From: Aureispira anguillae
GTDB lineage: Bacteria > Bacteroidota > Bacteroidia > Chitinophagales > Saprospiraceae
DNA: 64,000 nucleotides
Direction: 5' to 3'
Assembly: GCF_026000115.1 (NCBI RefSeq)
Contig: NZ_AP026867.1
Coordinates: forward strand, 2,713,716 to 2,777,715
Part shown: positions 1 through 64,000 of the stretch, in pieces
How the letters are laid out: the number at the start of each line of letters is the position of its first letter
Position numbering within the stretch: the first letter of the stretch is position 1
Position numbers and translations under genes: made by a program
The notes under the pieces: model-generated
What the model was told of the DNA's origin: nothing
The model's database searches: none
What the model saw: only the letters and a program-made list of their open reading frames with translations

Positions 1-742
1 GTTGGTATTGATCGCACAGACGTCGAATTTCTTTTAAATATTGCGGCGAATAAATGCGCATTCCTCCCGCTCCTTGCACGATGGGCTCTAAAATAAAAGC
101 TGCGGCATCCCCAGCATTTTGTTCAAAAAAATCTTCGATCTCTAATAATTCAGCCGCACTCATTTTTCGATCAAACCCTAAGGTGGGTGCTTCTAGATAA
201 TAATGTTGGGGCATAAAATCTTGAAATAAATGATGCATTCCTGTCACGGGGTCACAAACAGACATCGCACCAGTTGTATCGCCATGATAGCCCTTTTTTA
301 ACGTCAAAAATTTAGATTTATGCTTCTTCCCTAGGGCGTGTTGATATTGAACGGCCATTTTCATAGCTACCTCAACCGCAATAGATCCACTGTCGCACAA
401 AAACACAGCATCTAAGCCTTTGGGCGTTAAATCAACTAGCTTTTTCCCTAAATCAATTGCTGGTTGATGGGTCAAGCCCCCAAACATAACATGTGCCATT
501 TGATCCGTCTGTGCTTTTGCTGCCTCATTCAAGAGGGGCTCATTATAACCGTGAATTGCCGACCACCAACTCGCTGTCCCATCAATTAGAACTTCTCCTG
601 TTGTTAGATAAATCCTAACCCCTTCTACCGACTCAACAGGGTAAACAGGTAAAGGCTTTGTCAAAGAGGTGTAAGGATGCCACAAATGGTGTCGATCAAA
701 CGCCAAATCTTCTTGGCTTATTGTTTTATCTATCGTTTTCAT
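1..742 (-). CDS. bioA: adenosylmethionine-8-amino-7-oxononanoate aminotransferase BioA. The C-terminus is truncated by the window edge. An alternative start lies at 757.
   Basis: The reverse-strand translation reads MKTIDKTISQEDLAFDRHHLWHPYTS...GYHGDTTGAMSVCDP...IVQGAGGMRIYSPQYLKEIRRLCDQYQ. This is nearly collinear with E. coli BioA (LAFDQRHIWHPYTSM, NGYHGDTFGAMSVCDP, IVQGAGGMRMY). The ORF is not in the track because it runs off the window. Confidence 0.85.
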   Translation of the reverse strand, partial: MKTIDKTISQEDLAFDRHHLWHPYTSLTKPLPVYPVESVEGVRIYLTTGEVLIDGTASWWSAIHGYNEPLLNEAAKAQTDQMAHVMFGGLTHQPAIDLGKKLVDLTPKGLDAVFLCDSGSIAVEVAMKMAVQYQHALGKKHKSKFLTLKKGYHGDTTGAMSVCDPVTGMHHLFQDFMPQHYYLEAPTLGFDRKMSAAELLEIEDFFEQNAGDAAAFILEPIVQGAGGMRIYSPQYLKEIRRLCDQYQ

Positions 743-790
743 TGTTTTTGTTTTCATTGAATACCTTTCCAATTTTGTTTCATTAATTAG

Positions 791-1249
791 CTACAATTTA
801 TAGCCAATTTCTTCTGTCAGTGCTACTCTACTTTTGGCAAAATGCCCTGTTCCAAAGGCAATTACTCGCTCTTTTTCATCGAACAAGGTAGATTCTGCAA
901 TCCAAAGATTTCTAGATGCAAATTTAACCGTTCCTACTGCTTTTATCAGTCCTTTGCTAATTGGGCGAACGATATTAATGTTATAGTTTGTCGTTAATAC
1001 AAAAGCATCCATTACAATAGAATTTACGGCAAAAAAGGCAGCATCGTCTAGGACTTTAAAATAAACACTACCATGCATTGCTCCCAAAGCATGAAAATAT
1101 TTGGGGCTTACTTCTAATGTTATAATTGCGCTTTCTTTTTTAATATTTAGACTTGTAGTTTCATAAAAACTACTGTTGATATTGGCTCCGTCCAAATACA
1201 TCCGCTCTAATTTTCGATAATGTGTTTCTGCTGTTGTCCTTGTCATAGT
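791..1249 (-). CDS. PaaI/hotdog-fold thioesterase. The track ORF extends to 1357, but the N-terminal 36 aa look like read-through, so the internal Met at 1249 is preferred.
   Basis: The 4HBT/PaaI pattern is present: an HGS(G) motif followed by a long central helix, and the C-terminal block VIAFGTGHF. The length of about 150 aa from the internal Met fits this family. Confidence 0.55.
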   Translation of the reverse strand, partial: TMTRTTAETHYRKLERMYLDGANINSSFYETTSLNIKKESAIITLEVSPKYFHALGAMHGSVYFKVLDDAAFFAVNSIVMDAFVLTTNYNINIVRPISKGLIKAVGTVKFASRNLWIAESTLFDEKERVIAFGTGHFAKSRVALTEEIGYKL

Positions 1250-1547
1250 TGTTAATTTGGGCAGCAAGATAAGCATTGCCAACAAGAATAAGAATTTCAC
1301 AAATACTTCAATCCAATAAAGTCTCCATTTAAGTAAATTAACTACCTTTACCTTCATTGATAAACAACTGGCAAAGAGCGATTAAACGATTTTTCTTATT
1401 ATTAAAAGTCAATCTATTTTTATAACAAATACCCTAAGTCGCCAAATCTTTCATTAAATATTGGTATTTTAGCGCACTAAAACGATTTAGCCATAGAAAC
1501 CTAAAACTCATCTTGGTCATTATTTTTGCGTTTACAAACATCTCATT

Positions 1548-4478
1548 TTGAACACTATGAACAAATACAGCCTGCTCATTTTCATCCTTTTCTGTATTGG
1601 GTGTACGCCCACCAATACAGAGCAAAACAAGCAACAAGAATCCCTAAGCCAATATGTTAATCCTTTTATTGGTACAGGCGGCCACGGGCATACTTATCCA
1701 GGGGCTACGCTTCCTTTTGGGATGATGCAACTCAGCCCAGATACTCGCTTGACAGGCTGGGACGGTTGCTCTGGCTACCATTATACAGACTCTACTATTT
1801 ATGGTTTTAGTCATACCCATCTTAGTGGAACAGGCGTTTCGGATTATGGAGATTTGTTATTGATGCCCCACAGCAAATCCAAAGCTGCTGATCTAGATTA
1901 CACCCAATTTCTCGCTACATTTGACAAGAAAAAAGAAAAGGCTAGCCCAGGATATTATGAAGTAGTTCTTTCAGAAGATGCTATAAAAGTTGCCTTATCA
2001 ACGACTGCTCGTTGTGGGATGCACCAATACACCTTCCCTTCCAATGCCGTGCAAAAAATAATGTTAGACTTGCAACATAGAGATCAATTATTGGAGGCTA
2101 AATTGGAAGTAATTGACGCACAAACCATACGTGGAATGCGCCGTTCTAACGCTTGGGCCACCGATCAACATTTTTATTTTTACCTTCAATTTTCCAAACC
2201 TTTTACCGATCAAAGCATTCTCCAAAATGAACAAAAGGAAAATGTACATGCTCAATTTACCTTTGATAATAACGAGGAAGCCCTTTATGTCAAGGTTGGC
2301 ATGTCTAGTGTATCAATGGAAGGGGCACAAAAAAATCTTGAAAAAGAAATTCCCCACTGGGATTTTAAGGCTGTCAAAGAGGCTGCTCAAGAGGCTTGGG
2401 AGGAGGAATTGCAAAAAGTAATGGTAAAAAGTGCTGATTTAGACAAAAAGACAATTTTTTATACCGCCTTGTATCATTCTTTCTTAGCGCCCAATCTATT
2501 TATGGATGTAGATGGTCAATATAGGGGGACTGATCTTAAGGTTCATCAGGCCAAAAACTTTTCTAATTATACCATTTTTTCTCTTTGGGACACCTTTCGA
2601 GGGACACATCCGCTATATACCATTTTGCAACGGAAACGAACACTCGATTTCATCCAAACTTTTCTAGCACAGTACCAACAAGGAGGGCAACTTCCTGTTT
2701 GGGAATTAGCGAGTAATTATACAGGTTGCATGATTGGTTATCACTCCGTTTCGGTTATAGCCGATGCTTATGCCAAAGGCATTCGAGATTTTGATACCCA
2801 ACTGGCACTAGAAGCAATGAATCATAGCGCTATGCAGGATCATTTAGGGCTATCTTTTTATAAAGAAAAGGGCTTTATCGCTTGCGATGATGAAGCGGAG
2901 TCCGTTTCTAAAACCTTGGAATATGCCTATGACGACTGGTGTATTGCAGAATTTGCCAAAGCAATCGGAAATGATTCGATGTATCAATATTATATCCAAC
3001 GTGCCCAATCTTACAAAAACTTGTACGATCCCAACACTAATTTTTTAAGGGGTAGAATTCACGGGGGGTGGTTTACTCCTTTTGAGCCTAGCGAAGTTAA
3101 TTTTAATTATACAGAGGCCAATGGCTGGCAGTATACCCTTTTTGCCCCTCAAGATATCGCAGGGTTGATTGATTTGATGGGAGGAACGAGTTCTTTTGAA
3201 AAGATGTTAGATGAACTTTTTGAAACCGAAAGTAAGCTAGAAGGACGCCACCAAGTAGATATTACGGGTTTGATTGGTCAATATGCACACGGCAATGAAC
3301 CAAGTCATCACGTTGCTTATCTATATAATTATATTCACAAACCATGGAAAACACAAGAGCGTGTTCAACAAATCATGGAAGAAATGTACCAAAATGCGCC
3401 TGATGGGCTCTCTGGAAATGAAGATTGTGGTCAAATGTCTTCTTGGTATAATCTATCCGCTATGGGTTTTTATTCTGTAAGTCCTGGCACCAATTATTAT
3501 ACCATTGGAAGTCCCGCTTTTGAAGCCATTACCATCAACCTAGAAAATGGAAAGCAATTTCGTATCAAAGCACCAAAACTTAGTGCAACCAACCTTTATA
3601 TTCAATCGATAAAACTCAATGGAAATAATTACAACAAGACTTATCTCTTGCACGAAGATATTTTGGCTGGTGGAGAATTAGTTTTTGAAATGGGAAATAC
3701 GCCCAACAAAAAGTGGGGCATTGCTAGTCAATCGATCCCTCCTTCAAGCATCCAAGATCAACTAATTGTTACGGCTCCTTATTTGGTTACCACTGGTAAA
3801 ACATTTACGGACAGTACAACGATCCAAATGGGTACAGCTTGTACCAACTGCTCGCTTCATTATACAACAGATGGCAGCATCCCTACCTCAGAAAGTCCTG
3901 TTTATGAAAATCCCATTACGATAAAAGAAACAACTGCTTTTAACTTAATTTCTATCGATAAAACAGGCAAAAAAAGTACGCTCATTCACGAAGACATTAT
4001 AAAGGTTGACGACAGTAGAACAATCCAAATCAACACTAAATATGCCAATCAATATGCAGCAGGCGGAGACCAAGCCTTGATTGACCATCTGCGTGGTGGC
4101 GCTAATTTTAGAACAGGATCTTGGCAAGGTTACCGAGAGAATTTAGAATGTGTGATTGATTTGAGCGAAAACCGATCCTTTTCGAGCATTACGGTTGGTT
4201 TTCTGCAAGATATTCAAGCTTGGATTTTTTATCCAAAGAAAGTTACTTATTACGGCTCTCAAGATGGGCAAAATTTCTCCTTAATGGGAGAAGTTCTTTG
4301 TGACTTCCCAGACAACGAATATGGAGCCTTCACTAAAGATTTTAGTTTTAAACCGTCTCAAAATATGCATACTCGCTATATAAAAATTGTAGCTGAGAAT
4401 TATGGCAATTGCCCCGACTGGCATTTAGGAGCTGGTGGAAAAACATGGGTTTTTGCCGATGAAATTTTAGTTCAATAA
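1548..4478 (+). CDS. GH92 alpha-mannosidase lipoprotein. It carries extra C-terminal chitobiase-type (CHB_HEX_C) and F5/8 type C discoidin domains.
   Basis: A signal peptide with lipobox reads ...LFCIGC. The protein is GH92-like throughout (NPFIGTGGHGHTYPGATLPFGMMQLSPDT, DYGD, a conserved Glu/Asp region). The C-terminal 230 aa show CSLHYTTDGSIPT (CHB_HEX_C) and a discoidin-like end. Confidence 0.85.
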   Translation: MNTMNKYSLLIFILFCIGCTPTNTEQNKQQESLSQYVNPFIGTGGHGHTYPGATLPFGMMQLSPDTRLTGWDGCSGYHYTDSTIYGFSHTHLSGTGVSDYGDLLLMPHSKSKAADLDYTQFLATFDKKKEKASPGYYEVVLSEDAIKVALSTTARCGMHQYTFPSNAVQKIMLDLQHRDQLLEAKLEVIDAQTIRGMRRSNAWATDQHFYFYLQFSKPFTDQSILQNEQKENVHAQFTFDNNEEALYVKVGMSSVSMEGAQKNLEKEIPHWDFKAVKEAAQEAWEEELQKVMVKSADLDKKTIFYTALYHSFLAPNLFMDVDGQYRGTDLKVHQAKNFSNYTIFSLWDTFRGTHPLYTILQRKRTLDFIQTFLAQYQQGGQLPVWELASNYTGCMIGYHSVSVIADAYAKGIRDFDTQLALEAMNHSAMQDHLGLSFYKEKGFIACDDEAESVSKTLEYAYDDWCIAEFAKAIGNDSMYQYYIQRAQSYKNLYDPNTNFLRGRIHGGWFTPFEPSEVNFNYTEANGWQYTLFAPQDIAGLIDLMGGTSSFEKMLDELFETESKLEGRHQVDITGLIGQYAHGNEPSHHVAYLYNYIHKPWKTQERVQQIMEEMYQNAPDGLSGNEDCGQMSSWYNLSAMGFYSVSPGTNYYTIGSPAFEAITINLENGKQFRIKAPKLSATNLYIQSIKLNGNNYNKTYLLHEDILAGGELVFEMGNTPNKKWGIASQSIPPSSIQDQLIVTAPYLVTTGKTFTDSTTIQMGTACTNCSLHYTTDGSIPTSESPVYENPITIKETTAFNLISIDKTGKKSTLIHEDIIKVDDSRTIQINTKYANQYAAGGDQALIDHLRGGANFRTGSWQGYRENLECVIDLSENRSFSSITVGFLQDIQAWIFYPKKVTYYGSQDGQNFSLMGEVLCDFPDNEYGAFTKDFSFKPSQNMHTRYIKIVAENYGNCPDWHLGAGGKTWVFADEILVQ

Positions 4479-4512
4479 GTGTATTTATCTAATTGTATCC
4501 CACTCTAAAGTC

Positions 4513-4549
4513 GAGTGCTGCAATAATTTTATTGTGGCACTCTTTTTTT
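4513..4549 (+). terminator. rho-independent terminator after the GH92 gene
   Basis: The stem gagtgctgcaataa / ttattgtggcactc is followed by a T7 run. Confidence 0.5.
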
Positions 4550-4869
4550 GTTTATGCTCCATAGAATTGGGTTCATCCATTTGCTAAAAAAGAACGCCAC
4601 TAAAAAAATATCCTTAAGAATTTAGAATTCAAAACTAGTAACTAATCAAAAATGCCTATCTTTGCCCCGATAACGAGTTGCAGTGCGTTTGGGGCACTAA
4701 AATTTGGTTCTATTTAGAAATTAGAATAGTTCATTGAACTTTTGTAATAAACACAAAAAACACACTTATAGCACACTGATTATTACAGCCCAATGAACAG
4801 CATTAGCGGCATAGCACTTTGTGCATTTCTGAGGTTTTAGTGAACTATTAAAATTAATCAAGTTTAGTA

Positions 4870-5940
4870 ATGAGAGAATTTCCAAAAATTACAGACCCTA
4901 TCTTTGTTAAGAAAGAATTAAAAGGCATGGACAAATTTTTTGCCACCAAAATTAGGGATGAGCGTGATTTGCCTTTTATCTATTTAATCATAAAAATAAC
5001 TTTTATTCTAATTCCCTCTGCCATTTTATTGTATAGCCCCTTATTGCAAGGAAATTTGTGGTGGGGCGGGGCTGCCTTCCATTTGTTTTTGTGCATTATT
5101 GTCTTTTTAGGTCCTTATACCTTAATGTTACACAACACGAGTCATCGTCCATTTTTTAAGAAAGAAAATGAAATTTGGAATAAATATATTCCTTGGATTT
5201 TAGGTCCTTTTATGGGACAATCGCCAGAGTTGTATTTTATTCACCACATGGGAATGCATCACAACGAAGGGAATATGCCAGAAGATAAGAGTTCTACCAT
5301 GCCCTTTCAAAGAGATAGCTTTTTTAACTTTTTACACTATTATTTGCGCTTTTTGTTTATCGGAATCATAGAATTAACACAGTATTTTTTCAGTAAGAAA
5401 AAAAATGCCCTTGGTATAAAAGCAGCTAGAGCCGAATTTCTTTATTTGTCGTTCTTAGCATTGCTTTGCGTATTTGTCAATTGGGGAGCAACCATGGCCG
5501 TATTTATTATTCCTTTGTTGATTATTCGCTTGGCAATGATGTCAGGAAACTGGGGGCAACATGCATTTGTAGACCCAGACGAACCAGACAATGATTATAC
5601 CAGCAGTATTACTTGCATCAATTCAGGTTACAATCAAAAATGTTTTAATGATGGTTATCATATTGGTCATCATTTGGTTCCTAATATGCATTGGACGGAC
5701 ATGCCAGTTGAGTTGCAAAATAATCTTCAAAAATACTCTGATAACAAGTCATTAATTTTTGAAGGGCTAGATTTCCAAATTGTATGGATTTTATTGATGC
5801 TTAAGCGTTATAACACTTTGGCAAATCACTTGGTTAATATCAATGGCAATACCTTTGCTTCTAAAGAAGAAGCTATCCAAATTATGAAACATCGCACCAA
5901 GCGTTTTTCTAAAGAAAAGCTACAATTTTATACGCAATAG
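4870..5940 (+). CDS. membrane fatty-acid desaturase family protein with three His boxes
   Basis: The three boxes HNTSH, HHMGMHH and HIGHH sit in the order and spacing typical of di-iron membrane desaturases/hydroxylases. There are multiple TM helices. Confidence 0.7.
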   Translation: MREFPKITDPIFVKKELKGMDKFFATKIRDERDLPFIYLIIKITFILIPSAILLYSPLLQGNLWWGGAAFHLFLCIIVFLGPYTLMLHNTSHRPFFKKENEIWNKYIPWILGPFMGQSPELYFIHHMGMHHNEGNMPEDKSSTMPFQRDSFFNFLHYYLRFLFIGIIELTQYFFSKKKNALGIKAARAEFLYLSFLALLCVFVNWGATMAVFIIPLLIIRLAMMSGNWGQHAFVDPDEPDNDYTSSITCINSGYNQKCFNDGYHIGHHLVPNMHWTDMPVELQNNLQKYSDNKSLIFEGLDFQIVWILLMLKRYNTLANHLVNINGNTFASKEEAIQIMKHRTKRFSKEKLQFYTQ

Positions 5941-5970
5941 TTTTTATATCAGTGCTTATATCACCTATAT

Positions 5971-6008
5971 AAAAAAACGGATTAGCTAAGAGCTAATCCG
6001 TTTTTTTT
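5971..6008. terminator. bidirectional rho-independent terminator
   Basis: A perfect stem cggattagct-aag-agctaatccg is flanked by an A7 run upstream and a T8 run downstream. Confidence 0.6.
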
Positions 6009-6166
6009 ATGTAATTTATTACTCTCAATCAACTCATTATTATAACACTCCAATCAAAACGCTGTAATTTTTCGTGTAAAAAAATAACAAAACTAATTAA
6101 TCTAATCTAATTCGTTTTGTACTTTTATAGTCTTAATTTTTAAATTACAAATAAATCTAACCCAAA

Positions 6167-6760
6167 ATGAAAAAATTGATCTCCCCCACTTGCTTATTAA
6201 GCTGTTTGTTTGCTGCCCTTTTCCTCCTGTCTAGCTTTTCTGTTGACTATTCTAGATCAGATAGTAGAGATGATAACCCTCCCATTACTAAAAAAGAAAA
6301 TCGCCGCAAAAATAGATTAGAAAAACGCCAAGCAAAACTCACCAAACGCCTAAAAAAAAGCAAATCTACGGCTCAACGCCAAGCCATCCAGAAAAAAATT
6401 AGAGGCATTCAAAAAAAGCAAAATGATGGCGGCACACCAGCAATTGGTATTGTAGGAATGGTACTTTCGTGCATTTCATTTGTTTTGCTATTAGTCTTAT
6501 TATTTTCTGCCTTGATACTTCTTTTTATTACGGTGTTGGGAGGAACTGCTGCCTCCACTGGGTTCCCTTACTTATTTTTAATTGTACTAGGTTTGGGAGT
6601 TGCCTTTGCAGGACTAGTAATTTCTATTATATCTCTTATCCTCAATAAAAATAATCCTGAACGATTCACAAGAAGAGGCTTTGGTATTGCAGGAATGATT
6701 ATAGGTTCAATTGCCTTAGGTATCTTTCTTATTGCTGCGCTTATCTTCTTTTTTGCTTAA
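6167..6760 (+). CDS. hypothetical membrane protein. It has a signal/TM segment, a Lys/Arg-rich segment, and four C-terminal TM helices.
   Basis: The ORF has a clean N-terminal hydrophobic segment and a highly basic stretch KKENRRKNRLEKRQAKLTKRLKK. The C-terminal half is hydrophobic and GxxxG-rich. Confidence 0.45.
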   Translation: MKKLISPTCLLSCLFAALFLLSSFSVDYSRSDSRDDNPPITKKENRRKNRLEKRQAKLTKRLKKSKSTAQRQAIQKKIRGIQKKQNDGGTPAIGIVGMVLSCISFVLLLVLLFSALILLFITVLGGTAASTGFPYLFLIVLGLGVAFAGLVISIISLILNKNNPERFTRRGFGIAGMIIGSIALGIFLIAALIFFFA

Positions 6761-6789
6761 CATCAAGCATTTCAAATTATAACGATAGA

Positions 6790-6830
6790 ATGGATCTATT
6801 CCCCTCTACTGGAGAATAGATCCATTTTTG
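6790..6830 (+). terminator. rho-independent terminator
   Basis: The stem atggatctattc / gaatagatccat (12 bp, perfect) is followed by TTTTT. Confidence 0.55.
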
Positions 6831-7177
6831 TCCTTATCTAATTAGGGGTTTAAAATTTATCAGCAACTTTGTGGCTTTTGGGGAACGAAAAAGGCAAAAT
6901 TGTTGTTGTCCCCTCATCTATATTGTTCATATACTACAAAATTCAACCTATTATATCTTTTCACGTTTATAATAAACTAAAAAGATTTAAGTAATCGTTC
7001 ACAATAATTTACAGGAAAAAATAAATCTTTTTGCACTACTCTTCCTCTAAAAGTTTTGTTTTAGCTCGCTAAAACTTCAACTTTTTTCTTTGATTAGCAC
7101 TAAAAATAATTATTTTTTTTACCTATACTTTTTTATGCCCGCTTACTTACCTATGAAAAACTAAATTCAAACCCATT

Positions 7178-9301
7178 ATGAAAACAACCTTGTATCCTGA
7201 AAACCCTAGCCTTAGCACCAAAAAACTAACGGCATTAACTCCTTCTTATCAATTTAGAGCCATTCTTGCCATCTTAGCCATCTTTGTATTTTTTGCCTTA
7301 TACACTGCTATGGTTATTGCCCTAGGTTATCTAATTTATTATGCCTTTATGTACAATATGGGCATTATCAACCAACTAACTATTTTATTAAAAATTGGAG
7401 CCATTGCTGCTTCAATTATGTTATTTGTTTTTACGCTAAAGTTTGTCTTTAAATTAAAAAATCCAAAGCCTAATAATCGAATAAAGCTTCAAAAGAAAGA
7501 TTATCCTGAGCTTTGGGATTTTATTGACAAAATATGTAGCGATACTGGCGCTCCTAAACCCAAAGCTATCTATGCTGATCCAGATGTTAATGCCTACGTT
7601 TCGTACACCAACGTATGGCTAAGTCTCCTATTTCCAGTCAAAAAAGAGTTGACCATTGGGCTAGGCTTGGTTAGTACTCTAAATTTATCTGAATTTAAGG
7701 CTGTTATTAGTCATGAATTTGGTCATTTTGCACAGCGAAGCATGAAAATTGGTAGTTATATCAATTCTGCCAACACCATTATTTTTGATATGATTTATGC
7801 TAGAGACAAATGGGATGATATGTTGGATCAATGGCGAAATGCAGATCTTCGTTTATCCGCAGCAGCTTGGGCAATAACGCCTGTTATTTGGGGAATTCGA
7901 CAGATCTTAGGAGGATTTTATCAATTTTTGAATATTATGTACTCCTCCCTCTCTCGAGAAATGGAATTTAATGCCGATAAAATTGCTGTTAGTACTTCTG
8001 GTAGTGATGCTATTATTGCCGCTCTTTGGAAACTGGACAAAGGGTTTATCAACTGGAATGAAACCGTAAATCATGCTTATTTGGCAACTCAAAAGAACAT
8101 TTTTGTACAAAATCTTTATGTGCACAATAACTTTGCTATTGAGCGTTCTTCCGCTCAGCAAAAAGAATTGCTTCACAGCTTGCCAATGGATGAACGAGGA
8201 GGCAAATTGTATTTTGAAGGTTCCGAAAACTCTAAGGTTAGCATGTACGCTAGTCATCCTCCTAACGACCAACGAGAGCAAAATGCTAAAAGCCCTTATA
8301 TTCCTTGTCAAATGGACGATCGCCAGCCTTGGTTGTTGTTTAGAAATAAAGAAGCTTTACAAGAAGAAATGACGACCTTGCTCTATCAACTTTACTTCAA
8401 TCTAAAACCCTCTTCTTATGTAGATACTCAAGCCTTTGAAGATTTTATTCGTGCAGAATCTAAAGGAAATGAATTGCTAGAAGAATATCACCATACCTTC
8501 CAAGATCGCTTTTTATCCGTTTCAGACATGACAGCCCTAAAAGAAGCTGCTCAAACTATTCAAGCCCCTAATAAAAAACAACTAGAGCAAATAAAATTGG
8601 ATTTGCAAGAGCTAATGAAGCCTGTACAGGAGATTGAGGGCTTGATGCGCAAAGCACAAGAAATTGCCCAAGGCACCACCAAAGATAAATCCTTTGTTTT
8701 TCAGGGGCAAACTTACCAGAAAAAGACCGTACAAAAAGGCTATCTAAACTTGTCCGAAGAACGAGAAAAGCTATTCAGTGAAAGTTTTAAGGAGTGGGAT
8801 ATGAACTTTTGTGCCTTCCATTTATCCTTGGCGCAACAAGTAGGCAAAGAACAAACCTTGCTTGATTTATACCAACAGCATTTAGCGATTATTGATATTT
8901 TTAAAACCCTTATTAATGTCAAAAACTATGTCCATCAAGAACTTCATAACATTCAATCTAGAGATGATGTTTCACAATTTGAGATTGATGAATTTGGCGC
9001 TCAAATTAATAAAGGCTTAGATCAACTTAATGCCGTTCTAGACGATTTAGAGCAGCTTAATTTTGCTGCATTGCCTAATATTGATACCACCCAAGAGCTA
9101 AAAGAAGCAATTGTACAAAATGGTTACTTTAAGAAAGAAAATCATAAACGTATGTTTGAGAATGGGGGCTTTGATCGAATTATGCAAACGATAGAAACAG
9201 CATTAAGCCATTGTCAGCGCATTGATCAAAAAAGCATTGGCTTTATTTTACTGTCTCATCACGAATTGCAAGAAGAGAACAAGATTAAACATTCTTTTTA
9301 A
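7178..9301 (+). CDS. M48-family zinc metalloprotease. It has N-terminal TM helices and a long C-terminal coiled-coil/helical extension.
   Basis: The HEFGHF (HExxH) motif lies in an M48/Ste24-like context. Three to four N-terminal TM helices are present. The protein is 707 aa. Confidence 0.7.
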   Translation: MKTTLYPENPSLSTKKLTALTPSYQFRAILAILAIFVFFALYTAMVIALGYLIYYAFMYNMGIINQLTILLKIGAIAASIMLFVFTLKFVFKLKNPKPNNRIKLQKKDYPELWDFIDKICSDTGAPKPKAIYADPDVNAYVSYTNVWLSLLFPVKKELTIGLGLVSTLNLSEFKAVISHEFGHFAQRSMKIGSYINSANTIIFDMIYARDKWDDMLDQWRNADLRLSAAAWAITPVIWGIRQILGGFYQFLNIMYSSLSREMEFNADKIAVSTSGSDAIIAALWKLDKGFINWNETVNHAYLATQKNIFVQNLYVHNNFAIERSSAQQKELLHSLPMDERGGKLYFEGSENSKVSMYASHPPNDQREQNAKSPYIPCQMDDRQPWLLFRNKEALQEEMTTLLYQLYFNLKPSSYVDTQAFEDFIRAESKGNELLEEYHHTFQDRFLSVSDMTALKEAAQTIQAPNKKQLEQIKLDLQELMKPVQEIEGLMRKAQEIAQGTTKDKSFVFQGQTYQKKTVQKGYLNLSEEREKLFSESFKEWDMNFCAFHLSLAQQVGKEQTLLDLYQQHLAIIDIFKTLINVKNYVHQELHNIQSRDDVSQFEIDEFGAQINKGLDQLNAVLDDLEQLNFAALPNIDTTQELKEAIVQNGYFKKENHKRMFENGGFDRIMQTIETALSHCQRIDQKSIGFILLSHHELQEENKIKHSF

Positions 9302-9343
9302 TGTTAAATTTATTCTATTTTTAGCAGAGAATATTTTATCGGA

Positions 9344-9380
9344 GTAAAGAATCTATCCTAGCCTAAGATAGGTTCTTTAC
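9344..9380 (+). terminator. stem-loop without a clear U-tract; a possible weak terminator or RNA processing site
   Basis: The stem gtaaagaatctatc / gataggttctttac is 14 bp with one G-U pair. No T-run follows. Confidence 0.3.
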
Positions 9381-9525
9381 AATTCAACGTTGAGAGATGA
9401 GCAGTTTCTTTTCTTTAGTTAAACGCCATAAATTGCCTTTGGTGCATCTTATAAGATAGCTCCCTTACTTTCGCAAGCTCATTACAGACAATTTAAATTA
9501 CAATAGTTCCTATATAAATTAATAG

Positions 9526-10806
9526 ATGAAACGCTACCAATTATTTATACTATTTATAACTTGCTTTTTTTTATTTTATAAAAACGCTACAGCTCAAAAC
9601 AAACCCAATAAAACACTAACTGAGGAAAATAAAAAATCAAAAAAGTATTTAAATTCCATTGACTTTTTGTCTATTTCTTCTTTGCTCCAAGAGATCCAAC
9701 AATTGCACCATCAAAAAAATATAGCGGCAGCAAAGGATTCTTTAACAGCAGTTCATCAACTTATAAAGCAACAAAAAACAAAACTATTAGCTCCCAGCCT
9801 CAAACGAATCCAAGAAGATTCTATTGAACAGCTAAAACAAATCAATCGTTACCTTTCCGACTATTACTTGGCTTCATGGTTACAACTGGTTCTAGAAGAA
9901 AAGCCATCTATTGGGCAAGATTTTCTGAGGAAAAATAAGTGGTTTAAGTTGTCTATAGAAGTGGGCAAATTTTCCAATATATTCCAACTTCTAAAATTAT
10001 CCGACCAGTACTATGGTAGCACTTCTGAGATTTATTTAAAAAACTGGAAAGCAGCTTATATAAACTGTGCTTTGGAACCACTCTATTATAAACAAGCCGA
10101 GGAATTATGGCTGCAATTAATTGCCTGTCGTGTTCAAAAATTTGGCATGGAAAGCAAGGAACACCTAGACGTTCTTTTTGGTTTGTCTAATTTTTACAAC
10201 CGAATCAAAAACGCTACAGCTTATCAGCAAATAAGAACTCAAGTTGAACAGCAGTGGCCTGCCGCTTATGAACTAGAAAAAGTGAAAAATACGACCACAG
10301 CAGCCCCTTTGCCCCCCATTGAAGAAGCCCCTATCATTACGACTTGTGAAGTGGAAATGGATGAGGAAAAGGAAATCGAAGACGTAGAAATAAAAAATAT
10401 AGAAGAAACTGCCACCACCACAGATCATTTACCACCAGTATTTGTTGTGGTGGAACAAATGCCACGATTCCCTGGTTGTGAGTCTGAAACGAGCCTTCTG
10501 ATGGAAAAAAAACGCTGTTCTGACCAAACCTTGTTGTCTTATATGTATACCCACTTTAACTATTCAGATATTCCTCGAAAAGATGGCATGGGTGGTATAA
10601 GTATAATTAACTTTATTGTAACGGAACATGGAACAATTGTCAATGCCCAAATTATCCGTAATACAGGAGGAGATCCCATAGGCGAAGAATCCCTACGCAT
10701 TATCCAATTTATGAATGAATTGCCACGTAGGTGGACTCCTGGCAAAGACAAAGGGAAACCTGTACGAGTAAAACTCAATCTTCCCTTTCGAATTAATTTA
10801 AAATAA
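9526..10806 (+). CDS. secreted protein with a C-terminal TonB (energy transducer) domain
   Basis: A signal peptide is present. The C-terminal about 90 aa match the TonB_C pattern (PVFVVVEQMPRFPGCE...GTIVNAQIIRNTGG...LNLPFRINLK). Confidence 0.6.
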   Translation: MKRYQLFILFITCFFLFYKNATAQNKPNKTLTEENKKSKKYLNSIDFLSISSLLQEIQQLHHQKNIAAAKDSLTAVHQLIKQQKTKLLAPSLKRIQEDSIEQLKQINRYLSDYYLASWLQLVLEEKPSIGQDFLRKNKWFKLSIEVGKFSNIFQLLKLSDQYYGSTSEIYLKNWKAAYINCALEPLYYKQAEELWLQLIACRVQKFGMESKEHLDVLFGLSNFYNRIKNATAYQQIRTQVEQQWPAAYELEKVKNTTTAAPLPPIEEAPIITTCEVEMDEEKEIEDVEIKNIEETATTTDHLPPVFVVVEQMPRFPGCESETSLLMEKKRCSDQTLLSYMYTHFNYSDIPRKDGMGGISIINFIVTEHGTIVNAQIIRNTGGDPIGEESLRIIQFMNELPRRWTPGKDKGKPVRVKLNLPFRINLK

Positions 10807-10959
10807 TTGTTTTTATTTCATTCATTGCTCCGCTAGAAACCTGAATAACCTAGCAACACAGTTAATCAGCGAAGTATTATCCATTAACTCCCCTAATTTT
10901 TTAGATCATTGCACGTTAATATTTTAGCTCCTATCAAGGAGCTAAAATATTACCCATAG

Positions 10960-11721
10960 CTATCTAACTTTATTAGAAGGCTTTCTTTTAGATTTCTTTT
11001 TGCTAGCACTGGTATAAATATAAGATAAGGCTATAATATGGCTTGTGTCAGGGAAGTAGTACTTTACTTCTTGTTCAAAAATATATTTTAATCTTAGTGC
11101 GTGTTGCTTATTAAACTTATACTTTGTCCCAGCCCCCAATCGATACTTGGTAAAACCATCCAAGGCTCCTATCTCATCGTGTATAAAGATCTCGCACCAA
11201 AGCTCTGGATCTAGTTTCCATTTTTTAAAATTATAAGCCAATTTAATTCGGCACCTAATATCTTGTGCCCAGTCATTTTTTACAATTTTCTTTTTGGTAT
11301 CTAGCCCAGCTCGGTTCTGATACAAAACTCTCCCTTCTACCATAAATCGCTTAATCTCCACTTTATAATTTAGGGCAGCAAAAAGCCTAACATAGTTATC
11401 ATCTAATTCTATTCCATCCTCATCGTTTTCAAAAAAATACCGACAACCAATCGTAAGACTAAGCGGTTTGACAAAATCATGAAATTTAGGATTGTAAGTT
11501 CCTCTTAATTCTAGAAGCATGCGGTCAAACTCCACTAGTTTAAATCTACCTTCTGTTTTTACTCCAATACTCCAACGTTTATTAAATTTATGTTTAAAAT
11601 AAAGACCTGTCCATAATTTACCATCAACGTCATTTTTTCGCTTATGCTCTTGGGCAAAAAGTACAGCATTAAAACAACATATATATAGAAAAAATAAAAA
11701 CCATTTTTTAGAAACAATCAT
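10960..11721 (-). CDS. hypothetical outer-membrane protein, probably beta-barrel-like
   Basis: A signal peptide is present. Alternating aromatic/hydrophilic beta-strand patterns run throughout. Confidence 0.45.
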   Translation of the reverse strand: MIVSKKWFLFFLYICCFNAVLFAQEHKRKNDVDGKLWTGLYFKHKFNKRWSIGVKTEGRFKLVEFDRMLLELRGTYNPKFHDFVKPLSLTIGCRYFFENDEDGIELDDNYVRLFAALNYKVEIKRFMVEGRVLYQNRAGLDTKKKIVKNDWAQDIRCRIKLAYNFKKWKLDPELWCEIFIHDEIGALDGFTKYRLGAGTKYKFNKQHALRLKYIFEQEVKYYFPDTSHIIALSYIYTSASKKKSKRKPSNKVR

Positions 11722-11751
11722 TTATACTATTATTTTCGTTACCGTTTTAGT

Positions 11752-13125
11752 TTACTCAAAATGACAAACTTCATTAGGTATATGCGTTCCTCTGGGCAAC
11801 CCCTCCTCACATACATCTTCTATCATTTCTCTTCTATCCCGCACCCACTTTTTTAGTTCATGTACAGAATAACTATAATAAGGATCTTCTTGCCCACTTT
11901 CTACCTGCAATTTAAAATGATCGATAAGGTTGAGCAATTTATTTTCATTCCAAACATGCTCTAATAAGGACTCCATTTCTTGCTTAAAAAGAGCAGCTGC
12001 CACAGAAGTTCTAGACAGTCGTCTTGGCAATTCAGCCGTTACATATTCACGAATATCAACCTCCTCGTCACTTTCTTCTGGGTCAAAATAATTCATCCCC
12101 CAAGGAATAAAAGTTGCTCTATCGTTATCATTAGGGTCAAAATAAATATATACGTTATTGCTATTTCGAGTATAACCGTCCATATGTCCTAATAATACTT
12201 CCAAAGCCCAAAATCGGATAAATTTTCGTACGTTGATATATTTATTTAACTCGTAAAACAAGTCCTTTGTTCGGGTTCCTTCTATAATTCTAGCAATTTT
12301 ATGCAGTTGCCTTTTATTTTTGTCGGTAGAAGAATTTTTAGGCTCCCATCTCAGCAGCCAATTCACCTTAAAATCAGTAAGCTGTCCTTCGTACAAATCT
12401 CCAGAGTTGTTGCCAAAATTTCGCTGCAAAAAATGACGATCAATAGCTTCTATGTGGCTGTAAACGCCTAATGCCTCATCATTAATACTTACATTAGCCA
12501 AATTGCATCTAGGAGCAGGATAGTTTGCCCATTCAAACACCTTATACATCAAGCACTGAATAATTCTAGAAGGATCTTCTGAGTTGTTGTTGAGGGTAAT
12601 GTAAGAAGACCCACCATCACCAACAAACTGTCCCTGCTCGTATTTGTCAATTTTAATTTTCAAAGAAGGAGCAGACGAAAAGATAGAGCCCAAAAAGCCT
12701 TTTTTTCGAAGCCCAACTTTGGGTAAATAGACCTCATCAATTATTAAATCGGCTTTATACCAATTATAATAAGAAGGAAAAGCAACATCACATTCGTTTA
12801 AGTATTCATAAGCGGCAGCTTTAGCAGCATCGCCCTCTCTTAATTGAATGGACGGCCCAAATCTAGATTCATTTCTCATTCTTTTGAAATGATCAGGGTG
12901 CATCTGAATCATAATACAATGCATATGATTCGCATTAAAACTCAACTCTCCATTTTCTAGGGTAGTGTTTTTGGGTTCGGGCCAACACATAATTCCTTCG
13001 GGACGATCCTCCCATTCTGCGGAATTATAAGCAAGCTTATCTAATAAATCTTTTTTACAAGAAGAACAGTGCAATACTATTGATAAAATAATAGCAGCAA
13101 CAATTAGGTTCATGGTTCTTAACAT
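11752..13125 (-). CDS. CotH-like (spore-coat protein H family kinase fold) secreted protein
   Basis: A signal peptide is present. The region WALEVLLGHMDGY...NNVYIYFDPNDNDRATFIPWGMNYFD resembles the CotH core (aromatic-DGY then YLY-D...IPWD-D). Confidence 0.45.
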   Translation of the reverse strand: MLRTMNLIVAAIILSIVLHCSSCKKDLLDKLAYNSAEWEDRPEGIMCWPEPKNTTLENGELSFNANHMHCIMIQMHPDHFKRMRNESRFGPSIQLREGDAAKAAAYEYLNECDVAFPSYYNWYKADLIIDEVYLPKVGLRKKGFLGSIFSSAPSLKIKIDKYEQGQFVGDGGSSYITLNNNSEDPSRIIQCLMYKVFEWANYPAPRCNLANVSINDEALGVYSHIEAIDRHFLQRNFGNNSGDLYEGQLTDFKVNWLLRWEPKNSSTDKNKRQLHKIARIIEGTRTKDLFYELNKYINVRKFIRFWALEVLLGHMDGYTRNSNNVYIYFDPNDNDRATFIPWGMNYFDPEESDEEVDIREYVTAELPRRLSRTSVAAALFKQEMESLLEHVWNENKLLNLIDHFKLQVESGQEDPYYSYSVHELKKWVRDRREMIEDVCEEGLPRGTHIPNEVCHFE

Positions 13126-13487
13126 AAGTGTTAAAACTAAATTGAAATAACAGTTTTTTAATTTTTTAGAAGAATAGAGTTGTCCCCCTATGTTTTATTA
13201 CTAAACACTAACGGGAAACTAATGTGGTGTAAAATAAGCTCAAAAAGGTAGAGTTAATCTCAATAAAATACTGATTAGAAAGGTTTGATAGTAATTTCAT
13301 TAATATAGAAGTTGGTCTCCTTCTAAGAGGGGCGAGTGCCCTATGTTTATCAAGAACGAAATAATAGCCTTTAGCGTTGGCAATTCTACGACTTTTTTTT
13401 AAAACTATGACAATTCTAGGGAATGACTTTAGATCTTTTTTTTTCTAAAGCGAAGTAAATTAACCTTTATCAATGGTTAATGTATTT

Positions 13488-14108
13488 TTATTTCTTCAAT
13501 TGTTCGATTCGCTTAATATTTCCCTGAATGGGTGAGATAGAAATTTCTGTTTGTTGGTCTAAAATGTAAAATAGATATTGACTATTTTGACCTATAATCT
13601 TAACCTTTAGCTTTTCCTTATCCATAAATGTAATCTGGTGGCTCATCTTTTGTTCTTTATTGGCTATTTTTTTCTGCAAAGCGTATCCTCCTATAACAGC
13701 ATCGCTCAAAAAGATCCCCAACAACAAGCCATGCGTCATAAATACAAGCAATATTGGCAGGCTATTTTTATTCCCAAAACTCTCTTCCATTCCCGCTACA
13801 TCAATTCTTTTTTTGTACCATTCTTTTGTTTTGTGCTTATGGTGAAACTTGCCAATTTGACGTAGTATCCAATAAAATAAAATGGGAATTACAACAACAA
13901 AAACAGCAATGGCTAAATCCGTGGTCAAAATGATAATTGGGCTTAATAAAATATCAAGTACACTAGAATAATACATGATGTTAATTCCCAAAATGCCATA
14001 GGTAATGCTCTCCCTTATGATGCCAAAAACCAATAAGGATAGATACCCAATGGAGATTAATTCTTGAAGGTTTTTGATCTCAAATTTAAAGGTCGATTTT
14101 TCTTTCAT
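13488..14108 (-). CDS. hypothetical membrane protein
   Basis: Four predicted TM segments. No recognisable motif. Confidence 0.4.
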   Translation of the reverse strand: MKEKSTFKFEIKNLQELISIGYLSLLVFGIIRESITYGILGINIMYYSSVLDILLSPIIILTTDLAIAVFVVVIPILFYWILRQIGKFHHKHKTKEWYKKRIDVAGMEESFGNKNSLPILLVFMTHGLLLGIFLSDAVIGGYALQKKIANKEQKMSHQITFMDKEKLKVKIIGQNSQYLFYILDQQTEISISPIQGNIKRIEQLKK

Positions 14109-14432
14109 ATCTAATAAGCACTAATTCTAAGGGATCTATAATAGGTTTGCCAAAATAGCATTTTGTTTTTATAAATTAAGTTGAAAGACAAAAATAACTA
14201 ACAATAAATTACTCGCAGTACTCGTGAGATCAGTTAGCTGCGTTGCGCCCAGGTGGTGAGCGTCTTTTTTCCACTTAACTGGGCATTTTCTTTGGTGCTA
14301 TTAACATACCACTCATTTGAAAAGCCTTGCTTAGTCCGCTAAAACTACATTTTTTAACCTACTCTTTTGTCCTTCAACTTAATTATTATAGGAATTTCAT
14401 TGATTTAGAGACAATAAATTTTATACATCAAT

Positions 14433-15101
14433 TTAATTAGCATTAAATAAATTGCCTGAACCATTAATTGCCTGAGTTATAGTTGGGTTCCCTCTATAGT
14501 AAACATTTCCGCTTCCGTTGATAGTAAGATTTAATGTATTTTGGGCTGTAATATTAATATTACCTGACCCTGCAATAATAGCAGTGCAATCATTCGTAGA
14601 TGTACTAAATAGGTCCATATTCCCACTCCCCTGTATATCTAATAATAATTGATTGGTTACAAAGGCAGTTGATGTATTAAAATTACCGCTGCCTCGTATT
14701 TCTAAATGATCAAAAGTAGGCACCGTAACTTCTGCACGCAAATTGAAATTATTTAAACATATATCATCTTGTAATTTAAATGACAATAGACCATTTATTA
14801 CTTCTAATTTTACAAAGGGAATAATATTTTCATCACCAAAGAGGACAACTTCTTGAGTATTCCCTCGTTTACATTCTATATTGATAGATGTGTAATTCGC
14901 AATCCCCGTGAAATTTGATAAGTTAACCGCCTTAGTTGACGAAATCCCATTACCATCAACTGTAAGCGTACAATTGTGCCCGTTCTGCCCATTCTGTCCG
15001 TTCTGTCCGTTCTGACCATGGAAGTTATTTTTCTTACAAGCACAAATTCCTAACATTAATATCAGTATTAATAAATAGGATTTTTCAATGATGTTTTTCA
15101 T
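14433..15101 (-). CDS. DUF2807 (adhesin-head-like, GSG-repeat beta-helix) lipoprotein with a GQN tandem-repeat linker
   Basis: The lipobox reads LGICAC. It is followed by GQNGQNGQNGQNGHN. Downstream, GSGN(F/M/I/V/L) motifs recur every ~20-30 aa, as in DUF2807 proteins. Confidence 0.6.
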   Translation of the reverse strand: MKNIIEKSYLLILILMLGICACKKNNFHGQNGQNGQNGQNGHNCTLTVDGNGISSTKAVNLSNFTGIANYTSINIECKRGNTQEVVLFGDENIIPFVKLEVINGLLSFKLQDDICLNNFNLRAEVTVPTFDHLEIRGSGNFNTSTAFVTNQLLLDIQGSGNMDLFSTSTNDCTAIIAGSGNINITAQNTLNLTINGSGNVYYRGNPTITQAINGSGNLFNAN

Positions 15102-15329
15102 TTTACTACTTTTTATTATTTAACTTAAGTGACTAAATACATTTACCAAGTACTCACATTTAATTCTGATTCACAAATTTAGTAAGCCTTTTACATCTAA
15201 AACTTGACCTAAGATCAAGAAATAATACGTTTTTGTATTCGACTTAATGTTTCAGGAAGAACACCAAAGTAGTTTGCAATTTTTTAAAAGGGATTTTTTG
15301 CTGTACTTCTGATTACCCAGTTCCCATTC

Positions 15330-15370
15330 AAAAAAAAAGCCCCTATAAGAACTTCTTATAAAGGCTTTTT
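15330..15370 (-). terminator. rho-independent terminator downstream of the tricorn-like protease gene (bidirectional)
   Basis: The minus strand reads gcctttataagaag-ttc-ttataggggc followed by T9. The plus strand also ends in T5. Confidence 0.5.
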
Positions 15371-15410
15371 GATATTATTCTGAACGGAGTAATCTTTTTA
15401 TAGCATCCAA

Positions 15411-18400
15411 TTATTTTCCATCTACTTGACGCAACAACTCTTTAACGGCTGCCTCTATTTGCTGGTCTTCCCCATTGGTAACTCGAGCAGGATCATTGGC
15501 AACTTTGATGTCTGGCTCCAATTGAGTGTTCTCCATAAAAGCACCATCATTGCCAACCATTCCAACTTGTGGTATACCAAATACATAACCACCAGGCAAG
15601 CGCTCCCACCAAACTGCCGTTCCTGTTCCAGGCACAGGCATTCCGATCAATTTACCTACATTTAGTGCTTTATAAACATAAGGAAAAATATGCGCATCCG
15701 AATAATTGCCTTCGCTCATCAAAACACAAGAAGGTTTGTACCATTTAAACATTGGTTCTCTACCAATATCTTGCCCACGAGGCTGAACTTTCATATAAAT
15801 TTTACCACTCAAAAAGGTCGCCAAATCATCGTGCAGCCAGCCGCCACCATTAAAACGAGTATCAACAATAACCGCATCCATACCAGCATTTCTGCCCAAT
15901 ACTTCCTCATAAACTGTTTTATAACTTCCTGTATTCATGCCACGAACATGCACATAACCAATACGACCATTAGAAGCTTTTTCGGCAATTGCTCTACAAT
16001 TCTCAACCCAACGCTTATAACGAAGATTAAACTCTGCACCACGGCTAATTGGTTTAATGGTTTCTTCCCAACGTTCGTTGGTTGCAGGATCGAACAAAGT
16101 GACCAAAGTATATTTTCTTGCTTTTCGATTGAGTAAAGGATAAAAATTCATTTCAGGTAAAATTTCTACCCCATCAATTTTTTCAATGATTACCCCAGCT
16201 TTTGCTTTAGAAGCTTTTTTATCGAAAGGTCCTTTTTTCATGACTTCAGCAATCAACAAACCTTTTCCAGTATGTGTTTCATCATAAAAAACACCTAAGC
16301 TTGCTGTAGCATCAGCACCTGCTTGATAAGGAGAACGATAGCGACAACCCGTATGAGAAGCATTTAACTCTCCCAATAATTCACTCATCATTTCAGCAAA
16401 ATCAAATCCATTGTTGATGTGGGGTAAAAAGCGAGCGTATTCTTTTTTGTAAAAATCCCAGTCCACGCCGTGCAAATCTTCTTTGTAGAATTTTTTCACG
16501 ACTTGTCTCCAAGCATGTTCAAATAAATAGGCACGTTCCTCTCCTTCTTTCAACAACATTTCACCTTGGATGTTAATTGACTTTTTCTTTTTAGTTGCCA
16601 ATTCAATACGAGCTATTTTCCCTGCATTGACCACAAAAAGGTATTTTCCATCCTTAGACAATTCCATTCCGCCACCTCTAGCACCTAATTTCATCAAGAT
16701 TTTTGTTTCTCTTGTTCTCAAATTAGTCTCCCAAAGATCAAATCCTTTTTCAAAACGAGTCATGTAATACAACTTCTCGCCCTCTTTAGAAACAATCGCT
16801 CCCATGATAGAAGAAGAGTGGATTGTCAATCGTTTTTTACGATCATAAATTCCATCAAAATCAATGGTCATAGGTTCTAACTTAATTTTCTCTTTGTCTT
16901 TGTCCGCTTTTTCCTTCTCTTTATCTTCCTTCTCGTCTTTGTCTTCTTTTTTGTCCTCTTTTTTCTTCTTCTTATCCTCTTTTTCTCGCTCTTTTAACAA
17001 TGCAAATTCTTCTTTCGTTAGATTAAAACGATCCCAACCTTCTTCGGTTAGAAACATACCATAAATATCAGACTGTCCTCCCCAGCTTGCTTGAGCTTTC
17101 ATTCCATCACGTCCAGAAGCCCAGATAATCATTTTGCCGTTCATAGCAAATTTGGGCGCATAATCCCCATAACCGCTTCTTGTTAAATTAATAACAGACT
17201 CCTTGCCATCTGCCTTGATTAAGCCCACCTCTTCAATCCACTGCTGAGGTTGCAAAAAGGTCACTAAAAACCATTTTCCATCTGGAGACCAAGAGTAAGT
17301 TTGATCGCCATCTTGATAAGAATAGTTTTTGTCTCCTGCTAGAATTTCTCTAACCTTTTTGGATTCGAGATTAATGACTTTTAATGCGGTACGTTCTTCC
17401 AAGAATGCAACTTCTTTTCCATCTGGAGAAAAAGCAGGTTGAAAAGTTTCGTTTTTACTTTCTAGAATGGCTTCTTCTTTTAAAATCGTAGCATTAAAAA
17501 AATACTTCTCTTCTTCCCTAGCTAATTTGGTTTGATATAAATTCCAACTTCCATTTCGTTCGGCAGCATATAGGATAGCACGCCCATCTGGGCTAAAACT
17601 AGCTGTGCGTTCTCTTTCTGGTGTATTGGTAATTCTTTTGGTCATGCCACTTTCTACAGAAGTAACAAACACTTCCCCTCTATTAACAAAAACAATCTCT
17701 TTTCCATTAGGAGATACATCCATTTCTTGCGCCGACTTCACAGCAATTGTTCGTTCTGCATTGTAACGATCATCTGCAATAATAGTGATGGCAACTTTTT
17801 TAGGTTTTCCTCCATCTGTAAGCGTGTAAATCTCTCCATTGTAATTAAAACACATCAGCCCAGTATTAGAAATCGAAAGATTTCGAACAGGGTGATTTTT
17901 TAATTGCGTAACTTTTCGAGTACTGCTCGTATTACTAAGATCTACAGCATGAACATTAAATGTTCCGCTGGCTTCACTCAAGTAAAACAATTCTTTTCCG
18001 TTGGGAGCAAAAACAGGGTTTCTGTCTTCACCATTAAAAGTAGTAATTTGTGTGTATTTTTTTGTGGTAACATTATAAGTCCAAAGATCACGAGTTACCG
18101 AAGAAGTATGGTGCTTTCTAAACTCATCTTCATACCCCTTTCTATCGTGATAAGCAATTGTTTTTCCATCTTTAGAATACTTGGCTTCGTCAGCAGGAAT
18201 GGTCAAAATTTGCGTTACACGTCCCCCTGTTACAGGAACTTGATACAATTCTTCCATACGCCCAGAAGGGAACATTCTGTTTTGAGCATTATCTAAACGC
18301 AAAGAACTAAACAAAACCCCTTTACTATCGGGTGTAAAATCAGAGGGATAGTCATTGGAAGAATGATAAGTTAAACGAGTTGGTTTCCCGCCCTCAGCAG

Positions 18401-18686
18401 ACATTACATACACATCAAAATTGCCATAACGGTTAGAAGCAAACGCTATTTGTTTGCCATCTTTTGACCACACTGGCTTGTAATCATGTGCTTGGTGCAA
18501 GGTTAGAGCCCTAGCGGTTCCCCCTTGACTGGGTACTTTGTACAAGTCACCTTTGTAACTAAATACAATTTCTTTCCCATCTGGGGAAATGGCAGAATAG
18601 CGCATCCACAATGGCGTATTCTGTGCTGATAATTGAGTTATAGCTAAAAGCAAGCAGCTTGTTAAGCATAGTTTCCAATTCATCAT
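15411..18686 (-). CDS. tricorn-protease-like periplasmic protease. It has beta-propeller/TolB-like repeats plus a C-terminal S41 peptidase domain.
   Basis: The N-terminal signal is followed by repeated PDGK..IAF/DIY propeller blades. The C-terminal S41 block reads GYVHVRGM...IVDTRFNGGGW...MSEGNYSDAHIF. The protein is 1091 aa and contains a KE/KD-rich insertion. Confidence 0.8.
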   Translation of the reverse strand: MMNWKLCLTSCLLLAITQLSAQNTPLWMRYSAISPDGKEIVFSYKGDLYKVPSQGGTARALTLHQAHDYKPVWSKDGKQIAFASNRYGNFDVYVMSAEGGKPTRLTYHSSNDYPSDFTPDSKGVLFSSLRLDNAQNRMFPSGRMEELYQVPVTGGRVTQILTIPADEAKYSKDGKTIAYHDRKGYEDEFRKHHTSSVTRDLWTYNVTTKKYTQITTFNGEDRNPVFAPNGKELFYLSEASGTFNVHAVDLSNTSSTRKVTQLKNHPVRNLSISNTGLMCFNYNGEIYTLTDGGKPKKVAITIIADDRYNAERTIAVKSAQEMDVSPNGKEIVFVNRGEVFVTSVESGMTKRITNTPERERTASFSPDGRAILYAAERNGSWNLYQTKLAREEEKYFFNATILKEEAILESKNETFQPAFSPDGKEVAFLEERTALKVINLESKKVREILAGDKNYSYQDGDQTYSWSPDGKWFLVTFLQPQQWIEEVGLIKADGKESVINLTRSGYGDYAPKFAMNGKMIIWASGRDGMKAQASWGGQSDIYGMFLTEEGWDRFNLTKEEFALLKEREKEDKKKKKEDKKEDKDEKEDKEKEKADKDKEKIKLEPMTIDFDGIYDRKKRLTIHSSSIMGAIVSKEGEKLYYMTRFEKGFDLWETNLRTRETKILMKLGARGGGMELSKDGKYLFVVNAGKIARIELATKKKKSINIQGEMLLKEGEERAYLFEHAWRQVVKKFYKEDLHGVDWDFYKKEYARFLPHINNGFDFAEMMSELLGELNASHTGCRYRSPYQAGADATASLGVFYDETHTGKGLLIAEVMKKGPFDKKASKAKAGVIIEKIDGVEILPEMNFYPLLNRKARKYTLVTLFDPATNERWEETIKPISRGAEFNLRYKRWVENCRAIAEKASNGRIGYVHVRGMNTGSYKTVYEEVLGRNAGMDAVIVDTRFNGGGWLHDDLATFLSGKIYMKVQPRGQDIGREPMFKWYKPSCVLMSEGNYSDAHIFPYVYKALNVGKLIGMPVPGTGTAVWWERLPGGYVFGIPQVGMVGNDGAFMENTQLEPDIKVANDPARVTNGEDQQIEAAVKELLRQVDGK

Positions 18687-18720
18687 AATTTGAGCGTTAT
18701 TTTTGGTTAATAGTTTGGAT

Positions 18721-18986
18721 CTGAGTACAGGACAAAACAGGTAAAGGATACTTATAAAGTACAGTTTAAACTAAAACTATGTTTCGATCTTAGATGCTAG
18801 ATCGCTTTGCTTTTAGATTCTAGACCCTATAACAGCCTAATAGGGTCTAGATATCTAAACGTATGAATGTAATGATCGAGCAGGCTTGATGTAATACATC
18901 AACGGTATAGCTTGATCTAATATCTGAAAAATAGTTCCATTAATCCCTTACTTTATTTAAGTCCAATTGTTTTGTCCTGTACTCAG
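18721..18986. mobile_element. 266-bp MITE-like non-autonomous element. It has 19-bp perfect terminal inverted repeats and a flanking 9-bp direct repeat (agtttggat).
   Basis: TIR-L ctgagtacaggacaaaaca (18721-18739) is the exact reverse complement of 18968-18986. agtttggat lies at 18712-18720 and again at 18987-18995. Internal nested palindromes are present. No ORF. Confidence 0.5.
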
Positions 18987-19352
18987 AGTTTGGATAAAAA
19001 GACAAAACAACTGTGCATTCAACAAACAATTGCTCAATAGAAAGTTTTTGGTTTTCTAAAAAAGTGTCTCAAAATGCTTCCATTGCAAGTTAAAAAATAT
19101 CTAGTACAATAAAATGTTTGTTTAGGTCAGTTCTTCCATTTATCAGACGAACGGTACATTCCTTACGATTAAGGAAAGTAAAACAAAAAGAGATCTATGG
19201 AATAAAAGACGATTTATGACTAGCAGCTCATCGAATTTAATGAAATAGGCAACTAAAAAGAACCTTTGCTTTCGCACTTCCACAAATAATTGTATTTTTG
19301 CAGCAACTTTTGGCTTAAAAGAATTGCTAACATTTAATTAATTAAGAATAAC

Positions 19353-20456
19353 ATGGCATTAAAATGTGGAATTGTTGGGCTTCCTAATGTTGGAAAATCA
19401 ACGCTTTTCAATGCACTTTCCTCTGCTAAAGCTTTGGCAGCGAACTATCCTTTTGCAACTAAAGAACCTAATATCGGAACCATTACTGTTCCTGATAATA
19501 GATTGACCGAATTAGAGGCTATTATCAACCCTCAAAAGGTAGTTCCTACAACAATTGATATTGTAGATATTGCAGGTTTGATTCGTGGAGCGAGCAAGGG
19601 AGAAGGATTAGGAAATCAATTTTTGGGGAATATTCGTGAAGTAAATGCAATTGTACATGTTGTTCGTTGTTTTGAAGATGGCAATATTGTCCATGTTGAT
19701 GGTGCTGTAGATCCTGTTCGAGATAAAGAAACCATTGATTTGGAACTAATTTTCAAGGATATGGAAACCATTGAAAAGCAGATTCAGAAGCAAAAGAAAA
19801 TGGCTAAAGGAGGAGACAAAGCGCTACTTAAATTGGTCACTATATTTGAGAATTTATTGCAGCATTTGGAAGATGGAAAACCTGCTCGTAGTTTTGATGA
19901 TTATGAAACAGAAGAAGCAGAAATTATTGTTCGTCAACTACAATTACTAACTGCTAAACCAATCATCTATGTTTGTAATGTAGATGAAGATTCTGTGGTA
20001 AACGGAAACGAACATACAGCTGCCTTTAGAGAGGCTGTAAAAGATGAAAATGCTGAAATCATATTGGTTAGTGCTGCTATTGAAGCGGATATTGCCGAAT
20101 TGGATACCTACGAAGAACGCATGGAATTTTTATCTGATTTGGGACTAAAAGAACCAGGTGTTAACAAGTTGATTCATGCTTGTTATAATATCTTGAATTT
20201 AATTACTTACTTCACTGCTGGTGTAAAGGAAGTTAGAGCTTGGACAATTACCGTTGGAACAAAGGCTCCTGGCGCAGCAGGGGTTATTCACTCTGATTTT
20301 GAACGAGGTTTTATCAAGTCCAAAACCGTTTCTTATAATGATTTTATTGCCAATAATGGCTGGAAAGGTGCTCAAGAAACAGGTACCTTGCGTCAAGAAG
20401 GCAAAGAATATGTTGTTCAAGATGGGGATTTGTTAGAGTTTATGTTTAATGTCTAA
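19353..20456 (+). CDS. ychF: ribosome-binding ATPase YchF (Obg-like GTPase family)
   Basis: The P-loop [22 protein letters not shown] is present, with G-domain motifs, a C-terminal TGS domain, and the typical 367 aa length. Confidence 0.9.
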
Positions 20457-20536
20457 TTATTTCTCAACTTAAGCAGTTAAAGATTTGAAAAAGTATGAAT
20501 TGCCTATTATCGGCTTATACTTTTTCAAATCTTTTT

Positions 20537-21712
20537 TTATCCCTTTATTTTTACAATCAAAGCTTGGGTCTCTTCTAAATACTCTCCTGATTTTTGGCTT
20601 AAGATCAATTGTTTTTGGGCAACTTCTAAAGCTGCTTGTTTTTGATCTAGCGCCAATAGAATCATTGCTTTAGTCTCTAAAGTATAAATATTTTCATCCA
20701 ATAAGATAGCACGATCTACCCACTCTAAGGCAGTTTCTAAATGTGTTTTGCTTTTGCCATAAATATCTAGCATGTAACGAGCAATAGCATTTAGGCTTTG
20801 GGAATCCTTGCAATGTTTTTCATACTTTTTAGCTAGGCGATAACTTTGCCGTTCGTTTCCCTTTTTGGCATAAAAATCCATCCTAGTTTTGAAATAATCA
20901 ACACGATTAGGCAAAATTTGCTTTACCTCTTGTAAAAATGCTCGAACAGTTGATTTATCAGATCTATTCTCAATCAACTTATAACATCGAATTTTAAAAG
21001 CTGCATCCAAGTAATTTTCAACTCGTTCGATTCCCAACGAAAGAATAAAATCAGCTTTATTGGCTGCCACATAAAGATAAGCTTCGTGTTTATAATCATT
21101 GACATAGTACTCTAGGAACTCAAAATTAGCCTCTTCGATCAATGCTTCTAAGCTCACTTCACTAATATAGGCGTCAATTACCTTTTGGTAATTTTCTCCA
21201 ACACGCATCAGAGCATGAGCGTATTTTTTTAAGAATTTTGGCTGCTTTTCTCCTGCTTTAAATTTTTTTTGCAAGGTATAAATTTGATGTTCAGGCAATA
21301 GAGCCTCCTTGCTTTTATCAAGCAAATCTTCTGCCTCAAAAGCTCCAATAATTCGATGCACCAGCTCCCCCTCTGTATTAAAATATAATAAAGTGGGATA
21401 GGCTGTCACTTGGTACTTTGCAGCAAAACTAGCGCCTTCTTCTCCTTCTACATCCAATTTGTAACTAATATAGTGTTCGTTAAAAAATGCTCCAACCTCT
21501 TCTTTTGAAAAAACATTATGATTCATCCACTTACAAGGTTCACACCAAGAAGCATAAGTATCAACAAAGATTGGCAAATTAGAACTTTTGGCCTTGGCTT
21601 TTACCGCCGACCAATCTCCTTGTTCAAAATGGATACCTTGTGCATTAGAAAATAGAGGGAATAATAGTATAAGTGGGAGTAACAGTAGGGAAAAAAGATA
21701 GAACTTTATCAT
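20537..21712 (-). CDS. secreted thioredoxin-fold protein (WCEPC active site) with a C-terminal helical/TPR-like domain
   Basis: A signal peptide is present. The CxxC motif ASWCEPCKW lies in a thioredoxin-like context. Confidence 0.6.
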   Translation of the reverse strand: MIKFYLFSLLLLPLILLFPLFSNAQGIHFEQGDWSAVKAKAKSSNLPIFVDTYASWCEPCKWMNHNVFSKEEVGAFFNEHYISYKLDVEGEEGASFAAKYQVTAYPTLLYFNTEGELVHRIIGAFEAEDLLDKSKEALLPEHQIYTLQKKFKAGEKQPKFLKKYAHALMRVGENYQKVIDAYISEVSLEALIEEANFEFLEYYVNDYKHEAYLYVAANKADFILSLGIERVENYLDAAFKIRCYKLIENRSDKSTVRAFLQEVKQILPNRVDYFKTRMDFYAKKGNERQSYRLAKKYEKHCKDSQSLNAIARYMLDIYGKSKTHLETALEWVDRAILLDENIYTLETKAMILLALDQKQAALEVAQKQLILSQKSGEYLEETQALIVKIKG

Positions 21713-22200
21713 TTAACTTACTTTTAATACATGTATAAACATCTAATTAGGAATATAACAGCCTGTTCCCTATTTTGTTTTAAGATTCTCGTTTATTTAA
21801 AAGATAAACTGAAGTAGTTAAGCAGAACGAATGCTTGCCAATCTAAAGCGTCTTTTTGCTCCTAATAGTGATGTAAATCAATTCCTTTAGTCCCTTCTAC
21901 TTATAACCATAAAGTAGTAAAACCGTTAAACAAAATGAGCTAAAAATATTGACTATATTTAATCTGCTTAATAGCTATAAACCTCATAAAGTATTCAATA
22001 AAACAGGGAAAGAAATTATTGATTGTTGAATTATTTATTCTGAAAAGGTTAACCTTCGATAACTTAATTCCACACATTTAATAGGTAAAAAGTATGAATT
22101 GAAAAATTATTTGAATAATTTTAAAATTAGAATGGCAGTACTAGTAATTCTGTAATCTCAATTACTAAAATTACTATTTCAATATAATATAAAACTACGA

Positions 22201-23472
22201 ATGAAAATAGACAAGTTATACCTCAAAAATTTTAGAAATATTGAAGAAACTCATTATGAATTTCCAACTAATTTTACAGGTATTATTGGAATGAATGGTT
22301 CTGGGAAATCTACTATTTTACATGCACTTAGAGTAGCTGCTGGGGCTTATTTTATGGGTATACCTAACTCCCTAGCAAAAAACAGGCACATTTCTAAGGA
22401 TGAGGTTAGAATGACTAATAATAAAATCGAATTATTTCATCACCCTGTTATTGTTGAAGCAGAAGGACAATTTCCTGAGAATAACGCTCCTATTACTTGG
22501 CGTAGAAGAATACTAAAAGAAGGAGGTAGTAATACATCTTCTGTAGAAGATGTTGGTGCGATTAGAAATCTAGGGAGTGTGAAATATAATAAAATGAAAC
22601 GAGAGGGAACAGATGAACTTGATTTACCTGTAATCGCATATTTTGGAACGAATAGGGTATTTGGATCAGCAAGAAAACGGCAAAAAGCGAGAACTGGTCG
22701 TCAAATATTTAAAGAAGGGTACTACGATTGGCTAGATATGCGTTCATCTACCTATCAATATGCCCAGTGGTTGACAAGCTATGATGCCTTAGTAAAAAAT
22801 GGGAAAGAGTATTCTGAATCAAAGGAAACATTCTTTCAAACGATTAAAACAGCTTGCCCCTATGTTACAGACGTTGATTTTATTAGTGATCGTTTGTGGT
22901 TGCGTACTCAAATGAAGAGTCAAATCTCTGATTTACTCCCCTTGGAATTAAAAAGTGATGGGATTATTACTTTTGTTCAAATGATTGCAGAACTAGCCTA
23001 CCGCTGTATTATTTTAAATGGTTACCTAAAAGAAAAAGCCATTCTACAATCTAAAGGGATTGTCTTAATTGATGAAATTGATTTGCATTTGCATCCCAAA
23101 TGGCAAGAACATGTTGTAAAAGATCTAAAAAAGGCTTTTCCTAATATTCAATTTATTGTTACAACTCATTCTCCCATAATTGTACAAAGCTTGAAAGCTA
23201 ATGAATTAATTAATTTGGATTCGATAGCAGATGTCAATCCCAGCGACTTAACTTTAGGGGAAGTTGTTACTCACATCATGGGAAAAGACAGTGAACATAG
23301 TGAATCTAGTAATCAACAAGAACAATTAAGCAAAGAATATCTAACCCTCTTAAAACATCATTCTCTAGATGCTATTTCTGAACATTTAAATCAGATTGAG
23401 TTTAAGATTATAGATCCTTCTGTGAGGGCATTCTTAAAAATGCAGCGATTAGAAAAAAGAAGCAATAAATAA
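22201..23472 (+). CDS. AAA_15/AAA_21 (ABC-type) ATPase without a TOPRIM domain. It is PtuA-like (Septu defence system ATPase).
   Basis: Walker A is GMNGSGKST (aa 30-38). Walker B/D-loop is VLIDEIDLHLHP. The H-loop is TTHSP. Only about 100 aa follow the H-loop, so there is no nuclease domain. The gene is immediately followed by an HNH gene. Confidence 0.7.
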   Translation: MKIDKLYLKNFRNIEETHYEFPTNFTGIIGMNGSGKSTILHALRVAAGAYFMGIPNSLAKNRHISKDEVRMTNNKIELFHHPVIVEAEGQFPENNAPITWRRRILKEGGSNTSSVEDVGAIRNLGSVKYNKMKREGTDELDLPVIAYFGTNRVFGSARKRQKARTGRQIFKEGYYDWLDMRSSTYQYAQWLTSYDALVKNGKEYSESKETFFQTIKTACPYVTDVDFISDRLWLRTQMKSQISDLLPLELKSDGIITFVQMIAELAYRCIILNGYLKEKAILQSKGIVLIDEIDLHLHPKWQEHVVKDLKKAFPNIQFIVTTHSPIIVQSLKANELINLDSIADVNPSDLTLGEVVTHIMGKDSEHSESSNQQEQLSKEYLTLLKHHSLDAISEHLNQIEFKIIDPSVRAFLKMQRLEKRSNK

Positions 23473-23499
23473 CCCTATAAAACTCATAAATATTATTTT

Positions 23500-24249
23500 A
23501 TGCGACCTATAGAAAGAGGAAACATCCCCAGAGATGATAATGATCAAATTATTACTGTTAGCAACCATCGTCAATGGAGAAAACATCTTATTGATAGAAT
23601 TGGAAAGTATTGTTCTTACTGCGAAATGGCTCTCTATGACAGCCCCCAAGTAGAGCATGTTATAGCACAAAACATAGATTCCTCTCGCAATCTTGATTGG
23701 GACAATTTGGTTCTAGCTTGTGGTCCTTGTAACAGAACAAAAAGTAATACTCCTTGTCCTCCTGAAACGCATTATTTACCTGATATTCACAATACATATC
23801 TAGCTTTTGGGCATTATCTAGGCAACAATACAAAAACTGGTGAGCCTGCTGCTTATATAACTACAAAATCATCATCCCATTCCCTAATGCAAATCGATAA
23901 GGCTATTAATACTATTAATTTATGTGGTCTTAACAAAGATACTAGTTCAGATGTGAGAACAGCATGTGACTTTAGGTGGAAATATCGCCTTGAAGCGATT
24001 ACTTCTGCCCTATTATGGAAACAAAAATGGGATGACTGGGGATCTCACAGTCATAGTCAAGATTTTATAAATCTATTATGTGATGCTGCTTTAGGAAAAG
24101 GCTTCTTTTCTATTTGGTTTTATATTTTTGAAGCAGAACCTAGTATTAAAAAATCTTTAATTGAAGCTTTCCCTAATACAGCATTAGATTGTTTTGATTC
24201 TAGTAATGACTACAACCCAGTGGCAAGAAATGCACCTGATGATATCTAA
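23500..24249 (+). CDS. HNH endonuclease. It is PtuB-like (Septu defence nuclease) with a ~170 aa C-terminal extension.
   Basis: The HNH motif is CSYCEMAL...VEHVIAQ...NLVLACGPCNRTKSN: a paired C-x2-C zinc knuckle, with His/Asn spaced as in HNH. The gene starts 27 bp after the ATPase stop on the same strand. Confidence 0.7.
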   Translation: MRPIERGNIPRDDNDQIITVSNHRQWRKHLIDRIGKYCSYCEMALYDSPQVEHVIAQNIDSSRNLDWDNLVLACGPCNRTKSNTPCPPETHYLPDIHNTYLAFGHYLGNNTKTGEPAAYITTKSSSHSLMQIDKAINTINLCGLNKDTSSDVRTACDFRWKYRLEAITSALLWKQKWDDWGSHSHSQDFINLLCDAALGKGFFSIWFYIFEAEPSIKKSLIEAFPNTALDCFDSSNDYNPVARNAPDDI

Positions 24250-24411
24250 AACTACAATTTATATCCTAAAATTGTTTAAAACTATACCTATCCGTCATTC
24301 CTCCATCAATCATCATTTCACATACTTGACAAACTAATAGCTTTCTTAAAAGCCCTCTCATATAACTATACTATATTTTCTTTCACTTTAAAACGTTAAC
24401 AAAAAGTTAAA

Positions 24412-24427
24412 AACAGACAAGTCTGTT
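24412..24427. promoter_or_regulatory. palindromic TetR-type operator AACAGAC-AA-GTCTGTT, 33 bp upstream of the tetR start (copy 1 of 3)
   Basis: 7-bp inverted arms with a 2-bp spacer. Near-identical copies lie at 25048-25065 and 25107-25124. Confidence 0.45.
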
Positions 24428-24459
24428 CTAATTGCAATCAAATTATATACATTTACAAT

Positions 24460-25020
24460 ATGAAAAAAACAAGTGTAAAAAATAGAATTATAGAAACAGC
24501 CTCCACACTGTTCTATCACAATGGATACAATCAAACAGGAATCAACCAAATCATTGCAGAAGCTGGCGTTTCCAAGTCTGGTATGTACCAACACTTCCGA
24601 TCAAAAGAAGATATTGCGGTTGCCTATTTGATTCGAAGACATAGCCTGTGGTTTGGCGACTTGTTTGATTTTATTGCTGACCAAAAATCCATAAAAGCCA
24701 AAATCCTAGCCGCTTTTGACTATTTAGATAGCTGGCTCAGTCAGGTTAGTTTTAGAGGCTGTGGCTTTCAAAATATTTTTATTGATTTGCCCAAAGACCA
24801 ACAAAAAATCAAAGATCAAGTTTTATTACACAAAAACGAATTGCGTGCTTGGCTCCATGGTTTATTAAATACAGAAGCACTGTATACCACAGAGGAAGCT
24901 ATTAAATTGGGTGATGAAATCTTAGTATTAATAGAGGGCGCCATCATCCTTTCTCAAATACAACATAATAATTGGCCCATTATTACAGCCAAAAATACGT
25001 GTAAAAAATTACTACTCTAA
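24460..25020 (+). CDS. TetR/AcrR family transcriptional regulator
   Basis: The N-terminal HTH signature is IIETASTLFYHNGYNQTGINQIIAEAGVSKSGMYQHFRSKEDI. Confidence 0.8.
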   Translation: MKKTSVKNRIIETASTLFYHNGYNQTGINQIIAEAGVSKSGMYQHFRSKEDIAVAYLIRRHSLWFGDLFDFIADQKSIKAKILAAFDYLDSWLSQVSFRGCGFQNIFIDLPKDQQKIKDQVLLHKNELRAWLHGLLNTEALYTTEEAIKLGDEILVLIEGAIILSQIQHNNWPIITAKNTCKKLLL

Positions 25021-25047
25021 TTGTGTAATTTTTTTTCGTCAAAAAAA

Positions 25048-25065
25048 GAACAGACTTGTCTGTAC
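25048..25065. promoter_or_regulatory. operator copy 2 (GAACAGACTTGTCTGTAC) between tetR and the downstream gene
   Basis: It has the same 15-bp core as copy 1, in inverted orientation. Confidence 0.45.
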
Positions 25066-25106
25066 TATTTTTTTTTAATGTCACAATATATTTTTCACTC
25101 AAAACA

Positions 25107-25124
25107 AACAGACTTCTCTGTACA
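25107..25124. promoter_or_regulatory. operator copy 3 (AAACAGACTTCTCTGTAC), one mismatch from copy 2. It ends 10 bp upstream of the ATG at 25135.
   Basis: It is a one-substitution variant of copy 2. Confidence 0.4.
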
Positions 25125-25134
25125 ATATTTAATT

Positions 25135-25557
25135 ATGAAAAATCTAATACCACCTTTTACCAAAGAAACAGCAACAGCAAAAGTTCAAGCAGCAGAAGAT
25201 GCTTGGAACAGTAAAGACCCTCATAAGGTTTCTTTGGCTTACACCGTTGACTCTCAATGGAGAAATAGAGGGCAGTTTTTTACAGGTAGAACGGCCATTG
25301 TAGAATTTCTAACAGACAAATGGAAAAAAGAACAACATTACAAATTAAAAAAGCACCTATGGTCCTATACCGACAATAGAATTTCGGTTCGCTTTGAATA
25401 TGAATGGCAAAACCCAGAAACAGGACAATGGATGCGTACCCATGGAAATGAACACTGGGAATTTGATAAGGCAGGGAAAATGCAGGTCAGAGACATGAGT
25501 GCCAATGACATTAGAATAAAGGAATCTGACAGAAAATTTAAATCATCATCTTTTTAA
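25135..25557 (+). CDS. DUF1348 / SnoaL-like (NTF2 fold) protein. The track ORF is trimmed to the Met at 25135, because the upstream part translates the operator region.
   Basis: The sequence [29 protein letters not shown]...[11 protein letters not shown] follows the DUF1348 pattern. Confidence 0.6.
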
Positions 25558-25566
25558 TAAAACAAA

Positions 25567-26451
25567 ATGACAACATCTATCCAAACTCAAGCCACACTCC
25601 ACCAAACAATTGAGGTAAGTGGCATCAATTTATTTTATAGAGAAGCAGGAAATCCCGATAAGCCAACTCTTGTATTGTTACACGGTTATCCTACCTCCTC
25701 CCATATGTTTCGCAATTTAATTGATCGGTTGGCCAACCAATATCATATCCTCGCTCCCGATTATCCTGGTTTTGGGAGAAGTGAACAACCTCCAATCAAA
25801 GATTTTGACTATAGCTTTGAGCATATGGCAATTATAATTGAAGATTTTTTAGCAAAAAAAGCGATAAACCAATACAGTTTATACCTAATGGATTATGGTG
25901 CTCCAATCGGGTTTAGAATTGCCTCAAAATATCCAGATCGAATTGAGTCTTTGATTATTCAAAATGGAAATGCCTATGAAGAAGGTTTAGCTGACTTTTG
26001 GGTTCCCATCAAAAAATATTGGGCTGATTATACCTTAGCCAATGGAAAACCCTTAGAAGCCTTCCATGCTCTAGACGGCTTAATATGGCAATACACACAT
26101 GGCGTACAAGATGTTTCTAAAATTAGCCCAGACAACTGGCACCTAGATTTACAACACTTGAGCAGACCAGAGAATAATGAAATTCAGCTCGCCATGTTTT
26201 ATGATTATAGAACCAATGTTCCATTATACCCCAAATGGCAGCAATATTTTAGAGAGCATCAACCCCCAACCTTGATTGTCTGGGGAAAAAATGATTATAT
26301 ATTTCCGCCTGAAGGAGCACATCCCTATAAAAGAGACTTAGAAAAGGCTGAAATTCACCTATTAGACACAGGGCATTTCGCTCTAGAAGAAAAAGGCCAT
26401 GAAATAGCAAACTACATTTTGACGTTTTTAAAAAAGCATAAAATTAGCTAA
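25567..26451 (+). CDS. alpha/beta-hydrolase, epoxide hydrolase/haloalkane dehalogenase-like
   Basis: HGYPTSSHMFRNLI (HGxP oxyanion motif), a nucleophile elbow region, and a C-terminal His are present. Confidence 0.7.
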   Translation: MTTSIQTQATLHQTIEVSGINLFYREAGNPDKPTLVLLHGYPTSSHMFRNLIDRLANQYHILAPDYPGFGRSEQPPIKDFDYSFEHMAIIIEDFLAKKAINQYSLYLMDYGAPIGFRIASKYPDRIESLIIQNGNAYEEGLADFWVPIKKYWADYTLANGKPLEAFHALDGLIWQYTHGVQDVSKISPDNWHLDLQHLSRPENNEIQLAMFYDYRTNVPLYPKWQQYFREHQPPTLIVWGKNDYIFPPEGAHPYKRDLEKAEIHLLDTGHFALEEKGHEIANYILTFLKKHKIS

Positions 26452-26637
26452 ACTAAGCATAAAAATAGCATCGTTTAAACAATCAAAGAGAGGCATCGGA
26501 TTATTCCGCTTGTCTCTTTCTGTTAATTAGAAACTTACTAAGCCATTTAGAATGAACATTTAAAGCGAGTCTCTGTTGAAGAAGTGAAATAATTTTATAG
26601 TTTTACCATCCACAATAACCAACATCACTATATATTT

Positions 26638-27978
26638 ATGCATTCCAATGAGTTAGGTACCGAAAAAATCGACAAACTTATTGCTCAACAAGGCATTCCT
26701 GCTGCAATTGGCTTTTTAGTTATGTCTATTTATATGATTGTAGATACTATATTTATAGGACATTGGGTAGGCTCTTTGGGCATTGCAGCCATCACTGTTG
26801 TTCTACCAATTACATTTTTAATTGCCTCTTTTGGAATGTCAATTGGAATTGGGGGAGCATCTGTGATTTCAAGAGCATTGGGTGCAAATGACGAGCCGCA
26901 TGCTCAAAAAGTTTTTGGCAATCAGATTACGCTAACGATGGCGATTGCCTTGTTTTTTGTTTTGGTAGGGCTGTTTTTTGAGGAAGAATTATTGCTCCTA
27001 TTTGGTGCCCAAGGAGCAATTATGCCCCACGCCAAAGCCTATTTTAAGATCATTTTACTAGGAGTTCCCTTTTTGTCTTGGGCAATGATGAGCAACCATG
27101 TAATCCGAGCACAAGGTTTTCCCAAAATAGCAATGAATGTAATGTTACTTCCTGCTATTCTAAATCTAATCTTGGACCCTATTTTTATTTATATACTAGA
27201 CTGGGGTTTGGAGGGGGCAGCCTTAGCAACAATTATTTCCTATTTTGCTAGTGCCCTTTATACCTTGTGGTTCTTTATCAAAGGCGAAAGTGATTTAAAA
27301 ATCAGACGCCAAATCCTGCATTTAGAGTTTTCTACCGTCAAAGAAATTGCAGCATTAGGTTTTGTTTCCTTGGCACGCCAAGGAGTTATTAGCCTTCTAT
27401 CAATTATTCTAAATCATTCGCTTTATACCTACGGCAGTGAGGTTTATATTTCTGTTTATGGAATCATCAATCGAGTAATGATGTTTAGTATGTTTCCAAT
27501 TACAGGCATTACACAAGGTTTTTTGCCAATCACTAGTTATAATTTTGGAGCCAACCAATACGATCGAGTCAAAGAAACCATCCGAAAATCCATTGGTTAT
27601 GGAAGTGTAATTGCCATTTCTATTTATGCCATAATTCTATTTTTCCGAACACCAATTGTTCAAATTTTTTCTTCAGAAGAACAAATTTTAGCCGTTACAC
27701 CAGAAGCCATGACAATTGTTTTTATGGCAACTCCCTTCATCTTAATTCAATTGATTGGTTCCTCTTATTATCAAGCCATTGGCAAAGCCATGCCAGCTTT
27801 GCTATTAACGCTAACCAAACAAGGTTTTTTCTTGATTCCATTGGTGTATATTCTGCCCAAATTTTGGGGCATCTATGGCATTTGGTATGCGTTTCCGATT
27901 GCTGATATATTGTCTACAATTGTGACCTTTGTATTTCTTCGACGGGCCTATCGCTCACTAGGCAAAAGCCCTCAATAA
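26638..27978 (+). CDS. MATE family efflux transporter
   Basis: 12 TM helices, 446 aa. The N-terminal region reads GIPAAIGFLVMSIYMIVDTIFIGHWVGSLGIAAI, which is MATE-like. Confidence 0.8.
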   Translation: MHSNELGTEKIDKLIAQQGIPAAIGFLVMSIYMIVDTIFIGHWVGSLGIAAITVVLPITFLIASFGMSIGIGGASVISRALGANDEPHAQKVFGNQITLTMAIALFFVLVGLFFEEELLLLFGAQGAIMPHAKAYFKIILLGVPFLSWAMMSNHVIRAQGFPKIAMNVMLLPAILNLILDPIFIYILDWGLEGAALATIISYFASALYTLWFFIKGESDLKIRRQILHLEFSTVKEIAALGFVSLARQGVISLLSIILNHSLYTYGSEVYISVYGIINRVMMFSMFPITGITQGFLPITSYNFGANQYDRVKETIRKSIGYGSVIAISIYAIILFFRTPIVQIFSSEEQILAVTPEAMTIVFMATPFILIQLIGSSYYQAIGKAMPALLLTLTKQGFFLIPLVYILPKFWGIYGIWYAFPIADILSTIVTFVFLRRAYRSLGKSPQ

Positions 27979-27986
27979 TGCATCAA

Positions 27987-28832
27987 TCAAATTTGTTGAA
28001 AATCCATGCTATAGTGCGTTCCTTTTTTAGAGTTGTCTCGTTTAATTTCTCCCAATAACTGGATCGATAAATTTTTAATAATTTTTAACCCAAGGGAATT
28101 GCTAGTTCTAAAATTTATAGTTGGAGAATAACCAGTACCATAGTCGCCAATTTCTAAGCTTAAGTTAGGGGGCGTCAACTTCTTGATTTTTACATATAAG
28201 ATCCCTTTGTTTTTATCTTTGTAGCCATATTTTAATGAATTGGTAAAACATTCATTAATCAGTAAGCCCAAAGGGATAATAGTATCAATATTTAGCTCGA
28301 TATTTTGGGTCTCTATTCTCAATTCAAAATCACAATCTTTTCCTTTCATAGAATCCAGCAATAACCCTAAAAGCTTTTCGAGGTAATTTTGTAGATTAAT
28401 CGTTGCCAAATTATCATCCTGATATAAAATTTCATGAACAATGGCCATTGAATTAATCCTATATTGGCAATGCTGAAATAACTCTTTGATATGCTCATCA
28501 GGAATAAAACTAGACTGCAACCCCAATAAACTTGTTATAATTTGAAGGTTATTTTTAACTCTATGATGGACTTCTTTCAGCAAGATTTCTTTTTCTCTTA
28601 GTGAAAGACTAACTCGTTCCTTTTCTTTTAAATATTCTTGATTTAGAATGGTATTTTTGGTGATTAAAAAGGCAATTAAAATACCTAAAAAAGTTGGTAA
28701 GATAAAAAAGCTAAAACTGATACTTTGCTTGATAAAAAAAAGTACATTTATTGCCCCAATGACATAAAAGGTCCCCAATACAATAAGGACATTCCTTAAG
28801 AAAAGATTATTGTAGTTTTTCAAGAATTTCAT
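27987..28832 (-). CDS. membrane sensor histidine kinase (HisKA_2/HWE-like) with no adjacent response regulator
   Basis: Two N-terminal TM helices are followed by the H-box [20 protein letters not shown] and a C-terminal HATPase_c-like region. Confidence 0.7.
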
Positions 28833-28885
28833 CAGGTTCAGTACATACGTTTTCCAAATAATATAATCTTTTTATCAAAAAAAAG

Positions 28886-29794
28886 CTAATATAATGCTGT
28901 ATTATTTCCTATAATTTGAAAAAAGAACCGAGCAGGACGTATTTCTTGCCCTTCTTGATATAAGTATTGTTCACCATTTAAATCAATCATAGGAATATGA
29001 GGATCTGTCAATAAAAACGAATCGTGAATCAGTTTGTTTTGAAATGTGTTTCTAATTTGATCGGCATCAATACCTATAGAAGCTCCTAAGTATTGCCCGT
29101 ATCCTAATGATTGTTCTACTTGAACGGCTAAAACGCCTGCACTATTGGCTTGATATAATACTCCATCCATCAAACGATAGCCATATTTTGCGGGAAATTG
29201 CTTTGACTTCATGGTTTTACTTTTTGGTCCATAGGGATCTGCTGTCCAAGCAATATTAACTAGTCCTATCTGTGTATTTTTTATTCTATAATAAAGCCCC
29301 ATTGCACCTGTTCGGTGTTTGTCCTCTTGCAAAAATGCCAGAAAGTCATTTTCCATCAATAAGCTAAATCCATAAATTCCAAACCCAAAGGTTCCTGTCA
29401 ATTGAGAAGTTTTGACGTTATCCAAATAAAAATTGTAACTATATCCTATTGAATAAGGGCGACTAGTTTGGTTACTCACTTCATTGATAAATGGACTATA
29501 ATAGCTGGAATCCTTTATGCCAAAAGTAGCAACAAGCCCCAAACGTAGTTGTCCCTCCCAAGAAGGGATTCCCATAGGAAAGGTGCGAGCATTGTAATAG
29601 GCACTAAACTGAACATTCGTTTGAATATGTTCATAATGATAAAACAACTTGGCAATAAGCCCAATTCGATTAAAATGACTCCCTAAGTTAAACGATAAAC
29701 CAATCTGCCCCCCAAAGCCCTCCGCAAAATTTAATTGAGCGGTTGTTATAGTACTCGTAAAGCAAATTGTAAGCAATAAAAAAAACTGTTTCAT
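28886..29794 (-). CDS. hypothetical secreted/outer-membrane protein
   Basis: A signal peptide is present. The protein is Gly/Tyr-rich with a beta-strand pattern. Confidence 0.45.
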   Translation of the reverse strand: MKQFFLLLTICFTSTITTAQLNFAEGFGGQIGLSFNLGSHFNRIGLIAKLFYHYEHIQTNVQFSAYYNARTFPMGIPSWEGQLRLGLVATFGIKDSSYYSPFINEVSNQTSRPYSIGYSYNFYLDNVKTSQLTGTFGFGIYGFSLLMENDFLAFLQEDKHRTGAMGLYYRIKNTQIGLVNIAWTADPYGPKSKTMKSKQFPAKYGYRLMDGVLYQANSAGVLAVQVEQSLGYGQYLGASIGIDADQIRNTFQNKLIHDSFLLTDPHIPMIDLNGEQYLYQEGQEIRPARFFFQIIGNNTALY

Positions 29795-29800
29795 GGGGCA

Positions 29801-30466
29801 TTAATCGATAATAGTCGTTTGAAAGTTCGTAGCGGTTGTAAATTGCTGGTAGTAATCAACTGTACGTTCTAACACTTCTTGCAAATTATCGTGCTTGCCA
29901 AAATTAAGAAAGATCATCAAAAAATGTGTTGTTTCAGCAGTTACCATCGTTCGAGTAGAATCACTAGTGGGGGAACCAAATGCGCCCTGAGCATCTCTAA
30001 AAATAGGAAGATTGCTTATATTTAAATCTCCTCTCCCAATTGCCTGATAGGGTTCTCCTTCCTCTCCTATTCCCAATACAATATCTCCATCAATTTTATC
30101 TAAATCATATCCGCCTATAGAGTATCCCGTTTGAATCGAAATAAGGTTGAGCGTATCGACAATGGTATTAATTTCATACAGCCCTTTGCCCTTTACAACT
30201 CTCCTTAACAAGGCCTCTGCTGATAAGCGATAACGACTGGGGTCTTTGCCCAGTGCTTTGTAAGCTGTTCTAGAAGATGCTATGGTAGCGATCTTGCTGA
30301 TAGCAGGAGTTTCAAGCTTTTTTGAGAAATCAGTACAGGTTTGTTGAATAGCAGCAGCAAGTGCTGTTGATTTTTCTTCCCAAACCACTGTACAAGAAAG
30401 ACAACCCAACGTCAATTGGGGGCATTTTTCTTTAAGAAGGGGATCTATAACAATCTTTTTTTGCAT
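29801..30466 (-). CDS. B3/4 domain-containing protein (PheT B3/B4-like tRNA-binding fold)
   Basis: It is about 220 aa. The conserved pattern ...SRYRLSAEALLRRV...GIGEEGEPY...G..T.D. is typical of standalone B3/4 proteins. Confidence 0.5.
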   Translation of the reverse strand: MQKKIVIDPLLKEKCPQLTLGCLSCTVVWEEKSTALAAAIQQTCTDFSKKLETPAISKIATIASSRTAYKALGKDPSRYRLSAEALLRRVVKGKGLYEINTIVDTLNLISIQTGYSIGGYDLDKIDGDIVLGIGEEGEPYQAIGRGDLNISNLPIFRDAQGAFGSPTSDSTRTMVTAETTHFLMIFLNFGKHDNLQEVLERTVDYYQQFTTATNFQTTIID

Positions 30467-30587
30467 TTAATAGAATATAAATTTGAGTTATAACAAGTTT
30501 GCAATTTAAGGATAAAAAAACGAAGTCAAAACAAAATTTAGAAAATACCACTATTGGAGCGTTAAAAAGCTAGGTGACTGTAGTAAT

Positions 30588-32441
30588 TTAGTTTGATAAT
30601 TTGATAAATTGCCGATTTCTCAAAATATAACGATGTTCCCCGATTTCAACAATTTCCCCTTCTTTTTTTTCACTTAGGTTTAATATGTCTTGCCTTAAAG
30701 TATGGATAGAGCCCTTCGTTCTATGAGCAATGGTAAGGTACTCTTCATTAATATCTGATTTGAGACCTTGATAAAAACCATTGGTTTCGTCGGCACCACA
30801 AAGGATAATTCGAATAGGAATATTAATTTCCGAAAGCAAGGCCATATCTCGCACTCGACTATAGCTATCAGCAATCAAAACCAGTTCTTCTACGTCTTCT
30901 TTTTTATCCATTCCAGCCAAGACAGCCTCCAAATCATTTTCTGGCGGTTCTCCTCCTCCCAAACCACTTTCGATCGCAAGATGCATTGTATTAATGACCA
31001 AGCCCAGTTCATCCCAAGCACCTTCACAATTATAAATTCCTCCTGTAGTTCCTATTTTTTTGGCACTGGCCATTTTTTTATTTCCATCATTAAAAAATAG
31101 GTATTTGGTATGTTCTCCTTGCTTTAGATTTAGCAAATGCCAAATTAAAACCTCCTCTAAATAAGGATTCATACTTTGTGTAATATCCGTTACAACTACC
31201 TTTCCTTTCCATGACTCCTTAAACCGCTGTAAGGTTGCTAAAATAGGTTGTTTTTTATCTTCAAAATAATTGGGATTTAGCTTTAATTGCTGTTCTATTA
31301 TTTTGGCTTTTGCCTTTACGGCCTTTCTAATTTTAAACGTTCGCTTGATTGGAATCGGTTGATTTCTTCTAACCAGCTCTTCGATCAATTCGTCCTCTAG
31401 ATTTAGGGCTTTGAGAGAATCTACCATAGCAATTTGTTTGATTTCTTCAACCTTGGCTAATGAGTCTCGCTTAGCAGCAATTCTAGCCTGTTTTTTTTGT
31501 CGATGCCCCCACTCTTCAGAAGTAACCGATTCATAGATAATGGTTTCAACTACAATGTCACTTCCTGCGGTTAAAAAAATTTTTTGTTGCCCAAAATTAA
31601 GATTATAGGCTGCATTCAAGGAATAAACATCATTGAGCGGCACCAAAATTTGAGCAATTCCTTGTTTATTGGTTATTCCTTCATATTTTTTTCCATCTTT
31701 TTGAGCAACCACCCAAAAACGTTCGTTCTCTATTAGTTTTCCATTTAGGTCATAAAAAATAAAATTAAACAACGCTTTATTGATAGAAGGATATTTATCC
31801 ATTCCCTCCACTCGTTCAAACAAAACATCCTCTGTCCAAGCAGCATAAGGTTTATTGGGAATTTCAAACTTATAATAATTGGGTGCCCCCTTAAGGTTCA
31901 ACATATACTCACAGCCAATTGGCAGTTTTATATTAGCCATCCCGTCTTTATTCGTCATTGTTTGGTATACTTTCCCATTGGCTCCACTCCTAATTGTCAA
32001 CTCTTCTACTAAGTGGGATGCCTTTCCCTTATCGTCAACCAATCGAATATGCACAGGAATTTCTACGAATAAAGGGCTTCCGTCTTTTGGGGCTTCATAA
32101 AAAGGGACAGGAATTTCATGCCTTTGATAAGCTCCTTTAGGAATCGTAACCGAAGCAAAATTTTGCCAAGTTGCTAAATGAATGGCATAAACATCATTGG
32201 TAGGCACCAAGACAAAGGCCTTGCCTTCTTTATCTGTAATTAGGTCAAATTGCTTTTTATTTTCTTGCCCTTCTATTCTAAATTTTTTACCAACAACTGG
32301 ATTTTGATTGATTGGATTGGCAAAAATAAACGTTACAACAGCCTGCTTTTGGGTAGGTTTTATTTGGGCGGTTAATGGACCAGTTATACTAACTATTAAC
32401 CATAAAATAAGATAAAAATAACACTGTTTGTAAATGGGCAT
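30588..32441 (-). CDS. hypothetical secreted protein. It has three tandem ~100-aa beta-sandwich repeats, a coiled coil, and a C-terminal vWA-like domain.
   Basis: A signal peptide is present. Three internal repeats each contain DKxGKA/TNKDG...NDVY motifs. The C-terminal domain begins VVVTDITQSM (DxTxS, possibly MIDAS-like). Confidence 0.5.
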   Translation of the reverse strand: MPIYKQCYFYLILWLIVSITGPLTAQIKPTQKQAVVTFIFANPINQNPVVGKKFRIEGQENKKQFDLITDKEGKAFVLVPTNDVYAIHLATWQNFASVTIPKGAYQRHEIPVPFYEAPKDGSPLFVEIPVHIRLVDDKGKASHLVEELTIRSGANGKVYQTMTNKDGMANIKLPIGCEYMLNLKGAPNYYKFEIPNKPYAAWTEDVLFERVEGMDKYPSINKALFNFIFYDLNGKLIENERFWVVAQKDGKKYEGITNKQGIAQILVPLNDVYSLNAAYNLNFGQQKIFLTAGSDIVVETIIYESVTSEEWGHRQKKQARIAAKRDSLAKVEEIKQIAMVDSLKALNLEDELIEELVRRNQPIPIKRTFKIRKAVKAKAKIIEQQLKLNPNYFEDKKQPILATLQRFKESWKGKVVVTDITQSMNPYLEEVLIWHLLNLKQGEHTKYLFFNDGNKKMASAKKIGTTGGIYNCEGAWDELGLVINTMHLAIESGLGGGEPPENDLEAVLAGMDKKEDVEELVLIADSYSRVRDMALLSEINIPIRIILCGADETNGFYQGLKSDINEEYLTIAHRTKGSIHTLRQDILNLSEKKEGEIVEIGEHRYILRNRQFIKLSN

Positions 32442-32982
32442 AGACTTAAGGTTATTGAAGGTACTGTTAGCTCAAAAAAATAATATTTAGGCGCATAGAA
32501 TGGCGTACTTTACAACATAGTGTGTTGTCATTAATCAGCGCAAAAATTCAATAATTGGCAATTGACAGCCCGAACAAAAAAGATAAATAATAAAAATATG
32601 TAATACTTTAACTATCCAATAATTACAAGAAAATATTTTAGTTGTTTTTTTTAACTAACTCCTTCTTTTTGTAACCTTTATAAAGTATTATACGTAGATA
32701 TAGTCCAATAGTTAACGAACCTAATACCTTATCTAGTATTTAAATTTTCTATAATTAACTGTACAGTTATTAAAATTATAACATAGTCTTAAAAAAAAGA
32801 AATTTCATATTTTTTATTTGGTATTTTCTACAAAAATCCTTACTATTGATAGCTGTAACAAACAAAAAAGTAATAAAAAGTAAATCTTGACAAAATCGTT
32901 TTAAACAAAAAAAAACTTAAAACCAGTGTTTTAGATTACTTGCCTCAAAAGAAAATCTCGCTACGTTTCTAAAAAAAAAAAA

Positions 32983-33399
32983 ATGAAGGCCTTAACTTGT
33001 ATTACACTTGTTCTTTTCTTATTTCAATTTGCTATAGGACAAAACCAAACTGCTTCTATTTCTAATAATCATACAACAACTGCTTCAACTAATTCTACTC
33101 CATCAGAAATTGATTGGGCTAATTTTGAAAATGAATTGACGGATGAAAATTGGTCTTTTCACACCAACCAAGAAGGAAAATTGTTGTACATTGACTTTGA
33201 GTCTCTAGGAGGAAAAATGAATCGCCTAGTTCTAAAATCAGTTGAAAAAACAATTATTATAGAAGATAATCATCTTTTTGACCTGCCAATCAATACTATT
33301 TATGAAGTAAATTTGGAAAAATTAAAAAGAGGTAGTTATTTTGTAGAGTTATATACTTACGACAATAAAATAATTCGTGAAGAAATAACCATTCAATAG
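32983..33399 (+). CDS. small secreted hypothetical protein
   Basis: Signal peptide MKALTCITLVLFLFQFAIGQ. 138 aa. The start codon is embedded in an A13 tract. Confidence 0.4.
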   Translation: MKALTCITLVLFLFQFAIGQNQTASISNNHTTTASTNSTPSEIDWANFENELTDENWSFHTNQEGKLLYIDFESLGGKMNRLVLKSVEKTIIIEDNHLFDLPINTIYEVNLEKLKRGSYFVELYTYDNKIIREEITIQ

Positions 33400-33428
33400 A
33401 TTTTAAACCGATAAATGTTTCTTTTAAT

Positions 33429-34427
33429 TTGGATCTATCCCATCATATAGAAGAGTTACTTTACTCCAACGACTGTGTTATTATTCCAACCATTGGTGGT
33501 TTTATAGTAAACTATACTGCTTCCTCTATCGATTTTGTAGAACAACGTTTGTTGCCTCCTCAGAAATCGGTGTCGTTTAATGCCAAATTAGTGAATAATG
33601 ATGGGTTATTAGCCAACCATATTGCTCAAAAAGAACATTTAACGTACAAACAAGCGACTTCAAAAGTAGAAGAATTTAGCCGCCAAATTGAAATTGATTT
33701 ATTTAATAATAAGATTGTTCATTTTAACAAAATTGGTAAATTGTATTTCAACTCAGATTCTAAATTAGAATTTGTTCCATTTAATACCAATTTCTTAAAA
33801 GACGCTTATGGTTTGCCAGATATACCCTGTGTTCCTATCTTGCGAAGTAAAGATTATTTAATCAAAAATAAGAGTGAAGAAAAAGCTGTTGCCATTCAAT
33901 CCAAAGGTAAACCTGCTGCTCTTATAACAGCTTTAGTTGCTAAACCTAGGGTGATTGCTGCTGTTGCTGCAATTTTTCTTTTTGCTTTGGCTAGTCCATA
34001 CATCTATAATGCCCTATTTCATTCTGCTCCAACAGAAACAAGCATAGCGCAAGATAAGGATACAACAACTACTGCTCCCAATAAAAAATCACAAGCTTCT
34101 CTGATTCCATCTATTAGTGCGACCAACAGCAGTGATACGGTTGCAACAGAGCAAGACAGTACTCCTATTCAAGAACAAGAAGTGCCAGAGATACCTCAGG
34201 TAGATCCTAGTCAAGATTATGTTATTGTGTTAGGTGCTTTTGGCAAAAAAAGAAATGCTCGCCGTTTAGCTAAAAAATTAGAAAAAGACAATTACCTTCC
34301 TGATGTTACTTACAAAAATGGGTTAAATCGAGTTGGGGTTCAAATCACTTGTTCGCCAGAAGAATTAAAGCAGCACCTCAAATTCCTACAAGAAAACTAT
34401 AACAAAAAAGCTTGGGTTGTAGAGTAA
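33429..34427 (+). CDS. SPOR-domain protein with an N-terminal HU-like (CCDC81_bac-type) domain
   Basis: The N-terminal HU-like fold reads DCVIIPTIGGFIV. A TM segment lies in the middle. The C-terminal SPOR domain reads DYVIVLGAFGKKRNARRLAKKL...GLNRVGVQ. Confidence 0.65.
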   Translation: MDLSHHIEELLYSNDCVIIPTIGGFIVNYTASSIDFVEQRLLPPQKSVSFNAKLVNNDGLLANHIAQKEHLTYKQATSKVEEFSRQIEIDLFNNKIVHFNKIGKLYFNSDSKLEFVPFNTNFLKDAYGLPDIPCVPILRSKDYLIKNKSEEKAVAIQSKGKPAALITALVAKPRVIAAVAAIFLFALASPYIYNALFHSAPTETSIAQDKDTTTTAPNKKSQASLIPSISATNSSDTVATEQDSTPIQEQEVPEIPQVDPSQDYVIVLGAFGKKRNARRLAKKLEKDNYLPDVTYKNGLNRVGVQITCSPEELKQHLKFLQENYNKKAWVVE

Positions 34428-34438
34428 TATCTATTCTT

Positions 34439-35647
34439 TTATTTTTCCTTTTCTTCTACCAATGCAGCTATTGTTTTCACCATTAAGTCAAGGTCTATTT
34501 TTTCAATTGGATGAGGAAAATCATCAAAAACTTTCAACCGCCCATTGGGTAAAGCATCCGCAATCCTTGTTGTTTCTTCTTCACTAACCATCTTGTCCTT
34601 TCTCCCTACACTAATAATTGCTTCTTGATTAATAGATAAAAAATCGTCTGTAGAAAGCCCAGCTCCTGCACCTAAGTTTATCATTAAATCTGCGGTTAAT
34701 TTTAGGTGTTCTTTCCAATCTTGAGGAGCATGTCGCTTGGCTAATAATTGGGCAAAAGCAGGCACTTTGGCTTCAATAATAGAAGGATCAAGCATTTTAA
34801 TTTCTTTTGCTGCTGTTGCTGGCGACCAATCAAATTTAGTAGCTAAAGTTATAATTTTACCGACCTTATCAGGGTACAATTTGGCTAAATTCAAAGCAAC
34901 ATAGCCTCCCATAGAATAGCCAAAAATATCGACCTGTTCTAGCTCTTGTTCAGCCATATAATTCACTACATCTTGGGTAAATAAGTCAATTGAAAAAGGA
35001 TGCCCATTCGATGCACGCCCACCGTGTCCTGTAAAATTGAGTACCCTAACATCAGCCCCCTTGCTCTTTAATTCTTCTTCCATAGGTTTCAACTGATCTT
35101 TGCTACCTAAAGCACCATGCAATAATAAAAGTGGCTTTTGTTGAATCATAACTTTGATTTTAGAAATGATAGGATCATTTTCTTCAATAATATAATTAGC
35201 TTGCTTATAAAAAAAAGTGCGCTCTTCTAGTTTTTTTGCAATAAATTGCGCCAAACGTTCTTTTGACATTCCCATCAGTAAAGGACGTTGATCGGTTTCC
35301 TTCTGAAGTCGTTGTAATAAGGTCGATTGAGATGGATTTAAGAAAATACTTATTCCATTATTCAAAATCCAAGACATATTGTCTCCAAAACAAGGGGTTC
35401 CACCTCCCAATGCAATAATGGTTGGTTCTTTGATGCTTGCGGTCTCTCTTAAGCTTGCTGATTCCAAGCTTCTAAAGTATTCCTCCCCTCTAGCTTCAAA
35501 TATTTGCCGAATGGAACAACCTTCTTGTGCCTCTATTTTGGCATCTAAATCTAAAAATTGCCACCCTAAATCATTTGCCAATTTTTGCCCCCAGTAAGAT
35601 TTTCCAGAGCCCATAAATCCCAACAAATAAATATTCCTATTGAACAT
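34439..35647 (-). CDS. aroK: shikimate kinase (AroK) fused to a C-terminal alpha/beta-hydrolase domain
   Basis: The N-terminal 170 aa read YLLGFMGSGKSYWGQKLANDLGW..LDLD (P-loop plus shikimate-binding pattern). The C-terminal 230 aa read LLLLHGALGS...GYSMGGYVAL (GxSxG nucleophile elbow). Confidence 0.7.
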   Translation of the reverse strand: MFNRNIYLLGFMGSGKSYWGQKLANDLGWQFLDLDAKIEAQEGCSIRQIFEARGEEYFRSLESASLRETASIKEPTIIALGGGTPCFGDNMSWILNNGISIFLNPSQSTLLQRLQKETDQRPLLMGMSKERLAQFIAKKLEERTFFYKQANYIIEENDPIISKIKVMIQQKPLLLLHGALGSKDQLKPMEEELKSKGADVRVLNFTGHGGRASNGHPFSIDLFTQDVVNYMAEQELEQVDIFGYSMGGYVALNLAKLYPDKVGKIITLATKFDWSPATAAKEIKMLDPSIIEAKVPAFAQLLAKRHAPQDWKEHLKLTADLMINLGAGAGLSTDDFLSINQEAIISVGRKDKMVSEEETTRIADALPNGRLKVFDDFPHPIEKIDLDLMVKTIAALVEEKEK

Positions 35648-36293
35648 AATCTTCTATAATATTTACTAAGTTAGCTTCCTTCTCTTCATGAAAGATGGGA
35701 TTATGAAAATAATTCAACTTATTCAATAAATCTACCAATTGCTGCTTTTCTAAATCTGTTAATTGCCCCGTCGCAATTGTTCCTATTTTTTGCAAAATTG
35801 GCAAAGCTTGTAAAAAAGCTCCTCGTCCTTTGTCTGTGATCCGAACTCGTCTAGCACGCTTATCATTCTCGTCCAAAAATGTCTCAATTAATTCGTTGCG
35901 TTCCAAACGCCGAATGACTTCCATCCCCGATGTAAACTCACTTGTATTTTTTTGGATCAACTCATTCTTTCTTAAGTCTCCCACCGTCGCTAGGGTTGCT
36001 AAAAACCCAAAATCTTCTGTCGTCTGTATATAAGACTCCTTAAAGCCTTTTCTGTAATAAAAACGAACATACTTGTGCAACAAGGATATTAATTGGCAAA
36101 TTTGAGCATTAATTCCTCCCTGCAATGGAATAGATTTTAAGGACTTTTGGGGAGCTTGCTGCTCTAGCTTAGGCGCTCCATTCATCCATATCAAAAAATC
36201 ATTAATATTTGTTTCTTTTTGCTTATTTTTTTTTTCAAACTGATCTAAATAAGGCAATAATTCTGTAAGCAATTTATATTTCATATTTGGCAA
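35637..36293 (-). CDS. MarR-like winged-helix transcriptional regulator. Its stop overlaps the aroK-fusion start.
   Basis: The C-terminal wHTH block GDLRKNELIQKNTSEFTSGMEVIRRLERNELIE...DKRARRVRITDKG is present. An 11-bp overlap with the downstream gene suggests translational coupling. Confidence 0.5.
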   Translation of the reverse strand: MPNMKYKLLTELLPYLDQFEKKNKQKETNINDFLIWMNGAPKLEQQAPQKSLKSIPLQGGINAQICQLISLLHKYVRFYYRKGFKESYIQTTEDFGFLATLATVGDLRKNELIQKNTSEFTSGMEVIRRLERNELIETFLDENDKRARRVRITDKGRGAFLQALPILQKIGTIATGQLTDLEKQQLVDLLNKLNYFHNPIFHEEKEANLVNIIEDYVQ

Positions 36294-36437
36294 ACCTTTT
36301 ATTTATAAGAAGTTATCTACTTAAATAGAACTTTATCGAGTAAGAATTCGTCAAAAATAGCTAACTATTTAAACTTATTTCAAAATACTATGTTATAACA
36401 ACAAAATATCTATTAATTACAACAATAAAATAGAAAA

Positions 36438-38900
36438 ATGAATTCCAACTTTGTACAAAAATATATTATTTTAATCACTTTTGTTATAATTCCGTACTTT
36501 ATCAAAGCGCAAACAGGGATTATAAAAGGAAAAGTAGTTGAAGCAAGCAACAACCAACCTGTTCCATTCGCCAATGTAATCATAGACGGTACAAGTATAG
36601 GTGTTGTTACGGATATTGATGGCAACTATAAATTAACGAGTCTAGAGCCAGGTTTATACAATCTCTCTGCAAGCTTTCTAGGGTTTAAAACAGCTGCAAA
36701 AAGGGAAATTCAAGTAACCAACTCTAAACCTGCCAACATTGATTTTTTGTTAGAGGAAGATAAAGAAAACATAAAAGAAGTAGTTGTAAAAGCTTCTCCA
36801 TTTAAGCAGCCAGCAGATGCACCACTATCTTTACAAACAATTGGAACCGCAGAAATTCAACGCAACCCTGGAGGCAATCGTGATATTTCAAAAGTTGTCC
36901 GTTCTTTACCAGGTGTTACCAGTGCTTCTAGTTTTAGAAATGATTTATTAATTAGAGGAGGAGGCCCTAGTGAAAATAGATTTTATTTAGATGATATTGA
37001 AATCCCCAATATTAATCATTTTGCAACTCAAGGATCTTCTGGTGGCCCTAATGGTCTAATTAATGTTGATTTTATTCGAGAAGTAGATTTTTATAGCAGT
37101 GCATTTCCTGCCAATCGAGGCAACTCAATGAGTTCTGTTTTTAATTTTAAACAAAAAAATGGTCGTGACGATCGTCTAGGTTTCACCGCTACAGTAGGTT
37201 CTAGCGATTTGGCGGCTACACTCGAAGGTCCCATTGGCAAAAAGACCACTTTCCTATTTTCCATTCGTCAATCTTATCTTCAATTTTTATTTCAAGCATT
37301 AGATTTGCCATTTTTGCCGATTTATAATGACTTTCAATTTAAGTTTAGAACAAGATTCGACAACAAAAATGAATTTTATGTTGTGGGTTTGGGGGCTTGC
37401 GATCGTTTTAAATTAAACCTAAATGCCAATAAAACCGAAGAACAACGCTACCAATTGGCACGTCTTCCTGTTTATTTTCAATGGAATTATACGCTTGGAG
37501 CCGTATACAAACACTATATGGATAAAGGAGTCTTTACGGCTGTTTTGAGTAGAAGTATGCTAAATAACGACATTTACAAACACCTTGATAATGACGAAAG
37601 CCAAAAAAGAATCATTGATTATACTTCTCAAGAAGCAGAAAACAAATTGCGTTTAGAACATAAGGTAAACCTTCCCAAAGGCTTTATCCTTAATTATGGT
37701 TTTGGTTATGAATATGCTCGTTACACCAATCTAACTAAAATTAATGCCACCAACTATCAAGAGATTAGAACCAAACTAAGCCTTAATAAATATGGTTTGT
37801 TCGCTCAACTTAGCAAAAAGCTAATCTCTGATCGGCTGGTCTTGTCAACAGGAGTTCGCATGGACGGCAATGATTACAACCAAAATATGCTCAATCCTCT
37901 CAATCAAGTTTCACCAAGATTCTCGGCTTCTTTTGCTATTTTACCAGGTCTAACCTTAAACGCCAATACAGGACTTTATTATCAATTGCCTTCTTATACC
38001 ACCTTAGGCTATCAAGAAGATGGTGAGTTTGTCAATAGAGATCGACTCCAATACACTCGCTCTTTTCATGTCGTTGGAGGCTTGGCTTATGTCACTAAAA
38101 GTAGTACCAAATTTAGTTTAGAAGCCTATTATAAATTGTACGATAATTATCCATTTTTATTAAATGAGCAGGTTTCATTAGCCAATTTCGGGGCAGATTT
38201 TGGAGTGATTGGCGATGCTCCCATTTCCTCTACTGGAAAAGGACGAACTTATGGATTAGAATTACTGGTACAACAACGACTCTATAAAGGATTTTACGGA
38301 ATATTAGCCTATACCTTGGGCTGGTCAGAATATACCGATGGAGAGGGGCAATTTATTCCTTCGGCTTGGGACAGTCGCCATATTGTCAACTTGGCTGTTG
38401 GCAAAACATTCAAAATTATGAATAAAGACATTCGAGCAAAAATAAATGCCAAACGATCGGCCAAAGGAAAAGCAATCAATACTCGAACGATAACAACACA
38501 AACACTAGATGTTGGCACCAATGTCCGCTTCCAAACGGGTTTGCCTTACACTCCCTATGACGAAGAGCAATCTGCCTTAGTAAGCAATTGGAATCGTTTT
38601 AGACAAGGAATTTTAGATTATGACCAACTCAACAGCCAACGATTAGGGCTCAATTACAGCATTGACCTTAGGATTGATTACAAGTGGTTTTTCCCCAAAT
38701 GGAGTCTTAATCTATACTTAGACCTTCAAAATATTCCTGGGGTAGTCACGGGTACTTCTTCTTTAATTCTGGAGGAGGATGCAGATGGAAATCCACAAAT
38801 TCAAAATCCTGGAATGCCTAATCAATCCTACCAACTTAAAACCATTGAAGCCAGTAGAGGTACTGTAGTGCCTACGCTTGGGATTATTGTGCAATATTAA
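36438..38900 (+). CDS. TonB-dependent receptor-like outer-membrane protein (CarboxypepD_reg + plug + barrel)
   Basis: The signal peptide is followed by GIIKGKVVEASNNQPVPFANVIIDGTSIGVVTDIDGNYKL (CarbopepD_reg), then a plug with LPGV/IRGG motifs. The C-terminal residue is aromatic. Confidence 0.65.
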   Translation: MNSNFVQKYIILITFVIIPYFIKAQTGIIKGKVVEASNNQPVPFANVIIDGTSIGVVTDIDGNYKLTSLEPGLYNLSASFLGFKTAAKREIQVTNSKPANIDFLLEEDKENIKEVVVKASPFKQPADAPLSLQTIGTAEIQRNPGGNRDISKVVRSLPGVTSASSFRNDLLIRGGGPSENRFYLDDIEIPNINHFATQGSSGGPNGLINVDFIREVDFYSSAFPANRGNSMSSVFNFKQKNGRDDRLGFTATVGSSDLAATLEGPIGKKTTFLFSIRQSYLQFLFQALDLPFLPIYNDFQFKFRTRFDNKNEFYVVGLGACDRFKLNLNANKTEEQRYQLARLPVYFQWNYTLGAVYKHYMDKGVFTAVLSRSMLNNDIYKHLDNDESQKRIIDYTSQEAENKLRLEHKVNLPKGFILNYGFGYEYARYTNLTKINATNYQEIRTKLSLNKYGLFAQLSKKLISDRLVLSTGVRMDGNDYNQNMLNPLNQVSPRFSASFAILPGLTLNANTGLYYQLPSYTTLGYQEDGEFVNRDRLQYTRSFHVVGGLAYVTKSSTKFSLEAYYKLYDNYPFLLNEQVSLANFGADFGVIGDAPISSTGKGRTYGLELLVQQRLYKGFYGILAYTLGWSEYTDGEGQFIPSAWDSRHIVNLAVGKTFKIMNKDIRAKINAKRSAKGKAINTRTITTQTLDVGTNVRFQTGLPYTPYDEEQSALVSNWNRFRQGILDYDQLNSQRLGLNYSIDLRIDYKWFFPKWSLNLYLDLQNIPGVVTGTSSLILEEDADGNPQIQNPGMPNQSYQLKTIEASRGTVVPTLGIIVQY

Positions 38901-39007
38901 GCCTTTGGGGCTGCATTCACGGATTTTGTGAAGCATTTAACTTTGATAATTTGGAGGTAAAACGACATGGATTATCTCCAAATTATCAATAGGTAAAGCC
39001 ACCGTAT

Positions 39008-39553
39008 TTATAAATGCTTCTCTTGTTCTAACCACTCGCTTTTTAAAATGCCATAACTAACCGAGTCATAGTATTTTCCAGCAACAATTCTAGCTTTTCT
39101 ATATTCAGCTTCTTTTTTCATGCCTAATTTTTCGGCAAGCTTCATCATCCCAATATTTCCAGACCAAGTTGTTAACCCCAATCGGACGATATTTTCTTTT
39201 TCAGCAAAAATTTCTGCTATCCACAATCGAAGTGCGCTAAAGCCAATCCCCTGTCCCCAATATTGCTCATCAAAAATTATGATTCCTATTTCTAACCAAA
39301 ACGTTTCTTGGGATTTCCAATACCAACTTACTTCGCCAATCACTGCATCAAATTCATTTGATATAATTTTTTTATGGGCTATATTCGTTCCATTTAACAA
39401 AGCTTCTCTTAATTGAGTCATTCGAACCTCCACCTCCACAGCAGATTCTTTCACAAAATAAGGGCCATTTAGTGTATGGTATTTATGATGTGGTAATTGC
39501 CAGTATTGATAGGCTTCTAAATCCTTTAAGGTTAACGTTCTAAGTCTAATCAT
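39008..39553 (-). CDS. GNAT family N-acetyltransferase. The start was moved to the internal Met so that it abuts the upstream stop.
   Basis: The acetyl-CoA binding block QYWGQGIGFSALRL (Q/RxxGxG/A) is present. Confidence 0.7.
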   Translation of the reverse strand: MIRLRTLTLKDLEAYQYWQLPHHKYHTLNGPYFVKESAVEVEVRMTQLREALLNGTNIAHKKIISNEFDAVIGEVSWYWKSQETFWLEIGIIIFDEQYWGQGIGFSALRLWIAEIFAEKENIVRLGLTTWSGNIGMMKLAEKLGMKKEAEYRKARIVAGKYYDSVSYGILKSEWLEQEKHL

Positions 39554-41253
39554 TTTCTTTTTGTACGTTCTGTTTCTGCTGGGGTACGTTTTTGCACCCA
39601 AGAATTATCGTAAGCTTCAAAAAAACCTGTTTTATGTGCTTCCTTTTGGTTAATCTTGCCATCTGCATATTTAGCAAAGGCTTCAAAAGCCTTTGGCTTT
39701 TGCTCCTTCATAACAATTAGCGCAGCATTAGCCGCAGATTTTACAGCAATTGGTACGCCTCCTCCCAAATCAGCCCAATGCCCTCCCAAAAGCAAATTCT
39801 TAACGGGGGTTTTATAATGGGCAATTTTTGCCTCCATATTGGCACGACCAGGACGAGCTCCCATGATAGAGCCTCCACGATTGTAGCTATACCTCCAATG
39901 AGTGATGGGAGAAGCAACATCCAAAAATAAAATATGGCTTTTTAGGTCTACCCCTAAACGTTCCTCTATTCTATCAATGATAATAGCTGCGAACTCCTCT
40001 TTAAGTTGGTAATATTCATCGGTTCTAACATAGTTGCCCTTTTCATCTAGGGTGCAGCCCCAATAGTTTTTATAGTCGATGTGAGCCGCAGAATAGACGG
40101 TCAATGTCCCTTTGCCATCAGGAGCCAAACTTTTGTCTCTCAAACTAGGAGGAATAATCGAAATTGCCGTAGTATGAGGATCACCAGAGTCATGAGCGGT
40201 TCTACTAATTCCCTCTTTTTGAATCATAATTAATTCTTCTCCAAATCCTAAATCCTCAGTGGGACAATCCAATGCCATAGAAATGGCAACCGCAGAACTG
40301 TATAATTCTGCTGATTTGAGATTATCTTTTAACTTTTGAGGAATGCTCTCTTTGGGGAGTAATTTTTCATACAACATTTCTACATCACAAGCAGCAATCA
40401 CCTGTTTGCTTTTTACCTTATGCAAGCTTCCCTTTCGTTCAAAAACAAGCCCTTTGCAGATTCCATTTTCTAATAAAATTTCTTGGACAGTTGCCCCATA
40501 AACAATATCATTTCGATAATACTCTGTAACGTGCACCAACCATTCGATAAATACTTGGCTCCCCCCTGCTGGCGGCAACTGATAATCGCCCAAATAAGCC
40601 CACGCAATTGGCAATAAGCAGGACAATAGATCATGCTCAGAAGCCCAATAACGGTGTAATTCAGGGTCTTTAAAAAAGAGGTTTAGTCCTTTGGGCACCC
40701 CTTCTTCTCCATGATACCAAATATAACGAAACAAAGGTCGAATAAAAGAAAGCTTTTTTAGACCATTTGATATTTTATCCATCCATGACATGGTATCTGT
40801 TGCTCGAAAATTTTCAGCGTGCAAATCCCATGTACGGGCTATTTTTTTAGCAGCATCAAAAAATTGCTCTATTCCAGCCTTTTCATGTGGAAAATCAGCA
40901 ATAAGCTGTTCTTTTAATTCATCAGGATTATCAGTTAATACATAATCGAATTTTTCCGTTTTATTTCGATAGATTCGCTTCATAGGCTGTGCTTGAGGTC
41001 TATCCTCTCCTATAAACTGAAACACCCTTGTTACAATTCCTTTTTTGCCACACTGATTCAACCAATGAATTGCAGAATCGAATCGAAATTCCTTGCGTCT
41101 AAACCCCGCTAAGTAGCCTCCTGCATGTGGCTCCTTTTCTACAACACAGACAGACAAACCAGTACGACTCAATAAAGCCGCTGCTGTCATTCCTGAAACT
41201 CCTGCCCCAATAATCACTACATCATATTCAGATTTCGCCACAATTTCGTTCAT
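39550..41253 (-). CDS. FAD/NAD(P)-binding oxidoreductase, phytoene desaturase (CrtI/CrtD)-family
   Basis: The N-terminal Rossmann motif DVVIIGAGVSGMTAAALL is present. The 567 aa length and amine-oxidase-like architecture fit the family. Confidence 0.7.
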   Translation of the reverse strand: MNEIVAKSEYDVVIIGAGVSGMTAAALLSRTGLSVCVVEKEPHAGGYLAGFRRKEFRFDSAIHWLNQCGKKGIVTRVFQFIGEDRPQAQPMKRIYRNKTEKFDYVLTDNPDELKEQLIADFPHEKAGIEQFFDAAKKIARTWDLHAENFRATDTMSWMDKISNGLKKLSFIRPLFRYIWYHGEEGVPKGLNLFFKDPELHRYWASEHDLLSCLLPIAWAYLGDYQLPPAGGSQVFIEWLVHVTEYYRNDIVYGATVQEILLENGICKGLVFERKGSLHKVKSKQVIAACDVEMLYEKLLPKESIPQKLKDNLKSAELYSSAVAISMALDCPTEDLGFGEELIMIQKEGISRTAHDSGDPHTTAISIIPPSLRDKSLAPDGKGTLTVYSAAHIDYKNYWGCTLDEKGNYVRTDEYYQLKEEFAAIIIDRIEERLGVDLKSHILFLDVASPITHWRYSYNRGGSIMGARPGRANMEAKIAHYKTPVKNLLLGGHWADLGGGVPIAVKSAANAALIVMKEQKPKAFEAFAKYADGKINQKEAHKTGFFEAYDNSWVQKRTPAETERTKRK

Positions 41254-41403
41254 AATTTCTTTATTAGTAATACCCTATTGATTTTTTCATAGAGTAATGT
41301 TATTCGTTGATTTGTGTTTTATTTAAAAACAATTCAGGCATTTAACTCATATATTCTCAAAAAATACAAAACTAGCAAATAAATTCAACTTCCTCAACTC
41401 TTT

Positions 41404-42009
41404 TTAGAGAGTTCTTAAATCATCGTTTTCGAACCCTAAATCCTCCATTATTCCATTGATAAACGTTGATTTTGCTTGGGCATAATCGTTGACGGATTCC
41501 CAATCCAAACCAGCCAAATGCAGTTTTAACGCTTCGTAGGCTTTTCTGTCCGTTGCATTTTTTCTCAGATGATTTCTAAAAGCCAGATGACGCCTATAAA
41601 ACAACGTATTTTCTTGCACAACATGTACATTAAACAGCCGCTTAAAAGTTCTATCTGAAGGCATAAGATCATCAGAAGCTATTTCTTTATTGGTCCACTT
41701 TACTAGAGGATTTTTAGATTTTACTCGAATAAAAAAACGCCGAAAAGGCATTATATCATTATATTTAGAAACATAAATATAACCGAGTTGTTGAAACACA
41801 GCAATACAGTCTTCTAATGCTTCCTCTGTCCTTAGTCCCAACATAATATCCACAATAGGCTTAGCGGCTAATTGAGGAATCGAAGTACTCCCTATATGCG
41901 CTATTTTTGTAGCGATATTTGCTATCTTTAATGCCGCTAAAATGCGCTGTTCTTCCTTTTGGTAAGTTAGCTTCCAATAAGGGCTATATTCAACGATTTC
42001 TATCTTCAT
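41404..42009 (-). CDS. GrpB family protein (nucleotidyltransferase-like fold)
   Basis: It is about 200 aa with the GrpB pattern IEYSPYW...HIGSTSIP...KPIVDIM. Confidence 0.55.
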   Translation of the reverse strand: MKIEIVEYSPYWKLTYQKEEQRILAALKIANIATKIAHIGSTSIPQLAAKPIVDIMLGLRTEEALEDCIAVFQQLGYIYVSKYNDIMPFRRFFIRVKSKNPLVKWTNKEIASDDLMPSDRTFKRLFNVHVVQENTLFYRRHLAFRNHLRKNATDRKAYEALKLHLAGLDWESVNDYAQAKSTFINGIMEDLGFENDDLRTL

Positions 42010-42029
42010 TGGTTTGATTCTATAATTTT

Positions 42030-42809
42030 ATGTCTAAATTCGTCTTATTTTTTATTACCATTATAAGTAGTCTTACTTTATACGGAACAACACACAATAA
42101 TAGTAAGTTAACTTTTATAAATCATAAGATAACTATGTCGCAAGATTCCAATAAAGTAATTGTTTATTTGCTCTCAGGCTTGGGCTTAGATCCTGCCGTA
42201 TTCAAACGACTAGAACTCAAAGCAGATGAGATTCATCATTTGCATTGGTTAGAGCCCCAGAAAAAAGAAACCCTAGCCGCTTACGCACAACGAATGGCCT
42301 CAGGTATTCCGTCTACCAACGATTCATTAATTCTAATTGGTCATTCCTTTGGCGGAGTGCTAATGCAAGAAATTTCAACGTTAGTCCCTACCAAAAAAGT
42401 CATTTTAATTTCTAGCATCAAAACAAAAAAAGAAAAAGGAGCAGGTATGAATTTTTGGATGCGAGCCTTTCCTTTTCATCGACTGGTTACGCAAAAAATG
42501 GTCATTGGTTCTTTCAAATCTTGGGGTAAAAAACACGGTTATACTAGTCCAGAAGCACAAGAATTGTTTCTGAATGCGGCTGCTCAACACAGTAGTTATT
42601 ATTTCAGATGGGCAACTTCTAAAATTTGCGCTTGGGCTCCTCAACAGATTAGCGTTCCTATTGTCCACTTGCATGGCACAAAAGACAAAACTTTCTCCTA
42701 CAAAAGATTAGAAGAACCCGTATTGTTAATTGAAGGTGGCAGCCATCTAATGGTTTTTAACCAAGCCGAAAAAGTAAGCTCCTTAATCAATAAGGAATTG
42801 GTTCCGTAA
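42030..42809 (+). CDS. alpha/beta-hydrolase fold protein. An alternative start lies at 42135.
   Basis: The nucleophile elbow GHSFGG is present, with a hydrophobic N-terminus. Confidence 0.5.
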   Translation: MSKFVLFFITIISSLTLYGTTHNNSKLTFINHKITMSQDSNKVIVYLLSGLGLDPAVFKRLELKADEIHHLHWLEPQKKETLAAYAQRMASGIPSTNDSLILIGHSFGGVLMQEISTLVPTKKVILISSIKTKKEKGAGMNFWMRAFPFHRLVTQKMVIGSFKSWGKKHGYTSPEAQELFLNAAAQHSSYYFRWATSKICAWAPQQISVPIVHLHGTKDKTFSYKRLEEPVLLIEGGSHLMVFNQAEKVSSLINKELVP

Positions 42810-42812
42810 CGT

Positions 42813-44237
42813 TTAATATTCAAAATCCATATTGGGGCCAGGAAAACCAAAGAGGTGTTTTTCTCGAATGTACTTGGCAACTTTAGGTGAAACCAATTTG
42901 TCCCAACCATTTTCGTCTTTTCTCAACATTTGCAAGACTTTCATAGAATAAATGTGCAACAAACTTTCATCAAACCCTTCAATATCCACTACATGTCTAT
43001 TTTCTACAATATGCTTGTACAAATAACGAATGCCACTTGGAATTGGCAAATTTCGGCAAGTCATCAACTCACCTCCTCCTTCGCTTGGTGCAGGATAAAC
43101 ATAAGCTCGAACATTTCTAGTAAAAATCTCGCCATAAGATGCAATTAAGCGCCCGTCCCTATTTCTATAATATTTGCTATTGACAATATCAAGTAAGCCC
43201 CTTGCACTAATGACGATACCCAATTTTGCGACCCGATAATCTGCCAAGTAATTAATCAAGCGTTTGTACTGGTCACAATTGGTAATCATTACATTCTGCC
43301 CCAAATGGTTCAACAAAGTAACCCGATCTAGATAATCCTGTTCATCTACTTTTCCTGTATCTCTACGCAAATCTTTTAAGGTAATTTCGGCTAAGGTATG
43401 CGTACCTCTTGGGGATAAATCCTCTTCTAAACTAAACTGTTTTTCTGCCGATCGTAAACGATCTAGTGTTCTAAGACTTGCAGGTCTAAAGCTTCCTCTT
43501 ACCACTAGTGCATTATGTTTGTACATAAACTCCGAAGGATGCATAGGAATTCCCTTGGCATCAAACATGGCAACGTCCGTCATATTTCGCTTGACGAGTT
43601 CCAAGGTGACCAATCGATTATCAACGTTCAAAAATTGAGGGCCATTAATCCTCATCATATCGATCTTTATTCGGTTTTGAATCCCCTCTAATAAAGAAGC
43701 TAAGAGTTTGGTATAATCGCCATAGTAATAATAGCAGGCATAAATTAAATTGACCCCCAACATACCTATGGCTTGCTGTTGTAAGGCAATATCATTATCC
43801 AATAACTCAATATGCAAAACAATATCATTGGGCTCACCTTGAGGATGGAGTTGAAAACGAATGCCTACCCACCCTTGTCCTTTATTTGTTTTGTGATAAT
43901 TGATGGTTTCTACTGTATCTGCAAAAGCAAATAGGCGGCATTCTGGCCGTTCGGCACTCAAGCGATCCAACATCAAATCATACTCGTGATCCAACATTTT
44001 ATACAATCTAGATTCACAGACATAACGACCCAATTTTTCAACACCATAAATATCGTCACTTACCACTTTGTCGTAAGCAGAAATAGTTTTGGCAATTGTT
44101 CCTGAAGAAGCGCCAGCTTTAAAGAAATATTGAGCAACTTCCTGCCCCGCACCAATCTCGGCAAAAGAGCCATAAATATTGCTATCTAAATTAATTTCAA
44201 GTGCTTTTTGTTGGGGTTCAAGAATTTGTATTGGCAT
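42813..44237 (-). CDS. conserved hypothetical cytoplasmic protein (474 aa); family not recognised
   Basis: A long clean ORF with no signal peptide. The N-terminal region reads EIGAGQEVAQYFFKAGASSGTIAKT. Confidence 0.45.
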   Translation of the reverse strand: MPIQILEPQQKALEINLDSNIYGSFAEIGAGQEVAQYFFKAGASSGTIAKTISAYDKVVSDDIYGVEKLGRYVCESRLYKMLDHEYDLMLDRLSAERPECRLFAFADTVETINYHKTNKGQGWVGIRFQLHPQGEPNDIVLHIELLDNDIALQQQAIGMLGVNLIYACYYYYGDYTKLLASLLEGIQNRIKIDMMRINGPQFLNVDNRLVTLELVKRNMTDVAMFDAKGIPMHPSEFMYKHNALVVRGSFRPASLRTLDRLRSAEKQFSLEEDLSPRGTHTLAEITLKDLRRDTGKVDEQDYLDRVTLLNHLGQNVMITNCDQYKRLINYLADYRVAKLGIVISARGLLDIVNSKYYRNRDGRLIASYGEIFTRNVRAYVYPAPSEGGGELMTCRNLPIPSGIRYLYKHIVENRHVVDIEGFDESLLHIYSMKVLQMLRKDENGWDKLVSPKVAKYIREKHLFGFPGPNMDFEY

Positions 44238-44376
44238 ATTTTTATCTTCTAATGTGTTGAAAGCGTTTCTATGATCGGATTAAGCCCGAATATAACAAAA
44301 TAAAATAGCTTCTAAAAGTTGTTTAGGCTAAGAAAATCAAAAGTTTATTAAATCGTATTGTGATCTAGTCGTTCAT

Positions 44377-46188
44377 TTATTCTGGCTTAAAAAAAGATCG
44401 AGGAATAATTTCCATTTTACGCATTAAAAAGGTCGCATTTTTGTTTTTAGCAATTCCTCGGTTTAGTTGATAATCAAAACTCAACTCTTCGTTCTCAATG
44501 ATGCTCTCAAAACAAAGATTTTCAACTTTAGTGGGCAACTCATCCTGCATATTCCCTAGTTCCAAATCGTGTGTAGCCACCATTGCCAAACAATTAAATT
44601 CGATAAAGTGACGCACCAAAAGCTGTGAGCCCAAAAGCTTATCTTCTGAGTTGGTTCCCTTTAATATTTCATCTAAAATAATAAAAGAAGGTTTTCCTTT
44701 TTTTAGCGTATTAATGATATACTGCAAGCGCAATAATTCTGCTTGAAAATAAGAAGTTTGTTGGCTTATAGAGTCTTGCACTCGCATGGAGGTCATAATA
44801 TCCATTATTGAACACCTAAATTTAGTGGCACAAACAGGAGCGCCACACTTTGCCAACAGCAAATTAATAGCCACACAACGCAAAAAGGTACTCTTTCCTG
44901 CCATATTAGAACCTGTAACCACAAAAACCCGATGTTGAGCTCCTAGTTTTGTATCGTTACAAACTCTTTCAGCTCTAGGGATTAAAGGATGCCCCAAGGC
45001 AGAAGCTTCAATAAAAAGCTCGTCAGTTTTTTCTAACTGAGGAAAATTAAGTTCTGGATTATTATAGTTAAAAGTAGCCAAACTAACCAAGGTATCTAAT
45101 GCAGCAACACTTTCTAGCCAATTGGTCAAAAAAGCTTTGTGTTTTTGTTTCCAGCCTTCTAATGCAAACAAACAATGTACATCATATAAAATGAGCAAGT
45201 TGAGCCCCAAGCCCACAAAGATGTTCAAACGTTGATCAAAATAATTGACAATGGTAGACAAGCGCCCAAATCCTGATTGGGCAGCTTCGGCAACTTCTTT
45301 TATTTCATTTAGCACCGCTGAATCTTCAAATTCTTGCTGATTAGCTAGATTTAATAAAGACACATACATTTTCAGGATTTCCTGCCGTTGTCCTATTGCC
45401 GTATGTTCCTTCCCTACATATTTGCTTTTGATTCCCAGCAAACCAAAATTAAAAAGCCCAACAATCAGTAAGGGTACGTGGTTTAGGCTTACGATAAAGT
45501 AGCCCAATGCACTGAGCGCAATTAGTGGCATCAATACTCGAATGATTCTCCAAAAAGGAGCATTCAAAAAAGCCATAGGTGCTTCTGCCCATTCTTTCAA
45601 ATAACTAATATCTTCTAAGGTATCTTCTGTAATCCTCCCATTTGCCATAAATTCTTGGCGAAAATCAATTTTGGGCGCTAGAACCTGAACGGCTTTTTGT
45701 TGTTGATAAATTTGTGTTGGCTCTTCCAAAGGAGCTTTTAATAAATTTGCCAAACGCTGTTTCCCTTTAGATGTTGAGGTTCTATTTAGAAAAGCAAAAA
45801 TTCCCGAAGGTCCAAATAGATCCAAATCCGAACAATAGTCATGCATTGGGTCATCGTATTCTTTGCCACCGTCAAATTGTGGTCGGTTATTCTGTACGAT
45901 GTCTAATTCTTTTTGGTTGATAATAACCAATTCATCAATTCTCCGCTTCTCATCAAAATGACGCTGGTGCAAACGCACAAAAAAGATAAAAATTGGTAAG
46001 GTTGCTAAAAAGCCCCACCACCAATACATATCCTGAAACTCTGATCCAAAAAACTTCACCAATAGATAAACCATTAGCACAAATAAACCTACCCGAACAT
46101 TGCCAATCTGCCACATTCTTTGAGCCTTCTCTTTTTGTTGAACAACAAAATTATCCAAACGTTCCTGGTATATTTTTTCTAAATTCAT
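44377..46188 (-). CDS. MutS-family ATPase paralog (MutS domain V only) with N-terminal TM helices
   Basis: The MutS ABC-ATPase block reads VFVVTGSNMAGKSTFLRCVAINLLLA...SFIILDEILKGTNSEDK. TM segments lie in the first ~250 aa. No mismatch-binding domain is present. Confidence 0.7.
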   Translation of the reverse strand: MNLEKIYQERLDNFVVQQKEKAQRMWQIGNVRVGLFVLMVYLLVKFFGSEFQDMYWWWGFLATLPIFIFFVRLHQRHFDEKRRIDELVIINQKELDIVQNNRPQFDGGKEYDDPMHDYCSDLDLFGPSGIFAFLNRTSTSKGKQRLANLLKAPLEEPTQIYQQQKAVQVLAPKIDFRQEFMANGRITEDTLEDISYLKEWAEAPMAFLNAPFWRIIRVLMPLIALSALGYFIVSLNHVPLLIVGLFNFGLLGIKSKYVGKEHTAIGQRQEILKMYVSLLNLANQQEFEDSAVLNEIKEVAEAAQSGFGRLSTIVNYFDQRLNIFVGLGLNLLILYDVHCLFALEGWKQKHKAFLTNWLESVAALDTLVSLATFNYNNPELNFPQLEKTDELFIEASALGHPLIPRAERVCNDTKLGAQHRVFVVTGSNMAGKSTFLRCVAINLLLAKCGAPVCATKFRCSIMDIMTSMRVQDSISQQTSYFQAELLRLQYIINTLKKGKPSFIILDEILKGTNSEDKLLGSQLLVRHFIEFNCLAMVATHDLELGNMQDELPTKVENLCFESIIENEELSFDYQLNRGIAKNKNATFLMRKMEIIPRSFFKPE

Positions 46189-46491
46189 CTTAATTTATTA
46201 TCATCTTTATCCATCAAGTATTCTGCCTATAACTTCAATAACAAGCATAAAGTCAGAATCTCATTACTCCGTTTAAAAATCGTATTCTACTGATTATCAA
46301 AATGATGTGATTTTACCACTCAAAACATTAGTTGTTTAATAACCTAGCTTTGCTAGCTCATGTAATAATCAATCGAATACAAGATGTTTTTTTGCTTTTT
46401 TTTGTAAAAATCAAAAAATTAACGGAGTATTAAGAATCTATTACCTTGAATTTTTCATTTCAAAATTTACAAGCACGCAATATCTCAAATC

Positions 46492-47631
46492 ATGTTAATA
46501 CCTACAAATATTATTCAAGAAACTATTCAAATACGCAGACATATCCATCAATATCCAGAACTTGGTGCAGAAGTTCACCAAACGGTAAAACTGGTAGCCC
46601 AAGAACTCCAAGCATTAGGTCTCGAAGTACATGCTAACATTGGCAAAAATGGCTTGTATGCAGATCTAAATGTTCCTAATGCCAACAAACGAATCGCTTT
46701 ACGTGCCGATATGGATGCCTTGCCCATTCAAGAATTAGGAAATAAAGAATTTCAGTCTACCATAGATGGTGTTTCGCATATGTGTGGACACGATGCTCAT
46801 ACGGCTATGTTGTTGGGCGCAGCCAAATGGATCGTAAAAAACAAAGCACAACTCAAGCACAACATTCGGTTTATCTTTCAGCCCGATGAAGAAAATGTAC
46901 CTGGTGGAGCGATTCCTATGATAGAAGATGGAGTGCTGAATGGTGTAGACGAAATATATGGGCAGCATGTTTGGCCGACCATCGAAACTGGAAAAATTGG
47001 CATTTGCGAAGGTCCCGCAATGGGGCAACCTGATATTTTGGAAATTCAAATCAAAGGCAAAGGAGGGCATGCTGCCTACCCACACATAACCATTGACCCC
47101 ATTATAATTGCAGCTCAATACATCAATGCTGTCCAAACTATTGTTTCTAGAAATACCCCTGCACTAGAAGCCGCCGTTATCTCTTTTACGATCATAGAGG
47201 CAGGAACTGCTCATAATATCATTCCCGAAACCGTCAAACTAACTGCTTCTATCCGCACCTTATCAATGGCTACTAAAACTAAAGTAAAACAACGCCTATA
47301 CAAGCTTCTGGAGCATACTTGTCAAGCTCATGGTGCAGCATTCACCTTCAATTATATTAACGGGCATACCATTACTTATAATGATCCCATTGTTGCTCAA
47401 AAAATTGCTCAATTACTTCCTAAAGACAATACCTTATTTCCATATCCTCCATCTATGGCAGGAGAAGACTTTGGGTATTATTCTCAACAAATCCCAGCTT
47501 GCTTTATCTTTCTGGGTTGCCGCAACGAAGAAAAAGGAATCACTGCAATGTTGCACAATCCTTATTTTGATATAGACGAAAATTGCCTAGAAATTGGTCT
47601 GCAACTCTGGTATACGATTGCTATGCAATAA
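46492..47631 (+). CDS. M20D family amidohydrolase (hippurate hydrolase / N-acyl-amino-acid amidohydrolase-like)
   Basis: Metal-binding motifs are HMCGHDAHTAMLLGAA and PDEE. Confidence 0.8.
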   Translation: MLIPTNIIQETIQIRRHIHQYPELGAEVHQTVKLVAQELQALGLEVHANIGKNGLYADLNVPNANKRIALRADMDALPIQELGNKEFQSTIDGVSHMCGHDAHTAMLLGAAKWIVKNKAQLKHNIRFIFQPDEENVPGGAIPMIEDGVLNGVDEIYGQHVWPTIETGKIGICEGPAMGQPDILEIQIKGKGGHAAYPHITIDPIIIAAQYINAVQTIVSRNTPALEAAVISFTIIEAGTAHNIIPETVKLTASIRTLSMATKTKVKQRLYKLLEHTCQAHGAAFTFNYINGHTITYNDPIVAQKIAQLLPKDNTLFPYPPSMAGEDFGYYSQQIPACFIFLGCRNEEKGITAMLHNPYFDIDENCLEIGLQLWYTIAMQ

Positions 47632-48156
47632 AATTTTAGGGTGTTTTGTACTATCAAAACACCATTTTTTCTCTAATCCTAAAGAACTTTATCCCTCATT
47701 TGGGGTATAAAAAATCGCAAAATAAAAAGTTATCCACATTTTAAAACAATAAGATTTTCTTTACAAAAAAAAGTTTTCAAAAAACATCAAACAAATTTGT
47801 TTATTTCTGATTTTTTTTGCATAAACAAAAAAAGAGAATAATGCTTTTAAAATGCTCAAAATCTAGCTTTTTAGGCTGTGCAAGTCAGTTATTCACAAAA
47901 AAGCTGTTAATAAGTTCAATTTACGCTCCATGATTTCTTTAATTTAATATATTAAACCACAAACCATTGACTTTCAATCAATAACAAACCACAAAATGCA
48001 TTTACTCACAAAGATTATTTGTGCATTTGGAATAAAAACTCTAACTTTGAATAGCATAAAAATTAACACGGATAAGAACGAGTTAGATAGGTTCTATTAA
48101 CACACCAAAATACATCTTTTCACTAAACTTATCCACAACAAATTGTTTTAAACTAA

Positions 48157-49131
48157 ATGAATAATAAAGAATTAATTCTTACGGAGAGTGATGATCGTTT
48201 TGTTTTATTCCCAATTCAGCACGATGCAGTGTGGGAAATGCGAAAAAAAGCTTTAGCTTGTTTTTGGACAACAGATGAAATCGACTTAGAAGCAGACATT
48301 ATTGATTGGAACAATAAATTGAATGACAATGAGCGTCATTTTATCAAACATGTTCTTGCTTTTTTTGCAGCAAGTGATGGCATCGTTAATGAGAATTTGG
48401 TCCTAAATTTTTATAAAGATGTTCAAATCGCTGAAGCACGATCTTTTTACTCGACACAAATACAAATCGAGGATATTCATGCTGAGACATATAGCCTTCT
48501 GATTGACACTTACATCAGAGACACTGAAGAAAAAAATAGACTTTTTAAAGCAATGGATACCCTGCCTTGCGTACAGAAAAAAGCTAAATGGGCACTAAAA
48601 TGGATCGACGAAGCGCCTTCTTTTGCGCACCGATTAATTGCCTTTGCTGCTGTAGAAGGTATCTTCTTCTCTGGTAGTTTTTGTGCAATTTATTGGCTCA
48701 AAAAACGAGGTTTAATGCCTGGCTTAACCTTCTCTAATGAATTGATCAGTAGAGACGAAGGAATGCATTGTGACTTTGCTTGTTTGCTTTATTCTATGCT
48801 AGAAAACAAATTGGACAAACAAGTGGTTCAAGATATTATCACAGAGGCTGTTTTATTCGAAAAAGAATTTGTAACAGATGCCTTGCCTGTTTCTCTAATT
48901 GGTATGAATGCTGGATTGATGACCGAATACATTGAGTTTGTTGCAGATCGTCTTTTGGTCTCTTTAGGCAATGAAAAGGTTTATGGGACTGCTAACCCCT
49001 TTTCTTGGATGGATTTAATTTCTTTGCAAGGAAAAACAAACTTCTTTGAAAAACGTGTTGGAGATTATCAAAAGGCTGGCGTTATGGCCGACCGTGATAA
49101 ACAAACGTTTTCTTTGGATGAAGATTTCTAA
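48157..49131 (+). CDS. nrdB: ribonucleoside-diphosphate reductase beta subunit (class Ia R2)
   Basis: Di-iron ligand blocks ([11 protein letters not shown]) are present. A radical tyrosine context is present. The C-terminal tail ends in DEDF. Confidence 0.85.
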
Positions 49132-49345
49132 TTTCATCCCACTTTATCACTAGAATAAAACTAAAAACACACAAAACTTGATAAGTGGCTATCGGGGCAA
49201 TCGTTAGGTTCTCTAGGGTAGTCACTCGCTAATCCTTTGACCTTAATCAAAAGATTCTGCGCCCTAAAGTATCACTAGTATTCATACTAGTAATTCTTCC
49301 ATCATTCTAAATGCGTTTAATGCGCATTTTATTAAAACAAAGAAA

Positions 49346-51715
49346 ATGCAAGTAGTAAAAAGAAATGGACAAACAGAAGATGTATCTTTTGACAAAATCA
49401 AAAGACGAATTGAACACCTTTGTAATGGGCTTGATCTACGTTATGTAGACTCCATTGAAATTTGCAAAAAGGTTATCCAAGGTTTATATGATGGTGTAAG
49501 TACCACTATTCTTGACAACTTAGCCTCAGAGACTGCTGCTACAATGGCAACCCAGCATCCTGATTATGCAATTTTGGCTGCCCGTATCTCCGTTTCCAAT
49601 CTCCATAAAAACTCCAATAAGTCTTTCTCTAAAACCATGAAAGCACTTCATGAGTATATTGATCCTAAAACAGGAGAAAATGCTCAGTTGATTTCTAACG
49701 ATACCTTTGCTATCATTTGGAAAAACCGCAAAGTATTTGATACTGCAATCAAACATGAGAACGATTATGAATTTGATTATTTTGGATTCAAAACCTTAGA
49801 GCGTTCTTATCTATTGCGCATGGACGGAAAAATTGTAGAACGTCCTCAATATATGTTAATGCGTGCTGCTATTGGCATCCATGGAACGGATATTGTTTCA
49901 GCTATCCAGACCTATAGCCTAATGTCTGAGAAGTGGTTTATTCACGCTACTCCAACGCTATTTAATGCAGGAACGCCCAAACCACAGTTGTCTTCTTGCT
50001 TCTTGTTGAGTGCTACAGAAGACTCTATTTCTGGGATTTTTGAAACCTTGACTCGTTGTGCCAAAATATCACAATCTGCGGGAGGTATTGGTTTGAGCAT
50101 TCACAATGTTCGTGCCCAAGGAAGTTATATCAAAGGTACTGGTGGTACCTCTAATGGTATTGTTCCCATGTTGAGAGTTTATAACGATACAGCTCGTTAT
50201 GTAGATCAAGGTGGAGGAAAACGAAAAGGAGCTTTTGCTATTTATTTGGAGCCTTGGCATGCTGATATTTTTGAGTTTTTGGATTTAAAGAAAAATCACG
50301 GTAAAGAAGAAAAACGTGCTAGAGACTTATTCTACGCCATGTGGATTTCTGATTTATTTATGAAACGGGTGGAAGAAGATGTTGAATGGACGCTGATGTG
50401 CCCGAATGAATGCCCTGACTTATACAATACCTATGGTGAAGAGTTTGAGCAACTATACTTAAAATATGAAGCAGAAGGTAAAGGTAGAAAAACGATAAAA
50501 GCACGTGAACTGTGGACCAAGATCCTAGAATCTCAAATTGAGACGGGTACCCCCTATATGCTTTATAAAGATCACGCCAACCACAAATCTAATCAGAAAA
50601 ACTTAGGAGTTATCCGTTCTAGTAATCTTTGTACAGAGATTATGGAGTATACTTCTAAAGATGAAGTTGCCGTTTGTAACTTGGCTTCTATCTCTTTGCC
50701 TAAATTTGTTATTAATGGCAAATTCGATTTTGAAAAGCTTTATGAAATCACTCGAATTGTCACTCGCAACCTCAATAAAGTAATTGACATCAACTATTAT
50801 CCAGTTGAGGAAGCTCGCAACTCTAACCTACGCCACCGTCCTATCGGAATTGGTGTTCAAGGTTTGGCAGATGCGTTAATTTTGATGCGTTATCCATTTG
50901 ATAGCACAGAGGGAAAAATGCTCAATAGAGCAATTTTTGAAACCATGTATTATGCTGCGGTAACAGAATCTTGTGAATTGGCGAAAGAGGAAGGAACCTA
51001 CCAATCTTACGAAGGCTCACCAATCAGCCAAGGTTTGTTGCAGTTTGATTTATGGGATCAAGCTCCATCTTCTAAATGGGATTGGGACAAGCTACGTGCC
51101 AACATCAAAGAGCACGGTATGCGCAACAGTTTATTATTGGCTCCTATGCCAACAGCGTCTACTTCTCAAATCTTAGGGAATAATGAATGTTTCGAGCCTT
51201 ATACTTCTAATATTTATACCCGTAGAACACTTTCAGGAGAATACATTATCGTCAATAAGCACTTGCTAAAGGATTTGATCGAAGAAGGGCTTTGGACTGA
51301 AGAAATCAAAGAGCAATTAATGGCTGCCAATGGTTCTGTTCAGAACATCAAGGACATTCCTGATCATCTCAAAGAATTGTACAAAACAGCTTACGAGATC
51401 AAACAGCGTCATATTATTGATATGTCAGCAGATAGAGGAGCCTTTATTTGTCAATCACAGAGTTTGAATTTGTTTGTTGAAAATCCAACCTTTGCGAAAC
51501 TAACTTCTATGCATTTTTATGCTTGGAAAAAAGGACTAAAAACAGGTATGTATTACCTTAGAAGTAAAGCGGCTGTTGATCCTATTAAATTTACACTTTC
51601 TGCCAAACATCAACAAAAATTTGTAAAAGCAGAAGCCGAAAACCCTGCGAATACACAAGAAGGAATTTCTTGTAGCTTAGACAATCCAGACGATTGTTTG
51701 ATGTGTGGTTCTTAG
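49346..51715 (+). CDS. nrdA: ribonucleoside-diphosphate reductase alpha subunit (class Ia R1 with ATP-cone)
   Basis: The ATP-cone reads [16 protein letters not shown]. The active-site region reads SNLCTEI. The C-terminal redox pair reads CxxC...CLMCGS. Confidence 0.9.
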
Positions 51716-51770
51716 GAAACTTAATCGCTTTTTGAGTTCGTTTGAAACTCAATAGTAACCATAAAATGAA

Positions 51771-51813
51771 GCCAATCTAAAGATGAGGAACGTTTTCCGC
51801 TCTTTAGATTGGC
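51771..51813. terminator. bidirectional terminator hairpin between convergent nrdA and ribA
   Basis: A 13-bp perfect stem gccaatctaaaga / tctttagattggc with a 17-nt loop. An A-run follows on the plus strand (a T-run on the minus strand). Confidence 0.45.
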
Positions 51814-51837
51814 TCATAAAAAATAGGCTGAGTAAAA

Positions 51838-52470
51838 TTATTTCAGTCCATGCTGAAATAGGATATGTCCCATTTTATCTCGTTTGGTTTTTAAGTAAAA
51901 ATTATTGTATTCATTGGCTTCAATTTCCAATGTTACATTTTCTACTACCTCCAAACCATATTTCTCTAATTCTTTTTGTTTTAATGGGTTGTTAGACATC
52001 AAACGCAATTTTTGAACGCCTAATAATTGCAATGCTTGAGTTGCTGCAATATATTCTCTTTGATCTGCCTCAAAGCCTAAATGTAGGTTTGCCTCAACAG
52101 TATCGAGTCCCTCTTCCTGAAGTTTGTAGGCTTTCATTTTATTCAAAAAGCCAATTCCTCTCCCTTCTTGTTCAATATAAACAATCACTCCTTTTCCTTC
52201 TGCCTCTACTCGTTTCATAGCAGCTTGTAGTTGAGGACCACAATCACAGCGCAAAGACCCTACAATATCTCCAGTAATGCACGAAGAATGTACCCGAACC
52301 AAGATAGGTTCTTCTTTGTTCCAAGTTCCTTTAGTCAAGGCAAATAATGTTTTACCCTTTAGTTTATCCTCAAAGCCCACCAGTTCAAACGTCCCATACT
52401 CTGTTGGCATGTTAATTCTGACTACTTCTTCGACAACCATTTTAATATCCTTAGTTTTATACTGATTCAT
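51838..52470 (-). CDS. ribA: GTP cyclohydrolase II (standalone RibA) with intact zinc-binding cysteines
   Basis: The block VRVHSSCITGDIVGSLRCDCGPQ retains the three Cys corresponding to E. coli C54/C65/C67. Confidence 0.85.
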   Translation of the reverse strand: MNQYKTKDIKMVVEEVVRINMPTEYGTFELVGFEDKLKGKTLFALTKGTWNKEEPILVRVHSSCITGDIVGSLRCDCGPQLQAAMKRVEAEGKGVIVYIEQEGRGIGFLNKMKAYKLQEEGLDTVEANLHLGFEADQREYIAATQALQLLGVQKLRLMSNNPLKQKELEKYGLEVVENVTLEIEANEYNNFYLKTKRDKMGHILFQHGLK

Positions 52471-52851
52471 CTAAAATTTTATACTACTAGTCAATAAAAA
52501 TATTGTTCTAAACTAAAATTTACTCCAACTCGATGGTTGATTCGTCACCAAACCATTTTTAGTTCTCATAAACGCTTAGCAAGATAATACCTCTTCATAG
52601 AAAACAACAGTATTCTATTCAAGATGGTTTAATTAAACTATAAATCAATGCAAATCTCAAATGAAATAAGCGCTTCAAAAATACACATAGGGGGGTTATT
52701 TGCACCTACCTAATACAACAAATCAATTTGATGATTTGAAATTTGGCGATTAAGACACACAACCAAAAATTCAAATCTCCAAATTGATTCATTGCGGCTT
52801 AATTCTTACAATTAAAACCATTTAATGTACTATACCAATAAGAAACCTATG

Positions 52852-54075
52852 TTAGATTTTAATAGGCTGCTCATCTTTAGTTGTTGCTTCCGTTGATGTA
52901 CCAGTAGTGTTTAAGGCGACATTTTCGACAATTTCAAGACCATATCCAATCAAGCCAATGCGCTTTTTAGGATTATTGGTCATCAAACGCAATTTGCTAA
53001 CGCCTAACTGTCTCAATACCTGAGCGCCAATACCGTACTCTCTTTGGTCTGTTTTTGTTCTCAAACGAGTTTTAACATCAGAAGTATTCAAGCCTTCCTC
53101 TTGGAGTTTTTTGAATGCTTTTAGTTTATTCATAAGATCAACACCACCTCCATCTTGTTCGATGTAAAGCACCACTCCTTTTCCTTCTTCATTGACTTGT
53201 TTCATGGCAGCATGCAATTGAGAACCTGAATCTCCTAATAATGCTCCAAAAACGTCTGTCGTTGTAAAAGAGGAATGCACTCGAACTAAAATAGGCTCGT
53301 CTTTCTTCCAAGTACCTTTTGTTAAGGCAAAAAGATTTTTTTCTGTCGTTTTATCCTCAAATCCAATTACATCAAACTCTCCATATTCAGTAGGAGCAGT
53401 TAATCGTACCACCTCCTCTATCAAAGTTTCTTTCTCTAAGCGATACTTGATTAAATCCTCAATAGATATAATTTTTAGATCGTGTTTGTCTGCGATTTCA
53501 AACAAGTCAGGCAAACGAGCCATTGTACCATCTTCGTTAAGAATTTCTACCAAAACACCAGCAGGCTTTAAGCCAGCTAATCTTGCCAAATCTACTGCTG
53601 CCTCTGTGTGCCCTGCACGGCGCAATACGCCACCATCTTTAGCAATCAATGGAAAGATATGCCCAGGTCGTGCATAATCACTAGATACAGTAGCTGAGTC
53701 GGTTAATTTTTGAATACCAGTAGCACGATCGTAAGCAGAAATACCAGTAGAACAACCAAAGTTCAATAAGTCAATTGAAATGGTAAATGCCGTTTCGTGT
53801 ACGGCTGTATTTTGTTGCTGCATAGGACGAAGTTCCAACTCATCACAACGTTGCGCTGTCAGGGGGGTACAAATAAGTCCTCGACCATGCGTAGCCATGA
53901 AGTTAATAAGTTGTGGAGTAATTAGCTCCGCCGCGCAAATAAAATCACCTTCATTTTCTCTATCTTCATCATCTACAACAATGATAATTTTGCCTGCTTT
54001 GATTTCTGCCAAAGCATCTTCAATGTTGTCAAGTTTGCGTTTAGGCGTCTCGTTTTGTAGGTTGCCAGATACCAT
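52852..54075 (-). CDS. ribB: 3,4-dihydroxy-2-butanone-4-phosphate synthase (RibB) fused to a degenerate GTP-cyclohydrolase-II-like domain (RibBX-like)
   Basis: The N-terminal RibB region reads IIVVDDEDRENEGD, with further RibB motifs. The C-terminal domain aligns to RibA, but its zinc-ligand positions read F, G and S (VRVHSSFTTTDVFGALLGDSGSQ). Confidence 0.85.
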   Translation of the reverse strand: MVSGNLQNETPKRKLDNIEDALAEIKAGKIIIVVDDEDRENEGDFICAAELITPQLINFMATHGRGLICTPLTAQRCDELELRPMQQQNTAVHETAFTISIDLLNFGCSTGISAYDRATGIQKLTDSATVSSDYARPGHIFPLIAKDGGVLRRAGHTEAAVDLARLAGLKPAGVLVEILNEDGTMARLPDLFEIADKHDLKIISIEDLIKYRLEKETLIEEVVRLTAPTEYGEFDVIGFEDKTTEKNLFALTKGTWKKDEPILVRVHSSFTTTDVFGALLGDSGSQLHAAMKQVNEEGKGVVLYIEQDGGGVDLMNKLKAFKKLQEEGLNTSDVKTRLRTKTDQREYGIGAQVLRQLGVSKLRLMTNNPKKRIGLIGYGLEIVENVALNTTGTSTEATTKDEQPIKI

Positions 54076-55255
54076 TTTGAACTCCTTTTAAGTATTTAAA
54101 AAATCCATTAAATAATGCCAAATTCATAGCATTAAAATAGGTTATATATCGTATAATAACTATGTTTAAATTTATTTTTTTGAACAGCCAATCCAGTAAA
54201 GGAATGCCAAATAAACCAAACGTTTCTATAATAAACAACACTAAATAAAATTGGTTGTGATAAACAAAGGCTAATGCAATCAAGCAAAGGTAAGAGATAA
54301 GAATAAAGAAGGGACCATACCAGCGCAATACCTTGTGTGACAAAAAGGTAAAACTCATAGATCCAGGTGGCCACAACAAATGTTTAAAAGCTGCTAAATT
54401 AGCAAAGTTGCCTGCTGAAATACGTGTTTTACGCCGAAACTCTTCGTTAATATCACTAGGCACAGCTTCATAACAAACCGCCTCCAACTCATTAATTGCG
54501 AGTTTTCCTTTCTCAAAAACTTTCATAGCAATATAAAAATCATCCACCAAAAAGTTAGCAGGCACAGGTTCAAACAATTCTGCTCGAATCGCATAACAGC
54601 CCCCTAAGGGTCCCATGGTGCGCCCCCAAGCCCTTCCTTCCAAATTTTTGATGTGTACCTCTCTAGAGATATACGATTTTTCAGAAGCTGCAATTCCCTT
54701 TGTTGTTAAGGTTTTTAATTTCGGGTTTTTGATATTGGAGTCTACCAAACCGATTTGCGAGTTTTTGAAGTGTTTCGCCAATTCATAAACGGTTGTTGGT
54801 TCTAACATTACATTAGCATCCGAAATAATAACAATATGTTCCTCTGTTGAAGGGCAATCTGCAATTGCCTGGCTGATAATGTCATTGATGACACTAGGCT
54901 TGCCTCTGCGCTGAGTGAAAGGGAAAAAATGAAATTGACTGTGCCCTTCTATAAATTGCTGAACCATAGCATTGGTTGCATCAGAAGAGCAGTCTGAACC
55001 GATGTATATACTAAACTTATCGCTTGGATAATCCGTTGTTAATAGGGTTTCTAGTTTTTCTAGAATAACAGCCTCTTCATTGTACAATGACATAACAAAA
55101 GAGACATGAGGGAGTGACTCCTTAGGCGCATAGAACTCTTGATTGTTAGCTTTTGAGGAAGCTACAAGTTTAAGTATGATTGGGTATAATACATAAGAAT
55201 GAAACAACCCAAACACACAGAGCCAGAAAATGATGGCACCTATTAGCATATACAA
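54041..55255 (-). CDS. family 2 glycosyltransferase with flanking TM helices (membrane synthase-like)
   Basis: The GT-A fold carries DxD-like motifs (DCSSD, SDAN). TM helices flank it at the N- and C-termini. The 3' end overlaps the ribB start by ~35 bp. Confidence 0.65.
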   Translation of the reverse strand: MYMLIGAIIFWLCVFGLFHSYVLYPIILKLVASSKANNQEFYAPKESLPHVSFVMSLYNEEAVILEKLETLLTTDYPSDKFSIYIGSDCSSDATNAMVQQFIEGHSQFHFFPFTQRRGKPSVINDIISQAIADCPSTEEHIVIISDANVMLEPTTVYELAKHFKNSQIGLVDSNIKNPKLKTLTTKGIAASEKSYISREVHIKNLEGRAWGRTMGPLGGCYAIRAELFEPVPANFLVDDFYIAMKVFEKGKLAINELEAVCYEAVPSDINEEFRRKTRISAGNFANLAAFKHLLWPPGSMSFTFLSHKVLRWYGPFFILISYLCLIALAFVYHNQFYLVLFIIETFGLFGIPLLDWLFKKINLNIVIIRYITYFNAMNLALFNGFFKYLKGVQNGIWQPTKRDA

Positions 55256-55327
55256 TTAAGCCTTAAAAATAAAGAATGGAGCTCCAAAACAGCATGCTCC
55301 ATTCTCCATTTTATTTTTACGATAAAA

Positions 55328-55906
55328 TTAAACAGTAACTGCATCCAAAACGGCACAGATACGTTCAAATATTTCTTCAATAGAACCAATACCATCAATA
55401 CGCTTTGTTTTATCAACTTGCGCATAATAATTCGCAACAGGTGAAGTTTGGCTCTTGTAAATGTCAATTCGATTTTGAATAATTGCAGTATCTTGATCGT
55501 CAACTCGTCCTTCAATCTTTCCTCTACTAGCTAGGCGCTGAATAATTTCTTCATCCGCAACCATCAACTCTACCAATAGGTTTACGGCTGTTCCTTCTTC
55601 TTTTAGGAAAGCATCAAGTGTTTCTGCCTGATTGATATTACGAGGAAAACCATCCAAAATATATCCTACAGCATCTGGCGTTTTTGCCATCTCTGCTCTT
55701 AGCAAGCTAATTGTTATAGAATCTGGCACTAAGTTTCCATTATCCATATAACTTTGGGCCTCTTGCCAAATAGCACTATTGCTTTTTTTCTCTCTTCTAA
55801 ACAAATCTCCAGTAGAGATGTGTACTAGATTGTATTTTTCTACCAATTTAGCTGCTTGGGTGCCTTTACCACTCCCAGGAGGGCCAAAAAGAATTAGATT
55901 CAACAT
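55328..55906 (-). CDS. adk: adenylate kinase
   Basis: The P-loop reads LILFGPPGSGKGTQA. The protein is 192 aa with a short LID and NMP-binding motifs. Confidence 0.9.
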   Translation of the reverse strand: MLNLILFGPPGSGKGTQAAKLVEKYNLVHISTGDLFRREKKSNSAIWQEAQSYMDNGNLVPDSITISLLRAEMAKTPDAVGYILDGFPRNINQAETLDAFLKEEGTAVNLLVELMVADEEIIQRLASRGKIEGRVDDQDTAIIQNRIDIYKSQTSPVANYYAQVDKTKRIDGIGSIEEIFERICAVLDAVTV

Positions 55907-56120
55907 ATTTATTTATGGTTTGATTGATGATTAATGCTATGCCCTGTGGAAGGAATAAATTAAGGTGATTTTTGCAAAAAACGTTTATTTAGTAATCTAA
56001 AAAATCGTTTATCATCCATTCTCACAGACAAAAACAAGGAAATAATCCCTATTATGCTGCAAAGGTACGCATTTTATATTTCAAATACTAGTTCTAACAA
56101 GAATTATATGAGATGAAGGT

Positions 56121-56786
56121 TTAGCCTAAGGCTTCTCTATGAATTATAGTAGCAATTTCAGCCGCTCGATCCATTACCATATTGTGCGTTCCATTTTTTA
56201 TGGTGTGCGTAATTTGTTCTTGTCTTAAGTTAAAAATGTGGTCCTTGGTTCCGTTGATGTGAATAAAATTGGAGGGGTAAGTTTCGTTGTCCCAAGCAAC
56301 AATTGCACGCCTTCCCCACGCAAAATGACTTGCTGTACAAGCATAAAGCATTGCTCGAAGGGTTTGGGTATCTTCCCGATTACAAATCCCTAAAATTCTA
56401 GCAAAAAAAGGAATGACAATCCGAATAAACCAAGCTGGCACAAGAAGATGAAGGGGCAAAATTCGGGCTATTTTAAAAAGAAAAGGAACTTCGCTTTTAT
56501 GTTTAAAAGTAGAAATAAGAATCAATTTTTGGAGGGGCATCAATTTGGACATTTCTGTTGCAATGGTTCCCCCCAAAGACATTCCAATTAAAACAGGCGG
56601 TTCTGCTGTCTTGGGGATGCACTCAACCATTCGTTTGGCATAGGCTGGAATTGTTTCATTTAAGCTTAAGGGTTCTTTATGTTCTAAGCACACAATTTCT
56701 TTTCCCTCCCCTTCTAGCAAAGGAATTAATTTGGAAAAAATGCGCACATCATTCCCTAAACCAGGCACCAAATATATTTTTGTCAT
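56121..56786 (-). CDS. alpha/beta-hydrolase-like protein (GMSLGG nucleophile elbow)
   Basis: The motif GMSLGG is present, with the hydrolase topology. Confidence 0.5.
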   Translation of the reverse strand: MTKIYLVPGLGNDVRIFSKLIPLLEGEGKEIVCLEHKEPLSLNETIPAYAKRMVECIPKTAEPPVLIGMSLGGTIATEMSKLMPLQKLILISTFKHKSEVPFLFKIARILPLHLLVPAWFIRIVIPFFARILGICNREDTQTLRAMLYACTASHFAWGRRAIVAWDNETYPSNFIHINGTKDHIFNLRQEQITHTIKNGTHNMVMDRAAEIATIIHREALG

Positions 56787-56791
56787 AAACC

Positions 56792-57706
56792 TTAAACCTC
56801 ATTTTTTAAACTAGGATCTGTATTAGCTCCTTTTCTTCTGTAACAGTACCACAAAAATAGCGGTATACCTCCATGCACTAAACGATATAATGTTTCATAA
56901 ACATGCTGATGCAAGGATTCAAAGATCATAGTGACATAAAAATTACCTACAATACGAGCAAAAGAAGTCATTGTCCCCCAAATTATACAATACCAAATGG
57001 CCACCCAACTAAATGTTTTAATCGGCACAAAAAGCAAAATAGCGACCGCAAAATCGATCCACCCAATCCAAATCAGAAATTGCCGAGCTGTTAGGTCGTC
57101 TCTAAATCCAAATACATCCATACACCACTGTATCCAAATTCCTGGCTGTGGATAATACGCACAAGCATACAAACCATGACAGAAAAAAGTAATAGCAATA
57201 ATTAACTTCACTCCTCTTCTAAAATAAAATGTATTTTTTCCGCCATAAAGTACATGAACAAAGATAAGAGGTGCGGTAACCTGTGTGGCATATTCAAAAA
57301 ATTGACCTACTTGCCAAAATTTATCTTTAAAGTATAGCAGTGCTAGTAAAAAAAAGGATAAAGATCCTGCATACATTAACCATTTTCCAAATTTCCATTC
57401 TTTCTTGACCAATAATACAAAAATAGCACAAAACGCCCAGAAAAAACCAAGAGAGCAACCCAATACATTTATGATTTTATCAATGTTTATACTTTCGTTG
57501 GTCACATAATGTTGCCATGTATCTCCTGTTAATGTTGTTACAACACCTTCTAATAGAGACTGATCCCAAAAAAAAGTTCTCAATGGTAAATCCCAAAAAA
57601 TTCCTTGCCAAGCTCTTCCTAAAAATAAGAGACAAACTAATATCCTAAGCAAACGCAACTCTCCCAACTCAAAGTCTCTACTAAATTTTGGTTCTCCTAA
57701 CTTCAT
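56792..57706 (-). CDS. hypothetical integral membrane protein (8 TM helices)
   Basis: Hydrophobic throughout. It abuts the downstream hydrolase gene. Confidence 0.45.
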   Translation of the reverse strand: MKLGEPKFSRDFELGELRLLRILVCLLFLGRAWQGIFWDLPLRTFFWDQSLLEGVVTTLTGDTWQHYVTNESINIDKIINVLGCSLGFFWAFCAIFVLLVKKEWKFGKWLMYAGSLSFFLLALLYFKDKFWQVGQFFEYATQVTAPLIFVHVLYGGKNTFYFRRGVKLIIAITFFCHGLYACAYYPQPGIWIQWCMDVFGFRDDLTARQFLIWIGWIDFAVAILLFVPIKTFSWVAIWYCIIWGTMTSFARIVGNFYVTMIFESLHQHVYETLYRLVHGGIPLFLWYCYRRKGANTDPSLKNEV

Positions 57707-58526
57707 GACCGATTATTTTAATGATTTTATCTGCAAATATAAAATAAAATTGCACTTGAACAAGCGGCTTTTTAGTTCCCAATATATTTTACGTTCCCAC
57801 TCAATTACTCTTAGAAAAAAACTTTCTTTCTCTTTACTAGTGGTAAGAAAATGATTTTACTTTAGGAGTATTTCTGTTTTTCATCGACTTATAAATACAT
57901 AGATATACAACCTTTTTTTGGCAAAGTGCATCTTTTTTAGTAAATTAGGCTTGCATTTTAAATCCTAAAATGGTTCCACACATGAAAAAACGACTACAGT
58001 TAGAAATTCAGAACATCGCTCCTATCAAAAATAATCCTCGCCCTATGCAGGTTAATACTTGGGTTAATACGGCTCTACGAGCTAAAAACAACCCTAAAGA
58101 AACGCCTTCTAATTCACCTAGGCGCATGCTTGCACTCAATATGACTTTTTGCAAAAGCATATTAGGTCGCCGCTAAGCAATTTTTTTAGCACTACTACTG
58201 TAACACAACTCCATTTTTCTCCTTTAAAAGCTCAGGTAGCAATCACGAGCTACGCTCATGTATTATTAGAATAGATGTAAAAAATCAACATAGGCTAGTC
58301 CACTGCATTTTTATTCTTGATAAGAACTAATATTGCAAAACTATTCATAAGGGTTTCTATTGTTTTTTAGAACATCTGATTAACTTCTCTACAATTCATA
58401 AGTAAAAAATTTAGTGTTCAATTCAAAAATGTATACATTTGGATTTATTATTTCTTTTCGCCTAGAAATAATCCCAAATTATGTACGGTTCTTCTAATCC
58501 TTTTTATCACTATTTATAGTTATTGT

Positions 58527-60071
58527 ATGAAGTTTTCTGACGATTTGTATCAATTAATCAGCTCTCTTAATCAATCTGAAAAACGCTATATAAAACTAGT
58601 TGCAAAGGCATTTACCAGTAAAGGAACAGACAATCAACTAGCTCTTTTTGATGCATTTGATCGCCAACAACAATATAATGAAGATAAAATTCGAAAAGAT
58701 TTTGAGGATAAAATCCCTGCCAAAAATTTTCATGTTGCCAAAAACAGGTTGTACAATCTAATCTTAAAAGCACTTTACCTCTACCATCTAAAAAGTTCTG
58801 ATTATCAAAAAATCAATCAACTCATTTATCAATCTGAAATATTGCAAAAAAAAGGCTTGTACAAGCAAGCAGATGCACTAAATGAGAAAGCTGTTCAAAC
58901 GGCTGTAAAAATGGAGCTTTTTCCTTTAGCCATAACGGGGCTCTCTACGCAGGCTCGCTCCTTTATGAATCAACGAAATTTAACCAAAATCAAACACTAT
59001 TTGGATCGTAACTTGGAGGAAGAATACCAATTGTTAGAACAATATAAAACGGATCTCACTTACCAATTTTTGCAACTAAAAACACTTTTTATTACTCACA
59101 AACAGCAGGTTGTTCGCAGTGAAGAGGAAATGGCAGAGATTCAGCAATTAAAAGAACATCCTTTGCTCAAAAATTCCCAATTGGCAACTTCCAAAAATGC
59201 TTTGGATATGTATCGTTTTTTAAATGGTTTTATCTATCGCTATGAAGGAAACTATGAGCAAGCAGCCGAATATTGGCAAGAATTTGTAGACGAAATAGAA
59301 GGGTTAAAATCAATTCCCAAAAGCAAAATAGAGGACTATATTACAGATTTGAACAACTTAATGTTTTTGCAATTAGAGGCTTTGTTATTTGATAAGGCTT
59401 GGGGAAATTGCCAAAAAATGGTTGGCTTATTGTCTCACGAACGGGTTAAAAACAACCCACACCTTATTATTAAAATAAAAGAGCGAGTGATCGAATTCAA
59501 ACTAGAATATTACTTGCTTTCTTACCAATACAAAGCAGCCTTGCATTACCAAACAACCAACAACCCCGAAATTGTTGGAATCTATGATAAAGTTGGTGAT
59601 TTCCGACGTTTGGTGATTGATTATATTCGAGCGTCAATTTATTTGTGCAATCAAATGCCTAAAGAAGCAGGGCATCAGATCGAACAAGTTTTTTCAAACA
59701 AAGTACTCAAACAACATCAATATATTTATGCTGGTGCAATGATTCTTAATTTACTCATTCATTTTGAGTTGGGCAACTATCAACTATTAGAATCGCTCTT
59801 GCTAAATACCTATAGAATGATGTACAAACGTAAGTTGCTTTATAAAAGTGAAAAGATCATTTTTAAATACCTAAAAAAGTATTTACGAATGTTAACCAAT
59901 CAGGAGATTATGGAATCCTTTAAATCGCTCAAACAAGAATTACAAGCTGTTCGTGTAGATAAATTTGAACGCAATTTTTTGCCTAATTTTGATTTGGTGG
60001 TTTGGATTGAAAGTAAAATTCAGGAGAAAAGTATGTCTAAGATTATCTCTGATGGAGGGCTAACTTTATAA
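58527..60071 (+). CDS. hypothetical cytoplasmic helical protein (514 aa)
   Basis: A long ORF, helix-rich (TPR-like periodicity), with no signal peptide. Confidence 0.45.
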   Translation: MKFSDDLYQLISSLNQSEKRYIKLVAKAFTSKGTDNQLALFDAFDRQQQYNEDKIRKDFEDKIPAKNFHVAKNRLYNLILKALYLYHLKSSDYQKINQLIYQSEILQKKGLYKQADALNEKAVQTAVKMELFPLAITGLSTQARSFMNQRNLTKIKHYLDRNLEEEYQLLEQYKTDLTYQFLQLKTLFITHKQQVVRSEEEMAEIQQLKEHPLLKNSQLATSKNALDMYRFLNGFIYRYEGNYEQAAEYWQEFVDEIEGLKSIPKSKIEDYITDLNNLMFLQLEALLFDKAWGNCQKMVGLLSHERVKNNPHLIIKIKERVIEFKLEYYLLSYQYKAALHYQTTNNPEIVGIYDKVGDFRRLVIDYIRASIYLCNQMPKEAGHQIEQVFSNKVLKQHQYIYAGAMILNLLIHFELGNYQLLESLLLNTYRMMYKRKLLYKSEKIIFKYLKKYLRMLTNQEIMESFKSLKQELQAVRVDKFERNFLPNFDLVVWIESKIQEKSMSKIISDGGLTL

Positions 60072-60084
60072 TCTTATTCTAACC

Positions 60085-60999
60085 TTGTTAAAATTAGGCT
60101 CCATGCTTTCCATTTTAATCCCTTGCTATAATTTTGATGTTCGAAAACTAGTCTATCAATTGCACGACCAAGGCAGTGGTTTGAGTATTCCGTTTGAAAT
60201 TTTGTGCGTAGAAGATGCCTCTTCTGCTCAATTTGTCCAACTTAATCAAGAACTTCAGCAACTTCCCTTTGTTCGTTATCAAGTTTTAAAACAAAATATG
60301 GGGCGTTCCAAAATTAGGAATTATCTCGCCACACAAGCTCGTTACAATTATTTGCTTTTTATGGATTGCGATGCCATGCCTGTTGATGCCCATTATTTGC
60401 AAAACTACACTCAGCATCTAGCCCCCAATCAGCTACTTTATGGAGGGCGTTGTTATCAAAATACTCCTCCCAATGATCCTCTGCTTTACTTTCATTGGTT
60501 TTATGGGCTAAATCGAGAACAAAGTACTGCTGCTACAAGGCAACAATTGCCTTATCGTTCTTTCATGACCAATAATTTTTTGATTCCTAAGCCTATTTTT
60601 GAAGAAATCCGATTTGAAGAAACGCTTACTCAGTATGGTCATGAAGATACCCTATTTGGCTTAGCACTAAAAAAGAGACAGATTCCCATCCTTCATTTGG
60701 ACAATCCCCTTAAACATATTGGGATAGAAATAAATCATGTTTTTATCAAAAAAAGCGAACAAGCCATCCAAAATCTACATTTTCTGTATTCAAATCATCA
60801 TTTGGACGCAGATATTAAACTCCTTACTTTCTTTATTCGAACAAAAAAGTTATATTTACATAAGGTCATTTTAATGTTATATTGTTTTTTTAAGTCTAAA
60901 ATATTAAACAACCTTTACTCTAATCATCCTCAACTTAAGTTATTTGATTTTTATAAATTGGGTTATCTCATTCATTGGCATCAACAACAAAAAGATTAA
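60085..60999 (+). CDS. family 2 glycosyltransferase
   Basis: SILIPCYNF is the GT2 N-terminal motif. FMDCDAMP is the DxD motif. Confidence 0.65.
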   Translation: MLKLGSMLSILIPCYNFDVRKLVYQLHDQGSGLSIPFEILCVEDASSAQFVQLNQELQQLPFVRYQVLKQNMGRSKIRNYLATQARYNYLLFMDCDAMPVDAHYLQNYTQHLAPNQLLYGGRCYQNTPPNDPLLYFHWFYGLNREQSTAATRQQLPYRSFMTNNFLIPKPIFEEIRFEETLTQYGHEDTLFGLALKKRQIPILHLDNPLKHIGIEINHVFIKKSEQAIQNLHFLYSNHHLDADIKLLTFFIRTKKLYLHKVILMLYCFFKSKILNNLYSNHPQLKLFDFYKLGYLIHWHQQQKD

Positions 61000-61141
61000 C
61001 ATTCCCTATAACAATTCATGCCTTCAAATTAGATAATTCTAGATTCCTTCTTTCCCCTTTTAATTCCTTCATATAGAAAATCCCCTCCCTTTTATTTAAT
61101 GCTTAATCAATAAAATTATATCATTAATTAGAAGTTACTAT

Positions 61142-62281
61142 ATGTACAACTCTTTCCTTTTTTCTTACTGCATTTTATGCTTTTTAGGGGCAAGTGTTCC
61201 CTCTAAAGCCCAACTTATCAATTGGGTTACCGAAACAGGGCTCCCCTTAGGGTCTACTTTCGTAGATGGGCAGATCATTACTAATATAGCAGGCACTGGA
61301 TTAGATGCTAGAATAAACGTAACTATAGTAGGAACAGATCCTAAGATAGATGCAACTGATCCTGCTAAAATATTTATTCGAGATCGAACCAACTGTTCCT
61401 TCACCCTTACATTCCTAAATGGATCTACCAATATCCAACTAGGCAATTCTCAAAATTTACTATCAGGTGAAACAATAACCATCTCAAACCCAAACCAACA
61501 GAACATTACCCTCCAACAGACCTCTAACAATAGCGGTGGGTTGATGACAATAGACGGGATTGCTGTTCCTGCCCTTAATACTCCTGTTGTTCAAGATAAT
61601 CATGCTGTTATCAAAGAAGTAAATGACGGAGCTGGCACTGATTGGCTAGTAACAATGGATAGCATCACTTCCTTCACTTGGTTATACAATAAGACAACGG
61701 GAACGAGCGCAACAGAAGGTTTCCGATTAACGCTATCTTCCCCTATTTTGCTTCCTATCCAATTAATCAACTTTTCGGTTGAAAAGCAATCTAATCAATC
61801 TGTAGTATTACATTGGCAAACCGAAACGGAAACCAATAATGATTATTTTATGATAGAACGATCCCTTGATGGTTTTTCTTGGGAACAATTAGCAACGATT
61901 AAAGGGAATGGAACTTCGTCAACCCTTTCAACTTATCGCACCATTGATTCTACACCTTATTGTGGCGTTTCTTATTATAGGCTATTGCAAACGGATTTTG
62001 ATGGCAACATTTTCTATTCTCCCATCAAAGCTATTCGTATTAAAAAAGGCAAAAATTTAAAACTTTACCCCAACCCTACAAATGGTCAAGTCACACTTGA
62101 AGGAAATGACATCACACAACATCCAATCAAAATTTATGATGCAATGGGCAAAGACATCACTCCTTTTGTCCAACCAATTGCTCCCTCTCGCATCAAAAAC
62201 ACAATAGATTTATCTAATCTAGATACAGGGCTTTACTATATAAAAACACCTTACAAAACCTATACAATTTATAAAAAATAA
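61142..62281 (+). CDS. secreted protein with a C-terminal T9SS sorting domain
   Basis: A signal peptide is present. The C-terminal ~80 aa read KLYPNPTNGQVTLEG...IKIYDAMGKDI...GLYYIKT, which is a type A Por/T9SS CTD. Confidence 0.6.
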   Translation: MYNSFLFSYCILCFLGASVPSKAQLINWVTETGLPLGSTFVDGQIITNIAGTGLDARINVTIVGTDPKIDATDPAKIFIRDRTNCSFTLTFLNGSTNIQLGNSQNLLSGETITISNPNQQNITLQQTSNNSGGLMTIDGIAVPALNTPVVQDNHAVIKEVNDGAGTDWLVTMDSITSFTWLYNKTTGTSATEGFRLTLSSPILLPIQLINFSVEKQSNQSVVLHWQTETETNNDYFMIERSLDGFSWEQLATIKGNGTSSTLSTYRTIDSTPYCGVSYYRLLQTDFDGNIFYSPIKAIRIKKGKNLKLYPNPTNGQVTLEGNDITQHPIKIYDAMGKDITPFVQPIAPSRIKNTIDLSNLDTGLYYIKTPYKTYTIYKK

Positions 62282-62803
62282 TCACTCAATCACCAAACAG
62301 TTTTGTTTTCAATAAAAAAGCCTACATACAAAACTAAAGAAATAAAGTTAAATAAGAGTTTTAAGTCTAGTTGCCCTAGTTATTCATTCACGATACAGCA
62401 CAGTTGGCATTGCTCATTTTCATATTTTAAGTTTATCCTGTACTAAAGTAAACGGAAAAAAACACTTATACATATAATAAATTTCAACATTTATTTACAC
62501 TAAACAAAGCTCTTTCAAAACAAAATATAAACATATTTTAATATTTTCTTAACATACTTTATTTCAATTATTAATACATAATCAATAAGAGAATATCTTT
62601 ACATTTCAAAGCTATCAGTACTTAATAAAATCAGTACAAAACTCTCACTATCAACAATATTCTAAAAAAAAATTACGTTAAGATTACTTTTTTTTTACCA
62701 TATTTATCATCCAAAATTTTCCTTATACAAGGAAGTTTTTAACTTTGTTTTGCCTAAAAATTAATAAAATTCTAACATTTCATCACTAATTTAATTTTAT
62801 AAT

Positions 62804-64000
62804 ATGAGAAAACATTTAATATTTTTTATAGCGTGCTATTTAATGAGCACGATTTCCTACGCTCAAACGGTTTTTACGGAATCGTTTGACGCAACAACAA
62901 CTCCCTCAGGGTGGAACAATACGGCCACCACTGGAGGTCCATGGAGTTTTAGTACAAGTGCCGATTATGATGTAAGCTCAATTCTTGATCATACTGGCAA
63001 TAGTGGGAATTACGCTTGGGTTGATTTCTCAGGAACTGATGATAGTGTTATTTTAGCTACGCCTGCTATTGATGTATCAACTTTAACGACTCCCTACTTA
63101 GAGTTTTACCACGAAAGTCATTATACTGGTATATTATCTCCATTTAATTCTCTGCATATAGAAGCATGGAATGGTAGTAGTTGGGTAAATGTAGCTACCT
63201 TGCAAGGGAATACAGCCCTTGGTTGGGATCAATATGGCTATAACATGACTTCTTTTACGTTTTCAGGGGGAGACAGCTTAAAAGTTCGTTTCCATGCTGA
63301 ATCTGGTGGTGCAAGTAATGATTACAACAATGATTTACTACTTGACGATATTGCTGTTATGCAATTGCCTTCTTGCCCTAACCCCCATTCATTAGGTGCG
63401 CTTAATGTAACGGCTACTTCTGCGGATTTAAGCTGGGTAGAACCTGCTACAGCTACTTCTTGGGAAGTAGAATACGGTATGCAAGGTTTTGCTCAAGGTA
63501 CGGGTACTTCAGTTGTTACAGGAACCAATCCTGAGAACATTACAGGTTTAACACCCAATACTACTTATAGTTTCTATGTAAGATCTATTTGTGGTCCTGG
63601 TGATTCTAGTACATGGGCTGGTCCTTTTATGTTCACCACCACATGCCCAGCATCTTATATGCCTACTTATTCGGAAGACTTTACTACTTACTTAAACCCT
63701 TGTTGGTCAGAAGCTCAAGGTGTTTTGGCTACAAGTACTACGTTAACAGGTACGACTTCTAACTGGACTAGCGATGGTTTTGCTAATAACGGAACTACTG
63801 GTTCAGCTAAAATTAACCTATTCAGTACTGGTAGAGATGAGTGGTTAATTAGCCCTAGCATTGACTTGGGGACTGCTGCAACTTCTTATCAATTGGAATT
63901 TGATATTGCCTTTACTGATTATGCTAGCACTTCTACAGGTACACTAGGTGCTGATGATACCATTGCAGTTGTTATTTCTACTGATAATGGAGCTACTTGG
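62804..64000 (+). CDS. large cell-surface protein (N-terminal part only). It has a signal peptide and MAM/choice-of-anchor-J-like and fibronectin type III domains. It continues beyond the window.
   Basis: Signal peptide MRKHLIFFIACYLMSTISYAQT. The FN3 block reads PSCPNPHSLGALNVTATSADLSWVEP...WEVEYG...TYSFYVRSIC. The open frame runs to the window end. Confidence 0.6.
   Translation, partial: MRKHLIFFIACYLMSTISYAQTVFTESFDATTTPSGWNNTATTGGPWSFSTSADYDVSSILDHTGNSGNYAWVDFSGTDDSVILATPAIDVSTLTTPYLEFYHESHYTGILSPFNSLHIEAWNGSSWVNVATLQGNTALGWDQYGYNMTSFTFSGGDSLKVRFHAESGGASNDYNNDLLLDDIAVMQLPSCPNPHSLGALNVTATSADLSWVEPATATSWEVEYGMQGFAQGTGTSVVTGTNPENITGLTPNTTYSFYVRSICGPGDSSTWAGPFMFTTTCPASYMPTYSEDFTTYLNPCWSEAQGVLATSTTLTGTTSNWTSDGFANNGTTGSAKINLFSTGRDEWLISPSIDLGTAATSYQLEFDIAFTDYASTSTGTLGADDTIAVVISTDNGATW

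Follow-up and report, generated by a model that had tools for sequence, protein, structure and literature searches.

A 266-bp MITE-like element with the ends of IS4-family insertion sequences in the spacer between ychF and a tricorn-type protease gene of Aureispira anguillae

The spacer described here separates two divergently oriented genes in a 64-kb stretch of Aureispira anguillae DNA, which was analysed over its whole length and is called the window below. To its left, a tricorn-type S41 protease of 1091 aa is encoded on the minus strand (15411-18686; Pfam PD40, Tricorn_C1 and Peptidase_S41). To its right, the plus strand carries ychF, which encodes a protein of 367 aa with MMR_HSR1 and YchF-GTPase_C domains (19353-20456). 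A sequence-only reading of this region, made without database searches, had named the two genes as tricorn protease and ychF, and the Pfam domains show both names to be correct. The same reading described a divergent spacer of 660 bp; the divergent arrangement holds, but the spacer measures 666 nt (18687-19352).

Two other features of the window are recorded here. A Septu anti-phage pair lies 1.7 kb beyond ychF and a thioredoxin gene, and comprises a PtuA ATPase (22201-23472, plus strand; PADLOC PDLC00278, 334 bits) followed by PtuB/HNH (23500-24249, plus strand; PDLC00315, 190 bits). In the related locus L027, other genes adjoin the thioredoxin gene, and the Septu pair therefore looks accessory. 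Additionally, a 302-aa protein with a match to the Pfam toxin domain Ntox23 (28886-29794, minus strand) is encoded next to a gene of the HisKA_2/HWE histidine-kinase-like type.

Inside the ychF-tricorn spacer lies an element of 266 bp, a size that fits bacterial MITEs (tens to a few hundred bp). It is framed by two copies of the 9-bp direct repeat AGTTTGGAT (18712-18720 and 18987-18995), read directly from the sequence, and 9 bp is the rule of the family for a target-site duplication (TSD). The left terminal inverted repeat (TIR), CTGAGTACAGGACAAAACA, occupies 18721-18739 on the plus strand and is identical to the left inverted repeat (IRL) of IS4-family insertion sequences (ISs) from other genomes. 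Inverted-repeat search and comparison with the family show that the right TIR (18968-18986, minus strand) is a perfect copy of this IRL-type 19-mer. The interior between them spans 18740-18967; like the TSD copies and the central palindrome, it is listed without a strand. Perfect 19-bp TIRs and abutting 9-bp duplications at these positions had been proposed from the sequence alone, and on re-reading and repeat search the TIRs are exact reverse complements, with a TSD copy touching each tip.

The repeat search itself returned arms at 18720-18739 and 18968-18987 that are 100% complementary and 228 nt apart, the twentieth pair, T18720/A18987, overlapping the direct repeat. The correct parsing is a 19-bp TIR with a 9-bp TSD, because related elements share no conserved base before CTGAG. 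Both tips of the element begin with CTGAG, which fits the 5'-CT end criterion of the IS10 subgroup. When up to 3 mismatches were allowed, the TIR 19-mer matched only 2 sites in the 64-kb window, with 0.00 expected from 100 shuffles, and the TIR pair is the sole perfect inverted repeat of at least 18 nt in the window whose arms lie a few hundred bases apart. The 9-mer of the TSD is not rare by itself (4 matches in the window against 1.1 expected), and the chance of an identical 9-mer touching both TIR tips is about 4^-9. Both ends of the element are of the IRL variant, unlike those of the 24 other paired elements that we recovered, each of which combines an IRL-type end with an end of the right inverted repeat (IRR) type.

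A further end-like sequence overlaps the right TSD. When read as a left end, TGGATAAAAAGACAAAACA (18991-19009) shares 13 of its 19 bases with the TIR, GACAAAACA among them. It could reflect chance in AT-rich DNA, a preference for end-like targets or a decayed older end.

The interior is non-coding, AT-rich and rich in hairpins, and it is unlike any IS or MITE that we recovered. The GC content is 33.8% for the 266-bp element and 32.5% for the interior. The element had been described as lacking an open reading frame, and our search likewise found none of 20 aa or more within it. Its centre is marked by a perfect 12-bp palindrome with a 9-nt loop (18819-18851), identified by inverted-repeat search and by folding, whose arms TCTAGACCCTAT (18819-18830) and ATAGGGTCTAGA (18840-18851) form the core of a predicted 19-pair stem. 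The sequence-only reading had noticed this palindrome but placed it at about 18809-18850; its true position is about 10 bases further to the right. A terminator-like hairpin is also present at 18785-18804.

The element is predicted to fold with a free energy of -95.6 kcal/mol and a z score of -9.9, and the opposite strand reaches -9.8; for the interior by itself, the z scores are -5.8 on the plus strand and -4.9 on the minus strand. A fold that is equally strong on both strands reflects palindromy of the DNA itself, which many MITEs show, and gives no pointer to a strand-specific RNA. Rfam returned only noise, both for the region at permissive E values (up to 10) and for the whole window at gathering thresholds. 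The suggestion that the element may form a long structured RNA is thus not supported, since it matches no Rfam family and its strong fold is the symmetrical one of a DNA palindrome.

We also considered the interior as a decayed transposase gene and rejected this candidate: its best blastx score, 21 bits (D1 region, C-terminus), was equalled by 125 of 300 shuffles in which the TIRs were held fixed. No remnant of a parent IS was detected in the interior by blastx against the transposase family, and none of the 21 GTDB loci that bear the TIR contains a sequence similar to it. We see no sign that the element arose as a deletion derivative. MITEs whose ends were recruited onto unrelated DNA have been termed 'type II' (PMC6382973), and in these terms the element looks like a type II MITE.

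The ends, in contrast to the interior, are found well beyond this genome. A scan for the exact 19-mer in GTDB genomes, one per species, gave 21 loci, compared with about 4 expected by chance. These loci sit in 5 assemblies, namely 3 Saprospiraceae MAGs, the complete Cyclobacteriaceae chromosome OZ244400.1 and 1 cyanobacterial MAG. All but one of them (20 of 21, the last being cut by a contig end) have an inverted partner at a distance of 59-1151 bp; this right end differs slightly and is usually the IRR variant CTAAGTACAGGACAAAAGT. The exact 19-mer also occurs in 24 metagenome loci. Between the window element and every element that shares its TIR, similarity ends exactly after nucleotide 19, which identifies the 19 bp as the common functional module.

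Several of these elements are complete ISs, and thus the search for ISs with matching TIRs that had been proposed for this element gave a positive answer: in other genomes, transposase-encoding ISs of 1151-1153 bp have the identical 19-mer as their IRL. Chromosome OZ244400.1 carries a 1151-bp IS in 6 copies that differ by 0-1 nt, each with a perfect 9-bp TSD. Its 352-aa protein matches the NCBIfam model NF033591, 'IS4 family transposase', with 208 bits (cutoff 152), as well as PF01609, and its stretch YQQRWKIELLFGCLK represents the Y(2)R(3)E(6)K signature. When 14 members, among them an ISAba1-family transposase, were aligned, D93, D161, E257, Y250, R253 and K264 proved invariant, and the motif is spaced as Y250-R253-E257-K264. 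A second IS of 1153 bp, on contig L042 of ERZ1066127, has an identical IRL 19-mer and, within a single metagenome study, is found with 17 or more different insertion flanks. Taken as a clade, the ISs of 1151-1153 bp encode IS4-family DDE transposases of 352-353 aa.

The transposases of this clade have diverged much further than the ends. Over the whole protein, those of the L006 and L042 ISs are only about 34% identical, whereas the 19 nt of their left ends are identical. The core GTACAGGACAAAA is common to every clade member examined, in Bacteroidota and in Cyanobacteria alike. Compared with the divergence of the transposases, the conservation of the ends is unusually strong.

The right inverted repeat of the clade is itself coding. 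TTG TCC TGT ACT TAG encodes LSCT and a stop at the C-terminus of the transposase (L006 7219-7236; also L042, L055 and L060), so the final three bases of the IS are the stop codon. The LSCT C-terminus is present in 12 of the 14 aligned family members. The element P0080/L059 ends in CACAG, and its open reading frame extends out of the element. Look-ups of P0080 and P0076 yielded only additional members of the family, which came from other samples.

The clade is also present in Saprospiraceae, the family of Aureispira. A tblastn search of plasmids gave its best match, at 46% identity, in Aureispira sp. CCB-E; the matching plasmid-borne protein is an IS4-family transposase, and the IS that encodes it has ends CTAAGTACAGGACAAAA. 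On this plasmid, NZ_CP133672.1, the first ~34 nt around the transposase start of the IS are repeated in front of it (L055 1380-1413 and 1491-1533), and a second GTCCTGTACTTAG follows its right end; this suggests a nested or rearranged insertion into another copy.

Short non-coding elements share these ends as well. MITEs with the same 19-mer at one end measure 59-156 bp in the 3 Saprospiraceae MAGs and 160-162 bp in cyanobacterial contigs. They make up at least 3 other MITE families: one of 132-133 bp and one of 156 bp in Saprospiraceae, with shorter forms of 79 and 59 bp, and one of 160-162 bp in cyanobacteria. The Saprospiraceae loci are L004-L023 (CALDSS01, CALLVG01 and CALCJP01) and the cyanobacterial ones are L012, L051 and L053, all with 9-bp TSDs. 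No full-length IS was recovered from the MITE-bearing Saprospiraceae MAGs. These MITEs resemble the window element in carrying the 19-mer at one end, in their 9-bp TSDs and in lacking coding capacity. They depart from it in three ways: the opposite end is of the IRR type (CTAAGTACAGGACAAAAGT or a similar sequence), the interior bears no relation to that of the window element, and the length is roughly half of 266 bp or less. A perfect 9-bp TSD is present in 19 of all 24 other paired elements that have these ends, and 3 more have a TSD with one mismatch; the other rows of the tally come from one contig that was assembled across a repeat and from a rearranged copy on a plasmid, which was counted at two candidate left ends.

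We then compared the spacer with its counterparts in relatives. The closest named tricorn homologues are Aureispira MAG proteins with 67-69% identity. The loci examined were L027, L028, L057 and L058, a set in which tricorn identities are 85, 83, 82 and 80%. L027 keeps the divergent ychF/tricorn order, with a spacer of 362 nt compared with 666 nt here. Blocks on the ychF side are conserved in the relatives, namely TGCAAGTTAAAAAATATCTA (19084-19103) and the -7-like TATTTTTG (19293-19300), and this conservation indicates that the spacer region is orthologous. Neither the element nor any TIR-like sequence with up to 6 mismatches is present in the ychF/tricorn spacer of L027, L028, L057 or L058. 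Absence from orthologous spacers argues that the element is not a conserved regulatory hairpin. The check for empty sites in relatives thus succeeded in one respect, as the element is missing from 4 of 4 spacers, but it did not yield a base-precise empty site (..TTAATAGTTTGGATAAAAAGAC..), since the spacers of the four relatives are too diverged. A candidate empty site in L027, where TTTTGGAT lies near the equivalent place, is not claimed because the alignment is ambiguous.

TGCAAGTTAAAAAATATCTA deserves mention for its own sake. It is almost invariant in the otherwise diverged spacers of L027, L057 and L028, and it overlaps a sigma-70-like match, TTGCAA-16-TACAAT. From this pattern of conservation, it may be a common regulatory site or a promoter of ychF or of the protease gene.

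Within the species, the insertion is shared. Its junctions were found in three samples: DRR408736, from the same strain, whose contigs match the window at 100% identity across 23 kb, and the metagenomes SRR35212565 and SRR35212566, which are 99.4-99.6% identical. In all three, short-read contigs carry the flank plus 29 nt of the left end, or the flank plus 44 nt of the right end. Since independent short-read contigs carry the junctions, the insertion is not an assembly artefact and is common within the species. The element is thus present in 3 samples of the same species and absent from the spacers of 4 relatives.

The same contigs bear on copy number. The 64-kb window contains one copy of the element and only the 2 TIR matches, and no transposase gene of the clade. 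We found no further 266-bp copy among the TIR-bearing loci or, by blastn, in plasmids; a 23-mer specific to the left end was absent from the JGI metagenomes, and the TIR was absent from the viral contigs searched. Contig ends coincide in all three samples, at 18749 (29 nt in) and 18943 (44 nt in). The TIR (20 nt) is shorter than the k-mer of the Logan assembly, which we take to be 31. The recurrence of the same breakpoints in two independent studies is best explained by k-mers of the element that occur elsewhere in those genomes. These identical breaks in short-read assemblies suggest that the source strain may have more than one copy of the element.

Breaks of this kind are not specific to repeats. 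Contigs of DRR408736 end also at 7120 and 46367, in poly-T or AT-rich unique sequence. Because Logan contigs break at non-repeats too, a break by itself is weak evidence of repetition, and we do not treat contig breaks as proof of it.

The position of the element relative to the two genes is asymmetric. Its left end is 34 nt upstream of the ATG of the protease gene, and the insertion places 275 bp between this start codon and the sequence further upstream. A gap of 34 nt is too short for a promoter, so transcription of the protease gene either starts within the element or traverses its hairpin-rich sequence. On the other side, the ATG of ychF is 366 nt from the right end of the element, and the Bacteroidota-type -7 box TATTTTTG (19293-19300) belongs to the block that is conserved among relatives. 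This promoter-like block of ychF, 300 nt past the right tip, was probably left untouched by the insertion. On the protease strand, no Bacteroidota-type -7 box (TAnnTTTG) occurs anywhere in the element or the spacer, and a scan for sigma-70-type promoters found sites no more numerous than in shuffled sequence.

Taken together, these data make it highly probable that the element is a non-autonomous MITE of the IS4 family, IS10-subgroup-like, that inserted into the ychF-tricorn spacer, presumably after mobilisation in trans. A MITE had been proposed from its repeats, and the proposal is upheld by TIRs that match transposase-encoding ISs, a 9-bp TSD, the lack of coding sequence and the absence of the element from the spacers of relatives. 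In the process that we envisage, a DDE transposase of the clade would be supplied in trans and bind both 19-bp ends. The element would then be excised or copied and inserted at a 9-bp staggered cut in the spacer, and repair of the stagger would give the duplication of AGTTTGGAT. Hairpin cut-and-paste transposition is established for IS10 and IS50, and by analogy the chemistry would presumably be the same here.

Two other origins have to be weighed against insertion as a MITE. The element might be a relic formed in situ, in which a full-length IS of the clade inserted with a 9-bp TSD and later had its interior deleted or replaced; the 266-bp element would then never have transposed as a MITE and might exist in one copy. 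Such a history would agree with our failure to find another 266-bp copy among the TIR loci, the JGI metagenomes or the plasmids, and the multi-copy status is deduced from Logan contigs, which end at non-repeats too. It fits poorly with an interior in which no transposase or UTR remnant is detectable. It is also at odds with the two ends, both of the IRL variant, since the full-length ISs that we recovered all have a different right end, an IRR in which the C-terminus of the transposase is encoded, and simple internal deletion of such an IS cannot yield the element. The contig breaks, which recur at the same positions in two independent studies (29 nt inside the left end and 44 nt inside the right), point the same way, as they fit k-mers located elsewhere in the genome. 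We regard an in-situ relic as improbable. Far less credible still is a conserved cis-regulatory hairpin or structured non-coding RNA of the ychF/tricorn region, a reading that takes the TIR for a functional stem and the direct repeat for chance. The very stable fold (-95.6 kcal/mol, z -9.9; interior z -5.8) and the terminator-like hairpin at 18785-18804 are what such a structure would offer, yet the opposite strand folds equally strongly, no Rfam family matches at E values up to 10, and transposase-encoding ISs in other phyla have the sequence of the stem as their end. Its absence from all 4 related spacers effectively refutes it.

A separate question is whether the MITE, once inserted, acquired a function. 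As an addition to the MITE reading, the element may have come to serve the tricorn-protease gene as its promoter or 5' leader and been kept for that role. Only 34 nt separate it from the protease ATG, which leaves no room for a promoter between, the insertion is common to strains that are 0.4-0.6% diverged, and outward-facing promoters have been documented in ISAba1 and MITEAba12 (PMC6382973). Against this, neither the element nor the spacer contains TAnnTTTG on the protease strand, sigma-70-type sites do not exceed those in shuffles, and strains so closely related would share the insertion without any selection. Exaptation is unlikely on balance. We hold a similarly low opinion of a joint reading, in which the protease gene would be driven or gated by the MITE, the 19-bp ends would perhaps stay constant across phyla through the locking of the IS right end by its coding LSCT-stop, and transposases of very distant kinship could, after horizontal transfer, mobilise one and the same MITE. 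If exaptation did occur, the native promoter or leader of the protease gene was replaced, and control would be exerted by an outward promoter or by a 5' leader of 266 nt that is rich in hairpins. For the host, the only plausible consequence is a change in transcription of the gene for the tricorn-type protease.

As a MITE, the element is an ordinary mobile-element insertion, neither surprising nor mechanistically novel, in an under-sampled lineage of Saprospiraceae. It is clean and well delimited, and it could seed a repeat family for this poorly sampled lineage. It also explains the breaks of short-read assemblies between ychF and the protease gene. The associated clade of compact IS4-family ISs of about 1.15 kb has 19-bp ends that are nearly invariant across two phyla and are used by at least 4 unrelated MITE interiors. 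This clade is therefore a useful natural system for studying how end recognition is conserved while transposases diverge.

Several known systems resemble the element or its partner ISs. The recognition ends of Tn5/IS50 are 19 bp long and start with CTGA, and insertion produces a 9-bp TSD. The element resembles them in its 19-bp end with a CTGA start, its 9-bp TSD and the IS4-family chemistry, a likeness that provides an analogy of mechanism and does not imply membership. A search of PDB with the profile of the partner transposases touched the YREK region of Tn5 transposase at no better than E = 0.22, a match that is not counted as evidence.

The IS10 subgroup of the IS4 family is characterized by 5'-CT ends, a complete YREK motif, 9-bp repeats and a typical length of 1200-1350 bp (PMC2266710, De Palmenaer et al. 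2008). The partner ISs have the CT ends, the 9-bp repeats and the complete Y(2)R(3)E(6)K motif, while their lengths of 1151, 1153 and 1158 bp fall slightly under the typical range, which is a soft criterion. By ends, motif and TSD length, the partner ISs and their ends can thus be described as IS10-subgroup-like. Judged by these sequence comparisons, ISAba1 is the nearest named relative of the end clade. In a tblastn search of plasmids, ISAba1-family transposases were about 37% identical to that of the partner IS, and an ISAba1-family copy of 1181 bp has ends CTCTGTACACGACAAA, in which 13 of 16 bases agree with the TIR described here, and a 9-bp TSD, TATAATAAT. The right end of the partner ISs consists of the last transposase codons (LSCT and stop), whereas it is built otherwise in the ISAba1-family copy. 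Unlike members of the IS10 subgroup and ISAba1, the window element has no transposase.

The closest parallel among MITEs is MITEAba12 of Acinetobacter, an element of 113 bp with 16-bp TIRs and a 9-bp TSD, which is mobilised by the co-resident ISAba12 (PMC6382973). MITEAba12 has been observed to transpose, shares its host with its parent and has about 90 catalogued copies, whereas the window element is known from sequence. The two also differ in TIR sequence, parent IS and host phylum, and the window element is longer (266 bp), with perfect TIRs. What they have in common is the overall design: both are small, AT-rich and non-coding, both have TIRs that match those of an IS, and both are flanked by a 9-bp TSD and sited beside genes.

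Follow-up and report, generated by a model that had tools for sequence, protein, structure and literature searches.

A two-gene locus in a conserved Aureispira backbone

In the window, by which we mean the whole 64,000-nt stretch of Aureispira anguillae DNA analysed here, two genes lie one behind the other, preceded by a non-coding region:

21713..22200, no strand assigned: non-coding upstream region of 488 bp, GC 0.254 (25.4%), between a divergent thioredoxin-like gene and ptuA; presumed promoter region of ptuA
22201..23472, + strand: ptuA, a 423-aa ORF with an ATG start, encoding an ABC-type (AAA_15/AAA_21/SMC_N) ATPase
23473..23499, + strand: ptuA–ptuB spacer, exactly 27 bp
23500..24249, + strand: ptuB, a 249-aa ORF with an ATG start, encoding an HNH nuclease

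The ORF coordinates agree with the preliminary description of this DNA, made from the sequence alone, which had reported two co-directional genes with a 27-bp gap; its estimate of about 490 bp of AT-rich non-coding DNA upstream also matched our measurement, with a GC content that is ordinary for the window, where other intergenic gaps range from 0.23 to 0.35. Both frames are intact, the same protein is present on contigs of three independent sequencing runs, and NCBI names the two products only as “AAA family ATPase” and “HNH endonuclease signature motif containing protein”. A terminator scan found no terminator within the 27-bp spacer, consistent with a single ptuA–ptuB operon, and we found no third conserved neighbour gene beside the pair. 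The only ATG ORFs in the upstream 488 bp are two small ones, 28 and 45 aa long. Sigma-70-like sites were no commoner there than in shuffled sequences under a scan model that does not cover Bacteroidota promoters, the counts from the combined promoter and terminator scan were equal to those in shuffles, and a search for TAnnTTTG upstream of ptuA gave no match.

Both genes fall within a larger segment that is specific to this strain:

21713..26637, no strand assigned: strain-specific segment of 4.9 kb between the conserved thioredoxin-like (Trx) and MATE genes

This segment contains ptuA, ptuB and a TetR–DUF1348–alpha/beta-hydrolase trio. The gene order ychF–Trx–MATE is common to six related Aureispira genomes, in which Trx and MATE are separated by about 250–820 bp compared with 4.9 kb here. 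With the window proteins as queries, tblastn put these two genes about 230–760 bp apart in the six syntenic loci (L004–L009) and found all five insert genes absent there; the intergenic stretches extracted from the loci measure 251–821 bp. The conserved ychF–Trx–MATE backbone is thus cleanly polymorphic for presence or absence of the insert, and in it ptuA–ptuB is not core but accessory, a conserved mobile two-gene module. The placement of the pair “between housekeeping genes” held for ychF and the thioredoxin-like gene, which are conserved neighbours, but not for the downstream TetR cassette, which is absent from the relatives. The locus lies outside a defence island: next to it are a MATE pump, a TetR regulon and genes of housekeeping function.

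Horizontal acquisition of the pair, which the preliminary description had suggested from composition, is instead supported by synteny, since the pair is absent at the same locus in six relatives, and the pair turns up elsewhere in unrelated contexts and phyla; the compositional argument proved weak. Measured against 44 long ORFs (GC 0.363 ± 0.022), ptuA (0.336, z −1.2) and ptuB (0.356, z −0.3) are only marginally more AT-rich than their neighbours. We rejected composition as proof of transfer because neither GC nor codon usage stands out (the codon-usage distance of the pair is unremarkable) and the low GC3 of the two genes (z −2.2 for PtuA and −2.7 for PtuB) is common to the core gene ychF (z −2.0). 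The window contains no tRNA, no repeats (direct or inverted) convincingly flank the 4.9-kb insert, and we found no recognisable remnant of the relatives’ Trx–MATE spacer. A plasmid and phage search for close relatives returned only matches of ~30% identity or lower.

Motifs, family profiles and models of the two proteins

The following elements were located in the two coding sequences, all on the + strand:

22288..22314, + strand: Walker A (P-loop) of PtuA, GMNGSGKST, aa 30–38, with K36 (motif search)
22954..22962, + strand: ABC signature SDG of PtuA, aa 252–254, followed by Ile (motif search, alignment)
23059..23097, + strand: Walker B IVLIDE (aa 287–292) and D-loop IDLHLHP (aa 293–299) of PtuA (motif search)
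23161..23175, + strand: H-loop TTHSP of PtuA, aa 321–325 (motif search)
23221..23469, + strand: PtuA’s C-terminal extension (CTE), aa 341–423 (AF2 model, identity profiles)
23611..23745, + strand: HNH active site and zinc-binding cysteines of PtuB, C38xxC41, E52-H53, W67-D-N69, C74xxC77, N78 and K81
23974..24168, + strand: helical C-terminal domain (CTD) of PtuB, aa 159–223 (AF2 model, conservation)

The Walker A, Walker B and H-loop motifs claimed earlier for the ATPase were thus all located, each with the sequence claimed. Across 47 PtuA homologues, G30, G35, K36 and S37 of Walker A are invariant, as are I290, D291, E292, D294, H298 and P299 of the Walker B/D-loop region and T321, H323 and P325 of the H-loop. 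PtuA aligned with the PADLOC PtuA1 model PDLC00278 at E=3.5e-100, with aa 1–421 covering profile positions 1–434 of 436, and matched AAA_15, AAA_21, SMC_N and AAA_23 in Pfam. The same Pfam search gave no match to TOPRIM or another nuclease domain, in agreement with the original remark that the ATPase lacks TOPRIM. Its AF2 model (pLDDT 90.3) consists of an ABC core and C-terminal helices alone, the CTE forming helices at 352–359, 365–386, 389–402 and 406–421; PtuB is predicted to dock onto this extension, by analogy with the CTE role described in PMC12819146. The best PDB sequence match of PtuA was 8ee4_A, the PtuA of E. coli Septu (E=4.9e-40), and in Foldseek ranks 1–11 for the model were PtuA chains from the standalone Septu of E. 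coli (8eea_D, E=2.3e-24, TM 0.76). The ATPase had been placed at the short end for PtuA, yet 423 aa is a typical length, with 120 of 120 homologues among the matches listed spanning 378–458 aa.

The residue that follows SDG is Gln in retron PtuA and Leu in E. coli Septu PtuA (PMC12819146). In our alignment SDG-I of Aureispira PtuA falls on SDG-L of 8ee4, and this hydrophobic Ile, like the Leu of the ATPase-inactive E. coli Septu PtuA, weakly suggests that Aureispira PtuA works as an ATP-binding sensor and not a motor.

In PtuB, the CxxC..H..N..CxxC pattern previously read in the second protein was located in full, as CSYC (38–41), EH (52–53), WDN (67–69), CGPC (74–77) and CNRTKS (77–82), and the Pfam HNH match covers aa 38–83. 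Residues C38, C41, E52, H53, W67, N69, C74, N78 and K81 are invariant in 42 PtuB homologues, as are G201, W206 and F210 of the CTD, whose helices lie at 159–181, 186–200, 203–209 and 214–223 in the AF2 model (pLDDT 94, pTM 0.90). PtuB matched the PADLOC PtuB1 model PDLC00315 at E=1.3e-56 (aa 1–241 against profile positions 1–221 of 227). Its sequence matches in the PDB were weak, limited to the HNH domain of Cas9 and a single PtuB chain (E=1e-3), and the link to solved PtuB needed the structure model, for which PtuB chains, 8eea_G from E. coli Septu among them, filled Foldseek ranks 1–9. The fold match to the solved chains is moderate (TM 0.44–0.65, rmsd 6–7 Å), which may reflect a different orientation between domains, and the model aligns with them over 211–246 columns. 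The ~170-aa C-terminal extension that had been described as lacking any recognisable motif proved to be conserved across the family: it is the rest of a structurally defined HNH domain together with the PtuA-docking helical CTD (PMC12673091, PMC12819146). By analogy with the docking role reported for the PtuB CTD in those two papers, the Aureispira CTD is predicted to bind the C-terminal extensions of PtuA.

Probable assignment to standalone Septu and the alternatives weighed

We consider ptuA–ptuB very probably to be a standalone (type I) Septu anti-phage system. Sequence profile and fold both place the proteins among PtuA and PtuB, the catalytic residues (PtuA K36, D291, E292 and H323; PtuB H53, N69 and N78) are all kept and are family-invariant, and the docking elements, CTE and CTD, are present in confident models and covered by the 8eea-chain alignments. 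The standalone type I designation follows from the lack of a reverse transcriptase, an ncRNA, a TOPRIM domain or a third gene. PADLOC profiles, the PDB sequence match and Foldseek all agree with the PtuA/PtuB assignment made in the preliminary description, whereas its further suggestion of a divergent or undescribed Septu variant was not borne out, both proteins aligning end to end with the 2023 PADLOC PtuA1/PtuB1 models. The pair is a routine new example of a catalogued Septu type, not a new variant; as one further Septu instance, from Aureispira anguillae (Saprospiraceae) and detectable with current defence-system profiles, it matters little as a finding, but it corrects the idea that a short PtuA, or the non-HNH two-thirds of PtuB, signals a new variant.

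The closest known counterpart is the standalone PtuAB of E. coli Septu, the best sequence and fold match for Aureispira PtuA, with structures 8EE4, 8EE7, 8EEA and 8SUX (credited to Li et al. 2024 by PMC12640716 and PMC12819146). Both systems are two-gene operons of an ABC ATPase followed by an HNH nuclease, without reverse transcriptase or ncRNA; in both, PtuA has a helical CTE, a hydrophobic residue after SDG and no coiled-coil insert or N-terminal domain, and PtuB combines an HNH domain with a helical CTD. They differ in sequence, with identities in structural alignments of ~22–27% for PtuA and ~16% for PtuB, and in size, PtuA being 423 aa in Aureispira and 465 aa in E. coli, and PtuB 249 aa compared with 234 modelled residues (8eea_G). 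Unlike E. coli Septu, the Aureispira system belongs to a Bacteroidota host. Septu EcB88 is likewise a standalone ptuA–ptuB whose essential Walker A/B and HNH residues are conserved in Aureispira, and its distinguishing feature is cleavage of the tRNA-Tyr variable loop upon T-even phage infection (PMC13096335).

The E. coli systems offer a mechanism that the Aureispira pair may share. E. coli Septu forms a 6:2 PtuA:PtuB assembly that is inhibited by ATP and cleaves DNA (PMC12640716, PMC12673091); tRNA-Tyr cleavage with an abortive-infection-like phenotype has also been reported, with the Walker A/B and HNH residues essential (PMC13096335), and a CTE–CTD clamp is described in PMC12819146 and PMC12065111. 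By homology to these systems, at 22–27% identity, the ptuA product is predicted to be the sensor and scaffold subunit and the ptuB product the effector subunit. PtuA dimers would assemble into a higher oligomer (6:2 PtuA:PtuB in E. coli), with one PtuB CTD clamped by two PtuA CTEs, and in healthy cells ATP-bound PtuA would hold the nuclease quiet. Infection would lift this inhibition, by lowering ATP and/or by way of a trigger protein from the phage, and PtuB would then cleave nucleic acid, stopping phage replication with host growth as the price. Because substrate (DNA or tRNA) and trigger vary among the PtuAB systems that have been characterised, neither can be carried over to the Aureispira pair.

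Homologous PtuA and PtuB folds, with the same CTE–CTD docking, also occur in retron type I-A/type II Septu systems (Retron-Eco7/Ec78, Retron-Eco4/Ec83), which add a reverse transcriptase and msDNA as antitoxin (PMC12819146), and a retron-associated effector pair of this kind, with its RT and msDNA nearby or lost, was the alternative that we checked against these parts. The only PtuA and PtuB models in NCBIfam are retron Ec78 equivalogs, both of which were top matches, and the PtuB model finds its best structural matches in PtuB chains from retrons; nevertheless, the scores stayed far below the cut-offs (NF041760, 168 bits vs 500; NF041761, 37 vs 150), and in sequence as well as in fold standalone E. 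coli PtuA ranks above every retron PtuA chain. Retron PtuA has an N-terminal domain and a coiled-coil insert that are missing from Septu PtuA (PMC12673091). Retron PtuA also hydrolyses ATP. The N-terminal domain and the coiled-coil or helical flap of the retron proteins are missing from Aureispira PtuA, whose 423 aa compare with 542–552 aa for retron PtuAs in the PDB, plus one 456-aa construct. Neither flank carries an RT ORF, the upstream neighbour being the divergent thioredoxin-like gene and the downstream one TetR. The upstream 488 bp, for their part, showed no Rfam match, structure or conservation: at the gathering threshold the whole window had no Rfam match, a permissive E-value across 21650–24500 gave one chance miRNA match only (E=0.73), the RNA fold z-score was −0.13, and the region is not similar to those upstream of eight other PtuA loci. 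With Rfam, fold z-score and conservation all null, an ncRNA or retron in this region was rejected, and we regard a retron association of the pair as very improbable.

An equally slim chance attaches to the pair belonging to a different ABC-ATPase/nuclease defence family, such as PARIS AriAB, Gabija, OLD, Menshen or MADS. The N-terminus of the ATPase does weakly match AriA, GajA, OLD, MAD3 and Rad50/SMC models, the ABC fold being common to all of these, but AriA reached E=2.9e-24 compared with 3.5e-100 for PtuA, a difference of more than 75 orders of magnitude in favour of PtuA, MAD3 scored 37 bits against a cut-off of 420, and the ATPase carries no fused TOPRIM domain. The nucleases of PARIS and Gabija are TOPRIM-type, and the partner domains are TOPRIM (DUF4435) for AriB, a helicase for Gabija and a PIN nuclease for Menshen. 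PARIS (AriA/AriB) and Gabija (GajA/GajB) resemble Septu in that oligomers of an ABC ATPase control a nuclease that is bound or fused to them, as PMC12065111 describes, and that paper has PARIS using a separate nuclease subunit, AriB; the Aureispira partner is an HNH protein, predicted to be clamped by the C-terminal extensions of the ATPase. It is less probable still, and indeed barely credible, that a housekeeping repair ATPase of the RecF/RecN/SbcC kind merely sits beside a selfish HNH endonuclease of the homing type, the two sharing no function. Pfam matches to SMC_N and AAA_23 and N-terminal matches to RecF, RecN and Rad50 would fit such an arrangement, yet these matches span just the first ~45–110 residues, the scores are far under the curated cut-offs (RecF 42.6 vs 172, RecN 25.7 vs 408, SbcC 19.3 vs 478), and six close relatives lack the pair. 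A homing element is further contradicted by the loci examined, where the ATPase-then-HNH pair recurs in nine of nine others (Bacteroidota and Bacillota) in unrelated contexts, the HNH gene always following its ATPase partner and never lying in an intron or intein, and by the covariation of PtuB identity with the PtuA CTE (Mantel r=0.80, p=0.0003). The remaining alternative accepts a genuine PtuAB but sees it mainly as serving the 4.9-kb insert as a selfish addiction or stabilisation module, or as silent or decaying, and not as active defence; the position outside a defence island, the co-insertion with an unrelated TetR regulon and the lack of a terminator or promoter identified by scan all fit, as does the toxicity of released PtuAB in E. 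coli (PMC12640716). Against it stand the two intact frames with every catalytic and family-invariant residue kept, the recovery of the same protein in three independent sequencing runs, and homologues in bona fide defence operons, and we judge it unlikely.

Relatives of the pair and a proposed exchange of the extension together with PtuB

Returning to the reading of ptuA–ptuB as standalone Septu, we analysed the CTE by identity profiles, CTE classes and the Mantel test given above. This family comparison suggests that the CTE and PtuB are inherited and exchanged as a unit, in keeping with the docking structure already published, and it could inform chimera experiments on Septu specificity. We lean towards a more specific proposal, in which the CTE and the whole of ptuB form one exchangeable “effector cassette”: recombination near PtuA residues 336–346, at the junction of ATPase core and extension, would repeatedly have re-paired PtuA bodies with non-cognate extension and nuclease lineages, leaving Aureispira and its closest relatives (here, the PtuAs within an R-M/McrBC operon) on opposite sides of such an exchange. 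Should the proposal be real and hold generally, Septu would evolve through exchange of a unit made up of docking helix and nuclease, and the resulting proteins would be natural chimeras for asking which part sets trigger and which sets substrate specificity. PMC12065111 does not describe an exchange of extension and PtuB, a statement that concerns this paper and says nothing on the rest of the literature.

The closest relatives of Aureispira PtuA are embedded in an operon of type I R-M and McrBC genes, a defence setting that lends indirect support to a role in phage resistance. The closest PtuA bodies are 80–84% identical, yet the extension is unrelated (14–28%) and PtuB is 30–34% identical.

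Identity of the gene pair

Both ORFs, the 27-bp spacer between them and every motif quoted in the preliminary description were recovered exactly as claimed, as follows.

ptuA: 22201-23472, + strand, ATPase ORF of 423 aa
ptuB: 23500-24249, + strand, HNH ORF of 249 aa
PtuA Walker A: GMNGSGKST, aa 30-38
PtuA ABC signature: SDG, aa 252-254
PtuA Walker B: IVLIDE, aa 287-292
PtuA D-loop: IDLHLHP, aa 293-299
PtuA H-loop: TTHSP, aa 321-325
PtuB HNH-region residues: C38xxC41, E52-H53, W67-D-N69, C74xxC77, N78, K81

NCBI names these exact Aureispira anguillae proteins "AAA family ATPase" and "HNH endonuclease signature motif containing protein". In Pfam, PtuA matched AAA_15, AAA_21, SMC_N and AAA_23, with no TOPRIM among the matches, which bears out its reported absence, and PtuB matched HNH (PF01844) over aa 38-83. 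The profile search proposed at the outset also extended to PADLOC-DB, where PtuA aligned with PtuA1 model PDLC00278 (E = 3.5e-100; aa 1-421 against positions 1-434 of 436), ahead of many other PtuA1 models, and PtuB aligned with PtuB1 model PDLC00315 (E = 1.3e-56; aa 1-241 against positions 1-221 of 227). By sequence, the top solved relative of PtuA was the standalone E. coli Septu PtuA (8ee4, E = 4.9e-40), with retron PtuAs ranking lower.

When we compared an AlphaFold2 model of PtuA (47 homologues as input; pLDDT 90.3, pTM 0.83) with the PDB using Foldseek, ranks 1-11 were E. coli Septu PtuA chains, followed by retron PtuAs; the top match, 8eea_D (E = 2.3e-24, TM 0.76), spanned 472 columns and included the C-terminal helices. 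The nine top matches of the PtuB model (42 homologues; pLDDT 94, pTM 0.90) were PtuB chains, eight from retron Ec78/Eco7 and one from E. coli Septu (8eea_G), aligned over 211-246 columns, while the next match, a Cas9 HNH domain, covered only 80. With end-to-end PADLOC matches and these fold matches, the PtuA/PtuB architecture first proposed holds, and the pair is very probably a canonical standalone Septu system, which profiles from 2023 suffice to detect.

A retron effector pair was weighed against the standalone type; PtuAB linked to retrons ("type II Septu") reportedly makes up ~7.6% of Septu systems (PMC12640716). We found no RT gene in either flank of the pair, which is bordered upstream by the divergent thioredoxin-like gene, ychF and a large protease gene, and downstream by TetR, DUF1348, alpha/beta-hydrolase, MATE pump, histidine kinase and other genes. 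Rfam gave no match at the gathering threshold in the whole window and a single chance match (E = 0.73) in a search of 21650-24500; the 301 nt upstream of ptuA folded no better than shuffles (z -0.13), and the DNA ahead of ptuA showed no similarity to the corresponding regions at eight other PtuA loci. Scores against the NCBIfam retron-type equivalogs were below cut-off for both PtuA (168 vs 500) and PtuB (37 vs 150). Together these results lead us to reject a retron effector pair, and the locus belongs to the majority, standalone Septu type.

PARIS, Gabija, OLD, Menshen and MADS were ruled out by the HNH partner, the lack of TOPRIM and profile scores more than 75 orders of magnitude lower. A RecF/RecN/SbcC-type housekeeping ATPase beside a homing HNH gene was ruled out by N-terminal-only matches far below cut-offs, and is further countered by a pair that is not core and whose genes are always paired and co-varying; none of the three findings named beforehand as contrary to Septu (such kinship, a core locus, a homing HNH) applies. 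A pair that serves mainly for addiction, or that is silent, is the one rival left, with a low probability, and the intact motifs and reading frames speak against decay.

The preliminary description was right about Septu, but its grounds for suggesting a divergent or undescribed variant fail. At 423 aa the ATPase, described as being at the short end for PtuA, is typical, since homologue lengths were 378-458 aa (most 412-437) in all 120 listed of the 6,437 proteins found at E <= 0.001, and PADLOC includes several PtuA1 models of 421-443 positions. The ~170-aa PtuB extension said to have no recognisable motif lies outside a Pfam HNH model that spans merely a 46-residue core. PtuB is conserved throughout its 42 homologues, with P94, N98, G201, W206 and F210 invariant outside that core, and its model is a single confident body that matches solved PtuB over its full length. 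In retron-Eco7, PtuB is made up of an HNH nuclease domain of ~150 residues and a helical C-terminal domain (CTD) of ~65 residues, the latter sandwiched by a pair of PtuA C-terminal domains (PMC12673091). Typical PtuA length and a PtuB matching known PtuB end to end leave the suggestion of a divergent variant unsupported.

Insertion locus and composition

A search with the thioredoxin-like neighbour upstream of ptuA (Trx) found six syntenic loci in other Aureispira/Saprospiraceae genomes. Trx, the MATE gene, the Ntox23 gene and a 617-aa gene occur in the same order in all six, with ychF visible beside Trx in four. The segment 21713-26637 (4.9 kb) is strain-specific, because the short Trx-MATE gap of the relatives (merely ~230-760 bp) encodes none of its five genes (PtuA, PtuB, TetR, DUF1348 and hydrolase) in any of the six loci. 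The synteny comparison called for earlier thus finds the pair absent at this locus in 6/6 relatives. Of the claim that the pair sits between housekeeping genes, the upstream side (ychF and Trx) stands, but the TetR cassette downstream is part of the variable segment. We found no tRNA, integrase, flanking repeat or spacer remnant at the segment junctions.

Horizontal acquisition is supported by this synteny and only weakly by composition. The 488 bp of non-coding DNA upstream of ptuA are indeed AT-rich (25.4% GC), but within the range of other intergenic gaps in the window (23-35%). The pair had also been judged more AT-rich than its neighbours, which is barely so: GC is 0.336 for ptuA and 0.356 for ptuB, vs 0.363 +/- 0.022 for 44 long ORFs, codon-usage distance is average, and the lower GC3 (z -2.2 and -2.7) is shared with the core gene ychF (z -2.0).

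The TetR-DUF1348 (SnoaL-like)-alpha/beta-hydrolase trio (24460-26451) is missing from all six relatives. Upstream of the TetR gene (24413-24429) is a palindrome, ACAGACAAGTCTGT, which recurs twice (25047-25063; ~25105-25119, imperfect) within a 51-nt tandem repeat that separates the TetR gene from DUF1348. All three copies are likely TetR operators. The latter copies fall within a mechanically called TTG ORF at 25021, and the DUF1348 gene therefore probably starts at ATG 25135, from which the Pfam match spans profile positions 1-130 of 130. In GC, the neighbourhood's lowest value (0.299, z -2.9) belongs to a gene for a HisKA_2/HWE-type histidine kinase (27987-28832, - strand). By tblastn it was undetected between the MATE and Ntox23 genes in 6/6 relatives, and it forms a second small insertion of accessory kind. 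The 302-aa Ntox23 (polymorphic toxin) domain protein (28886-29794, - strand) is kept at the same position in all six at 44-77% identity, which is unusual for a toxin-type domain.

Proposed mechanism and recurrence

By analogy, PtuA would dimerise via its ABC head and then assemble further, the E. coli complex being 6:2 PtuA:PtuB (PMC12640716). Two PtuA C-terminal extensions would clamp one PtuB helical CTD (PMC12819146, PMC12065111), and both docking elements are present in our models. ATP-bound PtuA would hold the HNH nuclease inactive until infection relieved inhibition, through lower ATP (PMC12673091) or sensitisation by phage tail fibre (PMC12819146), whereupon phage production would stop, with growth arrest. 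After SDG, the window PtuA and the family consensus have Ile; PMC12819146 gives Leu for the E. coli Septu PtuA, which is ATPase-inactive, and Gln for the retron PtuA, which is ATPase-active.

The same order, ATPase then HNH, was seen in nine further loci (Bacteroidota metagenomes, Sphingobacterium and the Bacillota genus Halalkalibacter), and the neighbourhood differs from locus to locus; sequenced plasmids and phages held only distant relatives (~30% identity). The two closest PtuA relatives (L023 1-11208 and L024 1-11214; 72-77% identical) lie within a type I R-M/McrBC operon ordered HsdM-HsdS-McrB-McrC-PtuA-PtuB-HsdR, a composite and compact defence operon in which Septu separates the specificity/McrBC genes from HsdR. 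Of the contextual evidence here, this setting speaks most strongly for a defence role. Signs of mobility are seen in two other Septu loci: an IS200-like Y1 transposase gene overlaps the ptuB 3′ end in L027 (6977-7273), and the Halalkalibacter pair (L022 84-3269) is surrounded by a resolvase, another HNH gene and numerous small ORFs.

Probable exchange of the PtuA extension and PtuB

The only part of the locus that we consider worth pursuing is how the PtuA C-terminal extension (residues 341-423) and ptuB, together 23221-24249, vary relative to the body (residues 1-340); loci L023-L028 served for comparison. Compared with the R-M-embedded clade (P0064-P0070), the window PtuA is 80-84% identical over the body and only 14-28% over the extension, and the window PtuB shares only 30-34% identity with the PtuB partners found in that clade. 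Along a 15-residue sliding window, identity drops between residues 316 and 336 from 0.93 to 0.33, and in the model this break falls where the ABC core ends (strand 336-338) and the C-terminal helices (352-421) begin. In P0065 and P0071, by contrast, bodies are 70-74% identical and extensions 54-58%; identity to the window PtuB is 52% for L025, the PtuB partner of P0071, and 60% for P0003, presumed to be the partner of P0065 only from their common origin in a 2,575-bp JGI contig. A second, independent example is L026 vs L027 (body 82%, extension 30%, PtuB 33%), where the L026 PtuB is shorter and matches the PADLOC PtuB1 model only to position 173.

Extensions of 116 homologues fell into three classes (n = 63, 44 and 9), 21-25% identical between classes where bodies are 56-57% identical, and classes were mismatched in 88 of 415 pairs with bodies at least 70% identical. 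The classes are interleaved on the body tree, with 19 changes (minimum possible 2; shuffled labels 42.8 +/- 2.5), a count inflated by the use of a simple neighbour-joining tree for a nearly star-like family. All partner proteins match the same PADLOC PtuB1 model. A limited literature search found no published description of such an exchange, which does not imply novelty.

Mantel tests across ten loci tied PtuB identity to that of the extension (r = 0.80, p = 0.0003) but not to that of the body (r = 0.16, p = 0.14), with the same outcome without the near-duplicate L024. Relative to its nearest relatives, the window locus probably keeps the older pairing of body with extension and PtuB. These sequence comparisons suggest that the extension and PtuB are inherited together and exchanged between ATPase bodies across the family.

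Follow-up and report, generated by a model that had tools for sequence, protein, structure and literature searches.

The locus raises the question of whether the palindromes flanking a tetR-type gene are operators of the protein encoded by that gene and, if so, which genes they would control and which signal they would answer. The window, i.e. the whole 64-kb stretch of DNA analyzed, belongs to the marine bacterium Aureispira anguillae and contains three such palindromes, and an initial annotation had proposed TetR autoregulation together with repression of a downstream DUF1348 gene, an alpha/beta hydrolase gene and, with reservation, a MATE pump gene. According to the results below, the three palindromes are very probably the operators of the adjacent TetR-family repressor, which would control its own gene, DUF1348 and the hydrolase.

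The palindromes and the adjacent regulator

The protein encoded by tetR (Table 1) carries a TetR_N domain (PF00440) at residues 10-55, with a score of 53.8 bits for a cut-off of 24 (E 1.7e-14). Its AF2 model consists of nine helices (pLDDT 87.7), the Foldseek matches included NemR, AcuR, QacR and YxaF with TM values of 0.75-0.84, and the best 50 of 167 PDB structure matches (E<=0.001) were all TetR-family regulators (TM 0.60-0.84). By its HTH domain, its nine-helix fold and the flanking 16-bp palindromes, the protein belongs to the TetR/AcrR repressor family. No NCBIfam equivalog was reached at cut-off, the best full-length matches being weak ones to AcuR (38 bits, cut-off 247) and CurR (37 bits, cut-off 300).

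The predicted operator consensus is AACAGAC-NN-GTCTGTT (16 bp). When AACAGACNNGTCTGTW was searched with at most one mismatch, three matches were obtained in the 64-kb window, corresponding to O1, O2a and O2b, whereas dinucleotide shuffling of the window gave 0.02 matches on average, the observed count being reached in none of the 100 shuffles. A search with three mismatches was too lenient (0.91 matches expected) and uninformative alone, and the one-mismatch search was used instead. The orthologous loci contained 230 sites in 624 kb versus 1 in shuffled sequence. The possibility of a widespread repeat, raised in the initial annotation, was thus examined in both the window and the orthologous loci, and the palindrome is no general genomic repeat.

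The three copies announced in the initial annotation were all recovered. O1 is separated by 32 nt from the tetR ATG (24460) and O2b by 12 nt from the DUF1348 ATG (25135). The opposite orientation ascribed to the second copy is real, O1 and O2a forming a 17-nt perfect inverted repeat; their orientation differs by the central dinucleotide (AA vs TT) and by one flanking triplet. The single substitution described in the third copy is also present, but it was misplaced in the center: it is a G to C change at 25116, the first base of the right half-site, outside the central spacer. This base is a G in 228 of the 237 orthologous sites, and O2b is for this reason probably the weakest operator of the window. 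The central dinucleotide is strongly strand-biased, 216 of the 237 sites having YT on the sense strand; a symmetric dimer leaves this bias unexplained, which is a point against the operator reading, as is the mismatch of O2b.

Table 1. Features of the tetR-DUF1348-hydrolase locus (positions in the window).
Feature	Position	Strand	Description
GTTAA-N6-GTTAA direct repeat	24395..24410	+	11-bp period, upstream of O1
O1 (predicted operator)	24412-24427	.	AACAGACAAGTCTGTT, perfect 7+2+7 palindrome in the tetR promoter
Predicted sigma-A -7 box	24448..24455	+	TACATTTA (consensus TAnnTTTG), ends 4 nt ahead of the tetR ATG
tetR	24460..25020	+	186 aa, invariant Gly100-Cys101
A/U-rich hairpin	24997..25039	+	over the tetR stop codon, U8 run; -8.5 kcal/mol, z -3.0
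Tandem units	25027-25077 and 25085-25135 (25027..25135)	+	58-nt period, one operator each
O2a (predicted operator, site 2)	25049-25064	.	AACAGACTTGTCTGTA, distal copy ahead of DUF1348
O2b (predicted operator, site 3)	25107-25122	.	AACAGACTTCTCTGTA, proximal copy, 12-13 nt ahead of the DUF1348 ATG
DUF1348 (SnoaL/NTF2-like), putative first target	25135..25557	+	Pfam 6.7e-61
Alpha/beta hydrolase, putative second target	25567..26451	+	Abhydrolase_1 1.9e-30; Asp nucleophile
Strong hairpin	26484..26522	+	3' of the hydrolase gene; -17 kcal/mol, z -4.5

Conservation of the sites and layout of the control regions

The palindrome was found at both positions, 5' of tetR and directly before DUF1348, in almost all of 80 orthologous loci, and the same layout occurs in more than 100 Bacteroidota species. 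For most of the 80 loci, 29-30 nt separate the end of the O1 core from the tetR ATG, compared with 33 nt in the window, and 13-18 nt separate the end of the O2 core from the ATG of the first target gene; the O2 site of the orthologues is always located between tetR and this gene. A metagenome scan with the exact 16-mer returned 120 contigs, 33 of which carry a TetR homologue or a regulon gene. The operator-bearing TetRs of these contigs include homologues of 33-44% identity, two of them on contigs of 66-69% GC, and the HTH helix VAK[AS]SLYQHF is kept in all of these distant proteins. This conservation, around tetR in the 80 loci and with the distant TetRs, argues strongly for the proposed autoregulation and for repression of DUF1348 and the hydrolase.

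As a sigma-70 promoter and terminator scan is uninformative for a Bacteroidota genome, the -7 consensus TAnnTTTG was used instead. In flavobacteria, the -7 box occupies positions -12 to -5 (PMC9723704). Given the short distance between the predicted box and the ATG, the tetR transcript is probably leaderless, and the arrangement TAnnTTTG-4 nt-ATG is conserved in the orthologues and in the distant homologues. The gap between O1 and the -7 box is 17 nt in the orthologues versus 21 nt in the window, because O1 is placed 4 nt further upstream in the latter. The direct repeat GTTAA-N6-GTTAA occurs once in the window; among the orthologous loci, 59 of its 60 occurrences are at the tetR-promoter position, usually 22 nt before the O1 core. 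Its distance to the -7 box, 53 nt in the window, equals the sum of the usual orthologue spacings (22+14+17 nt). The repeat was not present at the loci of distant TetR homologues; a second factor might bind it, or it might be an UP-like element. O1 is thus located between this repeat and the -7 box and overlaps the -33 region, where a TetR dimer, most likely bound to each 16-bp site, would repress its own transcript.

The tandem units between tetR and DUF1348 share 73% identity over 51 nt, and 25027..25135 is a duplicated operator region. Double intergenic operators are also found in 9 orthologous loci and in the closest relative (L201-L203). Their spacing varies (30 nt for L201, 58 nt for the window, 64-73 nt in the other cases), which counts against a fixed cooperative geometry. 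A polymerase starting locally or reading through from tetR would have to initiate at, or pass, repressor bound at O2a and O2b in order to transcribe DUF1348 and the hydrolase gene, and two sites at the targets would repress the enzymes more tightly than the regulator. No TAnnTTTG box of a local sigma-A promoter was recognizable between O2 and the DUF1348 ATG, so that the target promoter was not placed, a further point against the model. The hairpin over the tetR stop codon is possibly a weak terminator, and a clear hairpin with a T-run is present at the tetR 3' end, ahead of O2, in several orthologous loci. A T-run is conserved 12-15 nt upstream of O2, and a TAatTTTT sequence often overlaps the tetR stop codon; each could be a terminator tail or a -7-like box, a weak one in the case of the T-run.

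Other functions of the palindromes were weighed against these data. Binding by another transcription factor, the adjacent TetR using a different operator, is very improbable. The conserved GTTAA repeat shows at least one more factor or feature at the tetR promoter, but the palindrome accompanies TetR homologues of 33-82% identity and of very different GC while the neighbor genes change, it has the form usual for the footprint of a single TetR dimer (14-16 bp, arms of 6-7 bp, 2-bp spacer; PMC10827105), and its core is the same as that of the box of the related QdoR/LmrA. The palindromes could also work as RNA hairpins (terminators or attenuators), site 2 with its A-run and T-run flanks being the tetR terminator; with its flanks it can fold at -6.3 kcal/mol, ahead of a U-run. 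This is hardly credible, since the palindromes alone fold weakly (-3.8 to -3.9 kcal/mol, z -1.2 for site 2), a dinucleotide loop would leave 5 base pairs, the terminator scan returned none of them, the same sequence stands untranscribed upstream of the tetR promoter and also within an orthologous coding region, and the separate hairpins ahead of O2 mentioned above are proper ones.

The 17-nt inverted repeat might, finally, delimit a small cassette able to move or to invert, as terminal inverted repeats or recombinase sites would: ACAGACAAGTCTGTTCT and AGAACAGACTTGTCTGT, located on either side of tetR, are 100% complementary, the cassette adjoins a defence system, and it is closest to the versions of Flavobacteriia while the host itself belongs to Saprospiria. 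However, the repeat amounts to the palindrome plus three flanking bases and is not lengthened by the flanks of the orthologues, no transposase or recombinase is found nearby, the GC profile around the cassette has no anomaly, and the third copy and the intragenic copies of the orthologues are unlike element ends. A mobile element bounded by this repeat is therefore extremely unlikely, and it was rejected on the flanks, the missing recombinase genes and the extra copies.

Genes under the putative control of the operators

A DUF1348 homologue directly follows O2 in 75 of 81 loci, and the start at 25135 agrees with the N-termini of the orthologues (MKNLIPPF). A hydrolase homologue is present in 69 loci. 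In the comparison of the hydrolase with its top PDB match, 8ckp, HGYP is present, MDYGAP corresponds to HDWGGP and TGHF to VGHY, and the best named matches are haloalkane dehalogenases and soluble epoxide hydrolases. By its HGxP motif, Asp nucleophile and C-terminal His, the enzyme is of the haloalkane-dehalogenase / epoxide-hydrolase type; no NCBIfam match at equivalog level was obtained, all being far under their cut-offs (e.g. 102 bits vs 241). The conserved targets would be DUF1348 and an Asp-nucleophile alpha/beta hydrolase. Homologues of the extra regulon genes of the relatives (CMD, isochorismatase-like, DUF2938-like, deaminase, PNPOx-like and GAPDH) were absent from the window.

The strong hairpin 3' of the hydrolase gene, which none of 200 shuffles equalled in folding, is probably the 3' boundary of the regulated unit. 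It separates the unit from the MATE pump gene (26638-27978; MatE domain, 1.4e-51). No operator was found at the latter, no MATE homologue occurs in any of the 80 orthologous loci, and the closest relative has its orthologous MATE gene upstream of tetR, outside all operators. The hedged extension of the regulon to the pump is thus left without support.

In 60 of the 69 orthologous loci with a hydrolase gene, the coding sequence of the latter harbors one more perfect operator, about 250 nt inside it. The codons within this operator are frozen (ACA 59/59, GAC 60/60, TCT 59/60) whereas the flanking invariant residues have a codon entropy of 1.4-1.8 bits, highlighting a selection at the DNA level on the operator sequence. 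The hydrolase gene of the window is devoid of this intragenic operator, and a second intergenic operator is found there instead. The intragenic operator stands at variable distances from O2 (0.7-2.2 kb), which makes a phased loop unlikely. A roadblock or an auxiliary site are the only roles open to an operator at such a place. An internal promoter 3' of it was rejected, no TAnnTTTG being found at an O1-like distance. Auxiliary intragenic operators are exemplified by lac O2 in lacZ and by the PurR site in purB; the orthologues resemble these cases in having an operator within a coding sequence, a likeness not shared by the window. To our knowledge, no looping tetramers are known among TetR proteins.

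Related systems and candidate inducers

By its operator, the closest parallel is the flavonoid-responsive LmrA/QdoR (YxaF) system of Bacillus subtilis, whose boxes are TATAGACTGGTCTATA and TATAGAACGGTCTA (supplement of PMC8481877). Both systems share an AGAC-NN-GTCT core with a 2-bp spacer (TATAGACTGGTCTATA vs AACAGACTTGTCTGTT here), one box at the regulator promoter and two at the target promoter, and targets that are small-molecule-modifying enzymes (PMC8481877). They differ in the outer half-site bases (ACAGAC here, ATAGAC there), in box spacing (58 bp here, 32 bp there), in phylum and in promoter type (-33/-7 of Bacteroidota here, sigma-70 -35/-10 there). The targets in B. subtilis are a quercetin dioxygenase and an efflux pump, in contrast with DUF1348 and the Asp-nucleophile hydrolase, and the locus was found to lack any enzyme for flavonoid degradation, e.g. 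a quercetin dioxygenase. In BLASTP, the window TetR matches QdoR with 29% identity (E 6e-12).

Two other regulators are relevant to the inducer. The pair Gly100-Cys101 does not vary among 30 orthologues and 10 distant operator-carrying homologues, and directly precedes a short helix (102-107) in the AF2 model. It aligns with Gly105-Cys106 of E. coli NemR, in which the pair likewise stands just before helix alpha6; NemR is among the best structural matches of the window TetR (TM 0.78-0.82), but with 23% identity and no equivalog match the latter is not placed with these cysteine sensors by sequence. Pseudomonas aeruginosa CifR also has such a pair, G106-C107, immediately ahead of helix alpha6, and the position of Gly100-Cys101 in the model matches this published description (PMC10827105). 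CifR is an epoxide sensor and controls an epoxide hydrolase through two operator sites (PMC10827105), and the main putative target here is an enzyme of the epoxide-hydrolase/dehalogenase type. CifR is however divergent from its targets, versus co-directional genes here, and its operators are long (26-27 bp) and weakly symmetric, versus short perfect palindromes in our case (PMC10827105).

The repressor would be released by a small molecule. Our first guess is an electrophile, e.g. an epoxide, a quinone or an unsaturated carbonyl, that would act at Cys101. Such an inducer is possible because the invariant Gly-Cys pair coincides with the sensing cysteine of NemR; the pair could also be structural instead of sensing. 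Alternatively, the operators being real, the inducer might, as in the QdoR/LmrA case, be an aromatic or flavonoid-like compound that binds reversibly, a reading that we regard as a genuine contender although somewhat improbable. It is in agreement with the operator core and the one-plus-two layout common to both systems and with the C-terminal domain, which precomputed Pfam lists as PF21993 (TetR_C_13_2, LmrA/YxaF-like) for most orthologues, the window protein itself scoring 24.2 bits, below the cut-off of 27. SnoaL-like, alpha/beta hydrolase, CMD, isochorismatase-like and PNPOx-like enzymes would also suit aromatic catabolism. On the other hand, QdoR has no cysteine at the Gly-Cys position but an Ile, whereas the pair is kept in every operator-associated homologue. 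When the ligand-binding half was compared with the PDB by itself, one weak match was obtained, uninformative on the ligand.

More tentatively, and in our opinion rather unlikely as a whole, marine Bacteroidota may share a widespread stress regulon that has not been described before, the locus being its Aureispira version; in this regulon, reactive electrophiles such as epoxides or quinones, sensed by the invariant cysteine as in NemR and CifR, would release a fixed detoxification set. This set would consist of DUF1348 and the epoxide-hydrolase-like enzyme, to which the relatives would add AhpD-like, isochorismatase-like and PNPOx-like proteins and a spare GAPDH. An extra operator, tightening the system, would be located in the hydrolase coding sequence, where it would fix the peptide TDLSV, or be duplicated upstream as in the window, and a second factor on GTTAA-N6-GTTAA would co-control the tetR promoter.

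A literature search on the operator strings yielded nothing relevant, only unrelated microRNA work. For DUF1348, the sole functional link in the literature searched is cercosporin resistance in a fungus (PMC4608573), and the domain now gains a regulatory context. The palindromic operator, TetR autorepression and the doubled target site are textbook logic: the switch is real and conserved, yet of an ordinary kind, and is an uncharacterized member of it. The orthologues also provide a neat natural example of how an operator embedded in a gene constrains the encoded protein. Bacteroidota are a phylum with very few known transcription-factor sites, and a precise operator with a minimal regulon can now be proposed for a TetR subfamily of more than 100 of its marine species. 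As judged from the sequence, the locus most likely keeps two uncharacterized detoxification-type enzymes off until a chemical signal is present.

Predicted operators flanking tetR and the genes proposed to be under their control

A search of the window with the pattern AACAGACNNGTCTGTW, allowing at most one mismatch, revealed only three sites in 64 kb, against a mean of 0.02 in shuffled sequences. This confirms the three-copy palindrome around tetR reported in the initial annotation. The predicted operators O1 and O2a form a 17-nt perfect inverted repeat. O2a and O2b are each carried by one of two tandem units (25027-25077 and 25085-25135) with a 58-nt period and 73% identity. An in-frame ATG at 25078, 14 nt past O2a, mirrors the spacing between O2b and the ATG at 25135, and a start at this position would lengthen DUF1348 by 19 residues (25078-25134). 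This ATG probably arose through the 58-nt duplication, and the N-termini of the orthologues favour 25135 as the DUF1348 start.

Features of the cassette and of its surroundings (window positions)
Feature	Position	Strand	Remark
PtuA, AAA ATPase	22201-23472		PADLOC model E 3.5e-100
PtuB, HNH nuclease	23500-24249		PADLOC model E 1.3e-56
Direct repeat GTTAA-N6-GTTAA	24395-24410	+	11-bp period
O1 (site 1), predicted operator	24412-24427		perfect palindrome AACAGACAAGTCTGTT
Predicted -7 box TACATTTA	24448-24455	+	followed by four bases and the tetR ATG
tetR	24460-25020	+	186 aa
tetR-DUF1348 spacer	between 25020 and 25135		114 nt, holds O2a and O2b
O2a (site 2), predicted operator	25049-25064		AACAGACTTGTCTGTA
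O2b (site 3), predicted operator	25107-25122		AACAGACTTCTCTGTA
DUF1348 gene	25135-25557	+
Alpha/beta hydrolase gene	25567-26451	+
Hydrolase-MATE gap	between 26451 and 26638		186 nt
MATE transporter gene	26638-27978	+

The window TetR matches a protein of Aureispira anguillae (Bacteroidota, Saprospiraceae) with 100% identity. An alignment of 30 homologues was used to scan one genome per GTDB species, and 106 loci were found to encode a relative. The best 80 of these 106 loci (56-71% identity) were fetched; most come from Flavobacteriaceae, and a single Saprospiraceae MAG and Flexithrix are also among them. In almost all of these best 80 loci, the same palindrome is located ~44 nt before the tetR ATG and again 20-100 nt past the tetR stop codon. 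When up to one mismatch was allowed in the 12 specified core bases, 230 sites were counted in the 624 kb of orthologous loci, against 1 after shuffling. In the position matrix, ACAGAC and GTCTGT are nearly invariant and the flanks prefer A/T. In 216/237 sites the 2-bp spacer (25056-25057 in O2a) is YT when read along the sense strand of the downstream gene, a bias that a symmetric dimer fails to explain and that may reflect promoter constraints.

Clustering of the ORFs gave a fixed order: operator, tetR, operator, DUF1348 and alpha/beta hydrolase. Between DUF1348 and the hydrolase there is often an additional CMD/AhpD-like or isochorismatase-like gene. The hydrolase is itself often followed by genes for a DUF2938-like membrane protein, a cytidine-deaminase-like protein and a PNPOx-like protein, and sometimes for GAPDH; none of these extra regulon genes was found in the window. 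In three loci (L005 5360-6988, L059 2087-3694 and L071 3972-5579) the hydrolase ORF reaches 535-542 aa, ~210 residues above the usual length, and appears fused to an extra domain. A typical flavobacterial cassette was also present in a MAG labelled Halioglobus (Gammaproteobacteria), whose contig is probably mis-binned.

When the Aureispira cassette (24460-26451) was compared with those of Polaribacter and Tenacibaculum (L001-L005 comparison), values of 69-71% for TetR, 80-82% for DUF1348 and 75-77% for the hydrolase were obtained, whereas its DUF1348 reaches a lower value, 69%, with that of the Saprospiraceae MAG. This similarity pattern hints at a possible transfer of the cassette between Bacteroidota classes. 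No GC anomaly was detected around the Aureispira cassette.

One alternative considered was that the palindrome is a widespread repeat with no relation to TetR genes. When metagenome contigs were scanned for exact copies of AACAGACTTGTCTGTA, at least 120 matched, and in 33 among the 120 listed a TetR homologue or a regulon gene adjoins the site. This is far above the expectation for a random 16-mer and argues against such a repeat. The remaining listed contigs look like chance matches in a very large collection. In some of the 33 contigs the target is a short-chain dehydrogenase or a PNPOx-like protein. One metagenome contig (L106, 50-1303) carries two tandem TetR paralogues of 184 and 179 aa, with a perfect operator before each and a third copy after them.

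The conservation of the palindrome and of the gene order supports the TetR autoregulation and the repression of DUF1348 and hydrolase proposed in the initial annotation. The extension of this proposal to the MATE pump is not supported. In the window, neither an operator nor a half-site was found near the MATE gene, which is separated from the hydrolase gene by a hairpin (-17 kcal/mol, z -4.5), and no MATE homologue was detected within 4 kb in any of the 80 orthologous loci. In the closest relative (L201), the MATE orthologue (80.6% aa identity; L201 545-1874 versus window 26636-27965) precedes tetR in the same orientation and lies beyond all three operators. From this comparison, a local rearrangement would have moved either the MATE gene or the cassette, and the pump is best described as a neighbour in this lineage. 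Directly upstream of tetR, the window holds a Septu anti-phage defence pair (22201-24249), which looks like an insertion or a replacement since the MATE gene occupies that position in the closest relative.

Predicted promoter of tetR and the region before DUF1348

Upstream of tetR, the orthologues share the order GTTAA-N6-GTTAA, 6 nt, ACAGAC-NN-GTCTGT, ~17 nt, TAnnTTTG, 4 nt and ATG. TAnnTTTG is the -7 box of the Bacteroidota sigma-A and spans -12 to -5 (PMC9723704). Its position would place the transcript start on the A of the ATG or beside it, so that a leaderless tetR mRNA is predicted, a class representing ~5.5% of Flavobacterium psychrophilum mRNAs (PMC9723704). O1 would then cover the -33 region of the tetR promoter, as is usual in autorepression. 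The GTTAA repeat lies 53 nt from the -7 box, both in the window and in the orthologues. The O1 palindrome of the window lies 4 nt further upstream than in the orthologues and has an AA centre (24419-24420) found in a minority of about ten loci; the same holds for the closest relative.

In the 624 kb of orthologous loci, 59 of the 60 occurrences of GTTAA-N6-GTTAA are upstream of tetR, about 22 nt before the O1 core. In distant TetR homologues the operator is placed likewise relative to the ATG but the repeat is missing, suggesting an add-on specific to this orthologue group. The opposite strand reads TTAAC-N6-TTAAC. Direct repeats with an 11-bp period are typical of response-regulator sites.

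Before the first target gene, 13-18 nt separate the core of the nearest operator from the ATG in most loci (13 nt in the window), and no TAnnTTTG box was found between this operator (O2) and the DUF1348 ATG. A conserved T-run is present 12-15 nt upstream of O2 in the orthologous loci. In some of them it clearly forms the tail of a GC-rich terminator hairpin; in others it reads TAatTTTT, and a weak -7 box is possible. The tetR stop codon of the window lies within an A/U hairpin that has a U8 run (-8.5 kcal/mol, z -3.0). Whichever promoter serves, O2 would lie between it and the DUF1348 start, so a bound repressor would block initiation or early elongation, a prediction for which the start site need not be known.

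Doubled and intragenic copies of the predicted operator

Two intergenic operators are present in nine loci, the window included: the first is located 20-30 nt past the tetR stop codon, and the other follows at a distance of 58-73 nt. The closest relative, with 82% TetR identity and ~77% DNA identity, carries a pair as well, spaced by only 30 nt. This spacing is not conserved, which favours an independent "double lock" or roadblock over a phased loop.

A further perfect palindrome was found 249-258 nt inside the hydrolase coding sequence in 60/69 orthologous genes (for example L017 5927-5940 and L010 6759-6772), where it encodes Thr-Asp-Leu-Ser-Val (TDLSV). Its codons are frozen (ACA 59/59, GAC 60/60, TCT 59/60), whereas a nearby invariant Asp uses GAT in 57/60 genes and the codons of flanking invariant Thr, Ser, Pro and Gly residues vary freely (1.4-1.8 bits). 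All nine genes lacking the site encode other residues in place of TDLSV; the window hydrolase is without it and has DRLAN. Taken together, the frozen codons and the different residues where the site is absent indicate that the operator shapes the hydrolase protein sequence in site-bearing genomes. Doubled intergenic operators occur in 4/9 loci without the intragenic site versus 5/60 with it (Fisher p = 0.013, phylogeny ignored). This distribution points to a general demand for a second site, placed at the target start or beyond it, which the window would meet through duplication.

Relationship of the regulator to known systems

Pfam, the AlphaFold model and Foldseek agree on the TetR family, and the protein reached no NCBIfam at equivalog level. 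The AGAC-NN-GTCT core and the 2-bp spacer of the window sites recur in the boxes of the B. subtilis repressors QdoR and LmrA, TATAGACTGGTCTATA and TATAGAACGGTCTA. As in the window, one box is found at the regulator promoter and two at the target promoter; in QdoR/LmrA, repression is tighter with the doubled box, and the single box allows the repressor to remain expressed (PMC8481877). QdoR and the window TetR share 29% identity and closely resemble each other in the helix-turn-helix.

Gly100-Cys101, situated just before a short helix (102-107) in the predicted model, is invariant in the 30-homologue alignment. The more distant homologues found beside this operator all retain the Gly-Cys pair, among them two encoded on contigs with a GC content of 66-69%. 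In the alignment the pair coincides exactly with Gly105-Cys106 of E. coli NemR, a cysteine-sensing repressor whose sequence was checked against PDB 4yze before alignment. CifR, an epoxide sensor, has an essential Gly106-Cys107 at the corresponding place (PMC10827105), and the predicted main target in the cassette is a hydrolase with an Asp nucleophile, belonging to the epoxide-hydrolase/dehalogenase type. Electrophile sensing is thus a reasonable hypothesis, which we put forward tentatively, at somewhat less than even chances. The likeness to QdoR points to a reversibly bound aromatic ligand as an alternative, which we rate only slightly lower. In the searched literature, the only functional link for DUF1348 was cercosporin resistance in Cercospora (PMC4608573).

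Judged from sequence comparison, these TetR genes and their operators appear to form a deeply conserved, uncharacterised module, which by analogy would be LmrA/QdoR-like in DNA recognition and site layout and may be NemR/CifR-like in sensing. Its most unusual aspects are the codon-locked intragenic operator of the relatives, the conserved GTTAA repeat and the strand-biased spacer.

Follow-up and report, generated by a model that had tools for sequence, protein, structure and literature searches.

Background

RibBX proteins, in which a DHBP synthase (RibB) is joined to a homologue of GTP cyclohydrolase II (GCHII) without zinc ligands, have so far been described as a proteobacterial feature. In Shewanella oneidensis the C-terminal domain of RibBX is inactive as GCHII and has a regulatory effect on the RibB domain, according to the account of Brutinel 2013 given in PMC10012899. 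The same source places ribBX of Aeromonas salmonicida inside the main rib operon, with a monocistronic ribA elsewhere, and the precedent it gives for loss of GCHII activity or modulation of DHBP synthase by a RibBX C-terminal domain is limited to these two species. A comparable case is found in Arabidopsis, where the RIBA fusion paralogue AtRIBA2 has lost residues that bind zinc, its GCHII part bears a C-terminal deletion, and the sister paralogue AtRIBA3 has lost the DHBP synthase side instead (Hiltunen et al. 2012, PMC3509567). For GCHII itself, PMC10366380 credits Kaiser 2002 with the findings that removing any one Cys is enough to abolish both zinc binding and activity, and that zinc is needed for ring opening, not for the release of pyrophosphate.

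Here we describe a RibBX-type arrangement in Aureispira anguillae (Bacteroidota; Saprospiraceae), within a stretch of 64,000 nucleotides of contig NZ_AP026867.1 that we refer to as the window. A gene for a fused protein stands next to a separate ribA. We favour, with a probability of about 0.65, the reading that the GCHII half was duplicated locally and that the two copies then divided the labour: RibA would supply GCHII, and the dead C-terminal domain of the fusion, called X below, would serve RibB as a scaffold or regulator.

Results

The fused protein keeps RibB and has lost the zinc site of GCHII

The fused gene and its parts are:
52852..54075, minus strand: ribBX-type gene (ORF; 407 aa), RibB (DHBP synthase) plus a zinc-less GCHII-like domain
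53443..54021, minus strand: intact DHBP synthase (RibB) domain, residues 19-211 (Pfam PF00926, 1-191/191, E 2.9e-85)
52918..53409, minus strand: degenerate GCHII-like X domain, residues 223-386 (Pfam PF00925, E 5.2e-56)
53224..53277, minus strand: former zinc loop HSSFTTTDVFGALLGDSG, with the Cys triad changed to F270, G281 and S283 (alignment)
52855..52911, minus strand: decayed C-terminal tail, residues 389-407, in place of LEIEAN..YLKTKRDKxGH (alignment)

Pfam thus reads DHBP_synthase at 19-211, then GTP_cyclohydro2 at 223-386. The catalytic-motif columns of RibB (DDEDRENEGD, PGHIFPL, GGVLRRxGHTEA and VEIL) are invariant in an alignment of 43 sequences, and dN in this domain is 0.05-0.10 between lineages. 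Against NCBIfam the fused protein scores above the ribB cut-off (TIGR00506, 256.8 vs 177.45), below the ribA cut-off (TIGR00505, 147.6 vs 205.85) and below every bifunctional equivalog (PRK09311, 521.2 vs 569; PRK09319, 506.2 vs 764). With scores under the PRK09311 and PRK09319 cut-offs and the zinc triad missing, it falls outside bifunctional RibBA; with intact RibB motifs, a zinc-less GCHII homologue and a separate predicted ribA in the genome, it has the features of the RibBX functional class. Proteins of this kind are annotated as "bifunctional" at JGI, not at NCBI, and the practical point is that "bifunctional" is the wrong annotation for such zinc-less fusions.

The triad was read against E. 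coli RibA, whose sequence was checked against PDB 2BZ0. At the columns of C54, C65 and C67 the fused protein has F, G and S where the standalone RibA has C, C and C, which bears out the claim, made from the letters alone, that all three zinc cysteines of the 407-aa protein are replaced. The motif HSSFTTTD...LLGDSG occupies nt 53277..53224; the motifs had been placed at the right sites in both proteins, with nucleotide coordinates correct to about 10 nt. Since the RVHSS, D58 and QLH flanks line up and the identical columns are disrupted in 24 related proteins (FGS or FGG in 20/24), the loss is not an alignment slip. The replacements vary by lineage and include FGS, FGG, VGG, SSV and NYH.

The damage extends beyond zinc. 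EGRGIG is replaced by DGGGVD, DTVEAN by NTSDVK and GF by RT, and the conserved C-terminal tail is missing; past VENVPL the proteins end in tails of 7-25 aa that show no relation across lineages, a 'LEVEGKLN' vestige being kept in L081 and P0001. Of the columns with at least 95% conservation across 97 intact fused domains, X has lost about 29 that RibA keeps, namely E. coli (Ec) positions 54, 57, 62, 64, 65, 67, 92, 94, 96, 97, 107, 113, 117, 118, 122 and 123, with the remainder in the tail between Ec 172 and 192. The combined loss of zinc ligands, both catalytic motifs and tail argues that X cannot open the guanine ring, and by the published Cys-mutant data it is almost certainly inactive as GCHII.

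Some chemistry might have survived, either a zinc-independent conversion of GTP to GMP and PPi or GCHII activity through other metal ligands. Pyrophosphate release needs no zinc in the Kaiser 2002 work as cited by PMC10366380, and D126, R128 and Y105 are still present in X. We nevertheless regard this as very improbable: X is missing R94 and E92 from the EGRGIG loop as well as DTVEAN and the tail, F, G and S are unable to coordinate metal, the former zinc loop contains no substitute cluster of Cys or His, and a futile GTPase on RibB would bring no obvious benefit.

The adjoining ribA encodes a complete GCHII homologue

The second gene and its zinc motif are:
51838..52470, minus strand: standalone ribA, complete GTP cyclohydrolase II of 210 aa (NCBIfam, Pfam)
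52237..52290, minus strand: intact zinc motif HSSCITGD...LRCDCG, CX2GX7CXC (alignment)

The three cysteines, Cys64, Cys75 and Cys77, are all in place, as had been claimed for a separate 210-aa RibA some 380 bp from the fusion, and the CCC triad is found in 34/34 standalone homologues of the RibA clade. Pfam reports GTP_cyclohydro2 alone, and the protein scores above the cut-offs of TIGR00505 (241.8 vs 205.85) and NF001591 (249.8 vs 148). Residues 13-204 align with 3-194 of E. coli RibA (2BZ0, E 2.8e-56), tail included, and the sequence is 100% identical to the NCBI entry 'GTP cyclohydrolase II [Aureispira anguillae]'. In cut-offs, CX2GX7CXC motif and conserved tail the predicted RibA is a GCHII. 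The proposal that GCHII is supplied by this neighbour fits the sequence evidence, in that RibA passes the ribA model and the fusion fails it.

The arrangement recurs in related genomes

A zinc-less fusion with ribA directly downstream is present in the window and in seven related loci (L081, L082, L083, L085, L086, L087 and L093). Three other close relatives (L084, at 82% identity, L089 and L090) carry an intact fusion without ribA in the same frame of adk and a family-2 glycosyltransferase (GT2) gene. An assembly artefact was rejected because the arrangement turns up independently in many genomes and metagenomes. P0139 (266 aa, partial RibB plus GCHII), which was considered as an intermediate, is a frameshift-split intact ribBA in the metagenome contig L092. 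Among other Bacteroidota zinc-less RibBA is sporadic, at 3 of the 80 RibBA loci of a background sample (identity at most 64%) that contains no Aureispira genome.

The surroundings of the two genes include:
54041..55255, minus strand: upstream GT2 gene, sharing 35 nt at its end with the start of ribBX
52471..52851, minus strand: spacer of about 381 nt between ribBX and ribA (ORF boundaries)
52715..52795, minus strand: long imperfect hairpin in the spacer (RNA fold -36.5 kcal/mol, z = -5.76)

The 35-nt overlap of GT2 and rib (GT2 end 5035, rib start 5001) is also present in L081-L086 and L088-L091, with an equivalent overlap in L087, L092 and L093; GT2 and ribBX are likely to belong to one transcription unit. 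The spacer differs in sequence between species and is only 21-53 nt long in L083, L085, L086 and L093. None of 200 shuffled sequences was as stable as the hairpin, whose arms are unique within the window; it is possibly a terminator, an attenuator or an inserted element. Matches of the spacer to miRNA precursors are spurious and caused by the hairpin.

The sequence-only reading had seen no FMN riboswitch upstream of either gene, and the Rfam searches agree: no family, RF00050 included, has a match at gathering score in the whole window, and a relaxed search of 51500-56200 at E<=10 returned no FMN element and nothing relevant. Scans for sigma-70-type promoters and terminators gave results at chance level. 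The Bacteroidota -7 motif TANNTTTG is in marginal excess in the window (121 observed vs 99 expected), and its single site in the spacer (52676-52683) gives no evidence for a promoter.

Origin of the two GCHII copies

X is 71% identical to the intact L084 domain and 60% identical to the neighbouring RibA. Its alignment with the A. baumannii RibBX domain (6MNZ) is weak; the fused protein as a whole is 42% identical to 6MNZ, an identity carried by the RibB half. The fused protein also scores below the cut-offs of PRK14019 (418.9 vs 513) and PRK12485 (320.9 vs 693), two short models (364-369 positions) that, from their length, we take to be of the proteobacterial RibBX type. In the neighbor-joining (NJ) tree X groups with Saprospiraceae RibBA domains. 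The high identity to the intact neighbours' domain and the weak alignment to proteobacterial RibBX show an independent origin. By these comparisons, the RibBX pattern has arisen anew and recently in Aureispira, independently of the Proteobacteria. The proposed likeness to proteobacterial RibBX therefore stands for the architecture and not for shared descent, convergence taking its place.

The standalone RibA points to a source close at hand. Its catalytic part comes closest to fused domains from the nearest relatives (70-73%, up to 77%), those of distant Bacteroidota being 60-62% identical, and similarity follows this trend with a Spearman rho of 0.41 (p = 3e-5). The best NCBIfam model for RibA is the bifunctional PRK09311, at positions 204-405, and its C-terminus, ...GLK, matches that of L084. 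The favoured, though not proven, origin of RibA is local duplication of the GCHII half of the fusion beside it. It falls short of proof because the NJ tree leaves the question undecided (backbone support 2-52%, with the RibA and X clades neither joined nor parted as sisters), because tblastn and blastn searches of the ribBX-ribA spacers for a RibB remnant gave nothing significant, and because a colinear 8-residue match in the L085 spacer ('IFIEDLCK' vs 'ISIEDLIK', in another frame), suggestive only, is absent in L093. The NJ tree of X domains places every zinc-less domain at the base, probably through long-branch attraction. In a poorly resolved RibB-domain tree, L084 and L089, both intact, are placed among lineages that bear X.

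Under the favoured scenario, the ancestor would have had one bifunctional ribBA at this site, in the order adk, GT2, ribBA. Local duplication of the GCHII-coding half would have created a separate ribA immediately downstream, after which the two copies would have shared out the tasks of the ancestor. RibA, the free copy, with its zinc triad, EGRGIG, DTVEAN and tail, would be the source of all GCHII activity, and the fused copy would have lost catalysis and retained its fold.

The two copies decay as mirror images

An AF2 model of X has a GCHII-like fold, in which confidence is low only in the tail and in three loops that belonged to the active site (pLDDT <50 at residues 275-282, the former zinc loop). 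The structures it resembles most are 4I14 (Mtb RibA2) and 6MNZ (A. baumannii RibBX). The C-terminal beta-alpha-beta unit of X, DQRxYGIGAQxLRxLG...NNPxxRIGLIGYGLEIVENV, is intact; this unit (YGIGAQ...GLIGYGLEIVE) is typical of fused RibBA and is also present in A. baumannii RibBX.

Conservation runs in opposite directions in the two copies. Over Ec 126-170 it is 88-90% in X and 86-89% in intact forms but 57-59% in RibA, whereas over Ec 113-125 it is 48% in X, 85% in intact forms and 89% in RibA; pairwise identity of the tail is 24% in X, 79% in intact forms and 81% in RibA. Positions Ec 102, 131, 133, 155, 160, 161 and 165 are kept in 24/24 X domains and lost in RibA. The fused copy has lost catalytic parts and kept the fusion-specific motif, and the free copy has done the reverse. 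The retained beta-alpha-beta unit of X may carry a job specific to the fusion, either packing or oligomerisation with RibB or control of RibB.

The fused ORF carries no frameshift or stop in eight loci at the DNA level, nor in the other zinc-less protein clusters. Because dS is saturated (>1.2) in every pair, dN/dS is not estimable and only the qualitative relation dN << dS is used, dN of X being only 0.07-0.43. These patterns indicate that X is under purifying selection as a folded domain.

They also bear on whether X is a functionless relic nearing deletion, kept since truncation would destabilise RibB or because too little time has passed. X outpaces RibB in rate of evolution by a factor of 1.4 to 6, compared with 1.0-1.3 in intact lineages, its tail and two loops vary freely, and the triad replacements are unlike between lineages, all as expected of a relic. 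That X is merely such a relic is nonetheless distinctly doubtful given dS saturation alongside the low dN of X, the uninterrupted reading frames, the conservation of segment 126-170 at the level of active fusions, and the long retention of comparable dead domains in proteobacterial RibBX and Arabidopsis RIBA2.

Residues retained in the X domain

X keeps R49, H51, D58, K101, Y105, D126, R128 and N150-N151-P152, all invariant in active GCHII, at 88-100%. The retention of R49, H51, K101, Y105, D126, R128 and NNP may mean ligand binding over a purely structural role.

X could accordingly be viewed as a ligand sensor that binds GTP (or DARPP or GMP) without turnover and tunes DHBP synthase to purine- or flavin-branch supply. 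The residues just listed speak for it, as does the loss of D126/R128 and NNP from the A. baumannii RibBX domain. The former zinc loop, though remodelled, is 88% conserved among the 20 FGS/FGG proteins against a domain average of 76.5%. We still rate a sensor as unlikely: EGRGIG, DTVEAN and the tail, invariant in GCHII that turns over nucleotide, are destroyed and variable in X, and the retained residues may reflect a young event or structural needs. A bolder version, which we hold to be speculative and unlikely, makes X a newly evolved allosteric sensor of a nucleotide or intermediate, with a Phe-filled former zinc site, that would bind GTP, GMP or DARPP by way of R49, H51, K101, Y105, D126, R128 and NNP, match DHBP synthase output to flux through the GTP branch and perhaps pair with RibA. 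If this version were right, the lineage would offer a young, tractable model in which a dead enzyme domain turns into a regulator and in which sister species, some intact and some split, can be compared.

Returning to duplication with division of labour, the YGIGAQ...GLIGYGLEIVE unit is the likely carrier of the non-catalytic function of X, a prediction that is directly testable. The sister lineages with an intact fusion in the same neighbourhood provide a natural before/after comparison, revealing the residues that each copy could lose.

Comparison with known systems

Three kinds of described protein resemble the Aureispira fusion. Bifunctional RibBA/RibA2 (M. tuberculosis Rv1415, PDB 4I14; B. 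subtilis RibA; PRK09311) shares its two-domain architecture and length and is its best match in sequence (370.7 bits) and structure (TM 0.90); L084, L089 and L090, in the same synteny, are genuine members of this class. Unlike them, the Aureispira fusion is without the Cys triad, EGRGIG, DTVEAN and the tail.

Arabidopsis AtRIBA2 resembles it in that GCHII comes from another paralogue (PMC3509567). It differs in being a eukaryotic whole-gene paralogue and not a domain-level duplicate adjoining the fusion.

The functional parallel is proteobacterial RibBX, represented by S. oneidensis, A. salmonicida, Bradyrhizobium ORS285 and A. baumannii (6MNZ). As in Aureispira, these combine an active-looking DHBP synthase with a GCHII homologue lacking zinc ligands and tail, contain the GxGAQxLRxLG...LxGxxLExVE unit and leave GCHII to a separate ribA. 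Unlike them, the Aureispira X is much younger and of independent origin; unlike 6MNZ, it keeps D126/R128/NNP; and unlike the separately placed gene of A. salmonicida, the Aureispira ribA lies directly downstream of ribBX and looks like a local duplicate. The RibBX outcome has arisen independently and recently in Bacteroidota, in a lineage where ribA still adjoins its probable parent.

A zinc-less fusion beside an intact RibA

Two neighbouring ORFs of the window encode homologues of GTP cyclohydrolase II (GCHII):

52852..54075, minus strand: fusion gene (ribBX-type), 407 aa, with a full DHBP synthase (RibB) domain at residues 19-211 and a GTP_cyclohydro2 domain, here called X, at residues 223-386 (Pfam)
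51838..52470, minus strand: standalone ribA, 210 aa, with GTP_cyclohydro2 as its sole Pfam domain
Between them: spacer of 381 nt

The sequence-only reading had proposed that the three zinc-binding cysteines of GCHII are all replaced in the fusion and all kept in the separate RibA. Alignment to E. coli RibA (reference sequence verified against PDB 2BZ0) bears out both points: the ligand columns C54/C65/C67 read F270/G281/S283 in the fusion (nt 53277..53224) and C64/C75/C77 in RibA (nt 52290..52237). The X domain also reads DGGGVD for EGRGIG, NTSDVK for DTVEAN and RT for GF, and an unrelated 19-residue end stands in for the conserved C-terminal tail LEIEAN..YLKTKRDKxGH. With NCBIfam models, the fusion passes ribB (256.8 against a cut-off of 177.45), fails ribA (147.6 against 205.85) and fails all bifunctional equivalogs, the best being PRK09311 (521.2 against 569). 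The 210-aa protein passes ribA (241.8 against 205.85) and is 100% identical to NCBI 'GTP cyclohydrolase II [Aureispira anguillae]'. Zinc-less fusions are still labelled bifunctional by JGI. Pyrophosphate release is described as not needing zinc (Kaiser 2002, as cited in PMC10366380). In agreement with the sequence-only reading, Rfam detected no FMN riboswitch: it returned 0 matches at gathering score over the entire window, and at E<=10 it gave nothing relevant in the vicinity of the two genes. The observation is real and the earlier interpretation holds.

Conservation in the two GCHII-like copies

Mean pairwise identity by segment (Ec, E. coli RibA numbering) within X domains (n = 20), intact fused domains (n = 19) and standalone RibAs (n = 34)
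Ec 113-125 (DTVEAN..GF): X 48%; intact fused 85%; RibA 89%
Ec 126-147: X 90%; intact fused 86%; RibA 59%
Ec 148-170: X 88%; intact fused 89%; RibA 57%
Tail, Ec 171-194: X 24%; intact fused 79%; RibA 81%

Of the columns with 95% or higher conservation across 97 intact fusions, about 29 have been lost from X but persist in RibA. Conversely, all 24 X domains keep Ec 102, 131, 133, 155, 160, 161 and 165, which RibA has lost; these seven columns lie in the YGIGAQ and KRIGLIGYGLEI motifs. M. tuberculosis RibA2 has both motifs and A. baumannii RibBX largely retains them, whereas E. coli RibA has neither. The remodelled ex-zinc loop of X, HSSFTT[TS]D[IV]FGAL[LM]GD[SG]G, is 88% conserved.

Zinc-triad loss and gene neighbourhood

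The triad is lost in 23 of the best 120 homologues, the remaining 97 being CCC, among them proteins with 82% identity to the window protein. Other, mostly Bacteroidota, loci keep it in 77/80 cases and have lost it in 3/80.

Lost triads among homologous proteins (P) and at loci of other genomes or metagenomes (L)
FGS: P0001-P0015, P0017
FGG: P0026, P0030, P0032
Other: P0020 VGG, P0035 SSV, P0049 NYH, P0111 SKD
L046, 6007-7149, uncultured Chitinophagales MAG: NFK
L059, 6007-7107, Portibacter marinus: TGY
L078, 5962-7110, Bacteroidota MAG: MDL
L088, 5001-6212, Saprospiraceae MAG: SKD

No second GCHII gene was found within 6 kb in L046, L059 and L078, nor any ribA within the 2.5 kb available at zinc-less L088. 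These four lineages are dispersed, with weak support, in the RibB-domain tree, and their scattered positions suggest that triad loss is recurrent and independent in separate lineages. A RibBA with 60% identity to the Aureispira protein, inside the range of Bacteroidota matches, lies on the 812-kb contig CALRLC020000001.1 (L036), titled Brevundimonas vancanneytii MAG; this contig or bin may be mislabelled as alphaproteobacterium.

In all loci compared, adk is followed by a family-2 glycosyltransferase gene and then by the rib gene. The last 35 nt of the glycosyltransferase gene are shared with the start of the rib gene (window 54041-54075), and the same holds throughout the Saprospiraceae loci examined, both intact and zinc-less (L081-L093; glycosyltransferase end 5035, rib start 5001). 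Such an overlap points to a conserved operon in which a membrane glycosyltransferase and a riboflavin gene are translationally coupled, with no riboswitch. Directly downstream, a GCHII gene of 206-216 aa is present in seven zinc-less loci (L081, L082 and L083, FGS; L085 and L093, FGG; L086, SSV; L087, VGG) and absent from three intact loci of the same frame (L084, L089 and Saprospira L090), so that the synteny offers a natural before-and-after comparison.

Convergent to ribA in the window are class I ribonucleotide reductase genes (48157-51715, plus strand), the small subunit followed by the large subunit with its ATP-cone. At three more Aureispira loci, L081, L082 and L087, the genes past ribA include an unknown ORF of 154-157 aa and then a convergent ABC-F ATPase; the ATPase comes directly after the small ORF in L081 and L082, and two ORFs intervene in L087. 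Given this difference in gene content, a rearrangement breakpoint lies just downstream of ribA in the window genome.

Origin of the standalone RibA

Standalone RibAs form a single clade (97% bootstrap) in a tree with a poorly supported backbone, and branching inside it roughly parallels that of the X clade. Over the catalytic part and tail, RibA is 70-73%, up to 77%, identical to the nearest relatives' fused domains, compared with 60-62% for distant Bacteroidota (Spearman rho 0.41, p = 3e-5). Among NCBIfam models it scores best with the bifunctional PRK09311, at positions 204-405, and its C-terminal residues ...GLK are identical to those of L084. The most economical explanation for RibA is thus a local duplication of the GCHII half of the fusion, though this is not proven.

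No RibB remnant survives in the ribBX-ribA spacers examined. At L085 (6189-6240), the 21-nt spacer and first ribA codons read IFIEDLCK in a non-ribA frame, exactly nine residues upstream of EAVR and colinear with ISIEDLIK-(9 residues)-EEVIR, which in the intact protein of L084 sits at the linker between RibB and GCHII. The match may be left over from the edge of the duplication; related L093 did not show it. A candidate 'partial RibB + GCHII' intermediate at L092 (4551-5801) was rejected: it is an intact L084-type ribBA split into gene calls of 106 and 266 aa on a metagenome contig, probably by a frameshift or assembly error.

The window's spacer holds a long imperfect hairpin (52715-52795, minus strand; stem of ~26 bp; -36.5 kcal/mol, z = -5.76), which appeared as spurious miRNA-precursor matches in Rfam, is unique within the window and has no counterpart in the ribBX-ribA spacers of the other species. 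Immediately after the ribBX stop, L081 and L087 have GC-containing hairpins with T-runs behind them, and in L083, L085, L086 and L093 the spacer is just 21-53 nt; transcription of ribBX and ribA may thus be uncoupled in only some of the lineages.

Selection, predicted fold and proposed roles

Synonymous sites are saturated (dS >1.2 in every pair); in these pairs dN is 0.07-0.43 for X, 0.05-0.10 for RibB and 0.09-0.31 for RibA. The fusion ORF is uninterrupted in all loci read, and selection on the X domain is relaxed yet clearly purifying. AlphaFold2 predicts a GCHII-like fold for X (model mean pLDDT 74.9, pTM 0.76), with low confidence exactly at residues 275-282, 309-316, 333-344 and 392-407, which correspond to the three loops of the former active site and to the tail. 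Best Foldseek matches are Mtb RibA2 (4I14, TM 0.90) and A. baumannii RibBX (6MNZ).

We propose that the standalone RibA would provide GCHII activity and the fusion DHBP synthase activity, the dead X domain being retained for a function peculiar to fused proteins, as scaffold, in oligomerisation or in RibB control, most likely carried by the Ec 126-170 unit. X may instead act as a sensor, since it retains R49, H51, K101, Y105, D126, R128 and NNP. The proposed division of labour at the level of domains would be a clean example of its kind, and would hint at which features of the dead domain of RibBX are kept.

Comparison with known systems

The likeness to RibBX noted from sequence stands for function and not for descent. 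X shares 71% identity with L084's intact GCHII domain and adjoins L084 and L089 in the tree; the 42% overall identity to A. baumannii RibBX (6MNZ) is owed to the RibB half, the X halves giving a weak, gapped alignment. Nor does the fusion reach the cut-offs of PRK14019 and PRK12485, two short NCBIfam models that we take to represent proteobacterial RibBX-type proteins. It thus appears to work like RibBX, yet outside that proteobacterial lineage. Our literature searches found no description of a zinc-less fusion with a standalone ribA in Bacteroidota. The S. oneidensis RibBX report, as summarised in PMC10012899, matches the roles proposed for Aureispira, and Arabidopsis RIBA2 has, in parallel, also lost the zinc residues and the C-terminal end. 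The Aureispira arrangement is an independent, recent variant of the known RibBX pattern.
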